Shown: positions 1-64,000 of the stretch, one piece after another | Layout of the letters: every line of letters starts with the position of its first letter | Numbering within the stretch: position 1 is the stretch's first letter | Origin: Methanocaldococcus indicus | GTDB taxonomy: Archaea; AGJL01; Methanococci; Methanococcales; Methanocaldococcaceae | DNA: 64,000 nucleotides | NCBI RefSeq assembly: GCF_049554935.1 | Contig: NZ_CP186926.1 | Span: 1,248,001-1,312,000, forward strand | Reading direction: 5' to 3' | The notes under the pieces: model-generated | What the model saw: the letters and a program-made list of their open reading frames with translations, nothing else | The model's database searches: none | Told to the model about the DNA's origin: nothing | Made by a program: the position numbers and the translations under genes

Positions 1-2
1 AT

Positions 3-251
3 GAAAACAAATCTTTAAGTGATGTTTTAGATGATTTATCTTTAATAAAGGTTGTTGGCAGTGATGTGGGATATATTATCTCAAAAAACAAAAAACCTAT
101 ATATGCATTTTTAAAGGACTATGAAGGTAAGAAATCATATAGATTAATAAAAAGTATGTGTTTAGTTGAGGATGTTAAATTTTATATATATCCATTAACA
201 AAAGAAGAACTTAAAGCTTTTGAAATATTTGAAGATAACAAAATAAAGTAA
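3..251 (+). CDS. Hypothetical protein, C-terminal part (5' end outside window); possibly DUF2226-like
   Basis: Frame of ORF 66..251 is open back to position 3 ([26 protein letters not shown]...). Confidence 0.6.
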
Positions 252-253
252 AT

Positions 254-1099
254 TCAATAAAATTTTATATTTTTTCTTATCAGTTCTTTATATTTCTCTT
301 CATCAGGAACTGTTAAAATCTCTTTTGAAGGTAGTTTTATAGAAGCTCTGAATCCATATTTTTTGGCTATTTCAGTTGCTATTTTGTTATATTTATACAA
401 CTGATTAAATAATTCTTCATTTAATTCAGCATTGTAATCAGCATACTGCAAACAACAACCTTCTCTCCATAAATGCCTATCTCCCACCTCATGAGCTTTC
501 TCAATTTTTAGATTGTAGTATTCTTGAAGCTTTAATATATCTTCATAAGCCAACCTTATCAATGGTCTAAAAAACAAAAGTTTATATTTTTTTGGAACAG
601 GTGTTAGTTCCATTCTATTATAGATAACATCTCCATACTCTAATCTAAGATAGTTCATAACTGCTCCAACTATTCTATCTAATGCAGAATCTCCTGTTAG
701 TATAACTTTTATATTATTCTCTTTTGCAATATCAGCTGTAAAATCTTTCATAATATTTTTACAAATTCTACAAATACTTCCTCCTTTTGCTCCTTTTATC
801 CTTCTTAATAGTTCTTCACTAATATCTTTATAAATAACTGGAATATCAAATTTTTTTGATAGATATTCTACATTTTTCTTTGCTATTTCCCAGCTCCATC
901 TATGATAAAAATGAACTAAATATTTAACATCAATACCACATTCCAAAGCCAATGCAACAGCAACAGCACTATCTTTTCCACCAGAAACCATAGCAATAGC
1001 TTTTTTATCAATATTCTTAAACTGCTCTCTTATCTCATTTTTTAATTGCTCTAAATTATTTAATTTTCTTTTTGTTTTAGTCCATTCTGAAAATTCCAT
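254..1099 (-). CDS. PP-loop superfamily ATPase (QueC/TtcA-like)
   Basis: SGGKDS PP-loop, CxxC (CRIC), FFRPLI, C-terminal GCCL. Confidence 0.8.
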   Translation of the reverse strand: MEFSEWTKTKRKLNNLEQLKNEIREQFKNIDKKAIAMVSGGKDSAVAVALALECGIDVKYLVHFYHRWSWEIAKKNVEYLSKKFDIPVIYKDISEELLRRIKGAKGGSICRICKNIMKDFTADIAKENNIKVILTGDSALDRIVGAVMNYLRLEYGDVIYNRMELTPVPKKYKLLFFRPLIRLAYEDILKLQEYYNLKIEKAHEVGDRHLWREGCCLQYADYNAELNEELFNQLYKYNKIATEIAKKYGFRASIKLPSKEILTVPDEEKYKELIRKNIKFY

Positions 1100-1105
1100 A
1101 AAAAT

Positions 1106-2203
1106 TCACTGAATAATATCTTTTAAAATCTCTAAAAACTCTTTAATTTCTTCAAATGTTCCAATAGATATTCTTACATAGTTATCTCCTAAACCTTCAA
1201 AAGATGAGCAATCTCTTACAATAACACCTCTTTTTAAAAGTTCTTCACAAAAATCTTTTGACTTCATAGTTTTTAGCTCAACCAACAAGTAGTTTGCCTC
1301 AGAAGGATAAACATTAATATCTTTGAATTTTTTAAGTTCTTTGTATAGGTATTCCCTAACTTTTATCCCTTCATTAACACAAAAGTTAAAAAACTTTCTA
1401 TCTCTTAAAGCTCCTATTGCACCTACTTGGCTCAATCTTGTTAAGCTAAATGTAGGTTTAACTCTCATCATATAACTTATTATATTTTCATTAGCTACTC
1501 CATATCCAACTCTTAAACCAGCTAATCCAAATACTTTGGAGAATGTTCTTAAAATTAGGATATTATCATAATCATTAATTTTCTTAGTCCAATCATACTC
1601 TTTTTTAGCATACTCAATATATGCATGGTCAATAACAACTAATGAATTTTCTGCCTCTTCAATTATCTTCTTTATATCTTTATTGTCAATTATATTTCCT
1701 GTTGGATTATTTGGAGAACATAAAAATATTACCTTAGTTTTATTAGTTATTTGACTCAAAACACTATCAACATCTAACTTAAAATCTTTTTCTTTATCAA
1801 ACTTAGCAAATCTTATTTTTGCTGAATAAATATCAGCTAATAATCTATATTGTGTAAATGTAGGAATAGGAATAATTACTTCATCATCTTTATCTACAAA
1901 AGTTTTAAAAATCACATCTAAAATCTCATCAGCTCCATCACCTCCAACAATTATATTTTTTTCATCAACTCCTAAAAATTTACTTAACTCATTCATTAAA
2001 ATTGGATTTATTGGCTCTGGATATTGATGGATATTATCTAATTCATCTAAAATTAATTTTTTGGCTAATTCAGAAGAGCCCCAAGGATTCTCATTAGAAC
2101 CAAGTTTTATAATCTTCTTTAAATTATATCTTCTCATTATTTCCTCTTTTGATTTTCCTGGCACATAAGGTTTTAATTTTTTTACATTTTCTTTAACTTC
2201 CAT
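1106..2203 (-). CDS. hisC: Histidinol-phosphate aminotransferase
   Basis: [34 protein letters not shown]-lysine motif. Confidence 0.95.
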
Positions 2204-2324
2204 ATTTACTCTCCTCCACCAACTGGATATAAACTATTATCAATCTATAATTAAAAAGCTTAATGAATTTTTGAAGTTATTAAAAATTTTGATAACTAAA
2301 AATAAATATTTACTCTACACAAAT

Positions 2325-2746
2325 AGAGGTTGTCGAAAAAACATAAAATGTGGAGTAAAGTAATAAAAAATATGAGCAGAGGAAAATACAAAAAAAGACA
2401 ATGATACTGGAAAATATATGATAGAAAATAGGAAATAATAATATAGTATAGTAATGTTATAATAAACTTTATTTTAGGTATTATAAATAATTTATGTAAA
2501 GAAAATCCCAAAAAATCTGAGAATTTTTAATGAAGAGAATATATAAACTTAGAGGGGTCATTAAAGCGAGATTTAGAGGCTTTGAAACAAAAGACAGACT
2601 AAAATTAAACGAGAAATTAGAAAAAAGTAAAGACATTTATTTATTATCAACCACAATTTCTCATAATATCTTATCACTTGCTTATATGGTCTAATCTACC
2701 AATATTATTAAATTTTTTTCCTTCTTATAATTTTTCGATAACCTCT
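2325..2746 (+). mobile_element. Degenerate, internally deleted IS / MITE-like element (IS5/IS4-type remnant)
   Basis: 16-bp terminal inverted repeats, 15/16 match (AGAGGTTGTCGAAAAA 2325-2340; TTTTTCGATAACCTCT 2731-2746); internal 54-codon ORF 2530-2694 with YKLRGVIKARFRGFETK...HNI, resembling the decayed C-terminal helix of DDE transposases. Confidence 0.7.
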
Positions 2747-2803
2747 GCTATACCCAAAGTTTTAAATGAATATGTTTGATTAATTATTAAAAAAATAATT
2801 TAA

Positions 2804-3445
2804 TTATTTAAATTTAATTGCTTTTTTTCTACATACCGAATAGCATTCAAAACATCTTATACATTCCATCTGATTTATATTTTCAGTCAATTTTATTTGC
2901 ATAGGACATTTAAATTCACACAATCTACATTTTACACATCTATCAAAATCTATCCTTAACTTTACTACTGAAATTTTAGAGAATAAACTCAATAATGCTC
3001 CAACAGGACAAATATATCTGCAAAAAAATCTTGGAATGTAGAAAGATAGTACCATAAATACTACTAATAAAAATACTCCTAAAACTAACATTTTAAATTT
3101 TATTCCAATAACAAATAATATAGTTATCATTACTAATACAAAGTATTTTATATAAATTAGTTTATTGTGAAGTTTATCATCAATTTTTGGAAGTTTTCTT
3201 AATTTGGATATTTTGACTCTTAACTTATATGATAAATCAAACAAAAATCCAAATGGACACATCCATCCACAATAAACCCTACCAAATATTAAAGCTAAAA
3301 CAACAGGAATAACAATCAAATAACTTAGATAAGAATACATAAATCTAATAATACTCAAATTAAACTTATTGACTAATAAGTATCTAATAAAGAATATTGA
3401 TTGTGAGATTCTTCTAATTGTTTGAAGTTTCATAATCTCTACCAT
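2804..3445 (-). CDS. NapH/MauN-type membrane 4Fe-4S ferredoxin protein
   Basis: GRVYCGWMCPFG, FCRYICPVG, two CxxCxxCxxxC clusters, TM segments. Confidence 0.85.
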   Translation of the reverse strand: MVEIMKLQTIRRISQSIFFIRYLLVNKFNLSIIRFMYSYLSYLIVIPVVLALIFGRVYCGWMCPFGFLFDLSYKLRVKISKLRKLPKIDDKLHNKLIYIKYFVLVMITILFVIGIKFKMLVLGVFLLVVFMVLSFYIPRFFCRYICPVGALLSLFSKISVVKLRIDFDRCVKCRLCEFKCPMQIKLTENINQMECIRCFECYSVCRKKAIKFK

Positions 3446-3564
3446 CTCTAAAATTAAATTTATTTTATTTATCTATTTATGTTGCTCTTAATTATAAATA
3501 GCTATTTATGTTTATCTCATCCAAATTTGATATAAAAATTCATAAAAAGTAATAAGGTGGTAGT

Positions 3565-5328
3565 TTGAGATTAGCTATTATAGATTATGAAAGATGTCAG
3601 CCAAAAAAATGCTCATTGGAATGTATAAAGTACTGTCCAGGAGTAAGAATGGGAGAGAAAACTATTGAATTAGATGAAAAAACAGGAAAACCTGTAATAT
3701 CAGAGGTTTTATGTTCAGGATGTGGGATTTGTGTAAAAAAATGTCCATTTAAGGCAATATCAATAATTGGACTTCCTGAAGAGTTAGGAGAGGATAAGAT
3801 AGTTCATTCCTATGGACAGAATAGATTTAAATTGTTTGGATTAGTTGTGCCAAGAGAGGGTGTAGTTGGAATTATAGGACAGAATGCAATAGGTAAATCT
3901 ACTGTTATAAGGATTTTAGCTGGAGAATTAATTCCTAATTTAGGAAAGCATGATGAAAATATAAGTTATGATGATGTTATTAAATATTTTAGAGGGACTG
4001 AACTACAAAGTTATTTTGAACTTTTAAAAGAAAAAAAGATAAAGCCAATTCATAAAGTTCAGTATGTTGATATTCTACCTAAGGTTGTTAAAGGTAAGGT
4101 CGGGGAGTTGTTAAAGAAAGTGGATGAAAAAGGGATGTTTGACTATGTTGTTGAAAAGCTTGAATTAAAAAATATCTTGGATAGAGAGTTGTCTCAACTT
4201 TCAGGAGGAGAGTTGCAAAGAGTTGCTATTGCTGCTGCTTATTTAAGAGAAGGAGATATATACTTCTTTGATGAGCCCACATCTTGGTTAGATGTCAAAC
4301 AAAGGTTTAATATGGCTAAGTTGGTTAGAGAACTCAATAGAGTTGTAGTTGTTGAGCATGACTTAATTGTTTTAGATTACTTATCAGATTTTGTTCATAT
4401 CATGTATGGAGTTCCAGGAGCTTATGGGATAGTTTCCTTACCTAAAAGTGTAAGAGTTGGAATAAATGAATATCTCTATGGAGAACTAAAAGAGGAAAAT
4501 ATAAGGTTTAGGAAAGAACCTATAATTTTTGAGAAAAGGGCTGTTATTGATTACAAAAATAGACCTACTCTTTTAACTTACTCATCTATAAAAAAGAGTT
4601 TAGGAAGTTTTAAGTTGGAAGTTGAAGGAGGAACAATATATAAAGGGGAGGTTATAGGCATTTTAGGACCTAATGGAATAGGTAAAACAACATTTATAAA
4701 GTTGTTGGCAAATGTTATAACTCCTGATGAGGGAGAAGTTATTAAAGATAAAGATATTAAAGTATCTTACAAACCTCAGTATATAACTCCTGATTATGAT
4801 GGAACTGTTGAGGATTTATTATCTCAGGTGGCAAATATACACTCTTCCTACTATAAAACAGAAATATTAAATCCACTTCAATTAGAGAAGTTGTTAGATA
4901 GGGAAGTTAAAGAACTCTCAGGAGGAGAGTTGCAAAGAGTTGCTATTGCATTATGTTTAAGTAGAGATGCTGATATCTATTTATTAGATGAGCCCTCTGC
5001 TTTCTTAGATATTGAACAAAGATTAGCAGTCTCAAAAGTAATTAGAAGGACAGCAGATGAAAAAGAAGCAGGGATTTTTGTTGTTGACCACGATATTCTC
5101 TTCCAAGATTATATATCTGATAGATTTATAGTATTTAGTGGAGAACCAGGAAAGTATGGTAAAGGTAGCTCTCCACTAAATAAAAGAGAAGGTGCTAATA
5201 GATTCTTAAAAGAGATGAATGTAACATTTAGAAGAGACCCAGAAACTGGAAGACCAAGGGCTAATAAAGAAGGTAGCCAAAGAGACAAAATACAAAAAGA
5301 AAAAGGAGAATACTACTATGAAGAGTAA
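3565..5328 (+). CDS. rli: Ribosome recycling ABC ATPase ABCE1/Rli1
   Basis: N-terminal FeS domain (CQPKKCSLECIKYCP), two NBDs with LSGGELQRVAIA; TTG start after GGTGG. Confidence 0.97.
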   Translation: MRLAIIDYERCQPKKCSLECIKYCPGVRMGEKTIELDEKTGKPVISEVLCSGCGICVKKCPFKAISIIGLPEELGEDKIVHSYGQNRFKLFGLVVPREGVVGIIGQNAIGKSTVIRILAGELIPNLGKHDENISYDDVIKYFRGTELQSYFELLKEKKIKPIHKVQYVDILPKVVKGKVGELLKKVDEKGMFDYVVEKLELKNILDRELSQLSGGELQRVAIAAAYLREGDIYFFDEPTSWLDVKQRFNMAKLVRELNRVVVVEHDLIVLDYLSDFVHIMYGVPGAYGIVSLPKSVRVGINEYLYGELKEENIRFRKEPIIFEKRAVIDYKNRPTLLTYSSIKKSLGSFKLEVEGGTIYKGEVIGILGPNGIGKTTFIKLLANVITPDEGEVIKDKDIKVSYKPQYITPDYDGTVEDLLSQVANIHSSYYKTEILNPLQLEKLLDREVKELSGGELQRVAIALCLSRDADIYLLDEPSAFLDIEQRLAVSKVIRRTADEKEAGIFVVDHDILFQDYISDRFIVFSGEPGKYGKGSSPLNKREGANRFLKEMNVTFRRDPETGRPRANKEGSQRDKIQKEKGEYYYEE

Positions 5329-5776
5329 GAAGGTTTTAGCTGCAGGAACTTTTGATATTCTTCATCCTGGACACTATGAATATTTAAGGTATGCTAAAAG
5401 TTTAGGGGATGAGTTAGTTGTTGTTATTGCAAGAGATAAAACAGTTGAAAAAATAAAAGGTAGAAAACCAATAATTCCAGAAGAACAAAGAAGATTTATG
5501 GTTGAGGCACTAAAACCAGTTGATAGAGCAATTTTAGGTAGTATAAATAATATGTTTGAACCAATTATTAAAGAAAAGCCTGATATTATAGTTTTAGGTC
5601 CTGACCAGGAAACTTTTAAAGAAGAAGAATTAAAACAAAAATTAAAAAATTTTGGTTTAGATGTTGAGGTTGTTAGATTTAAAAATTATATAAGATGTCC
5701 ATTCCATAGTTCCTATGATATTGTAAAAGAAATATTAAGAAGGTTTAATAAATGCTACCAAGAGAAGAAGCAATAA
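5318..5776 (+). CDS. ribL: FAD synthase (cytidylyltransferase family)
   Basis: GTFDILHPGH, IVLGPDQ, C-terminal CPFHSS. Confidence 0.85.
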   Translation: MKSKKVLAAGTFDILHPGHYEYLRYAKSLGDELVVVIARDKTVEKIKGRKPIIPEEQRRFMVEALKPVDRAILGSINNMFEPIIKEKPDIIVLGPDQETFKEEELKQKLKNFGLDVEVVRFKNYIRCPFHSSYDIVKEILRRFNKCYQEKKQ

Positions 5777-6801
5777 GAATAATAAAAAAATATATTCCAA
5801 GATATAACTTAAATAATGAAGAAGATATAAAAAAACAACTTTTAAGAGAGTTAATTAAGAACAACTTACTAATAAAAACTGATGATAATACATATACACT
5901 TCCAACTTATGGAGAATTAATGCATTCTAAGGTTGGAGCTTTAACTGAAAGTATATATAAATTTGCAATTCCTTCAAAAATAAAATTTAAAAATAAACCT
6001 AAAATTTTAGATTTATGCTCAGGTTTAACATACAATGCAGTTGCAGCTCTTCATTACAATATTGAGAGTAGAATTGACTTAGTAGAGATTTGTGAAGAAG
6101 TTCTTTTCCTTTCTATATTTTTAGATATTCCTTTAAAAGAGCATGAAATTGTTAAAGATAAAATAAGAGAATACTTTTTAAATAAAAGAGGGATTGAATA
6201 CACATCTTCATATAACAATATAACTGTAAATGTTGTTGATGCAAGAGAATTTATTAAATCAAAAAGATTAGAGTATGATGTTATTTTTCATGATGCTTTC
6301 TCTCCTAAAAGAGACCCTACATTATACACCTTAAATTTTTTAAATAATTTATATAAATCTATGAAAAAGAATTCAGTTTTATTGTCTTATTCATCCTCTA
6401 TCCCATTCAGAGCTGGTTTGGTTGAAAGCAACTTCTATATAACTGAGGAAAAAAGTATAGGGAGAAAAAGAGGAATTACTTTGGCATATAAAAACTATAA
6501 TGAAGGTAGAATAAATTTAGTGGATGAAAGAGTTATAGCTTTATCTATCAATTCAATTCCTTATATAGGGAATGAGAAAGAAGAAATTATTAAAAATAGA
6601 GAAAAACTGAAAGAGAAATTAAAAGATAAGCTTATAAAAATGAATAAATATATATCCACAAAAAGAATTAAGAGAGGAGCTATTCCAGAGCATATTTTAG
6701 ATATTCAGAAAGAAAATTTAAACTCAACACTAATTATAAAAAAGATAAGAGAATACTATTTTAATGAGAGTAGTATTTTAAATATACTGGTGGAAGAATG
6801 A
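5752..6801 (+). CDS. MnmC-N-like SAM-dependent methyltransferase
   Basis: GELMHS, ILDLCSGL SAM motif, IFHDAFSP. Confidence 0.8.
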   Translation: MLPREEAIRIIKKYIPRYNLNNEEDIKKQLLRELIKNNLLIKTDDNTYTLPTYGELMHSKVGALTESIYKFAIPSKIKFKNKPKILDLCSGLTYNAVAALHYNIESRIDLVEICEEVLFLSIFLDIPLKEHEIVKDKIREYFLNKRGIEYTSSYNNITVNVVDAREFIKSKRLEYDVIFHDAFSPKRDPTLYTLNFLNNLYKSMKKNSVLLSYSSSIPFRAGLVESNFYITEEKSIGRKRGITLAYKNYNEGRINLVDERVIALSINSIPYIGNEKEEIIKNREKLKEKLKDKLIKMNKYISTKRIKRGAIPEHILDIQKENLNSTLIIKKIREYYFNESSILNILVEE

Positions 6802-7445
6802 AAGTTAAAGATTTAATGGATAAAAATTTTGTTAAGATTTATGAGGATTATAGAATTATTGATGCAATAGAAAAACTAAAAAAGAAAAAAAGATTTTCTG
6901 CACCAATATTAAATAAAGAAGATAAATTAATTGGGTGGATAACTACTTTAGAATTGTTGGGATTAAAAGAAAAAGAATTTAATGAAAATATAACTAAAAT
7001 TATGCTTCCTAAGGAAGATGTTATTTATGTTTATGAAGATGATGAAGCAAGAGATGTAGTTTTAAAGTTTGTTAAATATAAAGTTGTTAGTATTCCTGTA
7101 TTGTCAAGAGATGGTAGAGTTGTAGGAATGGTTAGAAATTGTGATATTGTTAAGACATTAGCTAAGCTTTATGAGATTCCTGTCTATAAAATTTTTAAAG
7201 AGCTCCATAACTATCTTAAAGATGTTAGTTGGGAAGAATTAATGGAAGCAGCTGCAATAGTAACAAAGAAAACAACTGGGAAAGATATAACTCCAAAAGA
7301 ATATGAGGAAATAATTAAAAAAACAACATTTGGAAAAGCTATATGGGAATGTGGAGGTTTAGAGAAGTTCTTTGTTGGATTAGTTGAGATTGGAATGGTT
7401 GCATTAGCAAGAAAATTGGCAAAAGCCAGAGGGAAAAAAGCATGA
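6798..7445 (+). CDS. CBS domain protein
   Basis: MKVKDLM..., paired CBS motifs (IPVLSRDGRVVGMV). Confidence 0.85.
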   Translation: MKVKDLMDKNFVKIYEDYRIIDAIEKLKKKKRFSAPILNKEDKLIGWITTLELLGLKEKEFNENITKIMLPKEDVIYVYEDDEARDVVLKFVKYKVVSIPVLSRDGRVVGMVRNCDIVKTLAKLYEIPVYKIFKELHNYLKDVSWEELMEAAAIVTKKTTGKDITPKEYEEIIKKTTFGKAIWECGGLEKFFVGLVEIGMVALARKLAKARGKKA

Positions 7446-7837
7446 ATATTAAAGAGGAATTAGAAAAAATAATTTATAGAAAAGATTATGATTTATGGAA
7501 ATTCTTAGAGAAAGCTTATGAGAAAAATATAAAGTTGGATTTTGGTCATTTTATCCTTTTAAATATTTTAATTGGAATAAATGAATTATATTCTAAATTA
7601 ATAGAAAAGTATGGAAAAGACAAAGCCAAAGAGATTTTAGAAAATTCAGATATTTTTGTAAAAAATACTGACTTTATTTCAGGAGAATTTTTAAAGAGTT
7701 ATATAAATAGAAAGAGTAGAGTGGCTGTTCATAATAGAATTAGTGATTTAAAAAAATTAGGTTTTGTTATAGAGAGTAAAACTGGCCCTTATGGAGGCTA
7801 TAAGTTAATAGACACTCCAGAATGGTTTAAAAATTAA
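7442..7837 (+). CDS. Hypothetical protein with C-terminal winged HTH
   Basis: SRVAVHNRISDLKKLGFVIESKTGPYGGYKL, BirA/HTH_11-like. Confidence 0.65.
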   Translation: MNIKEELEKIIYRKDYDLWKFLEKAYEKNIKLDFGHFILLNILIGINELYSKLIEKYGKDKAKEILENSDIFVKNTDFISGEFLKSYINRKSRVAVHNRISDLKKLGFVIESKTGPYGGYKLIDTPEWFKN

Positions 7838-7847
7838 AGGTGGGATT

Positions 7848-8645
7848 TTGGACATTTTAATAGTTAATGATGATGGAATATATTCTCCTTCATTAGTTTC
7901 TCTTTACAAAGCTTTAAAAGAAAAATTTAAAAATGCAAATATAACAATAGTAGCTCCAACAAATCAGCAGAGTGGTATTGGGAGGGCTATAAGTTTATTT
8001 GAGCCATTAAGAATGACTAAGGTAAAGTTAGATAAAGATATCTATGGTTATGCTGTTTCAGGAACTCCAACAGATTGTGTTATCTTAGGAATATATCAAA
8101 TCTTAAAGAAAGTTCCTGATTTGGTTATATCTGGAATAAACATAGGTGAAAATTTAGGAACTGAAATTATGACCTCTGGAACATTAGGAGCAGCTTTTGA
8201 AGCAGCACATCATGGAGCTAAGGCATTAGCTTCTTCATTACAAATGACTACTGATGACTTTAAATTTAGTGAGTTATCTATTCCAATAGATTTTACAATT
8301 CCTGCTAAAATAACAGCTGAGATTGCTGAAAAATATTTAAAATATGATTTACCTTGTGATGTCTTAAATTTAAATATTCCTGAAAAAGCTAATTTAAATA
8401 CACCAGTTGAAATTACAAGATTAGCTAAAAAAATGTACTCTACACATGTAGAAGAGAGAAAAGACCCAAGAGGTAGGCCATACTATTGGATAGATGGATA
8501 TCCAATTTTTGAAGAAGAGGAAGATACTGATGTATATGTTCTAAGAAGAAAAGGACATATATCCATAACCCCACTAACATTAGATACAACAATAAAAAAT
8601 ATAGATGAATTTAGAAAAAAATATAAAGATATTTTAAAAATTTAA
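7848..8645 (+). CDS. surE: 5'/3'-nucleotidase SurE
   Basis: ILIVNDDG, GTPTDCV, SGINIGENLG, SGTLGAA. Confidence 0.96.
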   Translation: MDILIVNDDGIYSPSLVSLYKALKEKFKNANITIVAPTNQQSGIGRAISLFEPLRMTKVKLDKDIYGYAVSGTPTDCVILGIYQILKKVPDLVISGINIGENLGTEIMTSGTLGAAFEAAHHGAKALASSLQMTTDDFKFSELSIPIDFTIPAKITAEIAEKYLKYDLPCDVLNLNIPEKANLNTPVEITRLAKKMYSTHVEERKDPRGRPYYWIDGYPIFEEEEDTDVYVLRRKGHISITPLTLDTTIKNIDEFRKKYKDILKI

Positions 8646-8661
8646 ATTTTTGTGGAATGTT

Positions 8662-9792
8662 ATGCTAAAAACTGAAAATTTATCAGTTGGTTATGGAAAT
8701 TATGTAGTTATAAAAGATATAAATTTAGAAATTAATAAAGGAGAAATATTATGTATAATTGGGCCTAATGGAGCAGGAAAATCAACATTATTAAAGACAA
8801 TTGCATCTTACTTAAAACCATTAAGTGGAGTTGTATATTTAAATGGAAAGATTGTTCATAATTTAAAACCAAAAGATTTAGCCAAAGAAATGGCTGTAGT
8901 TTTGACTGAAAGAGTAAATCCTGGAAATTTAACAGGATTTGATATTATAGCCATTGGAAGATATCCATATACTGATATATTTGGACGATTATCAAAAAGA
9001 GATAAAGAAATAATATATGAAAGCGCCAAATTAGTAAATGCTACTCATTTGTTAGAAAAAAATTTCTTTGAAATGAGTGATGGAGAAAAACAAAAAATTA
9101 TGATTGCAAGAGCTTTAGCTCAAGAGCCTAAAATTTTAATCTTAGATGAACCAACTACTTTTTTAGATGCTAATCATAAGATAGAGATAACTCTGTTGTT
9201 AAGAAAATTAGCAACTGAAAAAAAATTAGCAATAATTGTAACACTTCATGATATTGAGCTGGCTTTAAGGATTGCTGATAAGATGGTGCTAATTAAAGAC
9301 AATAAAATTATGGCTTATGGTTATCCTGAAAATATTATGAAAAGAGAAACTGTAAATAAACTTTATGATTTGAAAAGAGCAAATTATTCAGAGATTATTG
9401 GATATTTTGAATTAAAATCAAACCCAAAAAAAGATTTAAAAATTTTTGTTATTTGTGGAGGGGGTAGTGGAGCCAATGTTTTGAGATATTTAGTAAAAAA
9501 TGGATATAATGTAGTAGTTGGAGTTTTACATAAAAATGATGCTGATTATTTTATAGCTGAAACAATGAACTTAAAAATCATTGAAGAAGATGCATATAAT
9601 CCAATTACTGATGAAAATTTTGATAAAGCTGTAAATGAAATAAAAACATGTGATATAGTAGTTTGCACTAATTTTCCAATAGGTGAAATAAATAAAAAAA
9701 ATTTAGAGCTTATTGAAATAAGTAAAAAATTAGGGAAAAAAATTATTTTTTATGATGGAGATATTTCAGTATTTAAAAATGTTCTAAAATAA
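8662..9792 (+). CDS. Iron-chelate/cobalamin ABC transporter ATP-binding subunit
   Basis: GPNGAGKS, MSDGEKQK, LDEPT; ATG at 8662 preferred. Confidence 0.9.
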   Translation: MLKTENLSVGYGNYVVIKDINLEINKGEILCIIGPNGAGKSTLLKTIASYLKPLSGVVYLNGKIVHNLKPKDLAKEMAVVLTERVNPGNLTGFDIIAIGRYPYTDIFGRLSKRDKEIIYESAKLVNATHLLEKNFFEMSDGEKQKIMIARALAQEPKILILDEPTTFLDANHKIEITLLLRKLATEKKLAIIVTLHDIELALRIADKMVLIKDNKIMAYGYPENIMKRETVNKLYDLKRANYSEIIGYFELKSNPKKDLKIFVICGGGSGANVLRYLVKNGYNVVVGVLHKNDADYFIAETMNLKIIEEDAYNPITDENFDKAVNEIKTCDIVVCTNFPIGEINKKNLELIEISKKLGKKIIFYDGDISVFKNVLK

Positions 9793-9822
9793 TAATTATT
9801 TATAGTAATTTTTGGTGTATTT

Positions 9823-10878
9823 ATGAAATTCAAAAGATACATAGTATTGCTAATAATTCTAAATATTGTGCTGGTTATACTTTCAATTTATAGTATATTA
9901 TTAGGTACTATTCCTATAAAAAGTGGAGAATTATTTAACTATCTATTAAAAGGTACTACTGGAAACATTATTAAAGATAAAATAATAGGTATATTAAGAT
10001 TACCAAGAACTATTGGAGCAATAACTGCTGGAATGGCTATTGCATTAGCTGGTGTTTTAATGCAAGGATATTTTAGAAATCCATTAGCAGACCCTTATTT
10101 AATGGGAGTTGCCAGTGGAGCATCATTAGGAACTGTTCTATATATATTTACCAGCACACTTTTTAAATTTGGAATTCCACACAATATATATGGTTTTATC
10201 ATTTCAGCATATATTGGTTCTATAATAACAATGTATATTGTAATAAATATTGCAAAGATTGTTAAACAACTCTCAACATTATTAATTTGTGGATTAATGA
10301 TTGGAGCAGTAGTTTCAGGGCTTACTACAATTGTTATATATTTGAATAGCTATTTTAGTGGAGAGAATCATAATTTATCAAGCTATTTAGTATGGGAAAT
10401 GGGTTCAGTAAGTAATTTAACATGGGATATGATAATATTAATGGCTATAATAATTTTTCCAGTTTCTGTAATAACCTATATTTTCTTATCAAAAAAATTA
10501 GATGCCTATTTATTAGGAGAATACTATGCATTAAGTGTTGGTATTGATACAAAATATTTAAGAAAATGGCTAATTATTCTATCTTGTATTTTAACTGCAA
10601 CAGTTGTTGCTTTTACAGGACCTATTGCATTTATTGGAGTAATATGTCCTATAATTGCAAGATTAATTTGTGGAACTTCAAAACATGTCTATGTAATTCC
10701 AATAGCTATGCTTTTAGGAGCAATATTTTTAGTTTTTGCAGATATATTAACAAGACCTGGAGTTTTAATTCCATTATCATCAAATCCATTACCCTTACTT
10801 TGTCCATTGTCAATTGTTGGAGCTCCAATTGCTATTTTTATATATCTAAAAACAAGAAAAGGGACTATAAATGAATAG
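9823..10878 (+). CDS. FecCD/BtuC-family ABC permease
   Basis: [28 protein letters not shown]. Confidence 0.92.
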
Positions 10879-11929
10879 AATTAAAACTATTCTAATTTTG
10901 TTGATATTTTCACTAATATTGCCTATTTTTGCATTATATTATAGTGGAAATACTGGATATATCTCCTTCAATGATATTGTTAATTTTATATTAAAAGGAA
11001 CTACAGGTAATGAGTTTAAAGATTTTATAATAAAGGATATTAGATTACCACCAATAATTGGGGCTATTCTCATTGGACTAACATTATCTACTGCTGGTTT
11101 AATGTTACAAATATTATTTAGAAATTTGTTAGTGTCTCCATATACAACTGGCATATCTTCTGGAGTTTTAATGGTTGTTGCAATAGTTATATTTATAGAT
11201 TCTTTATCTCATATACTCAAACTAATTTTTGGAAATAATTTTATTTTAGTTGCTGGATGGTGTGGTGGAGTATTCTCAATGATTTTATTAATTATTATTG
11301 CTTTAAGAGTTAGAAGCACAAATGATATTATAATTGTTTCCTTACTACTCAGTTATTTATTTTTAGGAGTAAGGTCATATCTTATTGCCAATGCTGAGGA
11401 GTTAAAAGTTCATGAATACTGGGAATTTTCAATTGGGTCATTGTCTAAAATAACATTAAATGATATAGTTCCAATGGTCATTTGTACAGTTATATTTATT
11501 GTTGGAGTTATATTTCTAATAAAATCTTTAAATGCATTATTATTTGGAGAAAATTATGCTAAAAGTTTTGGATTGGATATAAAAAAGACTAGAATTCTAA
11601 TATTATTTTTTGCATCTTTTATAACAGGTTCAATAATTCCATATGTGGGCTTAATTCCCTTTGTTGGACTAATTGCTCCATACTTAGCAAGGCCTTTAAT
11701 AAAAACTTCAGATAATAGATATTTAGTGCCAACAACAATGCTTTTAGGAGTTATATTAATGATTGTATGTTACCTTATCTCGTTAAAATATTATGTGCTA
11801 TTTTCTTATATTTTTGGAATAAAAAAATATGGCTCTCCTTTACCAATTGCATCTGTTTTAGATATATTAGGTGGATTGTTAGTTGTGTATTTGGTTTATA
11901 AAGGTGAAAAGAAAATAATTATTTCTTAA
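10871..11929 (+). CDS. FecCD/BtuC-family ABC permease (second)
   Basis: [32 protein letters not shown]. Confidence 0.9.
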
Positions 11930-12011
11930 ATAAGCTAAATTTTAAATACTACCAAATTATTAATAATATAATAATTCTTCATATTTGATAGCCACAATTA
12001 TTGGTGATATT

Positions 12012-13178
12012 ATGAAAAAGATGTATTTTATAATTTTAATGATAATTGCTTCTATTATAGTTGCAGGATGTATAAATGGAGTCAATGAGAATAAAAGTTC
12101 AGCAACAGAACATACAAAAAAGTTAGTGTCATTAAATTCATTAGAAAATGTTGTTGAATATGCAAAATATTTTAAATTATATCCTAATTGGGATAATGGA
12201 TATTGTGTAGTTATTGACTCAGAGGGTAACAAGTTTATATTACTTGAAGGTAACAACTCCAATATAGCCTTTAATATATCTAATGCAAAAATCATTCATG
12301 TTCCTGTAAAGAGAATAGTTACTGACTTTTATTGTCCAATAATAGCTACTGCAGATATATTAAATTCATATCATAATACAATAGTTGGAGCTCCAAAATA
12401 TGCAATAAAAGATTCTCCAAAACTTTCAGAGTTATATAAAGAAAAGAAAGTTGTAGATATTGGCAGTCCTACCAAGGGAGTAAATTATGAAATAATTGCA
12501 AACTTATCACCAGATATAGTATTTTTATCAGATTGGCCAAGTGAGGATAAAGTAGAAGAAAAATTAAAAGAGCTTGGAATTACAGTTTCAAGATATTATA
12601 CATATAAAGAACCAACATATTTAGGTAGAATTGAATGGGTAAAATTTGCTGCTGCATTTTGGGGAAGCAATGCCTACAAAAAAGCTGAAAAATGGTTTAA
12701 TAACGTAGTTAAAACAAAAGAAAATATTACAAATAAACTTAAAGATGTAAAATATAAACCTACTGTTGTTATATTTAGCTGGTCAAAGTATAGAAATATG
12801 CCATTAGTATATGGTAATGATAAATACTACAATGAGCTTATAGTAGAATTTAAAGGTAATAATATCTTTGGAGATTATAAAACCCAATATTTAGATAAAG
12901 AAATTTTCTATGAAAAAGCAATAAATGCTGATGTTGTAATAATGATTAACTACTACAATACAAATGTGACAAACTTAGAAGAATTTAAAAAAGAATTTCC
13001 AGATATTCCAATTGAAAAGTTTAAAGCTTTCAAAAATGGTAGATTCTATGTTTCAAATCCAAAATATTACATATATGAAAATATAGACCCTGCTGGATAT
13101 ATGTTAGATTTTGCAAAAATGATACATCCAGAGGTTTTTGGAAATGGTAGTTTAAAATATTTCTATAAGATTCAATAA
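12012..13178 (+). CDS. Fe(III)/cobalamin ABC substrate-binding lipoprotein
   Basis: GGTGA RBS before ATG 12012; lipobox VAGC; PVKRIV, EPTYLGRIEW, DFAKMIHPE. Confidence 0.88.
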   Translation: MKKMYFIILMIIASIIVAGCINGVNENKSSATEHTKKLVSLNSLENVVEYAKYFKLYPNWDNGYCVVIDSEGNKFILLEGNNSNIAFNISNAKIIHVPVKRIVTDFYCPIIATADILNSYHNTIVGAPKYAIKDSPKLSELYKEKKVVDIGSPTKGVNYEIIANLSPDIVFLSDWPSEDKVEEKLKELGITVSRYYTYKEPTYLGRIEWVKFAAAFWGSNAYKKAEKWFNNVVKTKENITNKLKDVKYKPTVVIFSWSKYRNMPLVYGNDKYYNELIVEFKGNNIFGDYKTQYLDKEIFYEKAINADVVIMINYYNTNVTNLEEFKKEFPDIPIEKFKAFKNGRFYVSNPKYYIYENIDPAGYMLDFAKMIHPEVFGNGSLKYFYKIQ

Positions 13179-13223
13179 ATCCTAATTTTTTATTTAAAAA
13201 TATTAAAAATTTTGATTAATTTT

Positions 13224-16001
13224 CTATTTAATATAGATAGCTGGCTTCATTGGAATAGCTAATTTCTTTTTGTTTCCTTTATCTTCTCCATTTATTATTA
13301 TTTCACAATTAAACTCTTTTTCTAAGAACTCTTTTGCATTTTCTAAAACTTTAATCTCATCAATAGCCTTTATATTCATTTTTATTAGTTGAAGAATTAA
13401 TTTAGATATTTCTTTACCCTTCTTTCTAAATTCTGGATTTTGCATTATTATTTTCATTATTTCTCTTATATTTTTGTCTTTATGTTGATTTATTATATTG
13501 CATACTTCACATTTCCAATCTTCTGCAGTGTAAATATATATTTTCTTAGGTGTTATCTTAGCAACATTAATTATTTCTTTAATATCATTAATCAAACTTT
13601 TTATATACTCCTCAGCAATTATAAGGTTTTCATCAATTTCTTTAACCTCTGGGAATTTTGATATGGATACAAATTCTTTTTTTCCTAACATTTCCCACAT
13701 TTCTTCTGCTAAGTGTGGAGTAAATGGAGCCAACATCTTTATTAATACTTCAATAAATTCTATTAATATTTCTTTATTGTCTCCTCCTCTTCTTTTATAC
13801 CATCTCAAATCATCAAACAACTTATAAATTATTAATCCAGCTTTTCTCATTTCAAAGTTTTCCATATACTCAATATATTTCTTTAAATCTGAATATAGAA
13901 CACTTAAAAGCCATTTATCTATAAATTCATTTTCTTTACTTTCTTTCATTTCTTTTATTTCTTTAACTGTTAAATAGACTCTCTCTAAGAATTTTTTTGT
14001 ATTTTCTAAACCTTTAAACTTAATATCTAAATCTTGTGGAAGTTCTGCCTCAGTTGTTATGTAGAATCTTCCCACATCAGCTCCATACTTTTCAGCTACC
14101 TCTAAAATAGGAAGTAATGGACCCTTTGATTTAGAAAGTTTTTTACCTTCAATAGTTACATAACCATTAACAACTATTCCCTTAGGCCAAAACTCCTCTG
14201 GAAAGATAGCAACATGGTTGAATATATAAAATGTTAAGTGGTTTGAAATTAAATCCTTAGCTGAACATCTCCAATCTACTGGATAGTAGTAGATAAACTC
14301 CTCTCTCATCTTTTCTATTATTTCCTTATCTAAATTAGATTTTTTGCTAACATCATCTAAATCTCCTTTTCCTAAAAATATGTAGTCAAACAACTCCAAG
14401 GTTAAGCTTTCAGGAGGTATATTATATTCATTTATATATTTAGCTATTGTGTAATAAGCTGGATATATAGTTGAATCTGAAAGAGATTCAATTATCCAAT
14501 TCACATCAAATGGAAACTTAGTTCCTAACCCTCTCCTTCTAACACATGCTTTATCTTTCATCCAGTCAATTTTTTCATGGAATATCTTTCTTAAATTCTC
14601 TGGAATAAAGTTCATTCTATCTACACATTTATGAGCTAATTCTTTCCATTTTTTATCAGAATACTTTATAAACCATTGTCCTTTTACTAATTTAACAACA
14701 CACTCACTACCACATCTACATACTACTCTCTCACTTAACTCATACATAATTGTAGCAATTCCTTTGTTTATCAAATCTTCTGCAATTTTGTCCTTTGCCT
14801 CTCTAACAGCTAAACCTTTGTATTCTCCACAGTTTTCATTTAAAATTCCTTTGTGGAATTCAGTTTTATATACTATTTTAGTAGCTTCTTCTAACTTTTC
14901 TTTATCCTTTTGATTTTTAATATTCAGTTTTTCAACAACATCCTTAGCAGGATATTCAGAGTAGTTAGGAACTTTTATTAATGAAATTATTCCCACTTCA
15001 TCTAATTTATTTAAATCTTTTAAAGCTATGTAGTCATAAGGAGCATGAGCTGGGACAGACATAACAATTCCAGTCCCTACATTAACATCCACAAACTCAG
15101 CTGGAAGTATAGGGACTTCTCTATTGGTAACTAAGTTTAAGGCCTTTTTGTTTAAAAGAGATTCTCCTTTAAACTCCTCTAATATTTCTATTTTTTTATT
15201 TTGATATTTTAATTTTTCAGCTACTTTTTTTGATATAATCCAAATTTCTTCTGTTTTTTTATCTTCATCATAAACCTTAGCTTTTATATAATCTTCATTA
15301 GGATTTATCCAAATATTAACTACTCCAAAAACTGTCTCTGGTCTTAAAGTTGCAGCTAATAAGTAAGAATCCCCTAATTTAAATTTAATTAAAATGTATT
15401 CTACAATTGTTGCCTCCTCTCCAATTAAAATATCATGGTCTTCTACAGGATTATCACATCTTAAACAATATCTAACTGGATGAGAACCTTTAACAATTAA
15501 TCCCTTTTCATATAGCTTATAGAACTGCCAGGTTATGAACTTTTTAAAAGTTTCATCATTTGTTGTAAATTTTCTTCTATTATCTAAGCTAAATCCCATT
15601 CTCTTAAATGCTTCATCAGCTAATTTAGAGAAATATTCTACAATTTTCTCAGGAGTATCTAACTTTATAAGCTCTTCTTCTGGAATATTATGTAAGTTAG
15701 TATATGCCCATATAGTTTTCTCATCTCTCTTTTTTATTAGCTCTGCTAAACCTAAAATAGGAGTTCCTGTTACATGATAACCAAAAGTCCATAGGACATT
15801 TTTTCCCTTCATTCTTTGATATCTTGCCACAACCTCAGGAATTGTAAAAGTCCTTAAATGACCTGCATGTAAAACTCCATTTAAATATGGAAATGCAGCA
15901 GTTATAAAAAACTTCTCTCTATCATCTGGATTAGCTTCAAAAATTTTGGCTTTTTCCCATCTCTCTTGCCATTTTTTTTCTATCTCATGAAAATTTATCA
16001 T
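13224..16001 (-). CDS. leuS: Leucyl-tRNA synthetase (archaeal type)
   Basis: FPYLNGVLHAGH (HIGH), ATLRPET editing domain, KLSKS (KMSKS). Confidence 0.97.
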   Translation of the reverse strand: MINFHEIEKKWQERWEKAKIFEANPDDREKFFITAAFPYLNGVLHAGHLRTFTIPEVVARYQRMKGKNVLWTFGYHVTGTPILGLAELIKKRDEKTIWAYTNLHNIPEEELIKLDTPEKIVEYFSKLADEAFKRMGFSLDNRRKFTTNDETFKKFITWQFYKLYEKGLIVKGSHPVRYCLRCDNPVEDHDILIGEEATIVEYILIKFKLGDSYLLAATLRPETVFGVVNIWINPNEDYIKAKVYDEDKKTEEIWIISKKVAEKLKYQNKKIEILEEFKGESLLNKKALNLVTNREVPILPAEFVDVNVGTGIVMSVPAHAPYDYIALKDLNKLDEVGIISLIKVPNYSEYPAKDVVEKLNIKNQKDKEKLEEATKIVYKTEFHKGILNENCGEYKGLAVREAKDKIAEDLINKGIATIMYELSERVVCRCGSECVVKLVKGQWFIKYSDKKWKELAHKCVDRMNFIPENLRKIFHEKIDWMKDKACVRRRGLGTKFPFDVNWIIESLSDSTIYPAYYTIAKYINEYNIPPESLTLELFDYIFLGKGDLDDVSKKSNLDKEIIEKMREEFIYYYPVDWRCSAKDLISNHLTFYIFNHVAIFPEEFWPKGIVVNGYVTIEGKKLSKSKGPLLPILEVAEKYGADVGRFYITTEAELPQDLDIKFKGLENTKKFLERVYLTVKEIKEMKESKENEFIDKWLLSVLYSDLKKYIEYMENFEMRKAGLIIYKLFDDLRWYKRRGGDNKEILIEFIEVLIKMLAPFTPHLAEEMWEMLGKKEFVSISKFPEVKEIDENLIIAEEYIKSLINDIKEIINVAKITPKKIYIYTAEDWKCEVCNIINQHKDKNIREIMKIIMQNPEFRKKGKEISKLILQLIKMNIKAIDEIKVLENAKEFLEKEFNCEIIINGEDKGNKKKLAIPMKPAIYIK

Positions 16002-16004
16002 ATT

Positions 16005-16679
16005 TTATCCCTCAAAAATTGATTTAAATTTTATAATCTCATCAATACTTTGACTTAATGGATAACCAACAATAATATCATTTTTATTTTTTATATCTTT
16101 TATTCTTTCTAAATTATTTAAAGGAAGTATATATCTTTCCCAATTTCCAGAATAGTTTTTTCTTCTACTTAAATAGCTATTCATTATCTTTAAAATGCTA
16201 TTGTTAATTTTTGATACAAAAGGTAAATAAATAGCTTTTTTAGAATTAATTTCACAGTTATAACCATATAAATAAAAAGCTATTAAATTATATTCCTCAA
16301 CAACATCTTTAACTATATCTTCTACTCCTTCAACACCTATCCATAATTTATCAAATATATTTAAGCATTTTTCAATAACATCCAAAATTCTAAATTTGCT
16401 TAATTTTCTCTCTTCATCTGATAAATAGTATTTATTTCCTAAAACAATACATACATCAAAATCATAAGAACTATATATATCTAAAATTTCAAAAACATCT
16501 TTCCTTTTACTTTGAACAGTTAAAACAGCATTTTTTAAATTATCTAAAATCTCTTCATCAGTTAAAATATTTATCTCAGCATCTATTACATGGTAACTAA
16601 AATTTTTACTTATGAATCTATTTAGTTCTATAAGCTCATTTATATTAATTTGACTCAATTTTGTTGCGACTCCTAACAT
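16005..16679 (-). CDS. Hypothetical protein
   Basis: 224-aa ORF with host-like codon usage, abutting leuS. Confidence 0.7.
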   Translation of the reverse strand: MLGVATKLSQININELIELNRFISKNFSYHVIDAEINILTDEEILDNLKNAVLTVQSKRKDVFEILDIYSSYDFDVCIVLGNKYYLSDEERKLSKFRILDVIEKCLNIFDKLWIGVEGVEDIVKDVVEEYNLIAFYLYGYNCEINSKKAIYLPFVSKINNSILKIMNSYLSRRKNYSGNWERYILPLNNLERIKDIKNKNDIIVGYPLSQSIDEIIKFKSIFEG

Positions 16680-16809
16680 AACTCTTAATATTCTTTAACT
16701 TATTATATAATATTATCTTTTTTGTCTTATTCAAGAAAAATCTTAGAATAATTCATATTATTTGTAAATATAGAATAAACTAAATTAAAAAATAAAAAAG
16801 TAGAGAAGT

Positions 16810-19800
16810 TTAAGGTTTTTCTATTTTAACAGCCTTTCCATTTTTCCATTCTACGAATATTGGCTTGTCTGGGATATCGTCTAAGGTTTTGAAGTATTCT
16901 ACTGCTGCTTTTGTTCCCCATCTATCGGAACCTGCTAATAGGATAACTGTTGCATCTCTATAAATATTTTCATCGACTTTAACTTTTAATTTTATAGCTT
17001 CAATAACTCCTTTATTTTTACCAGGATATTCATTGCTAATCTTAACTGGGAACTTATCCATATATTTTTTAGTTAGTGGGTTTGCTACTGGTCCTCCTAT
17101 TAAGATACTGTCATCTTTTATTTCTAATGGTTTATTTATTAACTCACATGTATCTTTTAGAGATTTTGCTGATAAATCCTTATCTATCTCTGAACCTACT
17201 ATTATTTTTGCATTATGGACGATTTTTTTGATATTAAATGATTCTATATCCTTAGCCACATCTGTGTATCTTAAACTTACTGGGTGTGAATGTGATATGT
17301 GATATGTAGGTGTTGGGGTTGTTGTTTCATTAGTAGTTGTTACGTTAGTTGTTGTATTGGTTATGTGATATGTAGGTGTTGGGGTTGTTGTTTCATTAGT
17401 AGTTGTTACGTTAGTTGTTGTATTGGTAAAGTAGTTGGTTATATTTATACTCATTATTTTATACCCTTCAAAGACATCATTGATGTACCCATAAATACCT
17501 ACTGTCAAATTATTTTCATATAACTGCTTTTTAAGGTCATAGTCAACGAATATTCCAGTTGATATTAACGAACTATTATTATTAGCCACATATTTTTTAA
17601 TTGAAATGTTTCCAGAATCAAATGTAATTATGAAGGTTAAATTACCTGGTTTTATTGTAGTATAACTAAAGTTACATTGTAAGTAATTATAGTCCTTTAA
17701 ATATCTAATAGAAACATTCTCTATATCTATTCCCGGAATTATGCTAAAGTTGGCGTCTTTATCTTTTAAATAATCTAATGTAGTTCCGTTGTATTTTAAA
17801 GCTACTGAGAATTCTGTAGTGTTGCAGTCACTTAGAATGAACAGACTTTTTGGAATGTGTACAGTCATTGTAACATATTCATCAGAGACATTTGTTACCG
17901 TTCCTCTGGTTTTATCAGAGTAGATACCTACTTTATAATCTAAGTCGATATACAAGAGGCTTAGGTTTAATGGTACATCTTTAACATTCTTTACCTTAAA
18001 TTCTATTGTTGGAGTATCATTTTCTAAGTATGACCTGTATGAGATGATTGTAGGCAACACAGATTCAAATTTGCTTGGGTCTATATAAATATCTTTACTT
18101 ACTGTGGATAACAGTGTGTTATTTTTAATTACATATAGATTAAGTGAGAAATTTCCACCAAGTTTTTTAATGTAATAACCTCTAATGATGAGGTTTCCAG
18201 TATTATTGCTAATATTAATTGGATTATAGTATATGACTGAACCATAATATTTACCGAATAGCATTGGCTCTATTGTTACATTATCTGGATAGCAGATTAT
18301 TGTTACATTTATGTAGTCGTATAAGCCATTACTATCTTCATCTACACATTTTGGAATTATTGTAACATTTACACTTACTTCTCTGAATTTTTCACTGTCA
18401 TAAGATTTGGTATATCCTAATGTAAAGTTATAGTAAACTGGAGCTTCTCCTTTCAATATGATTAATCCAACGGTGTAATTACCAGTATAGTTGTAGAAGG
18501 ATATGTATTGTCCTGTAATATTTAGTGTTACAATATTTTCTCCTTTATTCAAAGTAATATTATACTTCTGAGCAGCAACTATTGTATTATTTGCAGAAAG
18601 TACTGGCATTAATGAGAAGTTATCCGTAACATTTGAGAATATTACATATTTTAATCCTAATTTAGTGTAGTTATAGTTAATATCTCCTAAGTATGTTACA
18701 TTAAATGCATAAGGCATAGTAGTATTTACTGGGTCAGAAATTTCATATCCTATAAATGTGTATGTTGCTGAAGATCCTGATGTAAGTTTTGCATTAACAC
18801 TTAGTCTACTAACTATCTCATCAATTATAAAGTTCATTGTCTTACTAAAGTTCATTGTCTTACTAAATATATCTGCCAATTTTTTCTCATATTCCATTTC
18901 ATCAGTAATGTCTCCATTAATACTTACATCATGAGATACTACAAAATTATAATTAGGGTCTAATTTTGGATATACATTCTGTTTTATTACAAAATCAGAA
19001 CCAATTGAGCCTGATGCTCCAAGTCCTGGTATATTTATTATATCATTTAAACAACTACTGAGGTTTAATGAAACTCCTACAGAAGTATCAAAGTCCGTCA
19101 TTAAATACGTATCTTTTCTATGTTCGGGAGGAATTAATGAAATTACTTTTACTTGTGCAGCTTTTGCTATATTACCCACAAATGGAAGTTTAATAGGAAT
19201 GCTCTCATATATTGTGTATAAACTTGTCGAGCAAGTTAATACAATTATTTGAACTGGATCATTAAAATTCCCCTCTACACCAACGAACTCCTCGGCACTA
19301 CCTGATAACTTTATAAGATCTTTAACAATAGCCTTCTCAGCTTCAAGTTCTACACTCATACCTGATTTTAATCTACTTTCAATAGGTAATACTGTTATAT
19401 CTATCAAGTTTCCATTAACACTCGCAAAACCCAGATCCAACTTACCTCCTAACTTTAAATTGAAAAACAACGGAGTAATTTCTAATTCGCCAGATTTTCC
19501 ACTATAATGTAATTGTTTGCCATTAATTTTTGTGTAATAATCACTTGATGAAGAAGTTATCATCTTATAATATTTATTTTCTGAAGAAGATAGTATTACT
19601 ACTTCTGGAATTAATATAGTTATTTTTGGAGAGTAACTGTAGTTTGTATAATATTCTCCATTATAAATTGATTTGGTAAAATTAGTTATAATACTGTAGT
19701 TATCTTTCTCTTTCTTAATATCGAACCATATATTGTTATTTTTATCATAAACCTTGTAATAGTCGTTACTTACTCTTTTAATTTCGATATCTTTCCAAGA

Positions 19801-22800
19801 GATATTTATATTATTTGGGATTGAATCTAAAAATATAGTTAAATTATATATATTTTCATCAGTTAATTTAAATTCTCCAGTATTTTCAATAGTTTCTTTA
19901 GTCCCTAATAGTATGAAGTCCATACTTTTTAAGAGAAGTACATTGAAGTCTAATATATTAGGATATGTATATTCTTTCAACCTATCATATACTGAGGCTG
20001 TATCTGATAGAAGATTCAACACATCTTGGCTATATTCCATATTATCTTTTTCATTTTTGAACCAGTTTGAAATTTCTTTAAATGTATCGTAATTTTTTGC
20101 CAGTGCTTCTTCAAGAGGTAGTGTTTTCAAAATAATATAATATTTATTATAAGTCCTTAACTTGTATTTATCAGCTTTACATAGTTTATCTTCATAATCT
20201 GGATTATTTGAATCCCAATAATTACCTAAATATCCATAAGAATGTTCTTTTTCCCATGGTGTGTTTAATTCATATTCTACTATCTCTGGTGTATGGAGTA
20301 TTACTGAAGAAATATCATCAATTTCATTTGTATCGTAATTAATGTCATTAAGGTATATACTAATATTTTTGGAGTCTTTAATTGAGAAACCTACATGCCC
20401 TGATATATGATTTCTTAAGATTGATATATTATTTGAATCCTCGATAAGCACTCCACCCCTATTGTTATCCAGAGAATTTACATATTTTATTGTGTTATTA
20501 GATGAACAATAAATGTAGATTCCATTATTATTATTCAAGGTATTTACATTTGTTATTATGTTGTTGGATGACTTATATAAATGAATTCCATCACTATTGT
20601 CAAAAATATATGTATATTCTATTATATTATTAGACGAATCACTAAGGTATATTCCATATATATTATCAGAAACATTTACATTTGTTATTGTGTTGTTGGT
20701 TGAATATTCAAGGTAGATTCCCCTATCAAACTCCTTAACAGTCAAATTCTTTATTGTGACATTTTTATGGTTTTTAACATAAACTCCATAAGAAAAATCT
20801 CTATAATTCCCATCTAAAACCTTCTCATTACCATCCAATATAACATTGTCTGCATCTATTGTAATAGCTGTCTTATTCAAGTCAGTGCAAGAAGTATTCA
20901 ATATATAATAATAACCACTTTCATTTATTGTGTATGGTAATTTGTTGATGTATTTTATACCCTTAGCAACAAATATATTAAATGAAACAACATTATTGCT
21001 CTCATTTTCTTCAATTACATAGTTTCCATAATCAACGATTAATTTAATTGTAACTTCACCAATTTTCTTTGGGGTATAATTGTAATAAAATGTTTTTGGG
21101 AAATTTGTATCATTAATTTCTATTTTGGACAGAAGTTTATCATTTTCGAATATAGCAACATATGTAGGAAGTAAGTATTCGGATAAATTTGCATTTTTAT
21201 TTTCAACGGTAAAATTAAATTCTAAACTATGATTATATAGTAATACATTTGGTATAAGTTTTTTATTTAAATTAATCGCCAAATCAGGTCTTAGAATACT
21301 AACATTCGTAACATTTATTAGTAACTTGTAAGTGGAGTTATCACTGCAATTAACTAATATCCAATCTCCACAATTATCAGAATATCCGGATATGTTGACT
21401 ACAGTAATTCCAATATAATATTTTTTGAAGAGAGTTCCATATAATAATGAATGCACATAAACATATCCCTTGAAAGTACCTGATAATAGATAATCTTTAT
21501 AAATTGCAATTGCAGTAAATACATCATTAACATCAGATGGGAAGGTATATATTAGATTACCATTTAAATCAAAGAGGTATATATTTTTCTCTCCTGCAGC
21601 TATAAAGTAACCTTGAATTTTAGTTTTATTTTCAATACTTTCATTTTTAGTTTGATTTGGAATATAAGACAGTATTTTGAAAATAGTATCATTAAAAGTA
21701 TAATCCTTTTCTTTTATAGAATTATTTTCAATAATTGTTATTGATATATATCCTCCATTTACATAGATTATAGAGGTTGTATTATCTATATTATCTATAG
21801 ATATAGCACTTATATGCGGTTTAGTTAATAAAGTGTTGTTAGTTTCATTATTTGTATTTGTAGATGTATTGTTTTCATTCACATCTTTAGACCATATTAA
21901 CTTTCCATCTATAGTAAATACATATAATCTAGTTGCTGAACCTGCAACTACAAACCTATCATTAACATCGACTGTAGTAACAGGATATTCCATTGAATAA
22001 TTCCACAACAAACTACCATTTACATTAAAAACATACAACATATTACTACTACCAATTACAACATACTTTGAATAAATCTTAGCAGAATAAACGTAGCCAG
22101 TTTTGTAAGACCATAAAGTAGTATTAGCCAATTCATCTACAAAATAAGATGTATTCTTTAAATCACTATATACTGCATATTTGTCATTAGAGTATATTTT
22201 GTAAAGATTAGATTGCTGATTTGATACATTTTCTGTTGTATTTGCAATTCCATTTATTATGTAGTTTTCAACTGGCTTAATTAATGGATAATCATCAATG
22301 TTGTTGTATGGAGTATCTCCAATTCCATCTCCATCATTATCTGTTCCATTATAGTCAGAGTAGTAGTTTCCTAAGTAGTTTGTGTATGTTTTTCCGTTGT
22401 ATGTGTAGTTTATTGGTGTTGGTGAGTGGAATATGTTATTTTGTGAATCTCTAATACAAATATTGCCATCACTGTTGTTTATTATATTGCTTAAATATAT
22501 TATGTTTTTATTAGAGTTATTGTCAAGATAGATTCCATATTTATTATTCAAAACATTTGCATAAAATACGGTATTGTTAGATGACTGCCAAAGATCAATT
22601 CCACTATCTCCTTTATTATTTGAAGTAACTACATTTGTTATTATATTATTATGAGAATTATCAAGACCTATACCATTCTGACTATTATCTGAAACATTTG
22701 CATTAATTATTTTATTATATGAAGATTGCCAAAGAGATATTCCAGCCCAGCCGTAGTTATTTGAAGAAGTTACATTTTCTATTGTATTATTGTATGATAT

Positions 22801-24372
22801 AACAAGAGATATTCCCCAATCATTATTCGTTGCGATTATGTTAGCTATTGTGTTATTATTAGAAAACTCTTCAATGTAAAGTCCACTATAACAATTTGAA
22901 GTATTTATATTAGTTATTGTGCTATCAGAAGTCCCTGCAAGTTGTATTCCAAAACAAAATTCTTTAATATTAAAATTCTTTATTGTAATGTTTTTATGAT
23001 TATGTGAGTAAATCCCTACACCTGAACTGCTCCCAGACCCATCTAAAACCATTCCATTTCCATCTAATACAACATTATCCGCATCTATTGTTATTGCTGT
23101 CCCTATTAAATCATTACATAAAGTATTTAAGATATAATAACCGCTTTCATTTATTGTGTATGGTAGTGTGTTGATGTATTTTACTGTTTTATTTTCTTCT
23201 TCTGTTGTATTTGCAATTCCATTTATTATGTAGTTTTCAACTGGCTTAATTAATGGATAATCATCAATGTTGTTGTATAGAGTATCTCCAATTCCATCTC
23301 CATCATTATCTGTTCCATTATAGTCAGAGTAGTAGTTTCCTAAGTAGTTTGTGTATGTTTTTCCGTTGTATGTGTAGTTTATTGGTGTTGGTGAGTGGAA
23401 TATATTGTTTTCGGAATCAACAATATAGATATTATTTGTGTTGTTTATTAAGTTGTTTAGGTAGATTGTATTGTTGTTAGATGAAATTTCAAGACAAATT
23501 CCATCCTCATTATTATATGAAGCATTTACATTTATTATTGTGTTATTAGTTGAACTACCAAGGGAGATTCCAAAATTATTATTTAAAGCATTTACATTTG
23601 CTATTGTGTTGTTGGTTGAACTCCAAAGAGAGATTCCCTCACAATCATTATAAGCATTTACATTTGTTATTATACTATTTGATACATTGGAAAACTCTAC
23701 TCCAACGGATGTATTGTACAATTCAATATCTTTTACAGTTATATTATTACAGTTTATTGCTATAACTTGTCCCGGATTATATGAACTATCTATTACAACA
23801 TTTTCTTTATTTTCTAAATAAACCAATGGTTTTCCATTTACAGTATTGTTTTCTACTATGTTATTATATGCACAAATATCTAATCCGCAGTTTTCAAATG
23901 TGTTGTTTTCTACTATGTTATTGTATGAACCACAAATATCTAATCCGCAGTTTTCAAATATGTTGTTTATTATTGTGTTGTTATTAGAAAAATCTTCAAT
24001 GTAAATACCATCACCACAATTTGAAGTATTTATATTGGTTATTGTGATATCAGAAGTCCCTGCAAGTTGTATTCCAAAACCAAATTCTTGAATTATTAAA
24101 TTCTTTATTATAATGTTTTTGTGTTTATATATATAGATTCCATCCCATGAACCGTCTCCATCCAAAACCTTTCCATTACCATCCAATACAACATTATCTG
24201 CATCTATTGTTATTGCTGTTGTTGTTAGATTTTCACATGAAGTATTCAATATATAATATCCGCTTTCATTTATTGTGTATGGTAGTTGATTTATATAAGT
24301 TTCTCCACATACACTTCCTAATCCAATACTTAAAGCCAATATTGTTAGCAATACCGAAAGATACTTCTTCAT
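16810..24372 (-). CDS. Giant secreted surface protein: 3 NosD/CASH beta-helix modules, PQQ-like propeller, CARDB, Thr-rich linker, S-layer-like C-terminal domain
   Basis: Signal peptide; three YINxLPYTINESGYY module starts with GI-x-L-xx-S-xNN repeats; RPDLAI...ENESNN (CARDB); C-terminal ILIGGPVANP...LAGSDRWGT. Confidence 0.88.
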   Translation of the reverse strand: MKKYLSVLLTILALSIGLGSVCGETYINQLPYTINESGYYILNTSCENLTTTAITIDADNVVLDGNGKVLDGDGSWDGIYIYKHKNIIIKNLIIQEFGFGIQLAGTSDITITNINTSNCGDGIYIEDFSNNNTIINNIFENCGLDICGSYNNIVENNTFENCGLDICAYNNIVENNTVNGKPLVYLENKENVVIDSSYNPGQVIAINCNNITVKDIELYNTSVGVEFSNVSNSIITNVNAYNDCEGISLWSSTNNTIANVNALNNNFGISLGSSTNNTIINVNASYNNEDGICLEISSNNNTIYLNNLINNTNNIYIVDSENNIFHSPTPINYTYNGKTYTNYLGNYYSDYNGTDNDGDGIGDTLYNNIDDYPLIKPVENYIINGIANTTEEENKTVKYINTLPYTINESGYYILNTLCNDLIGTAITIDADNVVLDGNGMVLDGSGSSSGVGIYSHNHKNITIKNFNIKEFCFGIQLAGTSDSTITNINTSNCYSGLYIEEFSNNNTIANIIATNNDWGISLVISYNNTIENVTSSNNYGWAGISLWQSSYNKIINANVSDNSQNGIGLDNSHNNIITNVVTSNNKGDSGIDLWQSSNNTVFYANVLNNKYGIYLDNNSNKNIIYLSNIINNSDGNICIRDSQNNIFHSPTPINYTYNGKTYTNYLGNYYSDYNGTDNDGDGIGDTPYNNIDDYPLIKPVENYIINGIANTTENVSNQQSNLYKIYSNDKYAVYSDLKNTSYFVDELANTTLWSYKTGYVYSAKIYSKYVVIGSSNMLYVFNVNGSLLWNYSMEYPVTTVDVNDRFVVAGSATRLYVFTIDGKLIWSKDVNENNTSTNTNNETNNTLLTKPHISAISIDNIDNTTSIIYVNGGYISITIIENNSIKEKDYTFNDTIFKILSYIPNQTKNESIENKTKIQGYFIAAGEKNIYLFDLNGNLIYTFPSDVNDVFTAIAIYKDYLLSGTFKGYVYVHSLLYGTLFKKYYIGITVVNISGYSDNCGDWILVNCSDNSTYKLLINVTNVSILRPDLAINLNKKLIPNVLLYNHSLEFNFTVENKNANLSEYLLPTYVAIFENDKLLSKIEINDTNFPKTFYYNYTPKKIGEVTIKLIVDYGNYVIEENESNNVVSFNIFVAKGIKYINKLPYTINESGYYYILNTSCTDLNKTAITIDADNVILDGNEKVLDGNYRDFSYGVYVKNHKNVTIKNLTVKEFDRGIYLEYSTNNTITNVNVSDNIYGIYLSDSSNNIIEYTYIFDNSDGIHLYKSSNNIITNVNTLNNNNGIYIYCSSNNTIKYVNSLDNNRGGVLIEDSNNISILRNHISGHVGFSIKDSKNISIYLNDINYDTNEIDDISSVILHTPEIVEYELNTPWEKEHSYGYLGNYWDSNNPDYEDKLCKADKYKLRTYNKYYIILKTLPLEEALAKNYDTFKEISNWFKNEKDNMEYSQDVLNLLSDTASVYDRLKEYTYPNILDFNVLLLKSMDFILLGTKETIENTGEFKLTDENIYNLTIFLDSIPNNINISWKDIEIKRVSNDYYKVYDKNNNIWFDIKKEKDNYSIITNFTKSIYNGEYYTNYSYSPKITILIPEVVILSSSENKYYKMITSSSSDYYTKINGKQLHYSGKSGELEITPLFFNLKLGGKLDLGFASVNGNLIDITVLPIESRLKSGMSVELEAEKAIVKDLIKLSGSAEEFVGVEGNFNDPVQIIVLTCSTSLYTIYESIPIKLPFVGNIAKAAQVKVISLIPPEHRKDTYLMTDFDTSVGVSLNLSSCLNDIINIPGLGASGSIGSDFVIKQNVYPKLDPNYNFVVSHDVSINGDITDEMEYEKKLADIFSKTMNFSKTMNFIIDEIVSRLSVNAKLTSGSSATYTFIGYEISDPVNTTMPYAFNVTYLGDINYNYTKLGLKYVIFSNVTDNFSLMPVLSANNTIVAAQKYNITLNKGENIVTLNITGQYISFYNYTGNYTVGLIILKGEAPVYYNFTLGYTKSYDSEKFREVSVNVTIIPKCVDEDSNGLYDYINVTIICYPDNVTIEPMLFGKYYGSVIYYNPINISNNTGNLIIRGYYIKKLGGNFSLNLYVIKNNTLLSTVSKDIYIDPSKFESVLPTIISYRSYLENDTPTIEFKVKNVKDVPLNLSLLYIDLDYKVGIYSDKTRGTVTNVSDEYVTMTVHIPKSLFILSDCNTTEFSVALKYNGTTLDYLKDKDANFSIIPGIDIENVSIRYLKDYNYLQCNFSYTTIKPGNLTFIITFDSGNISIKKYVANNNSSLISTGIFVDYDLKKQLYENNLTVGIYGYINDVFEGYKIMSINITNYFTNTTTNVTTTNETTTPTPTYHITNTTTNVTTTNETTTPTPTYHISHSHPVSLRYTDVAKDIESFNIKKIVHNAKIIVGSEIDKDLSAKSLKDTCELINKPLEIKDDSILIGGPVANPLTKKYMDKFPVKISNEYPGKNKGVIEAIKLKVKVDENIYRDATVILLAGSDRWGTKAAVEYFKTLDDIPDKPIFVEWKNGKAVKIEKP
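17296..17427. repeat. Perfect 2 x 66-bp tandem repeat (TNTTTNVTTTNETTTPTPTYHI)
   Basis: 17296-17361 equals 17362-17427. Confidence 0.9.
18829..18867. repeat. 2 x 18-bp tandem repeat (FSKTMN)
   Basis: AAAGTTCATTGTCTTACT twice. Confidence 0.9.
22231..23403. repeat. 204-bp direct repeat pair (22231-22434 and 23200-23403), one mismatch
   Basis: Both encode IFHSPTPINYTYNGK...DT(L/P)YNNIDDYPLIKPVENYIINGIANTTE. Confidence 0.9.
23846..23959. repeat. Imperfect ~57-bp tandem repeat (FENCGLDIC..YNNIVENN)
   Basis: Two adjacent near-identical copies differing by a 3-nt indel. Confidence 0.85.
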
Positions 24373-24483
24373 TACTTATCACCATTATCACTTTACAATT
24401 TTAAAGTAAAATATTAAAAAATAACAATAAATTCTTTTTATGAAGTCCTATATATAAATTACTATTCAACTCAAATAATGCAT

Positions 24484-24537
24484 ATTTAAATATTTATATA
24501 TAATTATTAAATTTAAATATTTATATATAATTATTAA
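24484..24537. repeat. Perfect 2 x 27-bp tandem repeat containing TATA-like TTTATATA
   Basis: ATTTAAATATTTATATATAATTATTAA at 24484-24510 and 24511-24537. Confidence 0.85.
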
Positions 24538-24594
24538 AATGCTATTAAAAACTAATATAAAACAGAAGTTTTTAATCATATTTAAGGGAGATAT

Positions 24595-25215
24595 ATGGAA
24601 ATAATAAAGATTTATGAACTAAATGATGATAAAAGAAAAGAAGTTATTAATAACATAAAAAAAGAAATTTTAAGAGGAAAAATTATTATTTGTGGGACAG
24701 ATACAGTATATGGAATATCTGCTAATGCCTTAGATGAGAATGCTGTTAAAAGGGTATATGAGATTAAAAAAAGAGATTTCAATAAACCTATGTCTATCTG
24801 TTTAAGAGATATAAATGAAATTGAAAAATATGCACACATAAATGACTTAGCTAAAAAATTGTTTTCCTTACTTCCAGGACCTTTAACAATTGTATTAAAG
24901 AAAAAACCTATAATTCCTGATATAGTTGCTAAGGAATATATTGGAATTAGAGTTCCTGATGAAAATATTATGAGAGAGTTATGTGTAGTTCCTCTTACAA
25001 CTACATCAGCAAATATCTCTGGAAATGAACCAGCTTATAAGGTTGAAGATATAGATAATGAGGTTTTAGAGAAAGTTGATTATATAATAGATATAGGAGA
25101 GTGTAAATACAAAAAACCATCAACAGTAGTAAGGGTTTTAGATAATAATATAGAGTTATTAAGAGAGGGAGCTATTCCATTTAATAAAATTTTAAAGATA
25201 ATAAAACAAGGATGA
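24595..25215 (+). CDS. sua5: Threonylcarbamoyl-AMP synthase (Sua5/TsaC)
   Basis: TDTVYGI, KKRDFNKP, PGPLTIVL, TTSANISG. Confidence 0.93.
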   Translation: MEIIKIYELNDDKRKEVINNIKKEILRGKIIICGTDTVYGISANALDENAVKRVYEIKKRDFNKPMSICLRDINEIEKYAHINDLAKKLFSLLPGPLTIVLKKKPIIPDIVAKEYIGIRVPDENIMRELCVVPLTTTSANISGNEPAYKVEDIDNEVLEKVDYIIDIGECKYKKPSTVVRVLDNNIELLREGAIPFNKILKIIKQG

Positions 25216-26825
25216 TTATGAAAGAGAAAGTTATTAGATGCATTATAGAAAAAATTTTAAAAGAAGTTAAAGAAGGGAAGAAAGTAGATAAAAAGAGAAT
25301 AGAACAAATAAAATCAGAATGTTTAAGAAAATATAGAATTGGGATAGGACATCCATCAGCATCTGAAATTTTAGAGTATGCAACAGAAGAAGAAAAAAAA
25401 ATATTAATTCCTATTTTAAGAAAAAAGCCTGTTAGAACATTATCAGGAGTTGCTGTTGTTGCTGTAATGACTTCTCCTGAGAAGTGTCCTCATGGAAAAT
25501 GTATTTTCTGCCCAGGAGGAAAAAATAGTGTATTTGGAGATGTGCCTCAAAGTTATACTGGAAGAGAGCCAGCTACTATGAGAGGTCTAATGTTTAATTT
25601 TAATCCTTATGAACAAACTAAAGCAAGAATAGAACAGTTAGAAAAAATAGGACATCCAACTGATAAAGTAGAGTTAATTATTATGGGAGGAACCTTCCCA
25701 GCAAGAGATATAGAATATCAAGATTGGTTTATAAAAGGATGTTTAGATGCATTAAATGAAAAAATAAGTAGAGATTTAGAAGAAGCTAAAAAATTAAATG
25801 AGAGAGCTAAACATAGATGTGTTGCTTTATGTATAGAAACAAGGCCAGATATTTGTGGAGAGAAAGAGATTAATCAAATGCTAAAATTGGGAACAACAAG
25901 AGTAGAGTTAGGAGTTCAAACTATCTACAATGAGATTTTAGAGTTTTGTAAGAGAGGGCACACTGTTGAAGACACTATAAGAGCTACTCAACTTTTAAAA
26001 GATTCTGGGTTAAAGGTATCTTATCATTTAATGCCAGGCCTTCCAGGAAGTGATATTGACAAAGATAAAGAGATGTTTAAAGAAATCTTTACAAATCCTG
26101 ACTTTATGCCTGATATGGTAAAGATATATCCTTGTTTAGTTATAGAAGGAACTGAACTTTATGAACTTTATAAAAAAGGATTATTTAAACCATATAGAGA
26201 AGAGGAAGCAATAGAAGTTATAGCTTATGCAAAATCTATAATGCCTAAATGGGTTAGAACTTCAAGGATACAGAGAGATATCCCTGCAACAGTTATAGTT
26301 GATGGTGTTAAAAAAAGTAATTTAGGAGAGTTAGTTTATAAATATTTAGAAAAGAAAGGTATAAAATGTAGATGTATAAGATGTAGGGAAGTAGGTCATG
26401 TAATGTATAAGAAAGGAATTACTCCTGAAATAGAAAATATAAAATTATGTAGAGAGGATTATGAAGCATCTGGAGGAGTTGAAATATTCTTATCTTATGA
26501 AGATGTTAAAAATGATATTCTAATAGGATTTTTAAGGTTAAGAGTTCCATATAAACCATTTAGAAAAGAGATTGATGATAGAACTTTATTAGTTAGACAA
26601 CTACATGTCTTTGGGCAAGAAAAGCCACTAACAAAAGATATAAAAGAGATAACTTGGCAACATAAAGGATATGGTAGAAAGTTGTTAGAAGAAGCTGAGA
26701 GGATAGCTAAGGAAGAGTTTGATGCTAAAAAACTATTAATAACAAGTGGTATTGGAGTAAGAGAATATTATAGAAAATTAGGTTATGAATTAGAAGGAGC
26801 GTATATGAAAAAAGAACTTCAATAG
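25212..26825 (+). CDS. elp3: tRNA uridine(34) acetyltransferase Elp3 (radical SAM + GNAT)
   Basis: RKKPVRTLSGVAVVAVM, CPHGKCIFCPGG, QSYTGREP, WQHKGYG. Confidence 0.96.
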   Translation: MIMKEKVIRCIIEKILKEVKEGKKVDKKRIEQIKSECLRKYRIGIGHPSASEILEYATEEEKKILIPILRKKPVRTLSGVAVVAVMTSPEKCPHGKCIFCPGGKNSVFGDVPQSYTGREPATMRGLMFNFNPYEQTKARIEQLEKIGHPTDKVELIIMGGTFPARDIEYQDWFIKGCLDALNEKISRDLEEAKKLNERAKHRCVALCIETRPDICGEKEINQMLKLGTTRVELGVQTIYNEILEFCKRGHTVEDTIRATQLLKDSGLKVSYHLMPGLPGSDIDKDKEMFKEIFTNPDFMPDMVKIYPCLVIEGTELYELYKKGLFKPYREEEAIEVIAYAKSIMPKWVRTSRIQRDIPATVIVDGVKKSNLGELVYKYLEKKGIKCRCIRCREVGHVMYKKGITPEIENIKLCREDYEASGGVEIFLSYEDVKNDILIGFLRLRVPYKPFRKEIDDRTLLVRQLHVFGQEKPLTKDIKEITWQHKGYGRKLLEEAERIAKEEFDAKKLLITSGIGVREYYRKLGYELEGAYMKKELQ

Positions 26826-27334
26826 TATAGTACAACTCTTGACACAGATATATTTTTAGAGAGATAAACTGGCATGTGTATTGTGTAGTTAGAGTACTCA
26901 TTGAGTGCTTCATCAAAATCTAAATATCTATTTTTTGATATTTTTATTGTTGAGTAGTTTCCATAAATTACATACCATCCTTCACTTCTATTCAACACTA
27001 AAACAGCTACAACATACCTATCTCCATTATTTACATAAGATTTATTTATTAGCATATGCCCATCTATCTTAACCATATATCTATCTAAGTTTATTTTTTC
27101 CTCTAATAAATGTTTTGAAGTATTAACTTCTCCAAAATAATAGAGAAGGACAGCATTTTCCAATGTTCCATCATCTGCTAAAGTTTTTAAAGTTTCTATG
27201 GCTTTTGATAGCTTATAATCTTCTTTAACAGAATACACATAGTTGTTATTATATTCTGATAAATTTATACTCCAATATGTAAATCCAATTAGTAGTATTA
27301 TAGTTCCTAAAAATATGTCTATACTGTTTATCAT
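26819..27334 (-). CDS. Membrane-anchored hypothetical protein, pilin-like N-terminus
   Basis: N-terminal SIDIFLGTIILLIG hydrophobic helix; coupled to upstream gene. Confidence 0.65.
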   Translation of the reverse strand: MINSIDIFLGTIILLIGFTYWSINLSEYNNNYVYSVKEDYKLSKAIETLKTLADDGTLENAVLLYYFGEVNTSKHLLEEKINLDRYMVKIDGHMLINKSYVNNGDRYVVAVLVLNRSEGWYVIYGNYSTIKISKNRYLDFDEALNEYSNYTIHMPVYLSKNISVSRVVLYY

Positions 27335-28146
27335 TGTCCCACAATAATAGTTACATTTCTTGGAGAGAGAGTTACAAAGTAAAATGTTGTTGATTCATTA
27401 GTATTTATTTCAAACTCTATAGGATAAGGACTTTTTAAAATTTCTATTTTATTTACCCCATTTTTTAAACTTGGAGTAATATCTATTTTTCTAAATTCTG
27501 TTGTTAGGTTTTTTGAATATAATTCCCCATTAACTTTAAATATGGCTGTTTCATTATTCAAAGCTTTTGCATATGTTGAAACAGCTTTTTTATCTAAATT
27601 AAAGTATATCCTATCTCCTTCACATCCATAAAGTTTTAAACTATTGTTATTTACAATCTTTTCTGTAATTTTTGGAATATACAACATTTCATTAAAGTAA
27701 ATCTTATCTCCTGATATTATATTTTTAGGAGGATTATATAATACATATACATTTGAATATATAGTGAAATTATTAGGGACAGTAATGTTAGATAAATTTA
27801 AATTTGGATTAATATTAAACATAGAATCATAACTATTTGGGTGAATTATAAACATAATATTTTTATCTGTAAAGTTGTTTATTGGGTCAAAAGTTCTCTC
27901 AGATATTGGTAAAGTTCTTGCAAAGGTTAAATAATCTTCTTCATATTCTCCTGGGAATGAGTATTTTTTAATAAAGTAGTCTTTTATTAACTCAGCTTTA
28001 TGAAATTTTTCTATATCCTTTTTTGTTTCTAAGGATGATAACAAATTATAATTTGAGAAATGATATACTATAAAAAATATCATTATTACCATAGATGCTG
28101 CTATAACTGCCTCCATAGTAAAAACATAACCTCTTTTAGATAACAT
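27331..28146 (-). CDS. Class III signal peptide-like secreted protein
   Basis: MLSKRG|YVFTMEAVIAASMVIMIFF resembles a prepilin cleavage motif. Confidence 0.65.
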   Translation of the reverse strand: MLSKRGYVFTMEAVIAASMVIMIFFIVYHFSNYNLLSSLETKKDIEKFHKAELIKDYFIKKYSFPGEYEEDYLTFARTLPISERTFDPINNFTDKNIMFIIHPNSYDSMFNINPNLNLSNITVPNNFTIYSNVYVLYNPPKNIISGDKIYFNEMLYIPKITEKIVNNNSLKLYGCEGDRIYFNLDKKAVSTYAKALNNETAIFKVNGELYSKNLTTEFRKIDITPSLKNGVNKIEILKSPYPIEFEINTNESTTFYFVTLSPRNVTIIVGQ

Positions 28147-28183
28147 AAATTATCACTTAATTTACAGATTTAAATAAAAATGG

Positions 28184-28198
28184 CGAAAAGTTTATATA
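28184..28198 (+). promoter_or_regulatory. BRE + TATA box of tRNA-Met
   Basis: CGAAAAG TTTATATA about 28 nt upstream of the tRNA. Confidence 0.75.
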
Positions 28199-28225
28199 TC
28201 ATTTCTACTTTTTAATTTTAATCGT

Positions 28226-28335
28226 GCCGAGGTGGCTTAGCTGGTTATAGCGCCCGGCTCATACGGATTTCCAGCGCTAAGCTGGGCTCCTGGGAAACCG
28301 GGAGGTCGGGGGTTCGAATCCCCCCCTCGGCACCA
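28226..28335 (+). tRNA. tRNA-Met(CAT), elongator type, with 33-nt intron (28264-28296) at 37/38; CCA encoded
   Basis: GCCGAGG/CCTCGGC acceptor stem, CCCGG/CCGGG anticodon stem, GGTTCGAATCC T-arm, canonical bulge-helix-bulge (CUCA/UGGG helix, UAC and AAA bulges). Confidence 0.95.
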
Positions 28336-28398
28336 TTTAGTAATATTTTATTTTTTTATTATTTTTTTCATTTTTATTTTTTGGTTATTATAATTCTT

Positions 28399-29166
28399 TT
28401 ATTCTTTTTCAAACTTAGATATTTCAAAAAGATTTATAGCACTTGTTGGACAAACTTCTGTACATTTTCCACAATATATACATTTATCTTTTAATATTTT
28501 TATCTTATTATCTAAATCTTGTTCTATTGCATTAACTGGACAAACTTCCATACATACAAAACAACCAACACATAAACTTTTATCAACTTCAATATCTTTA
28601 GTTTTTATTATCTCTCCTAAGTATCTCTCAACTTTAATTACTTTTCTTGGACATACTTCTTGACAAGCTCCACAGCCAATACACAAATCTAAATTAATAT
28701 TAAAACTCTTTCTTCTTTCAACTTTTATAGCTTTTGTAGGACAAAATCTTTCACATATTCCACATTTTACACATTTATCTAAATCAATATAATAGTTTTT
28801 TAATCTTACTACTCTATGTGGCACTTTCTTTTCATCAATTGTATATATTACTTTATCATTTTCAATCTTTCCTTCTCCTTCTATAACATAAATAGCATTT
28901 ACTGGACAACTTTGAGCACAAATTTCACATTTAACACAGTTTTCTTTTATTTTAGCAGGATTTTTAATTTTTGCTTTTTCTATTGCATTTATTGGGCAAG
29001 AGTAATAGCATAAATTACATCTAACACATTTGGATTCATTTATATATATTTCTTTATATTTTATTGGAGTTAGTTTATGAGCTATTTGAGATAGATATTC
29101 ATAGCTATAATTAAAATCTTCAAAATTTTCTAAAAATTCTTTTAAACTTTTTTCAATTCTAATCAA
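28399..29166 (-). CDS. Polyferredoxin (6 x 4Fe-4S motifs)
   Basis: Six CxxCxxCxxxCP motifs; TTG at 29166 follows GGAGGG. Confidence 0.88.
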   Translation of the reverse strand: MIRIEKSLKEFLENFEDFNYSYEYLSQIAHKLTPIKYKEIYINESKCVRCNLCYYSCPINAIEKAKIKNPAKIKENCVKCEICAQSCPVNAIYVIEGEGKIENDKVIYTIDEKKVPHRVVRLKNYYIDLDKCVKCGICERFCPTKAIKVERRKSFNINLDLCIGCGACQEVCPRKVIKVERYLGEIIKTKDIEVDKSLCVGCFVCMEVCPVNAIEQDLDNKIKILKDKCIYCGKCTEVCPTSAINLFEISKFEKE

Positions 29167-29286
29167 AATAATCCCTCCCAAGTATTAGATATTTTAAATT
29201 AGATATTTTAAAGTTGATATTATTATGTTATTTTATTGTATAATTATCATTATATTGTTTAATAAATTTTTATGTGGTGATATAAC

Positions 29287-30486
29287 TTGAAGGTTGGTAT
29301 TGTTGGATGTGGATTAGGAGGACTTTTAATAGGAGGTTTATTAGCAAAAGATGGTTTTTCAGTTAAAATCTATGAGCAACTTCCATTTATTGGAGGGAGA
29401 TTTACACATTTTGACTATGATGGATTTAAATTAACAACTGGAGCTTTACATATGATACCTCATGGAAGTAGAGGATACTTAGCAAATATTTTAAAAAAAG
29501 TTGGTGCAAATGTTAACATAGTTGATTCTAATCCAGATGGCACATTCTTAATAAATGGAAAGGAATATTTATATAATGAGTTATTCTCAATTCTAAATGC
29601 AAAAGATAAACTTAAAGCTATCAACTTAGCAACTAAATTAAAATTAAAGAATGTAAATAAAAATATATCTTTTGGAGAGTTTTTAGAAGATATAGATTTA
29701 GCTCTAAAAATTGGTAGGGCATTTACTGGATGGAGTTTATCTTTATCTCCTTATGATGTTCCTTTAAGTGAAATACTTAATATTATGGATAACTATCATA
29801 AGTTTGGAGGTCCAGGAATCCCAATAGGAGGCTGTAAGAAGGTTATTGATGAATTAGAAAGAATAATTTTAAACAGTGGAGGAGAGATAGTTAAAGAGTA
29901 TGAAGTTAAAAGTATTGAAATAGAGGAAGATAAAGGATATATAGATGATGAGGAGTTTGATATTGTTATAAGTAATATATCACCTCAAAAAACACAAGAA
30001 ATTTGTAATATTAAATTTTTGAATAAAGATGTTGAGCCTGCTGGAGGAATTAAAATAAATATTGCCACAAAAAAAGGAATTATTAAACATGGAGGTGTTC
30101 TATTTACTCCTGAATGTGAAAGAGTTAATGGACTAAATCAAGTCACAAATGTAGATAAATCCTTAGCTCCAGAAGGTTGGCATTTAGTAATGACACATCA
30201 AGCTCTACTTTCAAAAAATATCAAAAAAGAGATTGATTTAGGTTTAGAAGATATAGAAAGATTATTCAAAGATATTGACTATAAAATTTTACTAATACAA
30301 AGTTATTTTGATGGATGGCCAGTAAATTATGTTAAAAGTGGAATATCAATAAATAATATTATCAGTGACAGATTTTATTTAGTTGGAGATGGAGCTAAAC
30401 CTTCTGGAGGAATTGAAGTTGAAGGAATAGCAATGGGAGTGCTAAAAGTTTATAACCATATTGTGAAAAAATATGGCAAAAATTGA
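29287..30486 (+). CDS. FAD-dependent oxidoreductase, phytoene dehydrogenase-like
   Basis: GIVGCGLGG Rossmann motif, IGGRF, TTGALHMIPHG, YLVGDG. Confidence 0.85.
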   Translation: MKVGIVGCGLGGLLIGGLLAKDGFSVKIYEQLPFIGGRFTHFDYDGFKLTTGALHMIPHGSRGYLANILKKVGANVNIVDSNPDGTFLINGKEYLYNELFSILNAKDKLKAINLATKLKLKNVNKNISFGEFLEDIDLALKIGRAFTGWSLSLSPYDVPLSEILNIMDNYHKFGGPGIPIGGCKKVIDELERIILNSGGEIVKEYEVKSIEIEEDKGYIDDEEFDIVISNISPQKTQEICNIKFLNKDVEPAGGIKINIATKKGIIKHGGVLFTPECERVNGLNQVTNVDKSLAPEGWHLVMTHQALLSKNIKKEIDLGLEDIERLFKDIDYKILLIQSYFDGWPVNYVKSGISINNIISDRFYLVGDGAKPSGGIEVEGIAMGVLKVYNHIVKKYGKN

Positions 30487-32461
30487 AGAATTTAAAGATT
30501 TTATTATAAATTATCTAAAAAATAAGTATTTGGAGGATATTATAAAGGAAAATGATATTGTAATGATTGATTTAAATGATATGTATAATTTTGGATTTAT
30601 GGAAGTTGTGGAAGAAATTATATACAATCCTGAATATGTGAAGTTATTAAAAGAATATTTTAAAGAGGCAATATACCTAACAAAAGGATACTATCCTGAG
30701 AATATATATATTGGTGTAAAAAATCTCCCAAAAATTTTTAAAACAATTAAAAATAGAGAGTTTAGGATTGAAGATATTAAGAGTAGATATGTTAGTAGAT
30801 TAATAGAATTTGAGGGAATAATAACTACTGCCACTAAAATAAAGCCAATATTAAAGACAGGTTTTTTTATATGTGAGAAATGTGGTAAAACATTTTATGA
30901 AGATATTGATTTATTTAGTGAGAAAAAAGTTATATGTTGTGGAGAGGAAGCTAAATTAATTGAAGAAAAATCTATTTTTGTAGATTTTCAAGAGCTAAAA
31001 ATTCAGCAGCCATTAGATTTGATGGATAATCCTGATGAGCCACCAAAATTTATAACTGTATTCTTAGAAGATAGTCCTGGAATTTATGCAGGAAGATTAA
31101 AAATTGTTGGTGTCCCAATAAAAGTAAAGAAAAGTAAAAAATTACCTATTTATGAAATATATATAAAAGCTTATGGTTATGAGTTATTGGAAGGAGAAAT
31201 AAAAATAAAACTTAAAGATAAAGATATAGAAAATATAAAAAAACTTTCAAAAAGGAAGGATATTATTGATATTTTATCAGATAGATTAATTCCAGAGATT
31301 AAAGGACATTCTGCTATAAAAAAAGCTGTTTTCTTACAACAAATTAAAGGTGTAAAGAAGCCTGGAAAAAGAGCAGATATACATATTTTATTAATAACTG
31401 ACCCAGGAATTGGAAAGACAGTTATTTTAAGAAAAATAGCTGAAATTCCAGGAAACATTTATGGTTCTGTTACTACTGCAACAGGAGTGGGATTAACTGC
31501 TGCTGTTGTGAAAGAGAGGACTGAATTAGGAGAAGATATGTGGGTAGTAAAACCTGGATTGTTGGTTAAAGCAAATAAAGGAACAGCATGTATTGATGAA
31601 CTAACTGTCAATAAAGACATTCAAAGTTATGTTTTAGAGGCTATGGAGAGTCAAACAATTCATATAAGCAAAGGAGGAATTAATGCAAAACTTCCAGCAG
31701 AATGTGCAATTTTAGCTGCATGTAATCCAAAATGGGGTAGATTTGACCCAGAAAAGAGTGTTGCCGAGCAGATAAATATACCAGCACCTCTATTAAGTAG
31801 GTTTGATTTAATTTTTCCTATAAAGGATGAGTCAGATAAAGATAAAGATAAAAAAATAGCAGAGTATATTGTAGATTTGCATAGAGCATATTTAGATGAA
31901 GTAATCAATAGAAAGATAGGTTTAGATTATATAGAAGTGGATGGAGTAAAAGTAGATAAAGATTTTATTATAAAATATATTTTCTATGCAAGAGAAAAAA
32001 ATCCAATTATTGGTGAGGAAGCAAAAAATTTATTAATTAAGTATTATTTAGAAATGAGAGAAAAACATCAAATAACAGCAAGACAATTAGAAGCAGCTAT
32101 TAGGTTAGCTGAAGCTCATGCAAAGGCAAAATTAAAAGATATTGTTGAGGAAGAAGATGCAAGAGAAGCAATAAAGATTATAACAGAATGTTTAAGAGAA
32201 ATTGCTTATGACCCAGAAACAGGAATGTTTGATGTTGATAAAATACTTGGAGTGTCTAAGAAAGAAAGAGATAAGTTAATGATAGTCTATGATATAATTA
32301 AAGAATTAAATGAGAAATTTGAAATGGTTGAGTTTGAAGATATTGCTCAATTAGCTGAAAAAAAAGGTTTAGATAGAGTAGAAGTTGAAAACATTATTAA
32401 AAAATTAATAAAGTATGGAGATATTGATGAACCAAAACCTGGAAGATATAGAATATTATAA
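30473..32461 (+). CDS. mcm: Replicative helicase MCM (no intein)
   Basis: Zn finger, DPGIGKT Walker A, ACIDE, AMESQTI, SRFD arginine finger, TARQLEA. Confidence 0.95.
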   Translation: MAKIEEFKDFIINYLKNKYLEDIIKENDIVMIDLNDMYNFGFMEVVEEIIYNPEYVKLLKEYFKEAIYLTKGYYPENIYIGVKNLPKIFKTIKNREFRIEDIKSRYVSRLIEFEGIITTATKIKPILKTGFFICEKCGKTFYEDIDLFSEKKVICCGEEAKLIEEKSIFVDFQELKIQQPLDLMDNPDEPPKFITVFLEDSPGIYAGRLKIVGVPIKVKKSKKLPIYEIYIKAYGYELLEGEIKIKLKDKDIENIKKLSKRKDIIDILSDRLIPEIKGHSAIKKAVFLQQIKGVKKPGKRADIHILLITDPGIGKTVILRKIAEIPGNIYGSVTTATGVGLTAAVVKERTELGEDMWVVKPGLLVKANKGTACIDELTVNKDIQSYVLEAMESQTIHISKGGINAKLPAECAILAACNPKWGRFDPEKSVAEQINIPAPLLSRFDLIFPIKDESDKDKDKKIAEYIVDLHRAYLDEVINRKIGLDYIEVDGVKVDKDFIIKYIFYAREKNPIIGEEAKNLLIKYYLEMREKHQITARQLEAAIRLAEAHAKAKLKDIVEEEDAREAIKIITECLREIAYDPETGMFDVDKILGVSKKERDKLMIVYDIIKELNEKFEMVEFEDIAQLAEKKGLDRVEVENIIKKLIKYGDIDEPKPGRYRIL

Positions 32462-32473
32462 GAGGAGATAAGA

Positions 32474-32908
32474 ATGAAAGTGTATATAAAAACAAAAGTT
32501 AAACCAACTGAAAATAAAAATAAAGTTATTAAAGCTGTTAAAAATATCTTTCCTAATATAAAATTAGAGGGTAAAAAAGAAGAAGAGTTAATAATTTTAG
32601 AAGGAGAAACATCAAACTTGAACAAATTTAAAGAAATGATTAGGAGGCAGGCAATTTTAGATACTGCAAGAATGATATTAGAAGAGAATTTAAGAGGTAA
32701 TTCAACTACCTTCTATTTGAATAAACAAGCTGCTTATGTTAATAATATTAATTTTGATATAGATACACATGGAGGTATCTTTGTTAAAATTGTTGCTGAT
32801 GAGAATGAAGATATTAAAAAGATAATTAAGGATATTGCTCCAAGAACTAAGCATGGTAAAATTATAGTTGAAGAAGATGAGGAAGAAGGTGAAATTTTTG
32901 AACAATAA
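32474..32908 (+). CDS. UPF0201/DUF54 putative RNA-binding protein
   Basis: VKPTENKNKVIKAVKNIFP, QAILDTAR, LNKQAAY, APRT. Confidence 0.85.
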   Translation: MKVYIKTKVKPTENKNKVIKAVKNIFPNIKLEGKKEEELIILEGETSNLNKFKEMIRRQAILDTARMILEENLRGNSTTFYLNKQAAYVNNINFDIDTHGGIFVKIVADENEDIKKIIKDIAPRTKHGKIIVEEDEEEGEIFEQ

Positions 32909-34385
32909 TGATGTTATTGGATATGTATTTGGTGAGACAAGAGTTGATGAACTATCTTTCTTAGCAAAAAAACCTCCAAAAGTAGGAGATTATGTTATTA
33001 TAAATTATAATGACAACAAAATTTTAGGAATGGTTGAGAGCACAATACTGGGAAGTAGAGCTTTGGATGGAGTATCTGATGTAGAGTACTTAGAAAAAAT
33101 AAAAGATTTTGTAAATGACACATACTATATAAAAGGAAAAATAAAAGTTCTTGGAGATATTGAAAATTTAAAATTACCAAGAATTCCTCCAGAGCCAGGA
33201 ACCCCTATATACTTAGCTGATAAAGAAACATTAAAGAGAGTTTTTGGTAATGGTCATATAAAAATTGGCCATTTAATAACAAGGGAAGATATTGAGGTTA
33301 AATTAGATGTCAATAAATTATGTTCAAGACATTTGGCTATATTAGCTATGACTGGAATGGGAAAGTCAAATACTGTCTCAATACTATTAAAAGAACTTTC
33401 AAAATTAAGAGCTACAATTTTAGTTTTTGACATGCATGGAGAATATGTAAATATAAAGTGTAATTCTCAAAAAATTCCAATAAATATAATTCATCCAAAA
33501 ATTAATGTTTATGAAATTGATGATGAAAGATTTTGTGACTTAGCTGGAATAGATAGGCAAGCAACTAAACAAAGACCTTATGTGCAAAAAGCTATCCATG
33601 AAGTTAAAAATAATAAAAAACAAAGTGATTTTGCAAATGTTGAAGAGTATTTAGATGAAATAATAAGTGTTTTAGAGAGATATTTAGATGAAAATGAAAA
33701 GGATAAGAGTAGTATTCAAACGGCTATATTCAGAATTGAGCATATGAAACACTTTAAGAAGAAAATACTTACAATAAACTATAATCCTGTTAAAGATATT
33801 AAAGAGCATCATGTTAATATCTTACCATTAGAATCTTTGGATGAGTATGAGGTGGATGTTGTTGTATCTTATCTATCTAAATCTATATTGGATAGTAGAA
33901 AAGAGTTAATTATTGAAAATAGGGAACTTGCAAAGCCAATATTTTTAATATTTGAAGAAGCTCATTTAATAGTTCCAAAGAATAGAGATACAGAAGCAAA
34001 AAGATATTTGGGAAGGATAGCAAGAGAAGGTAGAAAATTTGGAGTTGGATTATGTTTAGTTAGCCAAAGACCAAAAGGATTAGATGCTGATGTTCTTTCC
34101 CAATGCTCCAATTTAATAATCTCTAAGTTAATAGAACCATCTGACCAAAAACATGTCCAAGCAGCTTCAGAAGCTTTAAGTGATGATTTAATGAAACAAT
34201 TAACAAGTTTAAATATTGGAGAAGCTATTATTTTAGGGCCATGTGTTAAAGTCCCAGCTTTGGTAAAGATTGATGAATTTGATGGAGAAAGGGGAGGAGA
34301 AGATTTAGATTTAGTTAAATTATGGAGTAGAGAAGAGGAAAAAAAGGATTTTGATGATAATATTTTTGGTGATGATGACTTTTAA
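32898..34385 (+). CDS. herA: HerA-family ATPase/helicase (HAS barrel)
   Basis: [36 protein letters not shown]; TTG 32898 after GGTGA. Confidence 0.88.
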
Positions 34386-35479
34386 TCATTTCTTAGGGCT
34401 TTTATTGGTTCTACTTTTGTAGCTTTATAAGCAGGATATAGAGAGGATAATAAAGATGTTAAAACTCCAAAGATGATTCCTATAATAATATATAATATTG
34501 AGGATAATGGTAAAGAAACTTTTAATAAATAAACTGAGACAAAATAACTTATTATTAAGCTGATAATAACACCAACAACAGAGCCAATAAACCCTAAAAT
34601 ACCTGCTTCTAATAAAAATAATATTAAAATATCTAACTTTGATGCTCCTATACTTCTCATAATTCCTATTTCTTTTGTTCTCTCAATTACACTCATTAAC
34701 ATAACATTTCCTATCCCTATTCCAGCAACTAATAAAGAAATAGCTCCAATGGCAATAATAAAATAAGATATCTTAGATATTGCCTCTTTAATATTTTCAA
34801 CTATATTTTTTAATGATATAATTATAGCTTTCTTTTTTCTTTTATTTAAAATACTATCTATCTCTTTTTCAACTTCTTCCATCTTATTTATATCTTTAAC
34901 ATATACAACAATTCTTGTATATCCTTTTGGATTATACAATCTTTTGTATGTCTTTTCTGTTAATACTATTGAATTTTGAGGAACAATAAAAGAACTGTTG
35001 AATATTCCAGATACTCTAAATTTTATATCTCTAATTTTTATAATATCATCTTTTTTAATATCCCCTATTTCTGATAAATAGTTATCAACAGCTAAAGTTG
35101 TGTCTGAAATTCTTACATTCAAATTTGTATATTTTATATCATTCTTATTTATTCCAAATACTCTAACAGATAAATATCTATTCTTCCCAACTAAATAGAT
35201 ATTGTCATATCTTTCATACATTGGAATTACAACTCCATTTATACCTCTAAGTTTTAGTAAATCAGATTTATCAAAATATTCATAGCCAGATACAAAATTA
35301 GGAAATATTATTATGTAGTTTGCTACATTACCCAAGTTGTTATTAACAGCTGTTTTTACACTTTCTCCTAAAATTCCTAATGTTGTTATAGCAGCTACTC
35401 CAATAACTATACCTAACAAAGCTAAAATACTTCTTAATAAATGTCTTTTTAAATTTCTCTTAGCTAATTCTATATACAT
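34382..35479 (-). CDS. MacB/FtsX-type ABC exporter permease
   Basis: [45 protein letters not shown]. Confidence 0.92.
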
Positions 35480-35483
35480 AAAC

Positions 35484-36173
35484 TCACTTTAAATATTCTT
35501 CTTTTTCAATTTCTCCATCTTTTAAATAAATTATCCTATCTCCAAATTTGGCAACATTTATGTCATGAGTCACAACAACAATAGTTTTTCCACTTTCATT
35601 TAATTTTTTTAATAATTTCATTATTTTTTCTCCTGTTTTGCTATCTAATGCCCCAGTTGGTTCATCTGCCAAGATAATTGGTGGATTGTTTGCTAATGCC
35701 CTTGCTATTGCTACTCTTTGCTGTTGCCCTCCACTTAGTTGATTTGGTCTATGGTTAGCAAATCTCTCATCTAACTCAGCCATTTTTAAACATTCTAATG
35801 CTCTCTTTTTTCTTTCTTCTTTACTCATTGAATTTCTATATTTAAATATTAAAGGAAGCTCAACATTTTCCAATGCAGTTAATACAGGAATTAAATTGAA
35901 CTGTTGAAAGACAAAACCAATTTTATCCCTCCTAATTTTTGTTAATTCATCATCATCCAATTTATTTATCAGTATATTATCAATATAAACCTCTCCTTCA
36001 GTTGGTTTGTCCAAACATCCAATTATATTTAACATTGTTGATTTCCCACTACCAGAAGGACCCATAATTGAGACAAATTCCCCTTTTTTTATTTTTAGAT
36101 TTACATTTTTTAGAGCATAAATAGTTTCTTCTCCCATTTTATAAGTTTTTGTTACATTTTTGAGTTCTATCAT
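35484..36173 (-). CDS. LolD/MacB-type ABC ATPase (MJ0796-like)
   Basis: [34 protein letters not shown]. Confidence 0.95.
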
Positions 36174-36174
36174 T

Positions 36175-37671
36175 TTATAACATCCTTCTAAATCCTTTGT
36201 AAATTAAAAATAAAACTCCTAATAGAAAGAGAATACCAAAACCAATTAATAGGTAATTATTGTTTTCTTTATTGTTTTGATTGGTAGTATTCAAATTCTG
36301 TATTTTTATTGTTCTATAAATTGTTATTAAGTTGTTGTTTTCATCTCTATAAGTTATTTTAATTGGAATTTCACTTACATTTTCATCAATTTGGCAGTGA
36401 AGTTCAAAACTTGCATAGTCATCAGGATTTAAAGTTCCTACAAAGTAGCTCTCATAAGGTCTAAGAGGTTTAATATCTTTATTTTCTTCAATTGATAAAA
36501 GAACAGATTTAGCTACTCCACTACCTATGTTGTCTATATCCCCTGTTATTTTGATATAACCATTATTCTCTACATCTAACTGACTAAATACTAAATCTGC
36601 CTTTCCAACAACATTAACTAAGAATGTTTTTTTAATATCTAACTTATCAGCATATATCTCTAAGTTTAGTGGATATATTCCAACTTTATCAAATTTAACT
36701 AAGAAATTGACTTTTTTGGTAGTCCCTTTCTTAATGTAAATATATTTTTCATTATTACCAATAGAATTATTTAGTTTTAAAATAAATAATGCATCTTTGT
36801 AGTTATTTTTAATTAAAAAAGAGATATTTTCCAATTTACCAACAGTTAAACTTGAATTTTCTAAATTAACAATAATTGCTGATTGAGGATAGATATAGAA
36901 GTTTATTGTTCCCTCCTCTGTCTCAGATTTTAGGTTTTTATATGTTAAAGTTTCAGATTTAGAGTCATAAGAGATTGTCTCAGACTTTTGAGTTAGCTCT
37001 AATAGATTGTATGGATTTGTATATGAAATTTTATATTTTAATATACCTACTCCATTAGTTTTTGCATATACATCTAAATATATACATTTTGAGAATCCAG
37101 GGGTTAGAGAGGATATGTAAAAAGAACTTTGTCCTAAGATATCTAAGTTATCTCCATAAAAATCTATTTTTATATCATTTGCTGTTCCTGTTCCTGAATT
37201 TGTTACTAATAAAGTAATTTTGTTATTTCCTACTTTCAATGTGTTTGTTAATGGCTCTATGGTTAAGTATGATTTTCCTCTTACTGGAAGAGTAAAAACT
37301 CTATTTTCTTTATATACCTTATCTTTATAGTTATATTCACAATAAACAACTACTTTATAATCATAGCTAAAAGCTGATGGCTTAATTTTTATAATAAAGT
37401 GTCCTACTCCAACATCTCCTGGAAACAACTTTCCTATCCATGCTCTATCTTTAATAAACTCAATATTTTCCTTTGTTATGTTATTAAAAGGTTTCAAATA
37501 TAGAATTGTATTATTTATTTCTTTATCAGTTTCTATAACAACATACACATCATATGTTTTTCCTGGCTCTAAATATTCTGCTTTATAGTCAAAGCTCTTA
37601 AATGTTATATAAGAATAGGAAAAGCTCAACATTAAAAACATTAAAATTATTAAGATAACTTTTCTTATCAT
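36175..37671 (-). CDS. COG1361 S-layer-domain protein
   Basis: Signal peptide, NSGTGTA and NIGSGVAKS repeats, YFVGTLNPDDY, C-terminal TM anchor. Confidence 0.85.
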   Translation of the reverse strand: MIRKVILIILMFLMLSFSYSYITFKSFDYKAEYLEPGKTYDVYVVIETDKEINNTILYLKPFNNITKENIEFIKDRAWIGKLFPGDVGVGHFIIKIKPSAFSYDYKVVVYCEYNYKDKVYKENRVFTLPVRGKSYLTIEPLTNTLKVGNNKITLLVTNSGTGTANDIKIDFYGDNLDILGQSSFYISSLTPGFSKCIYLDVYAKTNGVGILKYKISYTNPYNLLELTQKSETISYDSKSETLTYKNLKSETEEGTINFYIYPQSAIIVNLENSSLTVGKLENISFLIKNNYKDALFILKLNNSIGNNEKYIYIKKGTTKKVNFLVKFDKVGIYPLNLEIYADKLDIKKTFLVNVVGKADLVFSQLDVENNGYIKITGDIDNIGSGVAKSVLLSIEENKDIKPLRPYESYFVGTLNPDDYASFELHCQIDENVSEIPIKITYRDENNNLITIYRTIKIQNLNTTNQNNKENNNYLLIGFGILFLLGVLFLIYKGFRRML

Positions 37672-37674
37672 GGT

Positions 37675-38334
37675 TTAACCAAATATTAGTTTTATTATGT
37701 TATATAGTTGATACAAACCAAATATGATAGTTGGTATCAATGCAGTTATAAAAGCTTTTTTGATATCTAAGTTTCTTGCATATTTTATTGCAAATGTCCA
37801 AATATAAAGGTTCCATAAAGTTACACCAATTCCCACAAATAAGTTAAAATAAACTAAACTTTTAGGAATTATACTTTTTACAACTTTTTGGACAATTATT
37901 GGATTTTGTAGTTGTTCTATAGATAATGGTTGAACATGGATATGTGAGAGATAATAGTAAGCAATAGGAATTGTTATTAATGCTCCAATTATATTTGGGA
38001 GGAATCCATAACCAACAAAAGATAAAGTTTTTTTAAATTTTCCTTTTCCTTTAAATGCAATTGAAATAAGATGCATAATTCCAGCTATAATTATCCAGGA
38101 AATAAGTCCTCCAATAAATGTTGATATTAAACTAATAACTTTTATGAAAGACATAATCTGTTGATACTGAGGAGGGAAGATTTTAAACATTACTGAAGTT
38201 GATATATAGGTAGAGATTGATATTAGTATAGAAAAAACTAAAACAATCAAAAATGGCTCTTTTAGAGAAATTTCTTTTTGAGAAAGTTTTTTAAAGAATG
38301 TATCCGGATTTATTAAAACTTCAATTATATTCAT
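37675..38334 (-). CDS. Yip1-domain membrane protein
   Basis: VLINPDTFF, GKGKFKKTLSFVGYGFLP, five TM segments. Confidence 0.85.
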   Translation of the reverse strand: MNIIEVLINPDTFFKKLSQKEISLKEPFLIVLVFSILISISTYISTSVMFKIFPPQYQQIMSFIKVISLISTFIGGLISWIIIAGIMHLISIAFKGKGKFKKTLSFVGYGFLPNIIGALITIPIAYYYLSHIHVQPLSIEQLQNPIIVQKVVKSIIPKSLVYFNLFVGIGVTLWNLYIWTFAIKYARNLDIKKAFITALIPTIIFGLYQLYNIIKLIFG

Positions 38335-38389
38335 TAATATCCCTCATTATATTTTTTAATTAGTTTTATTGTTTATTGTATTTAAATCT

Positions 38390-38926
38390 TTATGTTAGTA
38401 TATAATTTGCTATTTTAGGAGTAATATAAACTTCTACAAAAGCAGCTATAACTATTAGAATTATTGAAATTAAAGATAATTTTAGGAACTCTTTTATATC
38501 CTCATTAGTTATTGGTTTTTCTTTTTTATCTAATAAATAAAGAGTTACTTCATAAGGAATTTTAAAGCCAGCTATTGCTGATATTAATATAGCTGGAATT
38601 TCGAATATACCGTGCGGTAGAGTAGTGACTAAAACAAAAAACCAGTTTTCTAATAAAGCTAATGCCTTAAATTGAATCGCTAATGCAAATCCATTAACTA
38701 CAAGATTATATATAATAGGAACTAAAAATACTCCTCCCAATATGTTAGTAAATACTACCTTTAGATTATTAAACAAGATTCCAAAAAACGAACACTTTGG
38801 TAGAAAATTAGCAGTAGATAAATCTATTCCACTAAATATATTTAACGGTGTAAAAAGCCCATATATAAATCCAAGTATAAAAATAATTATTGGCAAAATT
38901 TTATATATTTCTATATTCACTTTCAT
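38390..38926 (-). CDS. SpoIIM (DUF95) family membrane protein
   Basis: ILFNNLKV, LPHGIFEIPA, AAFVEVYITP. Confidence 0.9.
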   Translation of the reverse strand: MKVNIEIYKILPIIIFILGFIYGLFTPLNIFSGIDLSTANFLPKCSFFGILFNNLKVVFTNILGGVFLVPIIYNLVVNGFALAIQFKALALLENWFFVLVTTLPHGIFEIPAILISAIAGFKIPYEVTLYLLDKKEKPITNEDIKEFLKLSLISIILIVIAAFVEVYITPKIANYILT

Positions 38927-39393
38927 TATTTTATTCCATGTGATTGATTCCAGTTTTTAAGAATATTTACTCCAAAGGCAAAAACAAAGCCTCCAGCATA
39001 ACTTAATATTAATATAATAAACAAACATTCTAATTGCTGAGAAGTTAAAGGATAAATAATAAGATATTTTATTAATATTGCAGAAAGTAAAATAACTAAT
39101 GGAAATGAAAATAAAAATATCTTAAAAAATTTTTCAAGGTTCTTTTTTTCAAATATGACATACTTTTTAATATTTTTACTTAATAGAATTTTTGACAAAT
39201 AAAATCCAATTAGCATTCCTATTGCAACTAAAACCACTGAAACATTAAAAATATTTTTTAGTAGGGGCATACCATAATTTAAATAAAAGTTAGAAAGTAA
39301 TATTGGAACAATCCAGAAAAATATACCTTCAATCATTAAAAGTAATCCAACAACATTTGGATTATTTATCCATGAGTGTGCAATATTTCTCAT
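38926..39393 (-). CDS. 4-TM membrane protein, putative immunity protein
   Basis: ATG 39393 after GGTGA; four hydrophobic segments; position in SpoIIM locus. Confidence 0.7.
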   Translation of the reverse strand: MRNIAHSWINNPNVVGLLLMIEGIFFWIVPILLSNFYLNYGMPLLKNIFNVSVVLVAIGMLIGFYLSKILLSKNIKKYVIFEKKNLEKFFKIFLFSFPLVILLSAILIKYLIIYPLTSQQLECLFIILILSYAGGFVFAFGVNILKNWNQSHGIK

Positions 39394-39413
39394 AAATATC
39401 ACCAAAAAAAAAA

Positions 39414-39497
39414 TTAAAAATTAAAATAAATTATATTTATATTAACTAAGACCAAAGCTCCGAAAATCTTACATACACCATTCTTCAAAAATTTCAT
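39414..39497 (-). pseudogene. Signal-peptide stump of a probable secreted precursor (MKFLKNGVCKIFGALVLV then AT-rich run-out)
   Basis: GGGTGG RBS, basic n-region plus h-region, then abrupt switch to A/T-only sequence and stop after 27 codons. Confidence 0.5.
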
Positions 39498-39501
39498 ATT
39501 G

Positions 39502-39562
39502 CCACCCTTTATTGGTGGTTGTGCGGTAGGCTCAGCTCCTACATCGAAGCGTCATCGCCAAC
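39502..39562 (-). promoter_or_regulatory. GC-rich structured 5' leader RNA with C/D-like kink-turn hairpin and RBS-sequestering hairpin
   Basis: GGC-GAU-GA-C-GCUUC-loop-GGAGC-UGA-GCC (39559-39529); CCACC/GGUGG stem (39518-39502) covering the RBS. Confidence 0.6.
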
Positions 39563-39744
39563 TATTTTTTAATTTTTTATATTACTTTACTTATCTACTA
39601 CTTCGATTTCCAAATTTTTCATTAAAATAATAATACAAAACCCCTGTATATATTATGATTTTAATCAAATAGTAAAGTATAAAACGTTTCCGATTAGAAT
39701 TTTTAAATAACTAAAAAATAATAAAATGGTTTATAAATGTAAAG

Positions 39745-40058
39745 TTATGTTAGTATATAATTTGCTATTTTAGAAGTAACATAAACTTCTACAAAAGCAG
39801 CTATAACTATTAGAATATAAGAAATTTTAAAGCCAGCTATTGCTGATATTAATATAGCCGGAATTTCGAATATACCGTGCGGAAGGATTAAAGCTAAAAT
39901 TAGTTTTAACGGTTCATTTGTTAAGAATGTAGAACCGATTAAAACTCCAACATTGAAACCGTTAAAAATTAAATTTATAAAAGTAGATAAACCGAAGGTA
40001 ATAGAACCTGCTAACATTAAAAAGATAACTTTTAGGTTATTTGTCAGAATTAAAGATA
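39745..40058 (-). pseudogene. Second SpoIIM-family copy, 5'-truncated, with in-frame internal deletion of ~30 codons
   Basis: SLILTNNLKVIFLMLAG...LPHGIFEIPAILISAIAGFKISYILIVIAAFVEVY; 3' segments nearly identical to 38390-38617. Confidence 0.8.
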
Positions 40059-40155
40059 AAGGTGCTGGACTGAATTTTGATGAAGATAAAAAATAATTTT
40101 TAGTTTTTATGTCATTAATACAACTATTGATTATTTTATAGATAACTGCAAAATT

Positions 40156-40707
40156 ATGATAAATTCAGATATAGAAATAGAATATCGTGGGAATATAATA
40201 AGAAAAAGATACTATGACACAATGGTAAAAATTGAAGGATATATAAAGGATACTAATTTGGATGAATTTATAGATATAATTAATAATCTCTGTTATTCTT
40301 ACCTACTGTTACCATGTGATAATTTTCAAAAAGAATGTGCATCAAGAGATGAACTTTTAAAGAAGTTTAATATAAAAGAACCTGATGATGATTTTATAAA
40401 AAGTATAATTAAAGAGACATTTGAATTTAATGACTTAGCAACAGAAAATCTTAACAAATCACATATTTACAATAATATTGAAGAAATTTTATCTATTTTA
40501 AAACATAATGATGTAATAGAGGATTATAACATTGGTATTGATGTACAAGATAAGTTAATAATTGTAGATATAAAAGTAATATCCAAAAAAGTTTTTGGAA
40601 TATTTAAAAAAGATGTCAATATTGACTCAATTAAAAAGATACTATTAAAAAATCTAAAAAATATGTATCCTAATCTCAATATAGTAATTTCAATAGCTGT
40701 TGATTAA
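40156..40707 (+). CDS. Hypothetical protein, probably 5'-truncated (DUF2226-like SRDELLKKFNIKEPD motif)
   Basis: 183-aa ORF without RBS; frame open upstream to 40090, next to an A6 run. Confidence 0.55.
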   Translation: MINSDIEIEYRGNIIRKRYYDTMVKIEGYIKDTNLDEFIDIINNLCYSYLLLPCDNFQKECASRDELLKKFNIKEPDDDFIKSIIKETFEFNDLATENLNKSHIYNNIEEILSILKHNDVIEDYNIGIDVQDKLIIVDIKVISKKVFGIFKKDVNIDSIKKILLKNLKNMYPNLNIVISIAVD

Positions 40708-41457
40708 TATCATAGTTCCAATAACAAATAAAATTACAAATAAAATTATATTTACTTGTTTTTCATTTAAAATATTATATAGTCTATATCCCAATTTAGA
40801 TGAAAACAACATAGGAATCATAATTAATATAGTTATTGGCAAAGAGACATAACCAATATTTCCACATACATTATCTACTTTTGCAGTTAAATATGACAAA
40901 ACTGAACCAAAAGAAGTTAATGGGACAGCACCAATAGATATTCTAACTGCTTTTTTATTATCATAAATTAAGCTTAATAGTGGTGTGAATATTAAACCTC
41001 CTCCAATACCAAATAATCCTGAACAAATTCCTGCTATAATTCCAACAAAAATGCTAAAATTATTTTTAATTTTTGGTTTAGGGATTATTGTATAAAAACT
41101 TAAAAATAATAAAAAAAATCCTAATAGTATTTTTAACAAATAGGATGGCAAATAATTAACTACAAAAAATCCTGTTAAATAAGAAAATATTAAGCTAATA
41201 AGTCCTAATTTAATGGATTCCACAACATAAATATCTTTTTTATGTCTATAACATCCAATTAATGAATTTAGAAATACAACTAATGAAGAAGTTCCTACTG
41301 CAAATTTTACAGCATCTTCAATCTGATAAAAAGAAAATATAAAGGTTAATATTGGAGTTATTAAAAATCCACCACCTAATCCTAATAAACTACCTAATAC
41401 TCCAATAAATATTCCTGAAAAAATTAATATAAGTATAAACAGGTAAATTTCATACAT
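40690..41457 (-). CDS. TauE/SafE sulfite exporter family
   Basis: LLGLGGG and LFGIGGG repeats, AVGTSS, multi-TM. Confidence 0.9.
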   Translation of the reverse strand: MYEIYLFILILIFSGIFIGVLGSLLGLGGGFLITPILTFIFSFYQIEDAVKFAVGTSSLVVFLNSLIGCYRHKKDIYVVESIKLGLISLIFSYLTGFFVVNYLPSYLLKILLGFFLLFLSFYTIIPKPKIKNNFSIFVGIIAGICSGLFGIGGGLIFTPLLSLIYDNKKAVRISIGAVPLTSFGSVLSYLTAKVDNVCGNIGYVSLPITILIMIPMLFSSKLGYRLYNILNEKQVNIILFVILFVIGTMILINSY

Positions 41458-41587
41458 AATTACTAAACCTCAACATTATAATTAATGTCTTAAACAAAAT
41501 TTATATAATATTATTATTTCTTAATTTTAATTAAGTAAGTTACAATAAAATAAATAAAATATATTGTTTAGGAGGGAGGTAGAAAAT

Positions 41588-42748
41588 ATGGAAAATGAAA
41601 AGATAACAGTATCTGTTATAAAAGCTGATGTTGGAGGATTATGTGGGCATACAGAAGCTCCTGAAGAGTTATTAGAGGCTTGTGAGGCTGTTTTAGAGGA
41701 AGCTGTTGATGAGATACTCATTGACTATTATGTTACAAGATGTGGAGATGACATAGATTTAATTATGACTCATAAATTAGGATGTGACAATGAAAAAGTT
41801 CATGGATTGGCTTGGAAAGCTTTTGAAAAAGCAACAGAAATAGCTAAGGAGTTAAAATTATATGGAGCAGGACAAGATTTATTAGCTGATAGTTTCTCTG
41901 GAAATGTTAGAGGTCTTGGTCCAGGATGTGCAGAGATGGAATTTGTTGAAAGAAAAAGTGAGCCAATAGTTGTTTTCTGCTGTGATAAAACAGACCCAAC
42001 AGCTTTCAACTTACCACTGTTCAAGATGTTTGCTGACCCATTCAATACAGCTGGTTTAGTTTTTGACCCCTCTATGATATCTGGATTTAGGTTTGAGGTT
42101 CATGATGTTGTTGGACATAAAAAAGTTTTCTTAGAGACACCTGAAGAGATGTATATGCTCTTAGCTTTAATAGGAGATTATGAAAGATATGCAATAAAAA
42201 GAATATTCAGAAGAAAAGATAATGAAATTGCTGCTGTTGTATCAACAGAAAAATTAAACTACATAGCAGGAGAATATGTTGGAAAAGATGACCCTGTTGC
42301 AATAGTTAGAGCACAAAGTGGATTCCCAGCAGTTGGAGAAGTTTTAGAACCGTTTGCAAATCCACACTTTGTTCCTGGTTGGATGAGAGGTAGCCATTGG
42401 GGACCATTAATGCCAGTTAGTGAAGATGATGCAAGACCAACAAGATTTGACGGACCACCAAGAATAATTGCATTAGGATTCCAATTAAGTGATGGATTAT
42501 TAATTGGACCAAATGATTTATTTGCTGATAAAGGATTTGATAAAGCAAGAGAAAAAGCTTTAGAAATGGCTGATATTATAAGAAAAATGGGACCATTCCA
42601 ACCACATAGATTACCTGCTACAATGATGGAATATACAACTGTCCCAAAAGTTTTAAAAGCATTAGAGGATAGATTTATCCCATTAGAAGGTTTAGAATTA
42701 GTAGAAGAAGGAGGAATAAAAAGAGAAGATAGAGGAGATGTAGAATAA
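41588..42748 (+). CDS. fbp: Fructose-1,6-bisphosphate aldolase/phosphatase (class V)
   Basis: IKADVGG, GDDIDL, LYGAGQDLL, YVGKDDP, GWMRGSH; ATG 41588 after GGAGG. Confidence 0.96.
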   Translation: MENEKITVSVIKADVGGLCGHTEAPEELLEACEAVLEEAVDEILIDYYVTRCGDDIDLIMTHKLGCDNEKVHGLAWKAFEKATEIAKELKLYGAGQDLLADSFSGNVRGLGPGCAEMEFVERKSEPIVVFCCDKTDPTAFNLPLFKMFADPFNTAGLVFDPSMISGFRFEVHDVVGHKKVFLETPEEMYMLLALIGDYERYAIKRIFRRKDNEIAAVVSTEKLNYIAGEYVGKDDPVAIVRAQSGFPAVGEVLEPFANPHFVPGWMRGSHWGPLMPVSEDDARPTRFDGPPRIIALGFQLSDGLLIGPNDLFADKGFDKAREKALEMADIIRKMGPFQPHRLPATMMEYTTVPKVLKALEDRFIPLEGLELVEEGGIKREDRGDVE

Positions 42749-43327
42749 CTACAATGGTTTAGTTTTTCTTAAATCTTTTTCTATTTTTTCTATTTCATTT
42801 GCATATTTTAGAGCAATTTCTTCCATAATTTTGTTGGCATCTAAACCTAAATCTTCTAGACCAACAATAGGCACATGGATTTTTTTAGATTTTACATTTA
42901 TTCCTAAGTGTATTTTACCACTAACTATTCCTTTACAAGCTATTGAGACAGATAATTTTTTATTTTTGTAGTATAAATCATCTCCATCTCTATATAATTT
43001 AACTCCATAATTTTCAATAATTTCTTTGGCTATAAAAATTAATAATCTCTGTCTAAAATAAATATCTCTAAGAGAAACATCAAAATGCTCAACAATAAAG
43101 TTTATAGAATCATCTGAAACTATTGGCATATCTATTTTTTCCCTTTTTAAATCTTTCAAATCTTTCATAAATTCTCTTTTTACTTCCATTTTACCTCTAA
43201 ATGCCACAATACTATCCTTCTGAATATTAAATGTCTCAAAAGCCCATAATTCTTTTATTTCTTTTCCTGTATAATCTAAGTTATCTACAAAAACGACAGT
43301 TATATAGCTGAAATCAATAGCCTTCAT
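42749..43327 (-). CDS. DUF366 family protein
   Basis: DSIVAFRG, FIVEHFD, RDGDDLY, KLSVSIA, KIHLGINV. Confidence 0.85.
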   Translation of the reverse strand: MKAIDFSYITVVFVDNLDYTGKEIKELWAFETFNIQKDSIVAFRGKMEVKREFMKDLKDLKREKIDMPIVSDDSINFIVEHFDVSLRDIYFRQRLLIFIAKEIIENYGVKLYRDGDDLYYKNKKLSVSIACKGIVSGKIHLGINVKSKKIHVPIVGLEDLGLDANKIMEEIALKYANEIEKIEKDLRKTKPL

Positions 43328-43331
43328 TTTT

Positions 43332-44210
43332 TCACTTTAAAATAGTCTCTCCTTTATCTATCTTTTCCAATAAAAAAATCATTAATGAACTTGCAACTAT
43401 ATCAGCTGTTGTTCCTGGATTTAACTTGTTTCCTTCCTTAGATAAGTAGTTATCAAAAATTATAACTTTGTCAATGCTAAAATCATCAATTATCTCCTTA
43501 GCCAACTTAGAAACTTCCTCAGCAACATCATAACCTTTTTTTCTTGCTATTAAAGTATCTGGATATTTAGACAATATTTTCAAGTATGTTTTTGTTATAG
43601 CCAAATTTATCCCATCGCTCTCATAATATTTTTTTAAATATTCATATCCTTCAAATGATATTTTATAGTTAGTTACCATCTCCTTACTTATATTATCCCA
43701 TTCAGAGGATATTTTAAATATATCATAAAGTGTTAAATTCTTTTCAAATATTTCAATCTTTGCATTATTTGAGAAAGCATCTGGGCCTTTTTTAGCTTTT
43801 CCAATATTTGGATTTGCTAAGAGGACAGCATCATAAAAGTTTAAGGCATCTTCAACTGTTGTATTTTTTAAAATTTTTTCTAAGTTCTTTTTTAGTTTTT
43901 TTACACTAAAAATATTCAATTTTCCAGCAGCCATAGATAGTGGGATATGTAAAATAACAATTCCTAAATTTGCATTTGTAGGACTCCATTTTTTGCTTTC
44001 TTCAACTGCCTTTTTAATATACATCCCTAAATTTTTGTTATCTTTTGCTGCTTCATAAACAACATTACCAAATCCAATTCCAGAGGCTATAAAATGATGA
44101 TATTTAATATCATCAAAATCTCTATTTCTATGTACATTACCAGGTTTAAAAGAGCTAACTTCTAAACAACATGCAATTTGTGAAGCTTTCATTATATCAA
44201 ATGGCTCCAT
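43332..44210 (-). CDS. citG: CitG family triphosphoribosyl-dephospho-CoA synthase-like protein
   Basis: [33 protein letters not shown]. Confidence 0.85.
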
Positions 44211-44211
44211 A

Positions 44212-44928
44212 CTATCTCACTAATTTAACCCAATCTATTTTATTTTTTAATAATGCTCTTGCTATGGATATACAATCAGAGTATTTTAGCATTTCCTTAG
44301 CCCTTTCTAATGAATCAATTGAATTATTTCCAATAATAAATTTATCTTTAAACTCCTCTGAAATTATTTTTAAACTTTCTATATCAGGATATGGTTTATT
44401 TGGATAAAAACAATCTATATGCAACCCATAAAACAACTCTCTAACATAGTTTAGAGTGTCTATTAAATCATTTAATGGAATATAGTTTAATCTTATCTTT
44501 AATAAAACTTTATCAAATCTATCCATCTTATTTAAAAATTTATATAAAAGATACCTATTTTTTAATAGTTCTTGCCCTAAACCTAAGGATGTTATTTCTT
44601 TCTGCCTACAATGGCAATTTAACTCTATAAAATCAGCATAAGTATCTATAACTTCCAACTTTTCATAAGCTTCCTCTATATCTAAAAATCTAACATTTAC
44701 ATTAACCTTGGCTTTTTTTATTAATTCAATTTCATTAATAATATATTCATTGAATTTATCTAAATCAATTATAAACTCCTTTCTACCTCTTTCAGTTATT
44801 AACTTAGCAGCTTTTAGTGTATATTTATCTAAGTTGTATCCTCCTAATGTAACAATATCAAATAAATCCTCATATCTTCTACAGAACTTACCATCTGTAT
44901 AGCCAGCCATTGGTGCTATTGCTATCAT
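44212..44928 (-). CDS. Dihydrouridine synthase-like TIM-barrel flavoprotein (MJ0144 family)
   Basis: [34 protein letters not shown]. Confidence 0.82.
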
Positions 44929-44930
44929 AA

Positions 44931-45524
44931 TTACTTCCTTTTTAAAATTAAGTTATCAAAAAATTTCTCCTGTATAATATCAATTTTATTCTCATTAGCT
45001 AAATACAAAGATGGTAAAAGATATTTAACTTTCTCTTCCCTATTTTTAAACTTTTCCTGAAAAATTATATATTCTTCCTTTAAAATTAATAAATATAGTT
45101 CTTCAACTATCTTGTCTATATCTTCCTCATCATCAATAAGCTCATTAACCAAATCATCTAAGTCATCAACATAAATCTCTTTATCTTTTTGGGATTTTTT
45201 CTTATATTCTCTTTTAATTTTTTTTAGTTCTTTATCCACCTTATTTATAAGTTCATCAGTTGTTATCTTCTCTTTCTTTTCTCTTTTTTTTCTTTTTTTC
45301 TCTTCCTTAGGATTTACTTCATTATAGAGTGATTCTGATTTTAATCTTAACAAAATACCTCCAACTAAAACAACATCAGCAGATAACTTTATATCAAAAT
45401 TTTTAAGTTCTTTAATTTTATTGATATAGTAATCAGCTATTTCAGCAATATTAACATCCCAAGGATTTAATTTTTTTGATTTAATACCCTCCTTAATAAT
45501 CCTTACCCACAATTCAATATCCAT
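44931..45524 (-). CDS. scpA: Segregation/condensation protein A (kleisin)
   Basis: [23 protein letters not shown]-terminal [17 protein letters not shown]. Confidence 0.85.
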
Positions 45525-45984
45525 CTTTTTTCACTTTTTTAACTACTCTTACTCCAAAAATTTCAGTTTCTTTATAATTATTTTCCTTTTCAACACTCTT
45601 AACCATATCCCAAATAGTTAGAAGAGCAACATTTACACCTGTTAATGCCTCCATCTCAACTCCTGTTTTGTATGTTGTTCTTACAGTACATACAACCTTT
45701 ATTTTATCTTCAAATACTTCAAAATCTATATTTACAGAAGATATTGGTAAAGGATGGCAAAGAGGTATTAACTCATAAGTTTTTTTTACAGCCAAAATTC
45801 CAGCTATTTGTGCAGTTGTTAGAACATTTCCCTTTTTTATTTTATTTTCTTTGATAAGGTTTATAGTTTTGGGCATCAGCTTTATATAACCTTCTGCTAC
45901 TGCCTCTCTAAAAACATCTTCTTTTTTAGAAATATCAACCATTTGAATACCTTTATCAGTTAGATGTGTTAGTTTCATAATCAA
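45514..45984 (-). CDS. moaC: Cyclic pyranopterin monophosphate synthase
   Basis: [34 protein letters not shown]. Confidence 0.95.
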
Positions 45985-46342
45985 TCTCCACCTTAGAGAT
46001 ATTGAAATCCTTACCTCCTGTTAATTTTAATGAGATGGATTTACATTTTGGACAATAAACTAAAATATCCTCAACTACTGGCTCACCTTCATATCCACAT
46101 TTTAGGCATTTGCATTTAGGTTTAATATATTTGGCTATAATTTCAGCATTCTTACAGATAGTATTCTCTGCTATAACTTCAAAAGCAAATTTTAACTGTT
46201 CTAAATTTATAAAGGTTAATTCTCCAATCTCTAAGTAAATTTTTTTTACTTTTTTTATTTTAATATTTTTATTTTCTTCTTCTCTTTTTATAGATTCTAA
46301 TATAGAGTTCAACATAGCAGAGGCAAAAGACATCTCATGCAT
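45956..46342 (-). CDS. hypA: Hydrogenase maturation nickel metallochaperone
   Basis: MHE N-terminus, IGEL, two CxxC. Confidence 0.95.
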
Positions 46343-46781
46343 TTAGCTCACTTTCAACAATTTCTTTTGTTTTAGATTCTTTATCCTTTCCAAAGATTTT
46401 AAAGTTAAACATAACTCTTATAATGTCATCTCCATCTATAACTTTACATTTTCCCAAATAAGCTTTTTGCTTATCAAATCTAACAAAAAATTTGTTATCT
46501 TCTATTCTTAAATGCAAATCTTTTTTTAGTTTATTTATATTTTTCTCATCAGATTTTATTAAATTGAATATATGTTTAAATGTTTTTTCAGCATCTTTAC
46601 CTTTTATGGTTATCTCAACCAACTTTATAGGATTTCTAAAATGACCTTCACTTTCAACAACATTAACCTCTACTTTCTCATCATTTATATCTTCTGGAAT
46701 TAAAAACTCAATAGCTTCCATAACCTTATCTAAATCTTCAGTTGCATGAACAATAGAAGAAAGTTTAACATAATTTAACAT
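46335..46781 (-). CDS. Putative RNA-binding protein (COG1325-like)
   Basis: VHATEDLDKV, EGHFRNPI, RFDKQKAY. Confidence 0.82.
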   Translation of the reverse strand: MLNYVKLSSIVHATEDLDKVMEAIEFLIPEDINDEKVEVNVVESEGHFRNPIKLVEITIKGKDAEKTFKHIFNLIKSDEKNINKLKKDLHLRIEDNKFFVRFDKQKAYLGKCKVIDGDDIIRVMFNFKIFGKDKESKTKEIVESELNA

Positions 46782-46825
46782 TAATTATCACCTAAAAAGT
46801 TTTGAATTTTATTTTTTATTTTAAT

Positions 46826-47527
46826 GAGAGTGTTAAGTTAAGCTTTTATTAATAATTGATAAAAAATAATAAAATATGAAGCTCACGATAGAAGTCTTAA
46901 AGGAGAGAATCGAAGAGGAGAAGATTTTTAAAAGGAATAAGAAGTCGATAGAAGTTAAAATCTTAGCTGGGATTTTGTATTATCTTGGACTATCGTTGAG
47001 GAAGGTAAGTTTGTTTCGTTCCCAATTCGAAAGTATAAGCCATGAGTCGGTTAGGACTTATTATCACAAGATTAAAGATGTTTTAAACGAACCTGAAAGA
47101 AAGGAAAGATACGCAATTGCAATCGATGAGACCAAACTAAAGATTGGAAATGAAAATATTTACGTATGGTCTGCTATTGATGTTGAATCGAAAGAGTGCT
47201 TGGGAGTTTATGTTTCTGAAACAAGAAACTGCCTCGATACTATATTATTCGTTAAGAGTATATTAAAATTTTGCTCTAATAAGCCGAAGATTTTGGTCGA
47301 TGGTGGAAGATGGTATCCGTGGGCATGGCAAAGATTGGGTTTAGAATTTGAAAGAGTCAGATTCGGACTGAGAAATTGTGTAGAAAGCTTTTTCTCACTA
47401 CTCAAACGAAGAACTAAAGCATTTTATAATAGGTTTCCTAATAACAGCAAATTCGATACAGTTGTTAGCTGGATTAAAAGTTTCATGATGTTCTACAATT
47501 GGTTGAAGTCGTTAACTTGACAGTGTC
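46826..47527 (+). mobile_element. IS6-family insertion sequence, 702 bp
   Basis: Imperfect 15-bp TIRs (GAGAGTGTTAAGTTA 46826-46840; TAACTTGACAGTGTC 47513-47527; 12/15); flanking 9-bp direct repeat TATTTTAAT. Confidence 0.92.
46876..47520 (+). CDS. IS6-family DDE transposase
   Basis: [30 protein letters not shown] triad; CpG-rich unlike host. Confidence 0.93.
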
Positions 47528-47687
47528 TATTTTAATAAAAAATACTAAATTTGATGTTTTAATTTTTGACTAATTACTATTTAATGTTTGCAAAATATAT
47601 TTATAGATATTATACTTAATTTATGAGGTAATACAGTTAAAGTATTAAATCTTATTAAACTTCAAATAATTTAAAAGTGGATGTATA

Positions 47688-49063
47688 ATGATTATAAAAA
47701 AGATAGATTTAAGGGACATATCTCCAATAGATATCTATAGAAATATAAAAGGGGAGAATACTTTTTTATTGGAAAGTGCAGAGTTGTCTAAAATTTCAAG
47801 ATACACTATATTAGGAAAATGTGAAGGTAAGGTTATTTTTAAAGATGGTAAGTTAAAAGTAGAGGCATTTACAGAATTTGGTGAGAAAGCAAAAGAGTTG
47901 GAGGGTAAATACAGTTGTCCATTGGATGCTTTGAGAGAAGTTAAGAATATTTACAATTTAGATGTCTCAAAAATAAATCCATATCCAAGATTTAAAGGAG
48001 GATTGGTGGGATATCTAAGTTATGATATTGTTAGATATTGGATAGATTTGGATGAAAAAAAAGATGATTTAAAATTTCCAGATGCAGAGTTTTTGATTGT
48101 TAAGGATTTTATTAGCTTTGATTTAAGAGAGAATAAAATAAATCTTATATCAGATAGTGAGGAAGGAATAGAAAACTTAAAAAATTGGTTAAATCTTACT
48201 AAGCATGAAAATCAAGAAGATATAAACATAAAAAAGATTAAATCTAACACAACAAAAGAAGAATTTGTAAAAATGGTTGAAAAAGCTAAGGACTATATAT
48301 TTGCAGGAGATATTTTTCAGGTTGTATTATCAAGAAGAATAGATATTGATTTTAGTGGAGAGCCATTCTATATTTATAAAAAACTTAGAGAGATTAATCC
48401 ATCTCCATATATGTATTATTTAGATTTTGGAGATAGAAAGATTATTGGCTCTTCACCAGAGATTTTGGTTAGGACAGAGATAAAAAATAACAAAAAAATT
48501 GTTGTAACAAGACCAATAGCTGGAACAATAAGAAGAGGTAGAACTGAGGAAGAGGATAAAGAGTTAGAGAAAATTTTATTAAATGATAAAAAGAGAGAGC
48601 TGAACATATAATGTTGGTTGATTTAGCAAGGAATGATATAGGAAAAATTTCAAAGTTTGGAACTGTTGAAGTTACTGAATTTATGACAATAGAGAAGTAC
48701 TCCCATGTTCAACATATAGTTAGTAATGTTGTTGGAGAGTTAAAAGATAACTATGACTCTTTCTTAGCAGTTAAAGCTACATTTCCAGCAGGGACTTTAA
48801 GTGGTGCTCCAAAAGTTAGGGCTATGGAAATTATAAATGAATTAGAAAAAGCTAAGAGAGGCCCATATGGAGGAGGAGTTGGATACTTTGGCTGGGATGA
48901 TGTTATGGATATAGCAATAACTATAAGAACTTATACATTAAACAAAAATCTTCTATCTCTTCAAGTTGGAGCTGGAATTGTTGCAGATTCTATTCCAGAG
49001 AAGGAATGGGAAGAGACAGAAAGAAAAGGAATGGCTAATATAAAAGCTATTGGTGGATTATGA
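47688..49063 (+). pseudogene. trpE: Anthranilate synthase component I, split by 1-nt frameshift at A5 run 48588-48592 (real lesion or sequencing error)
   Basis: [28 protein letters not shown] in ORF1; [25 protein letters not shown] in ORF2; conserved ERAEH lies in the shifted frame. Confidence 0.85.
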
Positions 49064-49962
49064 AATACTTAGAGTTGTATAACTTCCCTACAATAGAACT
49101 ACTTTATAAAGCTTTTAAACTAAAAAAATCTAAAAATATTGATTTATGTTCAATAATTAATGCTAAGAGTGGATTATGTAAAGAGAACTGTATATTTTGT
49201 GCTCAATCAATATATCACAATACTCAAATAAATATTTATCCTCTTTTATCAAAGGAGAAGATTTTAGAAGTAGCTAAAAATTTAGATGGTAAAGTTAATA
49301 GGTTTAGTATAGTTGTTAGTGGAAAAGAAGTTAATGGTGATGAATTTAGTAAAATTATAGAAATAATAGAATTATTAAAAGAAGAAACTAACTTAAAAAT
49401 TTGCTGTTCTTTGGGATTGTTAGATAAAGATAAACTAAAAGAATTAAAAAAACTAAATGTTAGAATTCATAACAATTTAGAGACAAACAGAGATTATTTT
49501 AAAAATATATGCACAACACACACATATGAAGATAAGCTAAGAACTATACTTTTAGCCAAAAAAATGGGTTTAGAGGTTTGTAGTGGTGGAATTATTGGAT
49601 TAGGGGAGAGTAGAGAGGATAGGATAAAGTTGGCATTAGAATTAAAAAAACTAAAAGTTGATAGTATTCCTATAAATATATTAATTCCTATTAAAGGGAC
49701 TAAGGCATATGAACTTTATAAAAGAGGAATAATTCAGCCTTTATCAATTGATGAGATATTAAAAACAATTGCAATATTTAAAATAATAAATAAAGATAGT
49801 GAGATAAGATTAGCAGGAGGTAGAAATTATTTAAAAGATTTTCAAAGTTTATCATTATTAGCTTTGGATGGTTTAATGGTTGGGAACTATTTAACAACAA
49901 AGGGAAGAAACCTTAAAAATGATTTAGAGATGATAAATAATTTTAAAAAAATAATTGAATAA
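49060..49962 (+). CDS. bioB: Biotin synthase (radical SAM)
   Basis: [46 protein letters not shown]. Confidence 0.93.
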
Positions 49963-51143
49963 TGATAGAGATGAAAAAGGTAAAATTAAGAGTTAAGCCT
50001 GAGGATTTTATTGTAGAGGAGATTATTAACTTAGATAAAGTTGATGGTAACAGATGTTATCTATACAAATTAACAAAGAGAAATATTGAGAGTTTAAAAG
50101 CTTTCTCCTACTTATCTAAAAAATTTAAAATTCCTCTAAAAGATATAGGATACTGTGGGTTAAAGGATAGACATGCCTTAACTACTCAATACATATCAAT
50201 TCCTAAAAAATATGGGAAATTAAAATTAAATGAGAAAAATTTAAAGTTGAAATTAGTTGGAGAGAGTAAATTTTTATTGTTGGGAGATTTAGAAGGAAAT
50301 AGATTTAAAATAACAGTTAGAGATATTAAAGAGAGTGAGTTAGATAGGATAAAAGATAACTTAAAATATATTGATTATGGAGCACCTAACTACTTTGATA
50401 GTCAGAGGTTTGGTAGTGTTTTTGATAAAAAATTTATTGCTAAGGAAATAATTAATAAAAACTATGAAGAGGCTATAAAAATCCTACTTACAAAATATAA
50501 AAAATCTGAAAAAAAGAGAATAAAAGATTTAAAAAGGTTTATATCAAAAAATTGGGGTGATTGGAAGAAGATATATAAATATATTGAAGAAAACAACATA
50601 AAAGCAAAAATGTATGTGAATATAATAAAAGAATTAAAAGAGACAGGAGATTTCAAAAGAGCTTTAAATTATGTTGATGACAGATTAAAAAAGTTGTTTG
50701 TTGCTGCTTATCAAAGCTACTTATGGAATGAATGTGTAAAAGAACTTTTAAAAAACTATATTCCAGAGGAAGATAGAGTATATTATCCTTATGAAGCTGG
50801 AACTTTTCTCTTCTATAAGAAGATTGATGAAGACATCTTCAATAATTTGAAAAATAAAGTTTTTCCAACTATTGCTCCTGATGTTGAATATGATAAAGAA
50901 TATCTTAATATAATAAATAAAATTCTAAAAAAAGAAAACATTAAGATGGAGAATTTAAAAAATATTGATGTCTTAGGTTGTAAATTTCCATATACTGAAA
51001 GAAAAATTTTATCTATTCCTAAGAATTTAAAATATTCTATTGAAAAAGATGAGATTTATAGAGGAAAGTATAAATTAACATTAGATTTTATTTTAGATAA
51101 AGGTAGTTATGCAACAATAATAATTAAAAGGGTATTTTTATGA
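49962..51143 (+). CDS. truD: tRNA pseudouridine(13) synthase
   Basis: PEDFIVEE, GLKDRHALTTQ, GNRF, PNYFDSQRFG, GSYAT. Confidence 0.93.
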   Translation: MIEMKKVKLRVKPEDFIVEEIINLDKVDGNRCYLYKLTKRNIESLKAFSYLSKKFKIPLKDIGYCGLKDRHALTTQYISIPKKYGKLKLNEKNLKLKLVGESKFLLLGDLEGNRFKITVRDIKESELDRIKDNLKYIDYGAPNYFDSQRFGSVFDKKFIAKEIINKNYEEAIKILLTKYKKSEKKRIKDLKRFISKNWGDWKKIYKYIEENNIKAKMYVNIIKELKETGDFKRALNYVDDRLKKLFVAAYQSYLWNECVKELLKNYIPEEDRVYYPYEAGTFLFYKKIDEDIFNNLKNKVFPTIAPDVEYDKEYLNIINKILKKENIKMENLKNIDVLGCKFPYTERKILSIPKNLKYSIEKDEIYRGKYKLTLDFILDKGSYATIIIKRVFL

Positions 51144-52345
51144 AAACTATTGAAATAAACAACTGTAAAATATACTTTGTAGGAACAGCTCATGTCTCAA
51201 AGGATAGTATTGAAGAAGTAGAAAAAGTTATAAGTGAGATACTTCCAGAAGGAATAGCTGTTGAATTAGATGAAAGAAGATTTCTCACCATAATGTCTGA
51301 AAACAAAAATAAAAAGATTGATATAAAAGAAGCATTAAAATCAGGAGATTTTACAAAATTGTTAATATATATTTTCTTATCTAACTCTCAAAAAAAGATT
51401 GGTGAGATGTTTGGTGTAAAACCAGGTAGTGAGATGAAGAAAGCAATTGAATTATCTTATCTGTATAATATACCAATTTACTTAATTGATAGGGATATAA
51501 ACATCACATTATCAAGATTATTAGAAAAAATGCCTCTAAAAGAAAAAATAAAATTTTTAATGGCTTTGTTTGAAGAAGATGATGATATTGAGATAAATGA
51601 AGAAAAACTAAGAGAAATACTAAATAATCCAAAAAAATATGTTGAGATGTTAAAAAAATTGTCTCCAACTATATACAATGTTTTAGTTGATGAGAGAGAT
51701 AAATATATGGCAAAAAAGATTTTTGAGCTAAGTAAAATAAAAAATAGTTTAGTTGTTGTTGTAGGAGCAGGACATGTTGATGGAATAATAAACTATCTAA
51801 AGAGATTAGAAAATGGAGAAAAGATAGATATTGATGAACTAATAAAAGTGAAAGATAAGAAATTTAAATTTAGTAAGATTTTTGGATATTTATTAACCAT
51901 TGCTATATTTGCATTTTTAGGCTATATTCTTTATTATTCTATTAGTAATCCAGATATTTTAAAGTTATTAACTATAAACTGGATTATTTTTACAGGAGGT
52001 TTAGCTGCTTTGGGGGTTGTATTAGCAAGAGGAAAACCATTAACAGCTTTAATAGCCTTTTTATCTGCCCCAATAACTACATTAATCCCTTTACCTTTTG
52101 CAGCAGTTGGAACAGTTGCAGGATTAGTAGAGTTAAAATTTAGAGAAATAACTGATAAAGATATTGTTAATTTATTTGAGGCAGATTTAAAAGATTTATT
52201 AAATAACAACTTATTTAGAATATTACTTGTTGCTACTTTATCAAACTTAGGAGCAACTATTGGTGTATTCTATTGCTTAGGAAAATTTACACATATTTTT
52301 ATTTTATTCCCAACCTTGTTTCTAACGATTCAAACCTTTTTATAA
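51140..52345 (+). CDS. TraB/PrgY (pheromone shutdown) family protein
   Basis: VGTAHVS, VELDERR, PGSEM, LVDERD, VVGAGH, C-terminal TMs. Confidence 0.9.
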   Translation: MKTIEINNCKIYFVGTAHVSKDSIEEVEKVISEILPEGIAVELDERRFLTIMSENKNKKIDIKEALKSGDFTKLLIYIFLSNSQKKIGEMFGVKPGSEMKKAIELSYLYNIPIYLIDRDINITLSRLLEKMPLKEKIKFLMALFEEDDDIEINEEKLREILNNPKKYVEMLKKLSPTIYNVLVDERDKYMAKKIFELSKIKNSLVVVVGAGHVDGIINYLKRLENGEKIDIDELIKVKDKKFKFSKIFGYLLTIAIFAFLGYILYYSISNPDILKLLTINWIIFTGGLAALGVVLARGKPLTALIAFLSAPITTLIPLPFAAVGTVAGLVELKFREITDKDIVNLFEADLKDLLNNNLFRILLVATLSNLGATIGVFYCLGKFTHIFILFPTLFLTIQTFL

Positions 52346-52509
52346 AAGTGATGAGGAATTAAAAATAATAAATTAATTATATTAATTCATATACTTACTT
52401 ATTTAAATTTATAAATTTTTTGTTTATTATTTGATGACAGATAATTATATATATACTCAACTATTATTTAATGTTTTTAGTATCCACTAAATAGTTAAGA
52501 GGGGAAAAC

Positions 52510-52896
52510 ATGAGTGTTTGGCAAGGTAAAAGTAGAAGAAAACCAACAGGAGGATTATATAGATTAGCAAGAAAAAAGAGAAAATATGAAATGGGAAGAG
52601 AGCCAATTGAAACACATATATCAGAAGATAGAAAAATAAAAAAAGTTAGAACAAGAGGTGGAAACTTAAAAGTTAAAGTTGTTAGAACAAACTATGCAAA
52701 TGTTATGGACCCTGAAACAAACACCTGTAAAAAAGTTAAAATCTTAACTGTAAAAGAAAATAAAGCAAATATACACTATGTTAGAAGAAATGTTATAACA
52801 AAAGGAGCAATTATTGAGACAGAGATAGGTTTAGCAAGAGTTACATCACGCCCTGGACAAGATGGAACTGTTAATGCTGTATTAATAAAAGAATAA
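52510..52896 (+). CDS. rps8e: 30S ribosomal protein S8e
   Basis: [30 protein letters not shown]. Confidence 0.97.
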
Positions 52897-52901
52897 AATT
52901 T

Positions 52902-53759
52902 TTATTTTTTAGTTTCTTCTATAATCATATTTAATACTTTTTCAGGAATATCATTGTATATTATTGATGCTCCTTTCCATGAAGGAGTAGAATTAACCTC
53001 CAAAATATATGTTTTGTCTCCTTCCAACAAATCAATTCCACCATAATATAAATTAAAAGCTTTTTTAACCTTGTAGCATATCTTTCTCATCTCTATATCT
53101 AACTCACAAATCTCCACTCTCCCTCCTAATGATATATTATTTTTCCAGTTATCTCCACCTATCCTATATATTGGATAAAGTTCATCTCCAACAATAAAAA
53201 CTCTTATATCTCTATAATCATCATATTTGCACTCAACAAATTTTTGAATATAAAATGTAGTATATTTCTTTTGAAACTCTTCTAAATCTTTTATCTTTTT
53301 TGTTATTGAATGTTCTTTTTTTAATCTTATAATCCCCTCTCCCCCACTACCAAATAGTGGTTTTATAACAGCATCTTCAAGATAATCAATAATCTTTAAA
53401 GCTTCTGATATATTCTCAGTTACATATGTCTCTGGGTGTGGAATATCTAACTTTTTAAACATTATTGAAGACAAAAACTTATTTGATGCTAAATTTATTG
53501 TTTCATAAGGATTAACAACAAAACAAAACTCTTCCAAAAATTTTAAAATATCAAATCTAAAAAAGCTATCATATCCAAGGTTTCTAACAAAAATAGCATC
53601 TAAATGTTTTAAAGATAGCTTATAATGATAAACATTATCTAAATCAGTAACTATATTTTTAGGATTGATAACATGATAATCAATATCTTTCTTTTTACAA
53701 ACATCTATTAGGTCATTGACTACATTGTCTCTTTCTATTGTTAATATTCCCAACCTCAT
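52902..53759 (-). CDS. mptN: RimK-family ATP-grasp ligase, likely tetrahydromethanopterin:alpha-L-glutamate ligase
   Basis: KPLFGSGGEG, RDIR, WKNNISLGG, LEVNSTPSW; N-terminus resembles MJ0620 as recalled. Confidence 0.8.
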   Translation of the reverse strand: MRLGILTIERDNVVNDLIDVCKKKDIDYHVINPKNIVTDLDNVYHYKLSLKHLDAIFVRNLGYDSFFRFDILKFLEEFCFVVNPYETINLASNKFLSSIMFKKLDIPHPETYVTENISEALKIIDYLEDAVIKPLFGSGGEGIIRLKKEHSITKKIKDLEEFQKKYTTFYIQKFVECKYDDYRDIRVFIVGDELYPIYRIGGDNWKNNISLGGRVEICELDIEMRKICYKVKKAFNLYYGGIDLLEGDKTYILEVNSTPSWKGASIIYNDIPEKVLNMIIEETKK

Positions 53760-54226
53760 TATTTCCCTTTGTATATTCCATTATAAATATTTGATTTTTC
53801 ACATCTTACAAAAACAATCTGGCAAATTCTTGCAAACTTATGTATTTTTATATCTCTATATACTTTTAATAGATATTCTGGATATCCTTCATATCCAGGG
53901 TCATGGACAGCTGAGTAAATAGTGGCTCCCATCCTTAACAAAGAACTTCTTGGATAAACAAATCCTGCAACATTCTGAGGAATTTTTAAGTAATCATATA
54001 CTTTAACTAAGTACTCTCCTCTCTTTAATAGAATATAATCATCTTTTTCAGAGTTAAATATCTCCTTATAGTTTGGAAGTTTTCTTTTTTCATTTGTAAA
54101 ATCTATTTCTCCACCATCTTCTATTTCAAAAATTTTCCAAACTCTTAAATCAACTCCACACTGCTGTACTTGTTTGTTATCCAAGTTCTTAAAAAAATTT
54201 TTTATTTCATCAATAGATACAATCAT
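53759..54226 (-). CDS. dut: dUTPase (dCTP deaminase-like family)
   Basis: [33 protein letters not shown]. Confidence 0.85.
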
Positions 54227-54831
54227 GGTATCAGCTTTTTCTCTACAACTCTACCTCTTGGCTCTACTTCCTCAAAAATTTGAGCTTGGAATCTGTATAT
54301 TTTTACACCATCTAACAGCCAAGCATCTGGTGGTAAGCCAGCTTTCAAACATAGATGAGCTAAAAACTCTTCTACATCCCAGCCATACTCAACAGGAACT
54401 TGTGGAAGTAATAGACCTCTATATGGCCCATATTCAATAATTAAGCCATCTCTACCAATAACTATCTTCTCTAAATACTCTTTTGGATGATTAACTTCTA
54501 TTAGTTCTGGTTTTGTTAAAATACTTACTTCAACAACAATACCATCCATCTCATCCAAAGTTACTGGTGGAAATCTTGGGTCTCTTGTAGCAGCTGAAAT
54601 AGCAGCTTCTTTTAAAGCTTCAATTAATGGAAGAATTGGTTCAGGAAAGCCAATACATCCTCTTAGTTCTCTATCTGGATATGTATGTAGAGAGCAAAAA
54701 CATCCTCTTTTTTCATTAAAAACTTCTGGATAATCTTCAATAACTAAATCTTCTCCTTTTAAATAACTCTCTATAACAGCTCTTGCAAATTTAACAGCAA
54801 AAGTTCCCTCTTCTAAGGTTAATAATCTCAT
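54223..54831 (-). CDS. AMMECR1 family protein
   Basis: LRGCIG, DPRFPP, GLLLPQV, LCLKAGL. Confidence 0.93.
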
Positions 54832-54850
54832 TCTATCACCAAAATTTAAA

Positions 54851-54904
54851 GCTCAGTCGTCCCAGGCATCATCATAAATCAGCCTATAACCCTATCATCA
54901 TCGC
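54851..54904 (-). ncRNA. Box C/D guide sRNA
   Basis: GCG-AUGAUGA(C)-UAGGGUUAUAGG-CUGA(D')-UUU-AUGAUGA(C')-UGCCUGGGACGA-CUGA(D)-GC: four consensus boxes with two 12-nt guides. Confidence 0.92.
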
Positions 54905-54916
54905 ATAAATAAAATT

Positions 54917-55576
54917 TTATTGATAAAGATATTTATAAACTACTCCTAAAAATTCATCTACTTTCTTATAATCTTTTTTTCCTTTTTCACTTTCTAAGGA
55001 TGATGAGACATCTATACCATAAGGTTGAACTTTTTTAATAGCATCAACAACATTATTCTTATTTAATCCACCAGCTAAGATTAATGGCTTATCTATATTC
55101 TCCCTAATTTTTTTAGAAACTTCCCAATTGTGGGTTTTACCTTCAATTTTTATATTTTCAATTTTTGTATCTACTAAAATAGCATCAACATATTTAGAAT
55201 AGCTTTTAGCTATTTTGATAATCTCATTTATATCTAAATTATCATCTTTTGGAATATGCAAAGCTTTGATTATTGGGATATTAACAATCTTCTTTAAATT
55301 TTTTATAAATTCTATATCTTCATAACCATGGAGCTGTATAGCAGAAGGCTGTAATTCTTTATATACATTAACAACATCTTCAATAGAGGAGGGCATTAAA
55401 ACAGCTACCAATGATGTGAAAATTGGCACATAATTTTTTAAAAAAATAGCTTTATCTAAACTTATTTTTCTTGGAGTTTTTATGGGGACATCTATAATAA
55501 AACCAATAGCATGAACTTTTTTAGAAATATATTGAACATCTTCCTTGTTTGTTAAACCACAAATTTTTATCTTTAT
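54917..55576 (-). CDS. trpF: Phosphoribosylanthranilate isomerase; probable ATA start
   Basis: Frame open from 55576: IKIKICGLTN...AIQLHG...ILAGGL...IDVSS; GGTGA 6 nt upstream. Confidence 0.88.
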   Translation of the reverse strand: MKIKICGLTNKEDVQYISKKVHAIGFIIDVPIKTPRKISLDKAIFLKNYVPIFTSLVAVLMPSSIEDVVNVYKELQPSAIQLHGYEDIEFIKNLKKIVNIPIIKALHIPKDDNLDINEIIKIAKSYSKYVDAILVDTKIENIKIEGKTHNWEVSKKIRENIDKPLILAGGLNKNNVVDAIKKVQPYGIDVSSSLESEKGKKDYKKVDEFLGVVYKYLYQ

Positions 55577-56097
55577 TTGTATTCACCTTTCTGATGTTGT
55601 AGAATTCTTTTTTTTGCTTTATCTTGAGAATCCTCTGAGAGAGTTTCATTAATTATAGATAAAAGATACTCTACTAAATCTTTTAATGTAGCAATTAGTT
55701 CAGGTGTAACATCAATTATATCATCTTTTGTAATCACACCTTCTATCTCCCCATTTTCATTAATAACAAAAATCTCTTTAGCTTTTTTATCTTTCATTAG
55801 CTTTATAACATCTTCTATAGATGTCTCTGGAGGTACTGTAACTATATTGTTTGATGCTATTTCAGAGGCTTTTACAGCTTCTGGAGGTAGTTTCTTTACT
55901 AAAACTTTGTTTAAAATATCATCAGTACGAGCTACTTTAATATTTTTATCTTTTGTTGATACTACAATAACACTACATCTTTTTTCATCAACTAACAACT
56001 TAGCTAAGTCATAAACAGTAATATCCCCACTAACAACAATAGGCTCTTTCATTATAACAAATGCTGGGACTGTTCCTACCATTAAAATCTTCCTCAT
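55573..56097 (-). CDS. CBS domain protein
   Basis: Paired CBS motifs (IVTVPPETSIEDVIKLM...GVITKDDI). Confidence 0.8.
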   Translation of the reverse strand: MRKILMVGTVPAFVIMKEPIVVSGDITVYDLAKLLVDEKRCSVIVVSTKDKNIKVARTDDILNKVLVKKLPPEAVKASEIASNNIVTVPPETSIEDVIKLMKDKKAKEIFVINENGEIEGVITKDDIIDVTPELIATLKDLVEYLLSIINETLSEDSQDKAKKRILQHQKGEYK

Positions 56098-56205
56098 TAC
56101 AAATGATTTTAAATAGGTAATATAACATTTTTAATAACTTAAAGTAATATAAATGATATTAAACTTAATAGTTAGATAATCTATATAAAAATTAGGGTAT
56201 GTGTA

Positions 56206-56901
56206 ATGAAAGTGGATTTACATGTGCATTCTTGGGTTAGTAAATGTTCATTGAATCCAATATTTATATTAAGGAAGAAATGTAAAAAGTTAGGAATAAC
56301 TCCAGCTATATGTGACCATAATAAGCTCACTAAGTTAGATTTTGCAATTCCAGGAGAAGAGATAGCTACGAACAAAGGAGAGTTTATAGGCTTATTTATT
56401 GAAGAAGAGATTCCAAAAGGTTTGGATTTATTTGAGGCAATGGATAGAGTTAAAGAGCAATCTGGCTTAATTATCTTGCCTCATCCATTTGACTATAAAA
56501 GAAAGAGGAGTTTAGCAAAGTTTAATGTTGTTGAAGATAAAGAATTTTTAAAAAGAGTTGATATTGTTGAAGTGTTCAATAGTAGATGTAGAGATTTAAC
56601 ACCCAATATAATGGCATTGGAATATGCAAAGAAACATAAATTTGCAGTTTCTTTTGGTAGTGATGCTCATTTTCCATGGGAGTTAGGGAATGTATATATA
56701 AAATTGGATATAAATGAAATTGAACCTAAAACACTACTTAAGGGTTTAAAAGAGGTTAGTAAATATTTATTTAACTATCAAGACATATACACAAATCCAT
56801 GGAAATCAAAATATTTCTTTGGAAAACTTGGAAATTGCAAAAATATAGAATTATATAGTAAGATATTAAAAAATATCAGAAATTTAAGGTTTTCTTTTTA
56901 A
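56206..56901 (+). CDS. PHP-family metal-dependent phosphoesterase
   Basis: DLHVHS, AICDHN, PHPF, EVFNSR, GSDAH. Confidence 0.9.
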   Translation: MKVDLHVHSWVSKCSLNPIFILRKKCKKLGITPAICDHNKLTKLDFAIPGEEIATNKGEFIGLFIEEEIPKGLDLFEAMDRVKEQSGLIILPHPFDYKRKRSLAKFNVVEDKEFLKRVDIVEVFNSRCRDLTPNIMALEYAKKHKFAVSFGSDAHFPWELGNVYIKLDINEIEPKTLLKGLKEVSKYLFNYQDIYTNPWKSKYFFGKLGNCKNIELYSKILKNIRNLRFSF

Positions 56902-57456
56902 TCTATGCCCACAATATGGACAAACCAACCAATCTGGTTGTATTGGCCTCTTACAATTTGGACATCTTAGTTCTTCTTCAACCTCTTCTTTTAATTTTAC
57001 TCCACAGTGAGTACAGTATAACCAAGTGTCAAAGATGTATTTATTACAATTCTTACATCTTCTTACTTCTTCTTCAAATACCATTTTGTCTATTTCTGCT
57101 CCACAATTAGCGCAGTATTCCCAACCTAAATCAACAGGATTCTTACAGTTGTTACAAATAGGAACATAAGTTGTGAATTTAGCTCCAAGAGCTTTTTTTA
57201 GCTTTTCCAAAGTAATCATTGCTTCTCTTCTAATAACTTCATCAGGGTCATATTCAATAATATGATTTAATAGAGTAATAATTTCATTCAAAGTATTTTT
57301 ATCATAAGCATCCATATAAAGTATTGCTTCAGGTCTATTTTCACAAATTTCTTGTAATTTTCTTAAGGTTATTAATCTTGTTCCTGGAACAGAACTTCTT
57401 AATCCTGCAATAATACTCATTTTTTCTTCTTCAGATAGTGGGATTATATAAACCAT
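56884..57456 (-). CDS. HEAT-repeat + double zinc ribbon protein
   Basis: DPDEVIRREA HEAT-like motif; three CxxC-x10-CxxCG ribbons. Confidence 0.8.
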   Translation of the reverse strand: MVYIIPLSEEEKMSIIAGLRSSVPGTRLITLRKLQEICENRPEAILYMDAYDKNTLNEIITLLNHIIEYDPDEVIRREAMITLEKLKKALGAKFTTYVPICNNCKNPVDLGWEYCANCGAEIDKMVFEEEVRRCKNCNKYIFDTWLYCTHCGVKLKEEVEEELRCPNCKRPIQPDWLVCPYCGHRLKRKP

Positions 57457-57458
57457 AT

Positions 57459-57929
57459 TTATCTCACCTGATATTGTATTTTATCATTGACCCATAAACT
57501 TCCTAATTTCTCAGCTCTATCAAACAAGTATAATGTTGCAGTAGCTATCTCATCCTTGGACATATCTAATAGCCCCACAAGTTTTGCATCTCTCCTATCT
57601 ATCTTAAACTTATAATATACAATAGGATTTCCTGAATTGTTATAATAACAAATTATCTGAACTTCATCTGCATTTGTATTTTTAAAAACATAATATGTAA
57701 TCATCAATATTTTATACTTTGTGTCTATATCCAAATTTCCAGGTATTATCTTTGGATTTAATTTATTTATCATTTGATAGACAATTATAACATTTTTCCC
57801 ATCTATTGTCGTATTTTGGATTTTAACTACATTGTATTCCTTGTATAAAATGTCAGGGTATCCTGGATTTAAACAGCCTAAGAAAATTGTAGTCACTAAA
57901 ACCAATACAATAAGATATTTACTGTTCAT
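57459..57929 (-). CDS. Hypothetical lipoprotein
   Basis: Signal peptide with FLGC lipobox. Confidence 0.7.
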   Translation of the reverse strand: MNSKYLIVLVLVTTIFLGCLNPGYPDILYKEYNVVKIQNTTIDGKNVIIVYQMINKLNPKIIPGNLDIDTKYKILMITYYVFKNTNADEVQIICYYNNSGNPIVYYKFKIDRRDAKLVGLLDMSKDEIATATLYLFDRAEKLGSLWVNDKIQYQVR

Positions 57930-58136
57930 AAATAATTACCCCACACATAATGTATTAGTAAATCCTACCTACTCTTAATATTTTAGTGCTAAATACTATA
58001 AAATCCTTATTTTTTATCTCTTAAACGTATATTTGTTGAACTTGTATAGGCAAAAATTTTTATATGCAATATAATTAATTAACATTAACATATAAATATC
58101 AGATATTAGATATGAACAACCGTACATATCACTTAG

Positions 58137-59162
<1,026 letters not shown>

Positions 59163-59164
59163 TT

Positions 59165-59911
59165 ATGGGAAAAATAAATTATTTTGATATATTAATAATC
59201 TTTTTATCAACTATTATTTTTATCTTTATACTCTTACCTATTCTTAACTTACTTATAAATCATGGTGATTTTTCATATATTGATGAGGAAGTGTTAGATG
59301 CATTTAAAACAACTTTTTTAGCTGGATTTGTTGCTACATTTATAGCTTTAATTTTTGGTATCCCAACAGGCTATTTTTTGGCAAGATACAACTTTAAATT
59401 TAAAAGTGTTTTTGAGGCTTTAATTGATATACCTATAGCTATCCCTCATAGTGTTATAGGAATTATGTTACTATTATTAATTTATGGAATTAATTTTTTC
59501 AAACTTTTGGGTAATTATATTGTAGATAACTTTTGGGGGATTGTATTAGTTTATCTATTTGTTGGTATTCCTTTTATGGTAAATAGCATTAGAGATGGAT
59601 TTTTAAGTGTAGATGAGGAATTAGAATATGTATCAAGGACATTAGGAGCCTCTAAAATAAAAACTTTCTTTAATGTTTCTCTACCTCTAATAAAAAACAA
59701 TATTGTTTCAGGATGTATTTTATGTTTTGCAAGAGGTATAAGTGAAGTTGGAGCTATTCTTATTATTGCATACTATCCAAAAACAATTCCAGTGTTGATA
59801 TATGAAAGATTCATTAATTTTGGATTGCCTGCATCAAAACCTATAGCTGCATGTATGATTTTAGTTAGTATATTACTATTTGCTATATTAAGAGGAATAA
59901 CCAAAAGGTAG
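59165..59911 (+). CDS. wtpB: Tungstate ABC permease
   Basis: DIPIAIPHSV, EAA-like SRTLGAS, FARGISEVGA. Confidence 0.9.
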   Translation: MGKINYFDILIIFLSTIIFIFILLPILNLLINHGDFSYIDEEVLDAFKTTFLAGFVATFIALIFGIPTGYFLARYNFKFKSVFEALIDIPIAIPHSVIGIMLLLLIYGINFFKLLGNYIVDNFWGIVLVYLFVGIPFMVNSIRDGFLSVDEELEYVSRTLGASKIKTFFNVSLPLIKNNIVSGCILCFARGISEVGAILIIAYYPKTIPVLIYERFINFGLPASKPIAACMILVSILLFAILRGITKR

Positions 59912-59915
59912 GAAT

Positions 59916-60803
59916 ATGCTTATAGTTGAAAATTTACATAAAAAATTTAAAAATTTTGAACTTAAAAACATCTCTTTTAAGCTTAATAAAGAGTATTGTA
60001 TAATTCTTGGTCCAAGTGGTGCAGGAAAATCAATTCTATTGAAATGTATTGCAGGAATACTTTATCCAGAAAAGGGTAGGATATATTTAAATGGAGATGA
60101 TATAACTCACTTACCACCAGAAAAAAGGAATATTGGATATGTTCCTCAAAATTATGCTCTTTTTCCACATAAAAATGTTTATAAAAATATTGCTTATGGA
60201 TTGATAATTAGAAAAGTAAATAAAATTGAAATTGAAAAAAAGGTAAAAGAAATTGCTGAATTTTTAAATATTTCTCATCTTTTAGATAGAAAGCCAAATA
60301 CTTTAAGTGGAGGAGAACAGCAGAGAGTGGCATTAGCAAGGGCTTTAATTTTAAAACCTTCTATTTTATTATTAGATGAACCTACATCAGCAGTAGATAT
60401 TAAAATTAAAGAGGAAATTATAGCTGAGTTAAAAAAAATAGATTATATTCCTGTTATACATATAACACATGATTTAGCTGAAGCAAGAACATTAGGTAAA
60501 AAAATAGGTATATTTATAGAAGGAGAACTTTTAGCTTTTGGAGGCAAAGAAGTACTAAAAAAACCAAACAATAAAAAAATAGCTAAATTCTTGGGCTATA
60601 ATATTGTTGATAATAAAATAATTCCACCAGAAGATGTAATTTTAACTGATGGAAAAGATTGTAAAATAACTAATGTTATTGATTATGGATTCTATAAGAA
60701 GGTTTTTGTTGAATATAACAACACCATAATTGTAGCATATACCAATAAAAACTATAATATTGGAGACTATGTGAGTGTCAGTTTTAAAGATTTAGTTAAA
60801 TAA
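59916..60803 (+). CDS. wtpC: Tungstate ABC ATPase
   Basis: GPSGAGKS, LSGGEQQR, LLDEP. Confidence 0.9.
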   Translation: MLIVENLHKKFKNFELKNISFKLNKEYCIILGPSGAGKSILLKCIAGILYPEKGRIYLNGDDITHLPPEKRNIGYVPQNYALFPHKNVYKNIAYGLIIRKVNKIEIEKKVKEIAEFLNISHLLDRKPNTLSGGEQQRVALARALILKPSILLLDEPTSAVDIKIKEEIIAELKKIDYIPVIHITHDLAEARTLGKKIGIFIEGELLAFGGKEVLKKPNNKKIAKFLGYNIVDNKIIPPEDVILTDGKDCKITNVIDYGFYKKVFVEYNNTIIVAYTNKNYNIGDYVSVSFKDLVK

Positions 60804-60811
60804 ATATAAAA

Positions 60812-61558
60812 TTAATTGTCATACTTTACACTTAATTTATCATTGATTTCTCCTTTTCTTATAACTTCAAACAACTTACTAACAGATTCATTTGGTAACA
60901 CAATTAAAACATCAAAACCAGCACCTACATCACATACATATAATGAAGATTTAAAGGCCATAATGATATCATCATTCTTTATATTATTTTCATTAAAAAT
61001 TTTGTCTAATAGTTCATTACCCTTTCCTTCACAAAACTCTGGTGGTGACATAGTTAGAGATGTTTTCATAAAATTAGCAAATGAATCAACATATGCAGAT
61101 ATTAATATATTACAAATTTCATTAATAGCAGATATTTTCATTTCATCAAACTCATCTCCTTCAGCTTCCATACCCATTCCTGCCAACATTGCCCTAGATA
61201 AATTTAATGCAGAATCTCTTGAAAATATTAGAACTCCGGTTCCTTTAATATCCCCATTAAAATTAATTTTTGTTATTATTTTTTCATCTTCACCAAATTC
61301 CTCTTTTATTTCCTCAGGGGTTGCTAATCTTATATTAAAGACTTTTAGCTCAGAATTGTATCCTGTCATATCTGTTATAAATTTCATAGCCTTTTCAGAT
61401 GCATATTTTCCTACATCTTCAATTTTAGCTAAACAATCTAAGTCAAAATTATCAGCTAAGCCCCTATCTTCCATATTTTCTCCTAATGTCTTTTCAACAA
61501 TTGATTTAACAATAATTTCCAAAGATTTTTCAGAAATTTCAACATTTCCAATTTTCAT
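60812..61558 (-). CDS. cheC: Chemotaxis phosphatase CheC-like
   Basis: FNGDIKG, SAINEICNIL (SxxxExxN), MSPP; downstream of cheY. Confidence 0.85.
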   Translation of the reverse strand: MKIGNVEISEKSLEIIVKSIVEKTLGENMEDRGLADNFDLDCLAKIEDVGKYASEKAMKFITDMTGYNSELKVFNIRLATPEEIKEEFGEDEKIITKINFNGDIKGTGVLIFSRDSALNLSRAMLAGMGMEAEGDEFDEMKISAINEICNILISAYVDSFANFMKTSLTMSPPEFCEGKGNELLDKIFNENNIKNDDIIMAFKSSLYVCDVGAGFDVLIVLPNESVSKLFEVIRKGEINDKLSVKYDN

Positions 61559-61609
61559 AATATTCTCACTTAATTTAAGTTATTTCTAAAGGGAAAAAAG
61601 AGAAAATTT

Positions 61610-61987
61610 TTATTCATCAGGGAATAACTTATTTAGCTCTTCTAAAACCTTCTGAGCTTGGAATGGTTTAACAATATATCCATCAGCTCCAGCTTCTATA
61701 GCTTCAATAACTTTCTGTTCTTGGTCAATAGATGTACACATGACAATTTTAACATCAGGTAGTATTTTCTTTATTTCTCTTGTTGCAGTTATACCATCCA
61801 TCTCTGGCATAACAATATCCATAGTTATTAGGTCAGGTTTTAGTTCTTTTGCTTTTTCTATAGCCTCTTTTCCATTGGAAGCTTCACCTACAACTACAAA
61901 TTTTCCTGTAGGTGTTAAAATCTTTTTTAAAATGTTTCTCATAAAAGCTGAATCATCAACAATTAATGTTTTTACAATTTTTCCCAT
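61610..61987 (-). CDS. cheY: Chemotaxis response regulator CheY
   Basis: IVDDSAFMR, TMDIVMPEMDG, GYIVKPF. Confidence 0.93.
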   Translation of the reverse strand: MGKIVKTLIVDDSAFMRNILKKILTPTGKFVVVGEASNGKEAIEKAKELKPDLITMDIVMPEMDGITATREIKKILPDVKIVMCTSIDQEQKVIEAIEAGADGYIVKPFQAQKVLEELNKLFPDE

Positions 61988-62107
61988 AAATTTCCCACCT
62001 CAATAATAATAAATATCTCTACTAAAATTATTAAAAGTAATGTATATTATATGGTTATAAATAATTTATGTTTGTTATCTATTTTGTTACTTTATTGAGG
62101 GATAATA

Positions 62108-63217
62108 ATGTATGAGTTTGCTATTGGACCAGTACATCCTACTATGTTAGAACCCCATAGATTAAGGTTATTTATTGAAGATGAAACTATAAAAGATGCT
62201 GAACTTGTTATAGGAACTAATTTTAGAGGAATAGAATTAATTATGGAAGGACTACCTCCTGAAAAAATAAATATTATTGCTGAAAAAGTTTGTGGTATTT
62301 GCTCACATATTCATGTTTGGACTTGTGTTAAATTAGTTGAAGAGGTATGTAACATATATGTCCCAGAAAGAGCTGAGTATATAAGGGCAATTGTTGAAGA
62401 GTATGAGAGGATTCATAGTCATATGTTGTTTTTAGGCCATATATTAGAGGTTATAGGATTTGAAACCTTGGCTTATAGAACTTTTATGATTAGAGAGCCA
62501 ATAATGCAATCTCTTGAAATGATAACTGGTAATAGAGTTCAAAATTCATGTCCTTTAATTGGTGGAATTAGACCAAGATGTAATATTAAAGAGAGAGATA
62601 TTCCCAAACTATTAGAAAGAATAGAAAAATTTAAAGATGATTTAAAAAAACTCAAAGAAAGAATTTTAAATGACCCTATGATTATGGTTAGAGTTAAAGA
62701 AGTAGGTTATCTTGATAAAGAAACAGCTATGAAATATCATGCATTAGGCCCAACTGCAAGAGCTTCAGGATTAAAATCTGATATGAGAAAACTTGGCTAT
62801 GTCCCAGTTTATAATAACTTTGATTTTGATGAAATTTTATATGATGAAGGAGATGTTTATGCAAGAATATTTACAAGAATTGATGAATGTTTTGAAAGTG
62901 TAAAAATTATAGAGCAAGCACTTAATCATTTAAATGAACTTGATAAAGAATTCTATAATCCAAACTATGAATTAAAAAAATTCAAGCCAAAACACACTTT
63001 TAATGAAGCTCAAAGAGGACAAGTAATGTATTCTTATGGATTAGATGAGCATTTTAGAGTTAGGCAAGTAAAAATTAGGACTCCTACTGCTACAAACTTA
63101 GCTTGTATGGAAAAAATACTTCCTGGACATCACGTTAGTGAAGCAGAGTTAATTATTGTAAGTTGTGACCCTTGCTTTACCTGCACAGATAGGATGATTA
63201 AGATTATTAAAGAATAA
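62108..63217 (+). CDS. ehbN: Energy-converting (group 4) NiFe hydrogenase large subunit, probably EhbN
   Basis: [30 protein letters not shown]; stand-alone location fits dispersed ehb genes. Confidence 0.75.
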
Positions 63218-63241
63218 ATTTTCAAATTTAGAGGGATTTTT

Positions 63242-64000
63242 ATGGACCCAATTGAATTTATACAGCAATCTGCAAGCTCTATTGCAAATACTATGCATAA
63301 ACTTAAATTAAAATATAATCCATTTTCAGAAAAACCTATTAGAGGAAACACAAAATTTTTTGTTGGAAGAGTGAGTGAGCTTAGAGAAATTGGGGAAATA
63401 TTAGGTTCTGCAATGCATGGAAGTGTTGCTAATGCTGCAATAGTAGGAACAAAGGGAATTGGTAAAAGTTCTATGCTAAATATTATTTACTATGCTACTA
63501 AAAAACAAGGTCATTGGGTTGTTGAATTAACAGCTTCTCAAATAACTCCAAGACAGTTCTTAATTCAACTTTTATATAATATATTAACTGAGAATGTATT
63601 AACAATAAGTGGAAATATTAAATCTGAATATATGGAATATTCTCCTAAAATTTTAGAGATGTATAAAAAATTAAATAACTATGGTGATAAAGTTCCTATC
63701 CACTATCCAAGAGAGAGAATTGAAAGAGATTTAGAATTTTTAATAAATACTGTAAAGAGTCATGATAAACTATGTATCATTTTAATAGATGAAGCAGACC
63801 AATTTGCAAAAAAGAGCTGTCTATCTTTATTACAATTCTTCCATTCTTTTTTATATGAAGAAGGAATTTTAACTTTTTTAGCAGGCTCACCAACATTAAT
63901 GGATGATTTAACAAAAATTTCACCTCCAATAAAGGATAGAATCCCAAAAATAATAAATATGCCACCACTTTCAAGAGATGAATCTTATGACTTAATAAGG
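63242..64000 (+). CDS. AAA/STAND-like ATPase (3' end outside window)
   Basis: NPF...FVGR, VGTKGIGKSS Walker A, ILIDEAD Walker B; absent from ORF track because it has no stop in the window. Confidence 0.85.
   Translation, partial: MDPIEFIQQSASSIANTMHKLKLKYNPFSEKPIRGNTKFFVGRVSELREIGEILGSAMHGSVANAAIVGTKGIGKSSMLNIIYYATKKQGHWVVELTASQITPRQFLIQLLYNILTENVLTISGNIKSEYMEYSPKILEMYKKLNNYGDKVPIHYPRERIERDLEFLINTVKSHDKLCIILIDEADQFAKKSCLSLLQFFHSFLYEEGILTFLAGSPTLMDDLTKISPPIKDRIPKIINMPPLSRDESYDLIR

Follow-up and report, generated by a model that had tools for sequence, protein, structure and literature searches.

The GC-rich island in the window analyzed here, a stretch of 64,000 nucleotides from the Methanocaldococcus indicus genome, is, judged by comparison with homologous leaders, a real and conserved kink-turn RNA hairpin in the leader of a peptide gene. 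L7Ae is the archaeal kink-turn-binding protein, and the reading that we favor, with moderate confidence, is that the leader acts as a constitutive L7Ae handle that restrains translation or leaves a stable leader RNA, rather than as a uORF-dependent or two-fold switch. What the data show is conservation, covariation, the association with one kind of gene, and, in a relative, a short RNA that is abundant and begins at a defined 5' end.

All features listed by the first-pass annotation were found in place on the minus strand (Table 1). Its TATA-like element belongs to a promoter block (AAATCRT plus ATATATATA) that is kept upstream of the homologous leaders, and in 28 of 29 distinct leaders, 21–26 nt separate the end of the TATA box from a conserved ATG, ACG, or GTG position. 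The island itself also held up, with a GC content of 56.7% at 39500–39559 compared with about 12–30% in the flanks on both sides. Folding energy by itself is unremarkable in the window leader: an 86-nt piece gave z = −1.52, with 16 of 200 shuffles equally good, and a 141-nt piece gave z = −0.69. As far as the alignments tell, it is the comparison of relatives, not the energy, that separates real structure from chance in this leader.

Table 1. Features of the leader locus, in window coordinates and in the order of the minus strand
Feature	Position	Strand	Basis
90-aa SpoIIM fragment directly upstream of the promoter	39745..40017	-	PF01944, E = 5.3e-16, profile positions 60-124 only
Archaeal promoter: BRE-like A-rich stretch and TATA box TAATATATA	39647..39664 (TATA 39655-39647)	-	sequence, conservation
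11-codon uORF of the first-pass annotation, ATG at 39622	39587..39622	-	sequence
AUCGAAGU, 8-bp competitor complementary to the kink-turn 5' NC strand and loop	39600..39607	-	folding
Conserved A-rich tract	39563..39578	-	Y|AAAAAA conservation, G004 read ends
Box-C/D-type kink-turn hairpin	39526..39562 (core 39559-39529)	-	pattern search, folding, covariation
Anti-SD (CCACC)/SD (GGUGG) hairpin	39502..39518 (39518-39514 and 39506-39502)	-	folding, conservation
Remnant precursor ORF, 27 codons	39414..39497	-	sequence, comparison with relatives
T10 run, likely archaeal terminator of the remnant unit	39404..39413	-	sequence; role inferred
Downstream cassette and export genes	34382..39405	-	ORFs, Pfam

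The hairpin of the window (Fold A) reads GGC-GAU-GA-C-GCUUC-GAUGUA-GGAGC-U-GA-GCC. Its C stem is GUUGGC/GCCUAC with one U.U mismatch, followed by the bulge GAU, the G.A and A.G pairs, C.U at 3b.3n, the NC stem GCUUC/GGAGC, and the loop GAUGUA. The kink-turn pattern matched once in the window, in none of 100 shuffles, and once in the entire 1.44-Mb genome. Given the homologous leaders, RNAalifold recovered the C stem, the NC stem, and the SD hairpin unaided. On 20 leaders, 93.7% of the cells were paired, a value that none of 500 shuffles reached. On 45 distinct rows, which were aligned by fitting to the model and are not independent because within-genome copies are kept identical by recombination, the figure was 92.3% compared with 78.4% in shuffles (again, none of 500 as high); 13 of the 16 pairs had changed on both sides, and sliding the pair partners dropped the pairing to 20–46%. 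Two of the weakest rows of that alignment, L084 and L085, are not members of the family.

Among 53 hairpins (44 distinct), the GA...GA core and a bulge of 3 nt are always kept, the bulge being GAU or, in second copies, UGU, whereas the 5' strand of the NC stem occurs in 13 different versions. The distinct hairpins have C stems of 5–7 pairs, NC stems of 4–8 pairs, and loops of 4–7 nt, and all 53 show the layout of a simple (standard) kink-turn, with C stem, 3-nt bulge, GA...GA, and NC stem in order; the G.A pairs are presumably sheared. Some relatives carry two such hairpins in tandem. The C/D-like K-turn proposed by the first-pass annotation is thus conserved, with covarying stems and a fixed core, and the covariation check proposed with it divided the structures: Fold A and the SD hairpin covary, but the alternative Fold B does not.

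The kink-turn lies between the conserved promoter and the SD and start codon, as expected for an mRNA 5' UTR. In most copies, about 30–45 nt separate its end from the start codon, with variable spacing and no overlap with the SD, so steric blocking is not obvious. The linker to the anti-SD varies in length and sequence. Position −1b is C in 42 of the 44 distinct hairpins, and 3b is C or 3n is G in 36, features that the accessible text of PMC6298567 ties to protein-independent folding. Since the hairpins follow these published rules, the kink-turn should fold without protein, by rule rather than by measurement, which is why we take it for a constitutive L7Ae handle and not for a switch. The genome of the window holds two matches to L7Ae-family genes, and binding of L7Ae to the kink-turn is presumed here.

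The CCACC/GGUGG stem that had been suggested to cover the ribosome-binding site is likewise present, conserved, and covarying in relatives. It has a 7-nt loop, ends 4 nt before the start codon (ATG 39497), and forms part of the minimum-energy fold of both the 86-nt and the 141-nt pieces. At least 4 SD bases are predicted to be paired at 37 °C in 34 of 36 distinct homologous linkers, and compensating variants of the stem exist, e.g. UCACU/AGUGA and UCACC/GGUGA. The host organisms appear to be hyperthermophiles. At 80 °C, by a rough nearest-neighbor extrapolation, the SD is predicted to be open in 29 of the 36 linkers, which counts against translational damping, and the other seven retain a ΔG of −0.1 to −1.2 kcal/mol.

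The copy in the window is a remnant, with the leader intact and the ORF cut to 27 codons before the T10 run; homology of this ORF to the relatives stops after about 17 codons and covers only the beginning of the signal peptide that they have in common. An intact unit is found in the relative G004, where it ends in oligo-T tracts at L037:7786–7815. Downstream in the window follow genes for a 159-aa membrane protein, SpoIIM (PF01944), Yip1 (PF04893), a CARDB-like protein of 498 aa, an ABC ATPase, and a 365-aa ORF, in the same order as in G004. The accessible text of PMC4158269 and PMC5898192 describes this type of locus as a membrane-associated defense or remodeling system. The 90-aa SpoIIM fragment, whose C-terminal part repeats that of a 178-aa SpoIIM ORF, is probably the leftover of a neighboring cassette.

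A search with the covariance model placed the module in 17 of 40 Methanococcales genomes from three genera: 12 of 17 in g1 (including the genome of the window), three of 13 in g3, and both genomes of g5, compared with none of seven in g2 and none of one in g4. The module is often present in 2–5 copies at one locus. The genes that follow it always encode proteins with a signal peptide and a hypervariable body, in cassettes that combine SpoIIM, Yip1, and small membrane proteins with a neighboring ABC exporter, which bears out the link to a secreted precursor proposed by the first-pass annotation. In the genus of the window, 11 genomes have the leader together with the Yip1 cassette and four have neither; the remaining two, which break the pattern, are 81% and 85% complete. 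The precursors of the relatives, mostly 87–110 aa and Gly/Ala-rich, look bacteriocin-like, and none of 27 matched a bacteriocin Pfam family at E ≤ 1.

RNA reads from G004 revealed an abundant RNA shorter than 101 nt, running from L037:7428 to at most 7521 (up to 94 nt). Run X14 contained 1827 reads on this leader, and depth was 0 upstream, 1778 over the kink-turn, and 0 past the ORF start. Of the adapter-joined 5' ends, 1473 fell at L037:7428, 203 at 7429, and 37 at 7427, placing the major end 19 nt upstream of GGCGAUGA and downstream of the uORF. A minor 5' end (19 reads) lies at the base directly after the homologous GTG, 3 nt inside the would-be start codon. In the same register, 14 of 39 distinct leaders have Y|AAAAAA 19 nt ahead of GGCG and three more have it 1 base further upstream, and position 39578 is the predicted major 5' end of a stable RNA in the window, by homology with G004. 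The library of run X14 appears to hold short inserts only (1826 of the 1827 reads carried adapter), so the missing ORF reads are uninformative and the mRNA cannot be reported from this run; an RNA contig from another study covers L037:7430–7814, through the ORF. A second promoter was considered as the source of the major 5' end and rejected, as the bases 22–33 nt upstream are not TATA-like in G004, the window, or L038. Because of this, and because the distance from the conserved upstream motif ranges from 26 to about 58 nt, the major 5' end is treated as putatively processed. The leader RNA seen in run X14 without ORF coverage fits a stabilized fragment, an attenuated transcript, or a separate sRNA at least as well as translational damping. 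Early termination at a T5 run within the first codons of G004, where the last covered bin ends, was also considered and rejected, since the read-length limit confounds it and the run is missing in other ORF types.

The first-pass annotation had proposed a toggle, in which leaderless translation of the uORF and/or L7Ae selects Fold A or Fold B with its uORF pairing and thereby sets translation of the precursor. The window taken by itself agrees with it: the minimum-energy fold of the 141-nt piece is this alternative, with the 8-bp uORF pairing and GUAGG/CCUAC, the ATG stands at the expected TSS position, and the competitor duplex reaches −10.7 kcal/mol, with 2 of 200 shuffles equally good. The uORF pairing stands in the window and its minimum-energy fold but not as a family feature, as a pairing of −9 kcal/mol or stronger was found in only five of 29 distinct leaders (G004, at −11.9 kcal/mol, among the four besides the window), and the mean self energy was −5.2 kcal/mol compared with −4.6 for hairpins of another class and −4.5 for shuffles. 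In G006, two copies share an upstream segment and have different hairpins, and both pair well, indicating that the apparent covariation is mostly a purine-rich segment meeting a pyrimidine-rich strand; these cross-pairing and shuffle controls led us to reject the competitor segment as a family feature. The shortest leaders are wholly without it, and the major 5' end of G004 lies downstream of it. Fold B fared no better: on 20 homologous leaders, the share of paired cells was 66.7% (shuffles, 66.6%) and the covariation score 0.051 (shuffles, 0.054). Its CCUAC segment doubles as the C stem's 3' strand, and L076, a copy in another genus, retains CCUAC without a GUAGG partner. As for the uORF, the start is ATG in 20, ACG in eight, and GTG in one of 29 distinct leaders and the length spans 3–27 codons, so that the conserved translatable uORF of a uORF-dependent attenuator was not found across these leaders; the first 17 nt or so are probably a conserved start-of-transcript motif and not part of a conserved coding unit. 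Together with the self-stable kink-turn predicted by the folding rules (PMC6298567, accessible text), these data largely refute the toggle as a family feature, and we consider it highly unlikely.

A less distant alternative, possible but on balance unlikely, is that the main task of the kink-turn RNP is to protect or define the 5' end once the RNA has been processed in the A-tract, the RNA of up to 94 nt being either functional (for example, as an L7Ae sponge or a trans-acting sRNA) or a product of decay or early termination. The abundance of the leader RNA next to a readless ORF, its sharp 5' end (1473 of 1827 reads), the T5 run at the end of coverage, and the leader left intact in the window ahead of a truncated ORF and T10 speak for it, as do the 5'-UTR-derived kink-turn RNAs of Pyrococcus abyssi, which bind L7Ae according to the accessible text of PMC3124441. 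The short inserts, however, deprive the readless ORF of its weight, the contig from the other study spans the ORF, leaders with ORFs that start MNI.., MKLW.., or MKLN.. lack the T5 run, and the leader is always joined to an SD and a start codon. It is very improbable that the leader has no RNA function and is conserved merely as a constant 5' arm for recombination between cassettes. Three tandem cassettes of G003 do fit such an arm, being 92–100% identical from about −300 to +146 around the kink-turn and 20–50% beyond, but across genomes and genera both stems show compensating changes around an unchanged GA/GA core and bulge, a pattern that recombination alone does not produce. Barely credible, finally, is a gene for a box C/D guide sRNA, degenerate or miniature, that lies upstream of an ORF by chance. 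The box C-like GCGAUGA and box D-like CUGA on a terminal stem suggest one, and the model weakly detects an apparent true C/D sRNA with the same termini in G004 (L085, 24.8 bits); yet a stem of 4–8 bp and a loop of 4–7 nt occupy the space between the boxes, with no C'/D' boxes or 10–12-nt guide, and GCGAUGA, present in nearly all hairpins, is joined by YUGA at the D position in only 13 of 44, the rest having CGGA or CAGA. No Rfam C/D family matches the element. With Rfam 15, neither the element in the window (searched over 38000–41000) nor that of G004 (L037:7200–7900) gave a match at E ≤ 10, and at gathering scores a tRNA was the sole match in the whole window, so that the known stand-alone sRNA family raised as a refutation did not turn up. 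Our literature searches found no earlier description of the leader RNA; the M. jannaschii GC-content screens (Klein et al. 2002; Schattner 2002) lay outside their coverage.

In the mechanism that we propose, the island would serve a short transcription unit as its constant 5' leader, the unit being composed of promoter, A-rich tract, kink-turn hairpin, variable linker, anti-SD/SD hairpin, and start codon. The kink-turn would be a constitutively folded handle for L7Ae, and L7Ae, once bound, would mark the mRNA in its 5' part. The bound kink-turn and the weak SD-occluding hairpin may jointly keep translation of a potentially self-harmful peptide low, and may also leave a stable 5' leader RNA. 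The accessible text of PMC5539422 reports that L7Ae on 5'-UTR kink-turns lowers translation; here the kink-turn probably restrains translation or stabilizes the 5' part of the mRNA, an output that we infer. A bolder extension, speculative and improbable, is that the leader forms a checkpoint on the free L7Ae pool, and hence on the state of ribosome and sRNP assembly, gating self-toxic and possibly head-to-tail-cyclized archaeal bacteriocins; that the kink-turn RNA left by processing is kept as a stable small RNP and has a separate role in parallel; and that, in a subset including the window, the competitor holds the kink-turn unfolded until 5' processing, as in the activation of type I toxin mRNAs.

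To our knowledge, few cis-acting RNA elements are known in archaea, and the mRNA leaders that bind L7Ae are so far mainly those of C/D RNP genes. The leaders described here form a covariation-supported kink-turn family outside Rfam, found in three Methanococcales genera, where it belongs to the constant 5' module of cassettes for hypervariable secreted peptides. Binding of L7Ae would connect a housekeeping RNA-binding protein with genes of inter-microbial conflict, and the leader would serve archaeal genetics as a natural, heat-stable, modular kink-turn leader. The annotation of these "dark matter" loci is also sharpened, as the precursor genes form short transcription units of their own, a point without mention in the accessible text of PMC4158269 and PMC5898192.

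The gene neighborhood, with its SpoIIM-family protein, ABC exporter, small membrane proteins, and precursors of 87–110 aa that comprise a leader and a hydrophobic body of about 55–75 aa, resembles circular-bacteriocin clusters, which have a DUF95/SpoIIM membrane protein and an ABC transporter (PMC8659200, PMC6131525, and others). The Pfam result sets our precursors apart from these, and cyclization is putative here. Atlas feature scores to cyclic-bacteriocin clusters, at only 0.77–0.82, serve as leads.

In SD-sequestering leaders, such as RNA thermometers and the processed leaders of type I toxin mRNAs, the SD is likewise held in a short stem, and 5' processing removes upstream sequence; a small hydrophobic, possibly self-toxic gene product is a further likeness to type I toxins. 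The SD hairpin of the peptide leaders differs in being predicted to be marginal at growth temperature. We know of no counterpart to the kink-turn in these systems and of no antisense RNA partner for the peptide leader.

In archaeal C/D sRNAs, boxes C and D on a terminal stem form a kink-turn to which the peptide leader, with its box C-like and box D-like sequences, is similar, and the termini of the peptide leader resemble the C/D-like RNA of G004; the leader, in contrast, is part of an mRNA. The sRkB and sRkC RNAs of P. abyssi are comparable in setting: as given in the accessible text of PMC3124441, they are GC-rich islands in an AT-rich hyperthermophile genome, lie upstream of an ORF, are processed to small RNAs with kink-turns, and enclose in a stem the region where the downstream gene starts. 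Their sequence and fold are unrelated, they belong to another lineage and to other downstream genes, and L7Ae binding is shown for them where it is presumed here. Another related system is the 5'-UTR kink-turn of the l7ae mRNA (PMC5539422 and PMC6298567, accessible text), which shares the simple kink-turn, GAU bulge, tandem G.A pairs, and position as a leader stem-loop upstream of an SD-led gene and, by expectation, L7Ae as ligand and lower translation as output. The SD of l7ae leaders is part of the kink-turn or adjoins it, whereas here it lies in a separate hairpin about 30–45 nt downstream. The l7ae RNA remains unfolded until L7Ae binds (−1b:−1n not C:G, 3b not C, 3n not G, and few Watson-Crick pairs), and the peptide leaders show neither the SD adjacency nor, by the folding rules, the protein-free unfolded state of such a switch. 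They have longer stems and the −1b and 3b/3n identities given above, they occur as tandem kink-turns, and they carry a secreted peptide in place of an RNP protein as cargo.

The TATA box, the 11-codon upstream ORF (uORF), the GC-rich island, and the CCACC/GGUGG stem recorded by the first-pass annotation are all present on the minus strand of the window (see table). The GC content of the island is 56.7%, compared with roughly 12-30% in both flanks. Its hairpin is laid out as a simple kink-turn: a C stem (GUUGGC/GCCUAC) with one U.U mismatch, then a GAU bulge, a core of G.A and A.G pairs with C.U at 3b.3n, and an NC stem (GCUUC/GGAGC) closed by the loop GAUGUA. The core pattern has one match in the window, none in 100 shuffles, and one in the whole 1.44-Mb genome. 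The folding energy is unexceptional (z = -1.52 for 86 nt and -0.69 for 141 nt), and the folds cannot be told apart from a single sequence, because the minimum-energy fold of the 141-nt piece is the alternative proposed in that annotation, with the uORF pairing and GUAGG/CCUAC.

Features of the leader in the window and X14 read depth over the leader of the relative G004 (locus L037)
Locus	Feature	Position	Strand	Basis	X14 depth
Window	TATA box TAATATATA	39655-39647	minus	sequence	
Window	ATG, 24 nt past TATA box, opening 11-codon ORF	39622, end 39587	minus	sequence	
Window	A-rich tract	39578-39563	minus	sequence	
Window	Kink-turn hairpin, then short linker	39562-39526	minus	sequence	
Window	Anti-SD CCACC, 7-nt loop, SD GGUGG	39518-39514, 39506-39502	minus	sequence	
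Window	Precursor ORF, only 27 codons; ATG 4 bases past GGUGG	39497, stop 39416-39414	minus	sequence	
Window	T10 run, immediately 3' of 27-codon ORF	39413-39404	minus	sequence	
L037		upstream of 7367		reads	0
L037		7367-7397		reads	0.71
L037		7398-7428		reads	81.5
L037	Kink-turn	7429-7459		reads	1778
L037		7460-7490		reads	1226
L037		7491-7521		reads	388
L037		beyond 7522		reads	0

By DNA search, most of the family's 17 genomes carry the element, often in several copies 1.3-2.7 kb apart. A covariance model derived from 20 aligned leaders (A1) had matches in 17 of 40 genomes from the order: 12 of 17 in the window's own genus, the window's genome among them, both genomes of g5, 3 of 13 in g3, and none of the seven of g2 or the one of g4. 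Given the alignment alone, RNAalifold predicted both kink-turn stems (C and NC) as well as the SD hairpin, and 93.7% of A1 cells were paired in this structure, a value that none of 500 shuffles reached. In the 47 model matches (A2; 45 distinct rows), which are fitted to the covariance model itself, in which copies from one genome are not independent rows, and which include the two weakest rows outside the family (L084 is a plain hairpin, L085 apparently a C/D sRNA), pairing was 92.3% versus 78.4% in shuffles, with both-sided changes in 13 of 16 pairs; 0 of 500 shuffles equaled the observed values, and sliding partners by 1-3 columns lowered pairing to 20-46%. As an alignment-free control, we parsed 53 hairpins (44 distinct) directly. 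All 53 carried the GA...GA core and a 3-nt bulge, and the NC stem of the distinct hairpins used 13 different 5' strands (GCCUC, GCUCC, GCCC, GGAC, GAACAU, GAAUAG, and GAACCU among them), each with its complement opposite; for three further distinct hairpins, the parser scored no NC stem owing to a first-pair mismatch. The C stem alternates between UUGGC/GCCAA and GGUCGGC/GCCGACC, and leaders of G003, G007, G016, G025, G026, and G032 contain a tandem pair of kink-turn hairpins. Covariation of both stems across homologous leaders, together with the invariant core, bears out the kink-turn that the first-pass annotation had drawn, and the SD hairpin is supported with it.

The weak match in L085 (L085:2362-2443; G004:C1:35361-35442, minus strand; 24.8 bits) resembles a genuine C/D box sRNA complete with boxes C, D', C', and D. 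It shares its terminal stem and box C with the leader hairpins, a hint that the two have a common origin.

The alternative fold showed no such signal. On A1, 66.7% of its cells were paired compared with a shuffled mean of 66.6% (264 of 500 shuffles as high), and its covariation score was 0.051 compared with 0.054 in shuffles. Its CCUAC is the 3' strand of the C stem, and a leader from another genus (L076) keeps GCCUACC with no GUAGG partner within the hairpin. Nor does the uORF appear to be a conserved coding unit: among 29 distinct leaders, its first codon is ATG in 20, ACG in 8, and GTG in 1, and the frame runs from 3 to 27 codons. That codon lies 21-26 nt past the TATA box in 28 of the 29, where transcription should start, and the conserved sequence at that point resembles an initiator plus an early-transcribed motif rather than coding sequence. 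The proposed 8-bp pairing of the uORF with the 5' strand of the kink-turn holds up in the window, at -10.7 kcal/mol (2 of 200 shuffles did as well), and similarly strong uORF-region pairing occurs in four more leaders (L034, L035, L037, and L041), but it is not general: the mean over 29 leaders is -5.2 kcal/mol, compared with -4.6 kcal/mol with hairpins of another sequence class and -4.5 kcal/mol with shuffled upstream segments, and the competitor segment is absent altogether from the shortest leaders.

We compared four public RNA runs with the intact unit of G004. In the raw reads of run X14, 1827 reads fell on the element in a single direction; all but one contained adapter sequence, which puts the insert length below 101 nt. 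Adapter-joined ends lay at L037:7428 (1473 reads), 7429 (203), and 7427 (37), the major end falling on the A that opens the A tract, 19 nt 5' of GGCGAUGA. A minor end at 7397 (19 reads), 26 nt past the TATA box, is the base following the GTG homologous to the window's ATG. A contig from a different study (X9; L037:7430-7814) has the same 5' boundary and extends through an 89-codon ORF to oligo-T tracts, indicating that the precursor gene is a separate short transcription unit. The reads cannot separate primary from processed ends; we infer that 7397 is the primary start and 7428 a processing site, since no TATA-like sequence stands at the proper distance before the 7428-type end in G004, the window, or L038. 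By homology, the major 5' end in the window would be 39578, which lies past both the uORF and the competitor segment. Because X14 seems to comprise short RNAs only, its lack of ORF reads is uninformative on the mRNA. A T5 run at L037:7517-7521 (codons 2-4 of the precursor ORF), also found in homologous MKFL-type ORFs, falls where the short leader RNA reads of G004 stop on the 3' side; transcription may terminate early at this run, with read length as a confounder. Loci L074, L075, L082, and L083 have a different promoter, placed for a predicted transcription start right at the A tract.

The stem that the first-pass annotation saw as hiding the ribosome-binding site is conserved in the family. 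At least four SD bases are paired at 37 °C in the minimum-energy folds of 34 of 36 distinct linkers (of the other two, one is a parsing artefact and one a copy without an anti-SD), and compensating variants maintain the pairing (UCACC/GGUGA, UCACU/AGUGA, and CUCC with the GGAG of a GGAGGUGA site). At 80 °C, the hairpin is predicted to be open in 29 linkers, and the remaining 7 are marginal (-0.1 to -1.2 kcal/mol); by this calculation, it could exert no more than weak restraint on its own at growth temperature.

The suggested link to a secreted precursor holds in the relatives, whose downstream ORFs share a signal-peptide-like N terminus and then diverge completely. Most encode 87-110 residues with Gly/Ala-rich, hydrophobic bodies, and a few are secreted proteins of 240-390 residues. 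Larger proteins (241-387 residues) with the same signal peptide and leader are found at L035, L074, L075, L081, and L083, from G006, G016, G039, and G038. Three tandem cassettes of G003 are 92-100% identical from ~300 nt 5' of the kink-turn to ~146 nt past its start, where the signal peptide ends, and 20-50% identical beyond; given this collapse, promoter, leader, and signal peptide make up a constant unit joined to variable cargo, an arrangement in which the head is constant and the body varies, as in polymorphic toxin loci. The near-identical ~450-nt module, upstream flank included, lies at ~7300-11700 of L032 (G003), and tandem cassettes at L033, L034, L036, and L077-L079 have it too.

The window locus comprises, in order, a 159-residue membrane protein, SpoIIM (PF01944), Yip1 (PF04893), a CARDB-like 498-residue protein, an ABC ATPase, and a 365-residue ORF, and its downstream gene order is that of G004. 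Such loci have been described as arCOG01996, arCOG02054, and small-membrane-protein cassettes near a SalXY-like ABC transporter, in accounts whose excerpts make no mention of RNA (PMC4158269, PMC5898192). Leader and Yip1 co-occur in 11 genomes of the genus and are jointly missing from 4; in the two discordant genomes, completeness is 81% and 85%. DUF95/SpoIIM proteins are described as a hallmark of circular-bacteriocin clusters, and the 87-110-residue precursors (L037:7511-7777 and 26 others) likewise adjoin a SpoIIM/DUF95 gene and an ABC exporter. In an Atlas feature search, three cyclic-bacteriocin clusters appeared among the neighbors of the G004 precursor, at similarities (0.77-0.82) in the lead-only range, and none of the 27 precursors matched bacteriocin Pfam families at E <= 1; "bacteriocin-like" is thus a reading from context. 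Yip1 of the G004 cassette (G004:C1:717003-717416) is interrupted by two TAA stops and one G012 copy by one; cassettes are decaying in several genomes.

The window's own leader is intact save for the one mismatch. Homology of its precursor ORF to the relatives ends after ~17 codons, the stop falling at codon 27, just 5' of the T10 run. Immediately upstream, a 90-residue SpoIIM fragment (39745-40017, minus strand) repeats the C-terminal part of the 178-residue SpoIIM (38390-38926) and is probably the stump of a lost neighboring cassette. With a truncated ORF, this fragment, and a single copy in the genome, the unit looks like a remnant that has lost its cargo and kept its membrane, SpoIIM, Yip1, and exporter genes; the short RNA still predicted from it may or may not be used. 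Elsewhere in the window, a tRNA match (28226-28332, plus strand; 60.4 bits) probably contains an intron, since its 107 nt exceed a plain tRNA.

Binding of L7Ae to kink-turns in the leaders of archaeal mRNAs is known to reduce translation (PMC5539422). In those leaders, the SD lies within or beside the kink-turn, and the RNA stays unfolded until L7Ae binds, the reasons given being a -1b:-1n pair other than C:G, no C at 3b, and no G at 3n (PMC6298567). By these rules, the present kink-turn is predicted to fold on its own, which favors a constitutive L7Ae handle over the two-state switch of the first-pass annotation, whose second fold pairs at shuffle level. Such a handle would sit close to where the mature mRNA begins; bound L7Ae may chiefly damp initiation, together with the SD hairpin, or chiefly stabilize the 5' portion of the mRNA and leave a leader-derived small RNA. 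The window's genome has two L7Ae-family genes. We lean slightly toward the combined handle model. That the main function is 5' stabilization or the small RNA itself seems to us rather improbable; its closest precedent is the L7Ae-binding, 5'-UTR-derived kink-turn RNAs of Pyrococcus abyssi (PMC3124441).

Rfam, scanned as the first-pass annotation advised, has no family covering the element, and our literature search found no earlier description, although two early GC-content screens of M. jannaschii may list the island. Kink-turn leaders are already known as a kind; the present family stands outside the l7ae-type switch class on account of SD placement and predicted protein-independent folding. 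Whereas l7ae-type leaders keep the SD within or next to the kink-turn, here it occupies a separate hairpin behind a variable linker. Also in contrast to them, -1b is C in 42 of 44 hairpins and 3b is C or 3n is G in 36 of 44, and each hairpin has 5-7 Watson-Crick pairs in the C stem and 4-8 in the NC stem.
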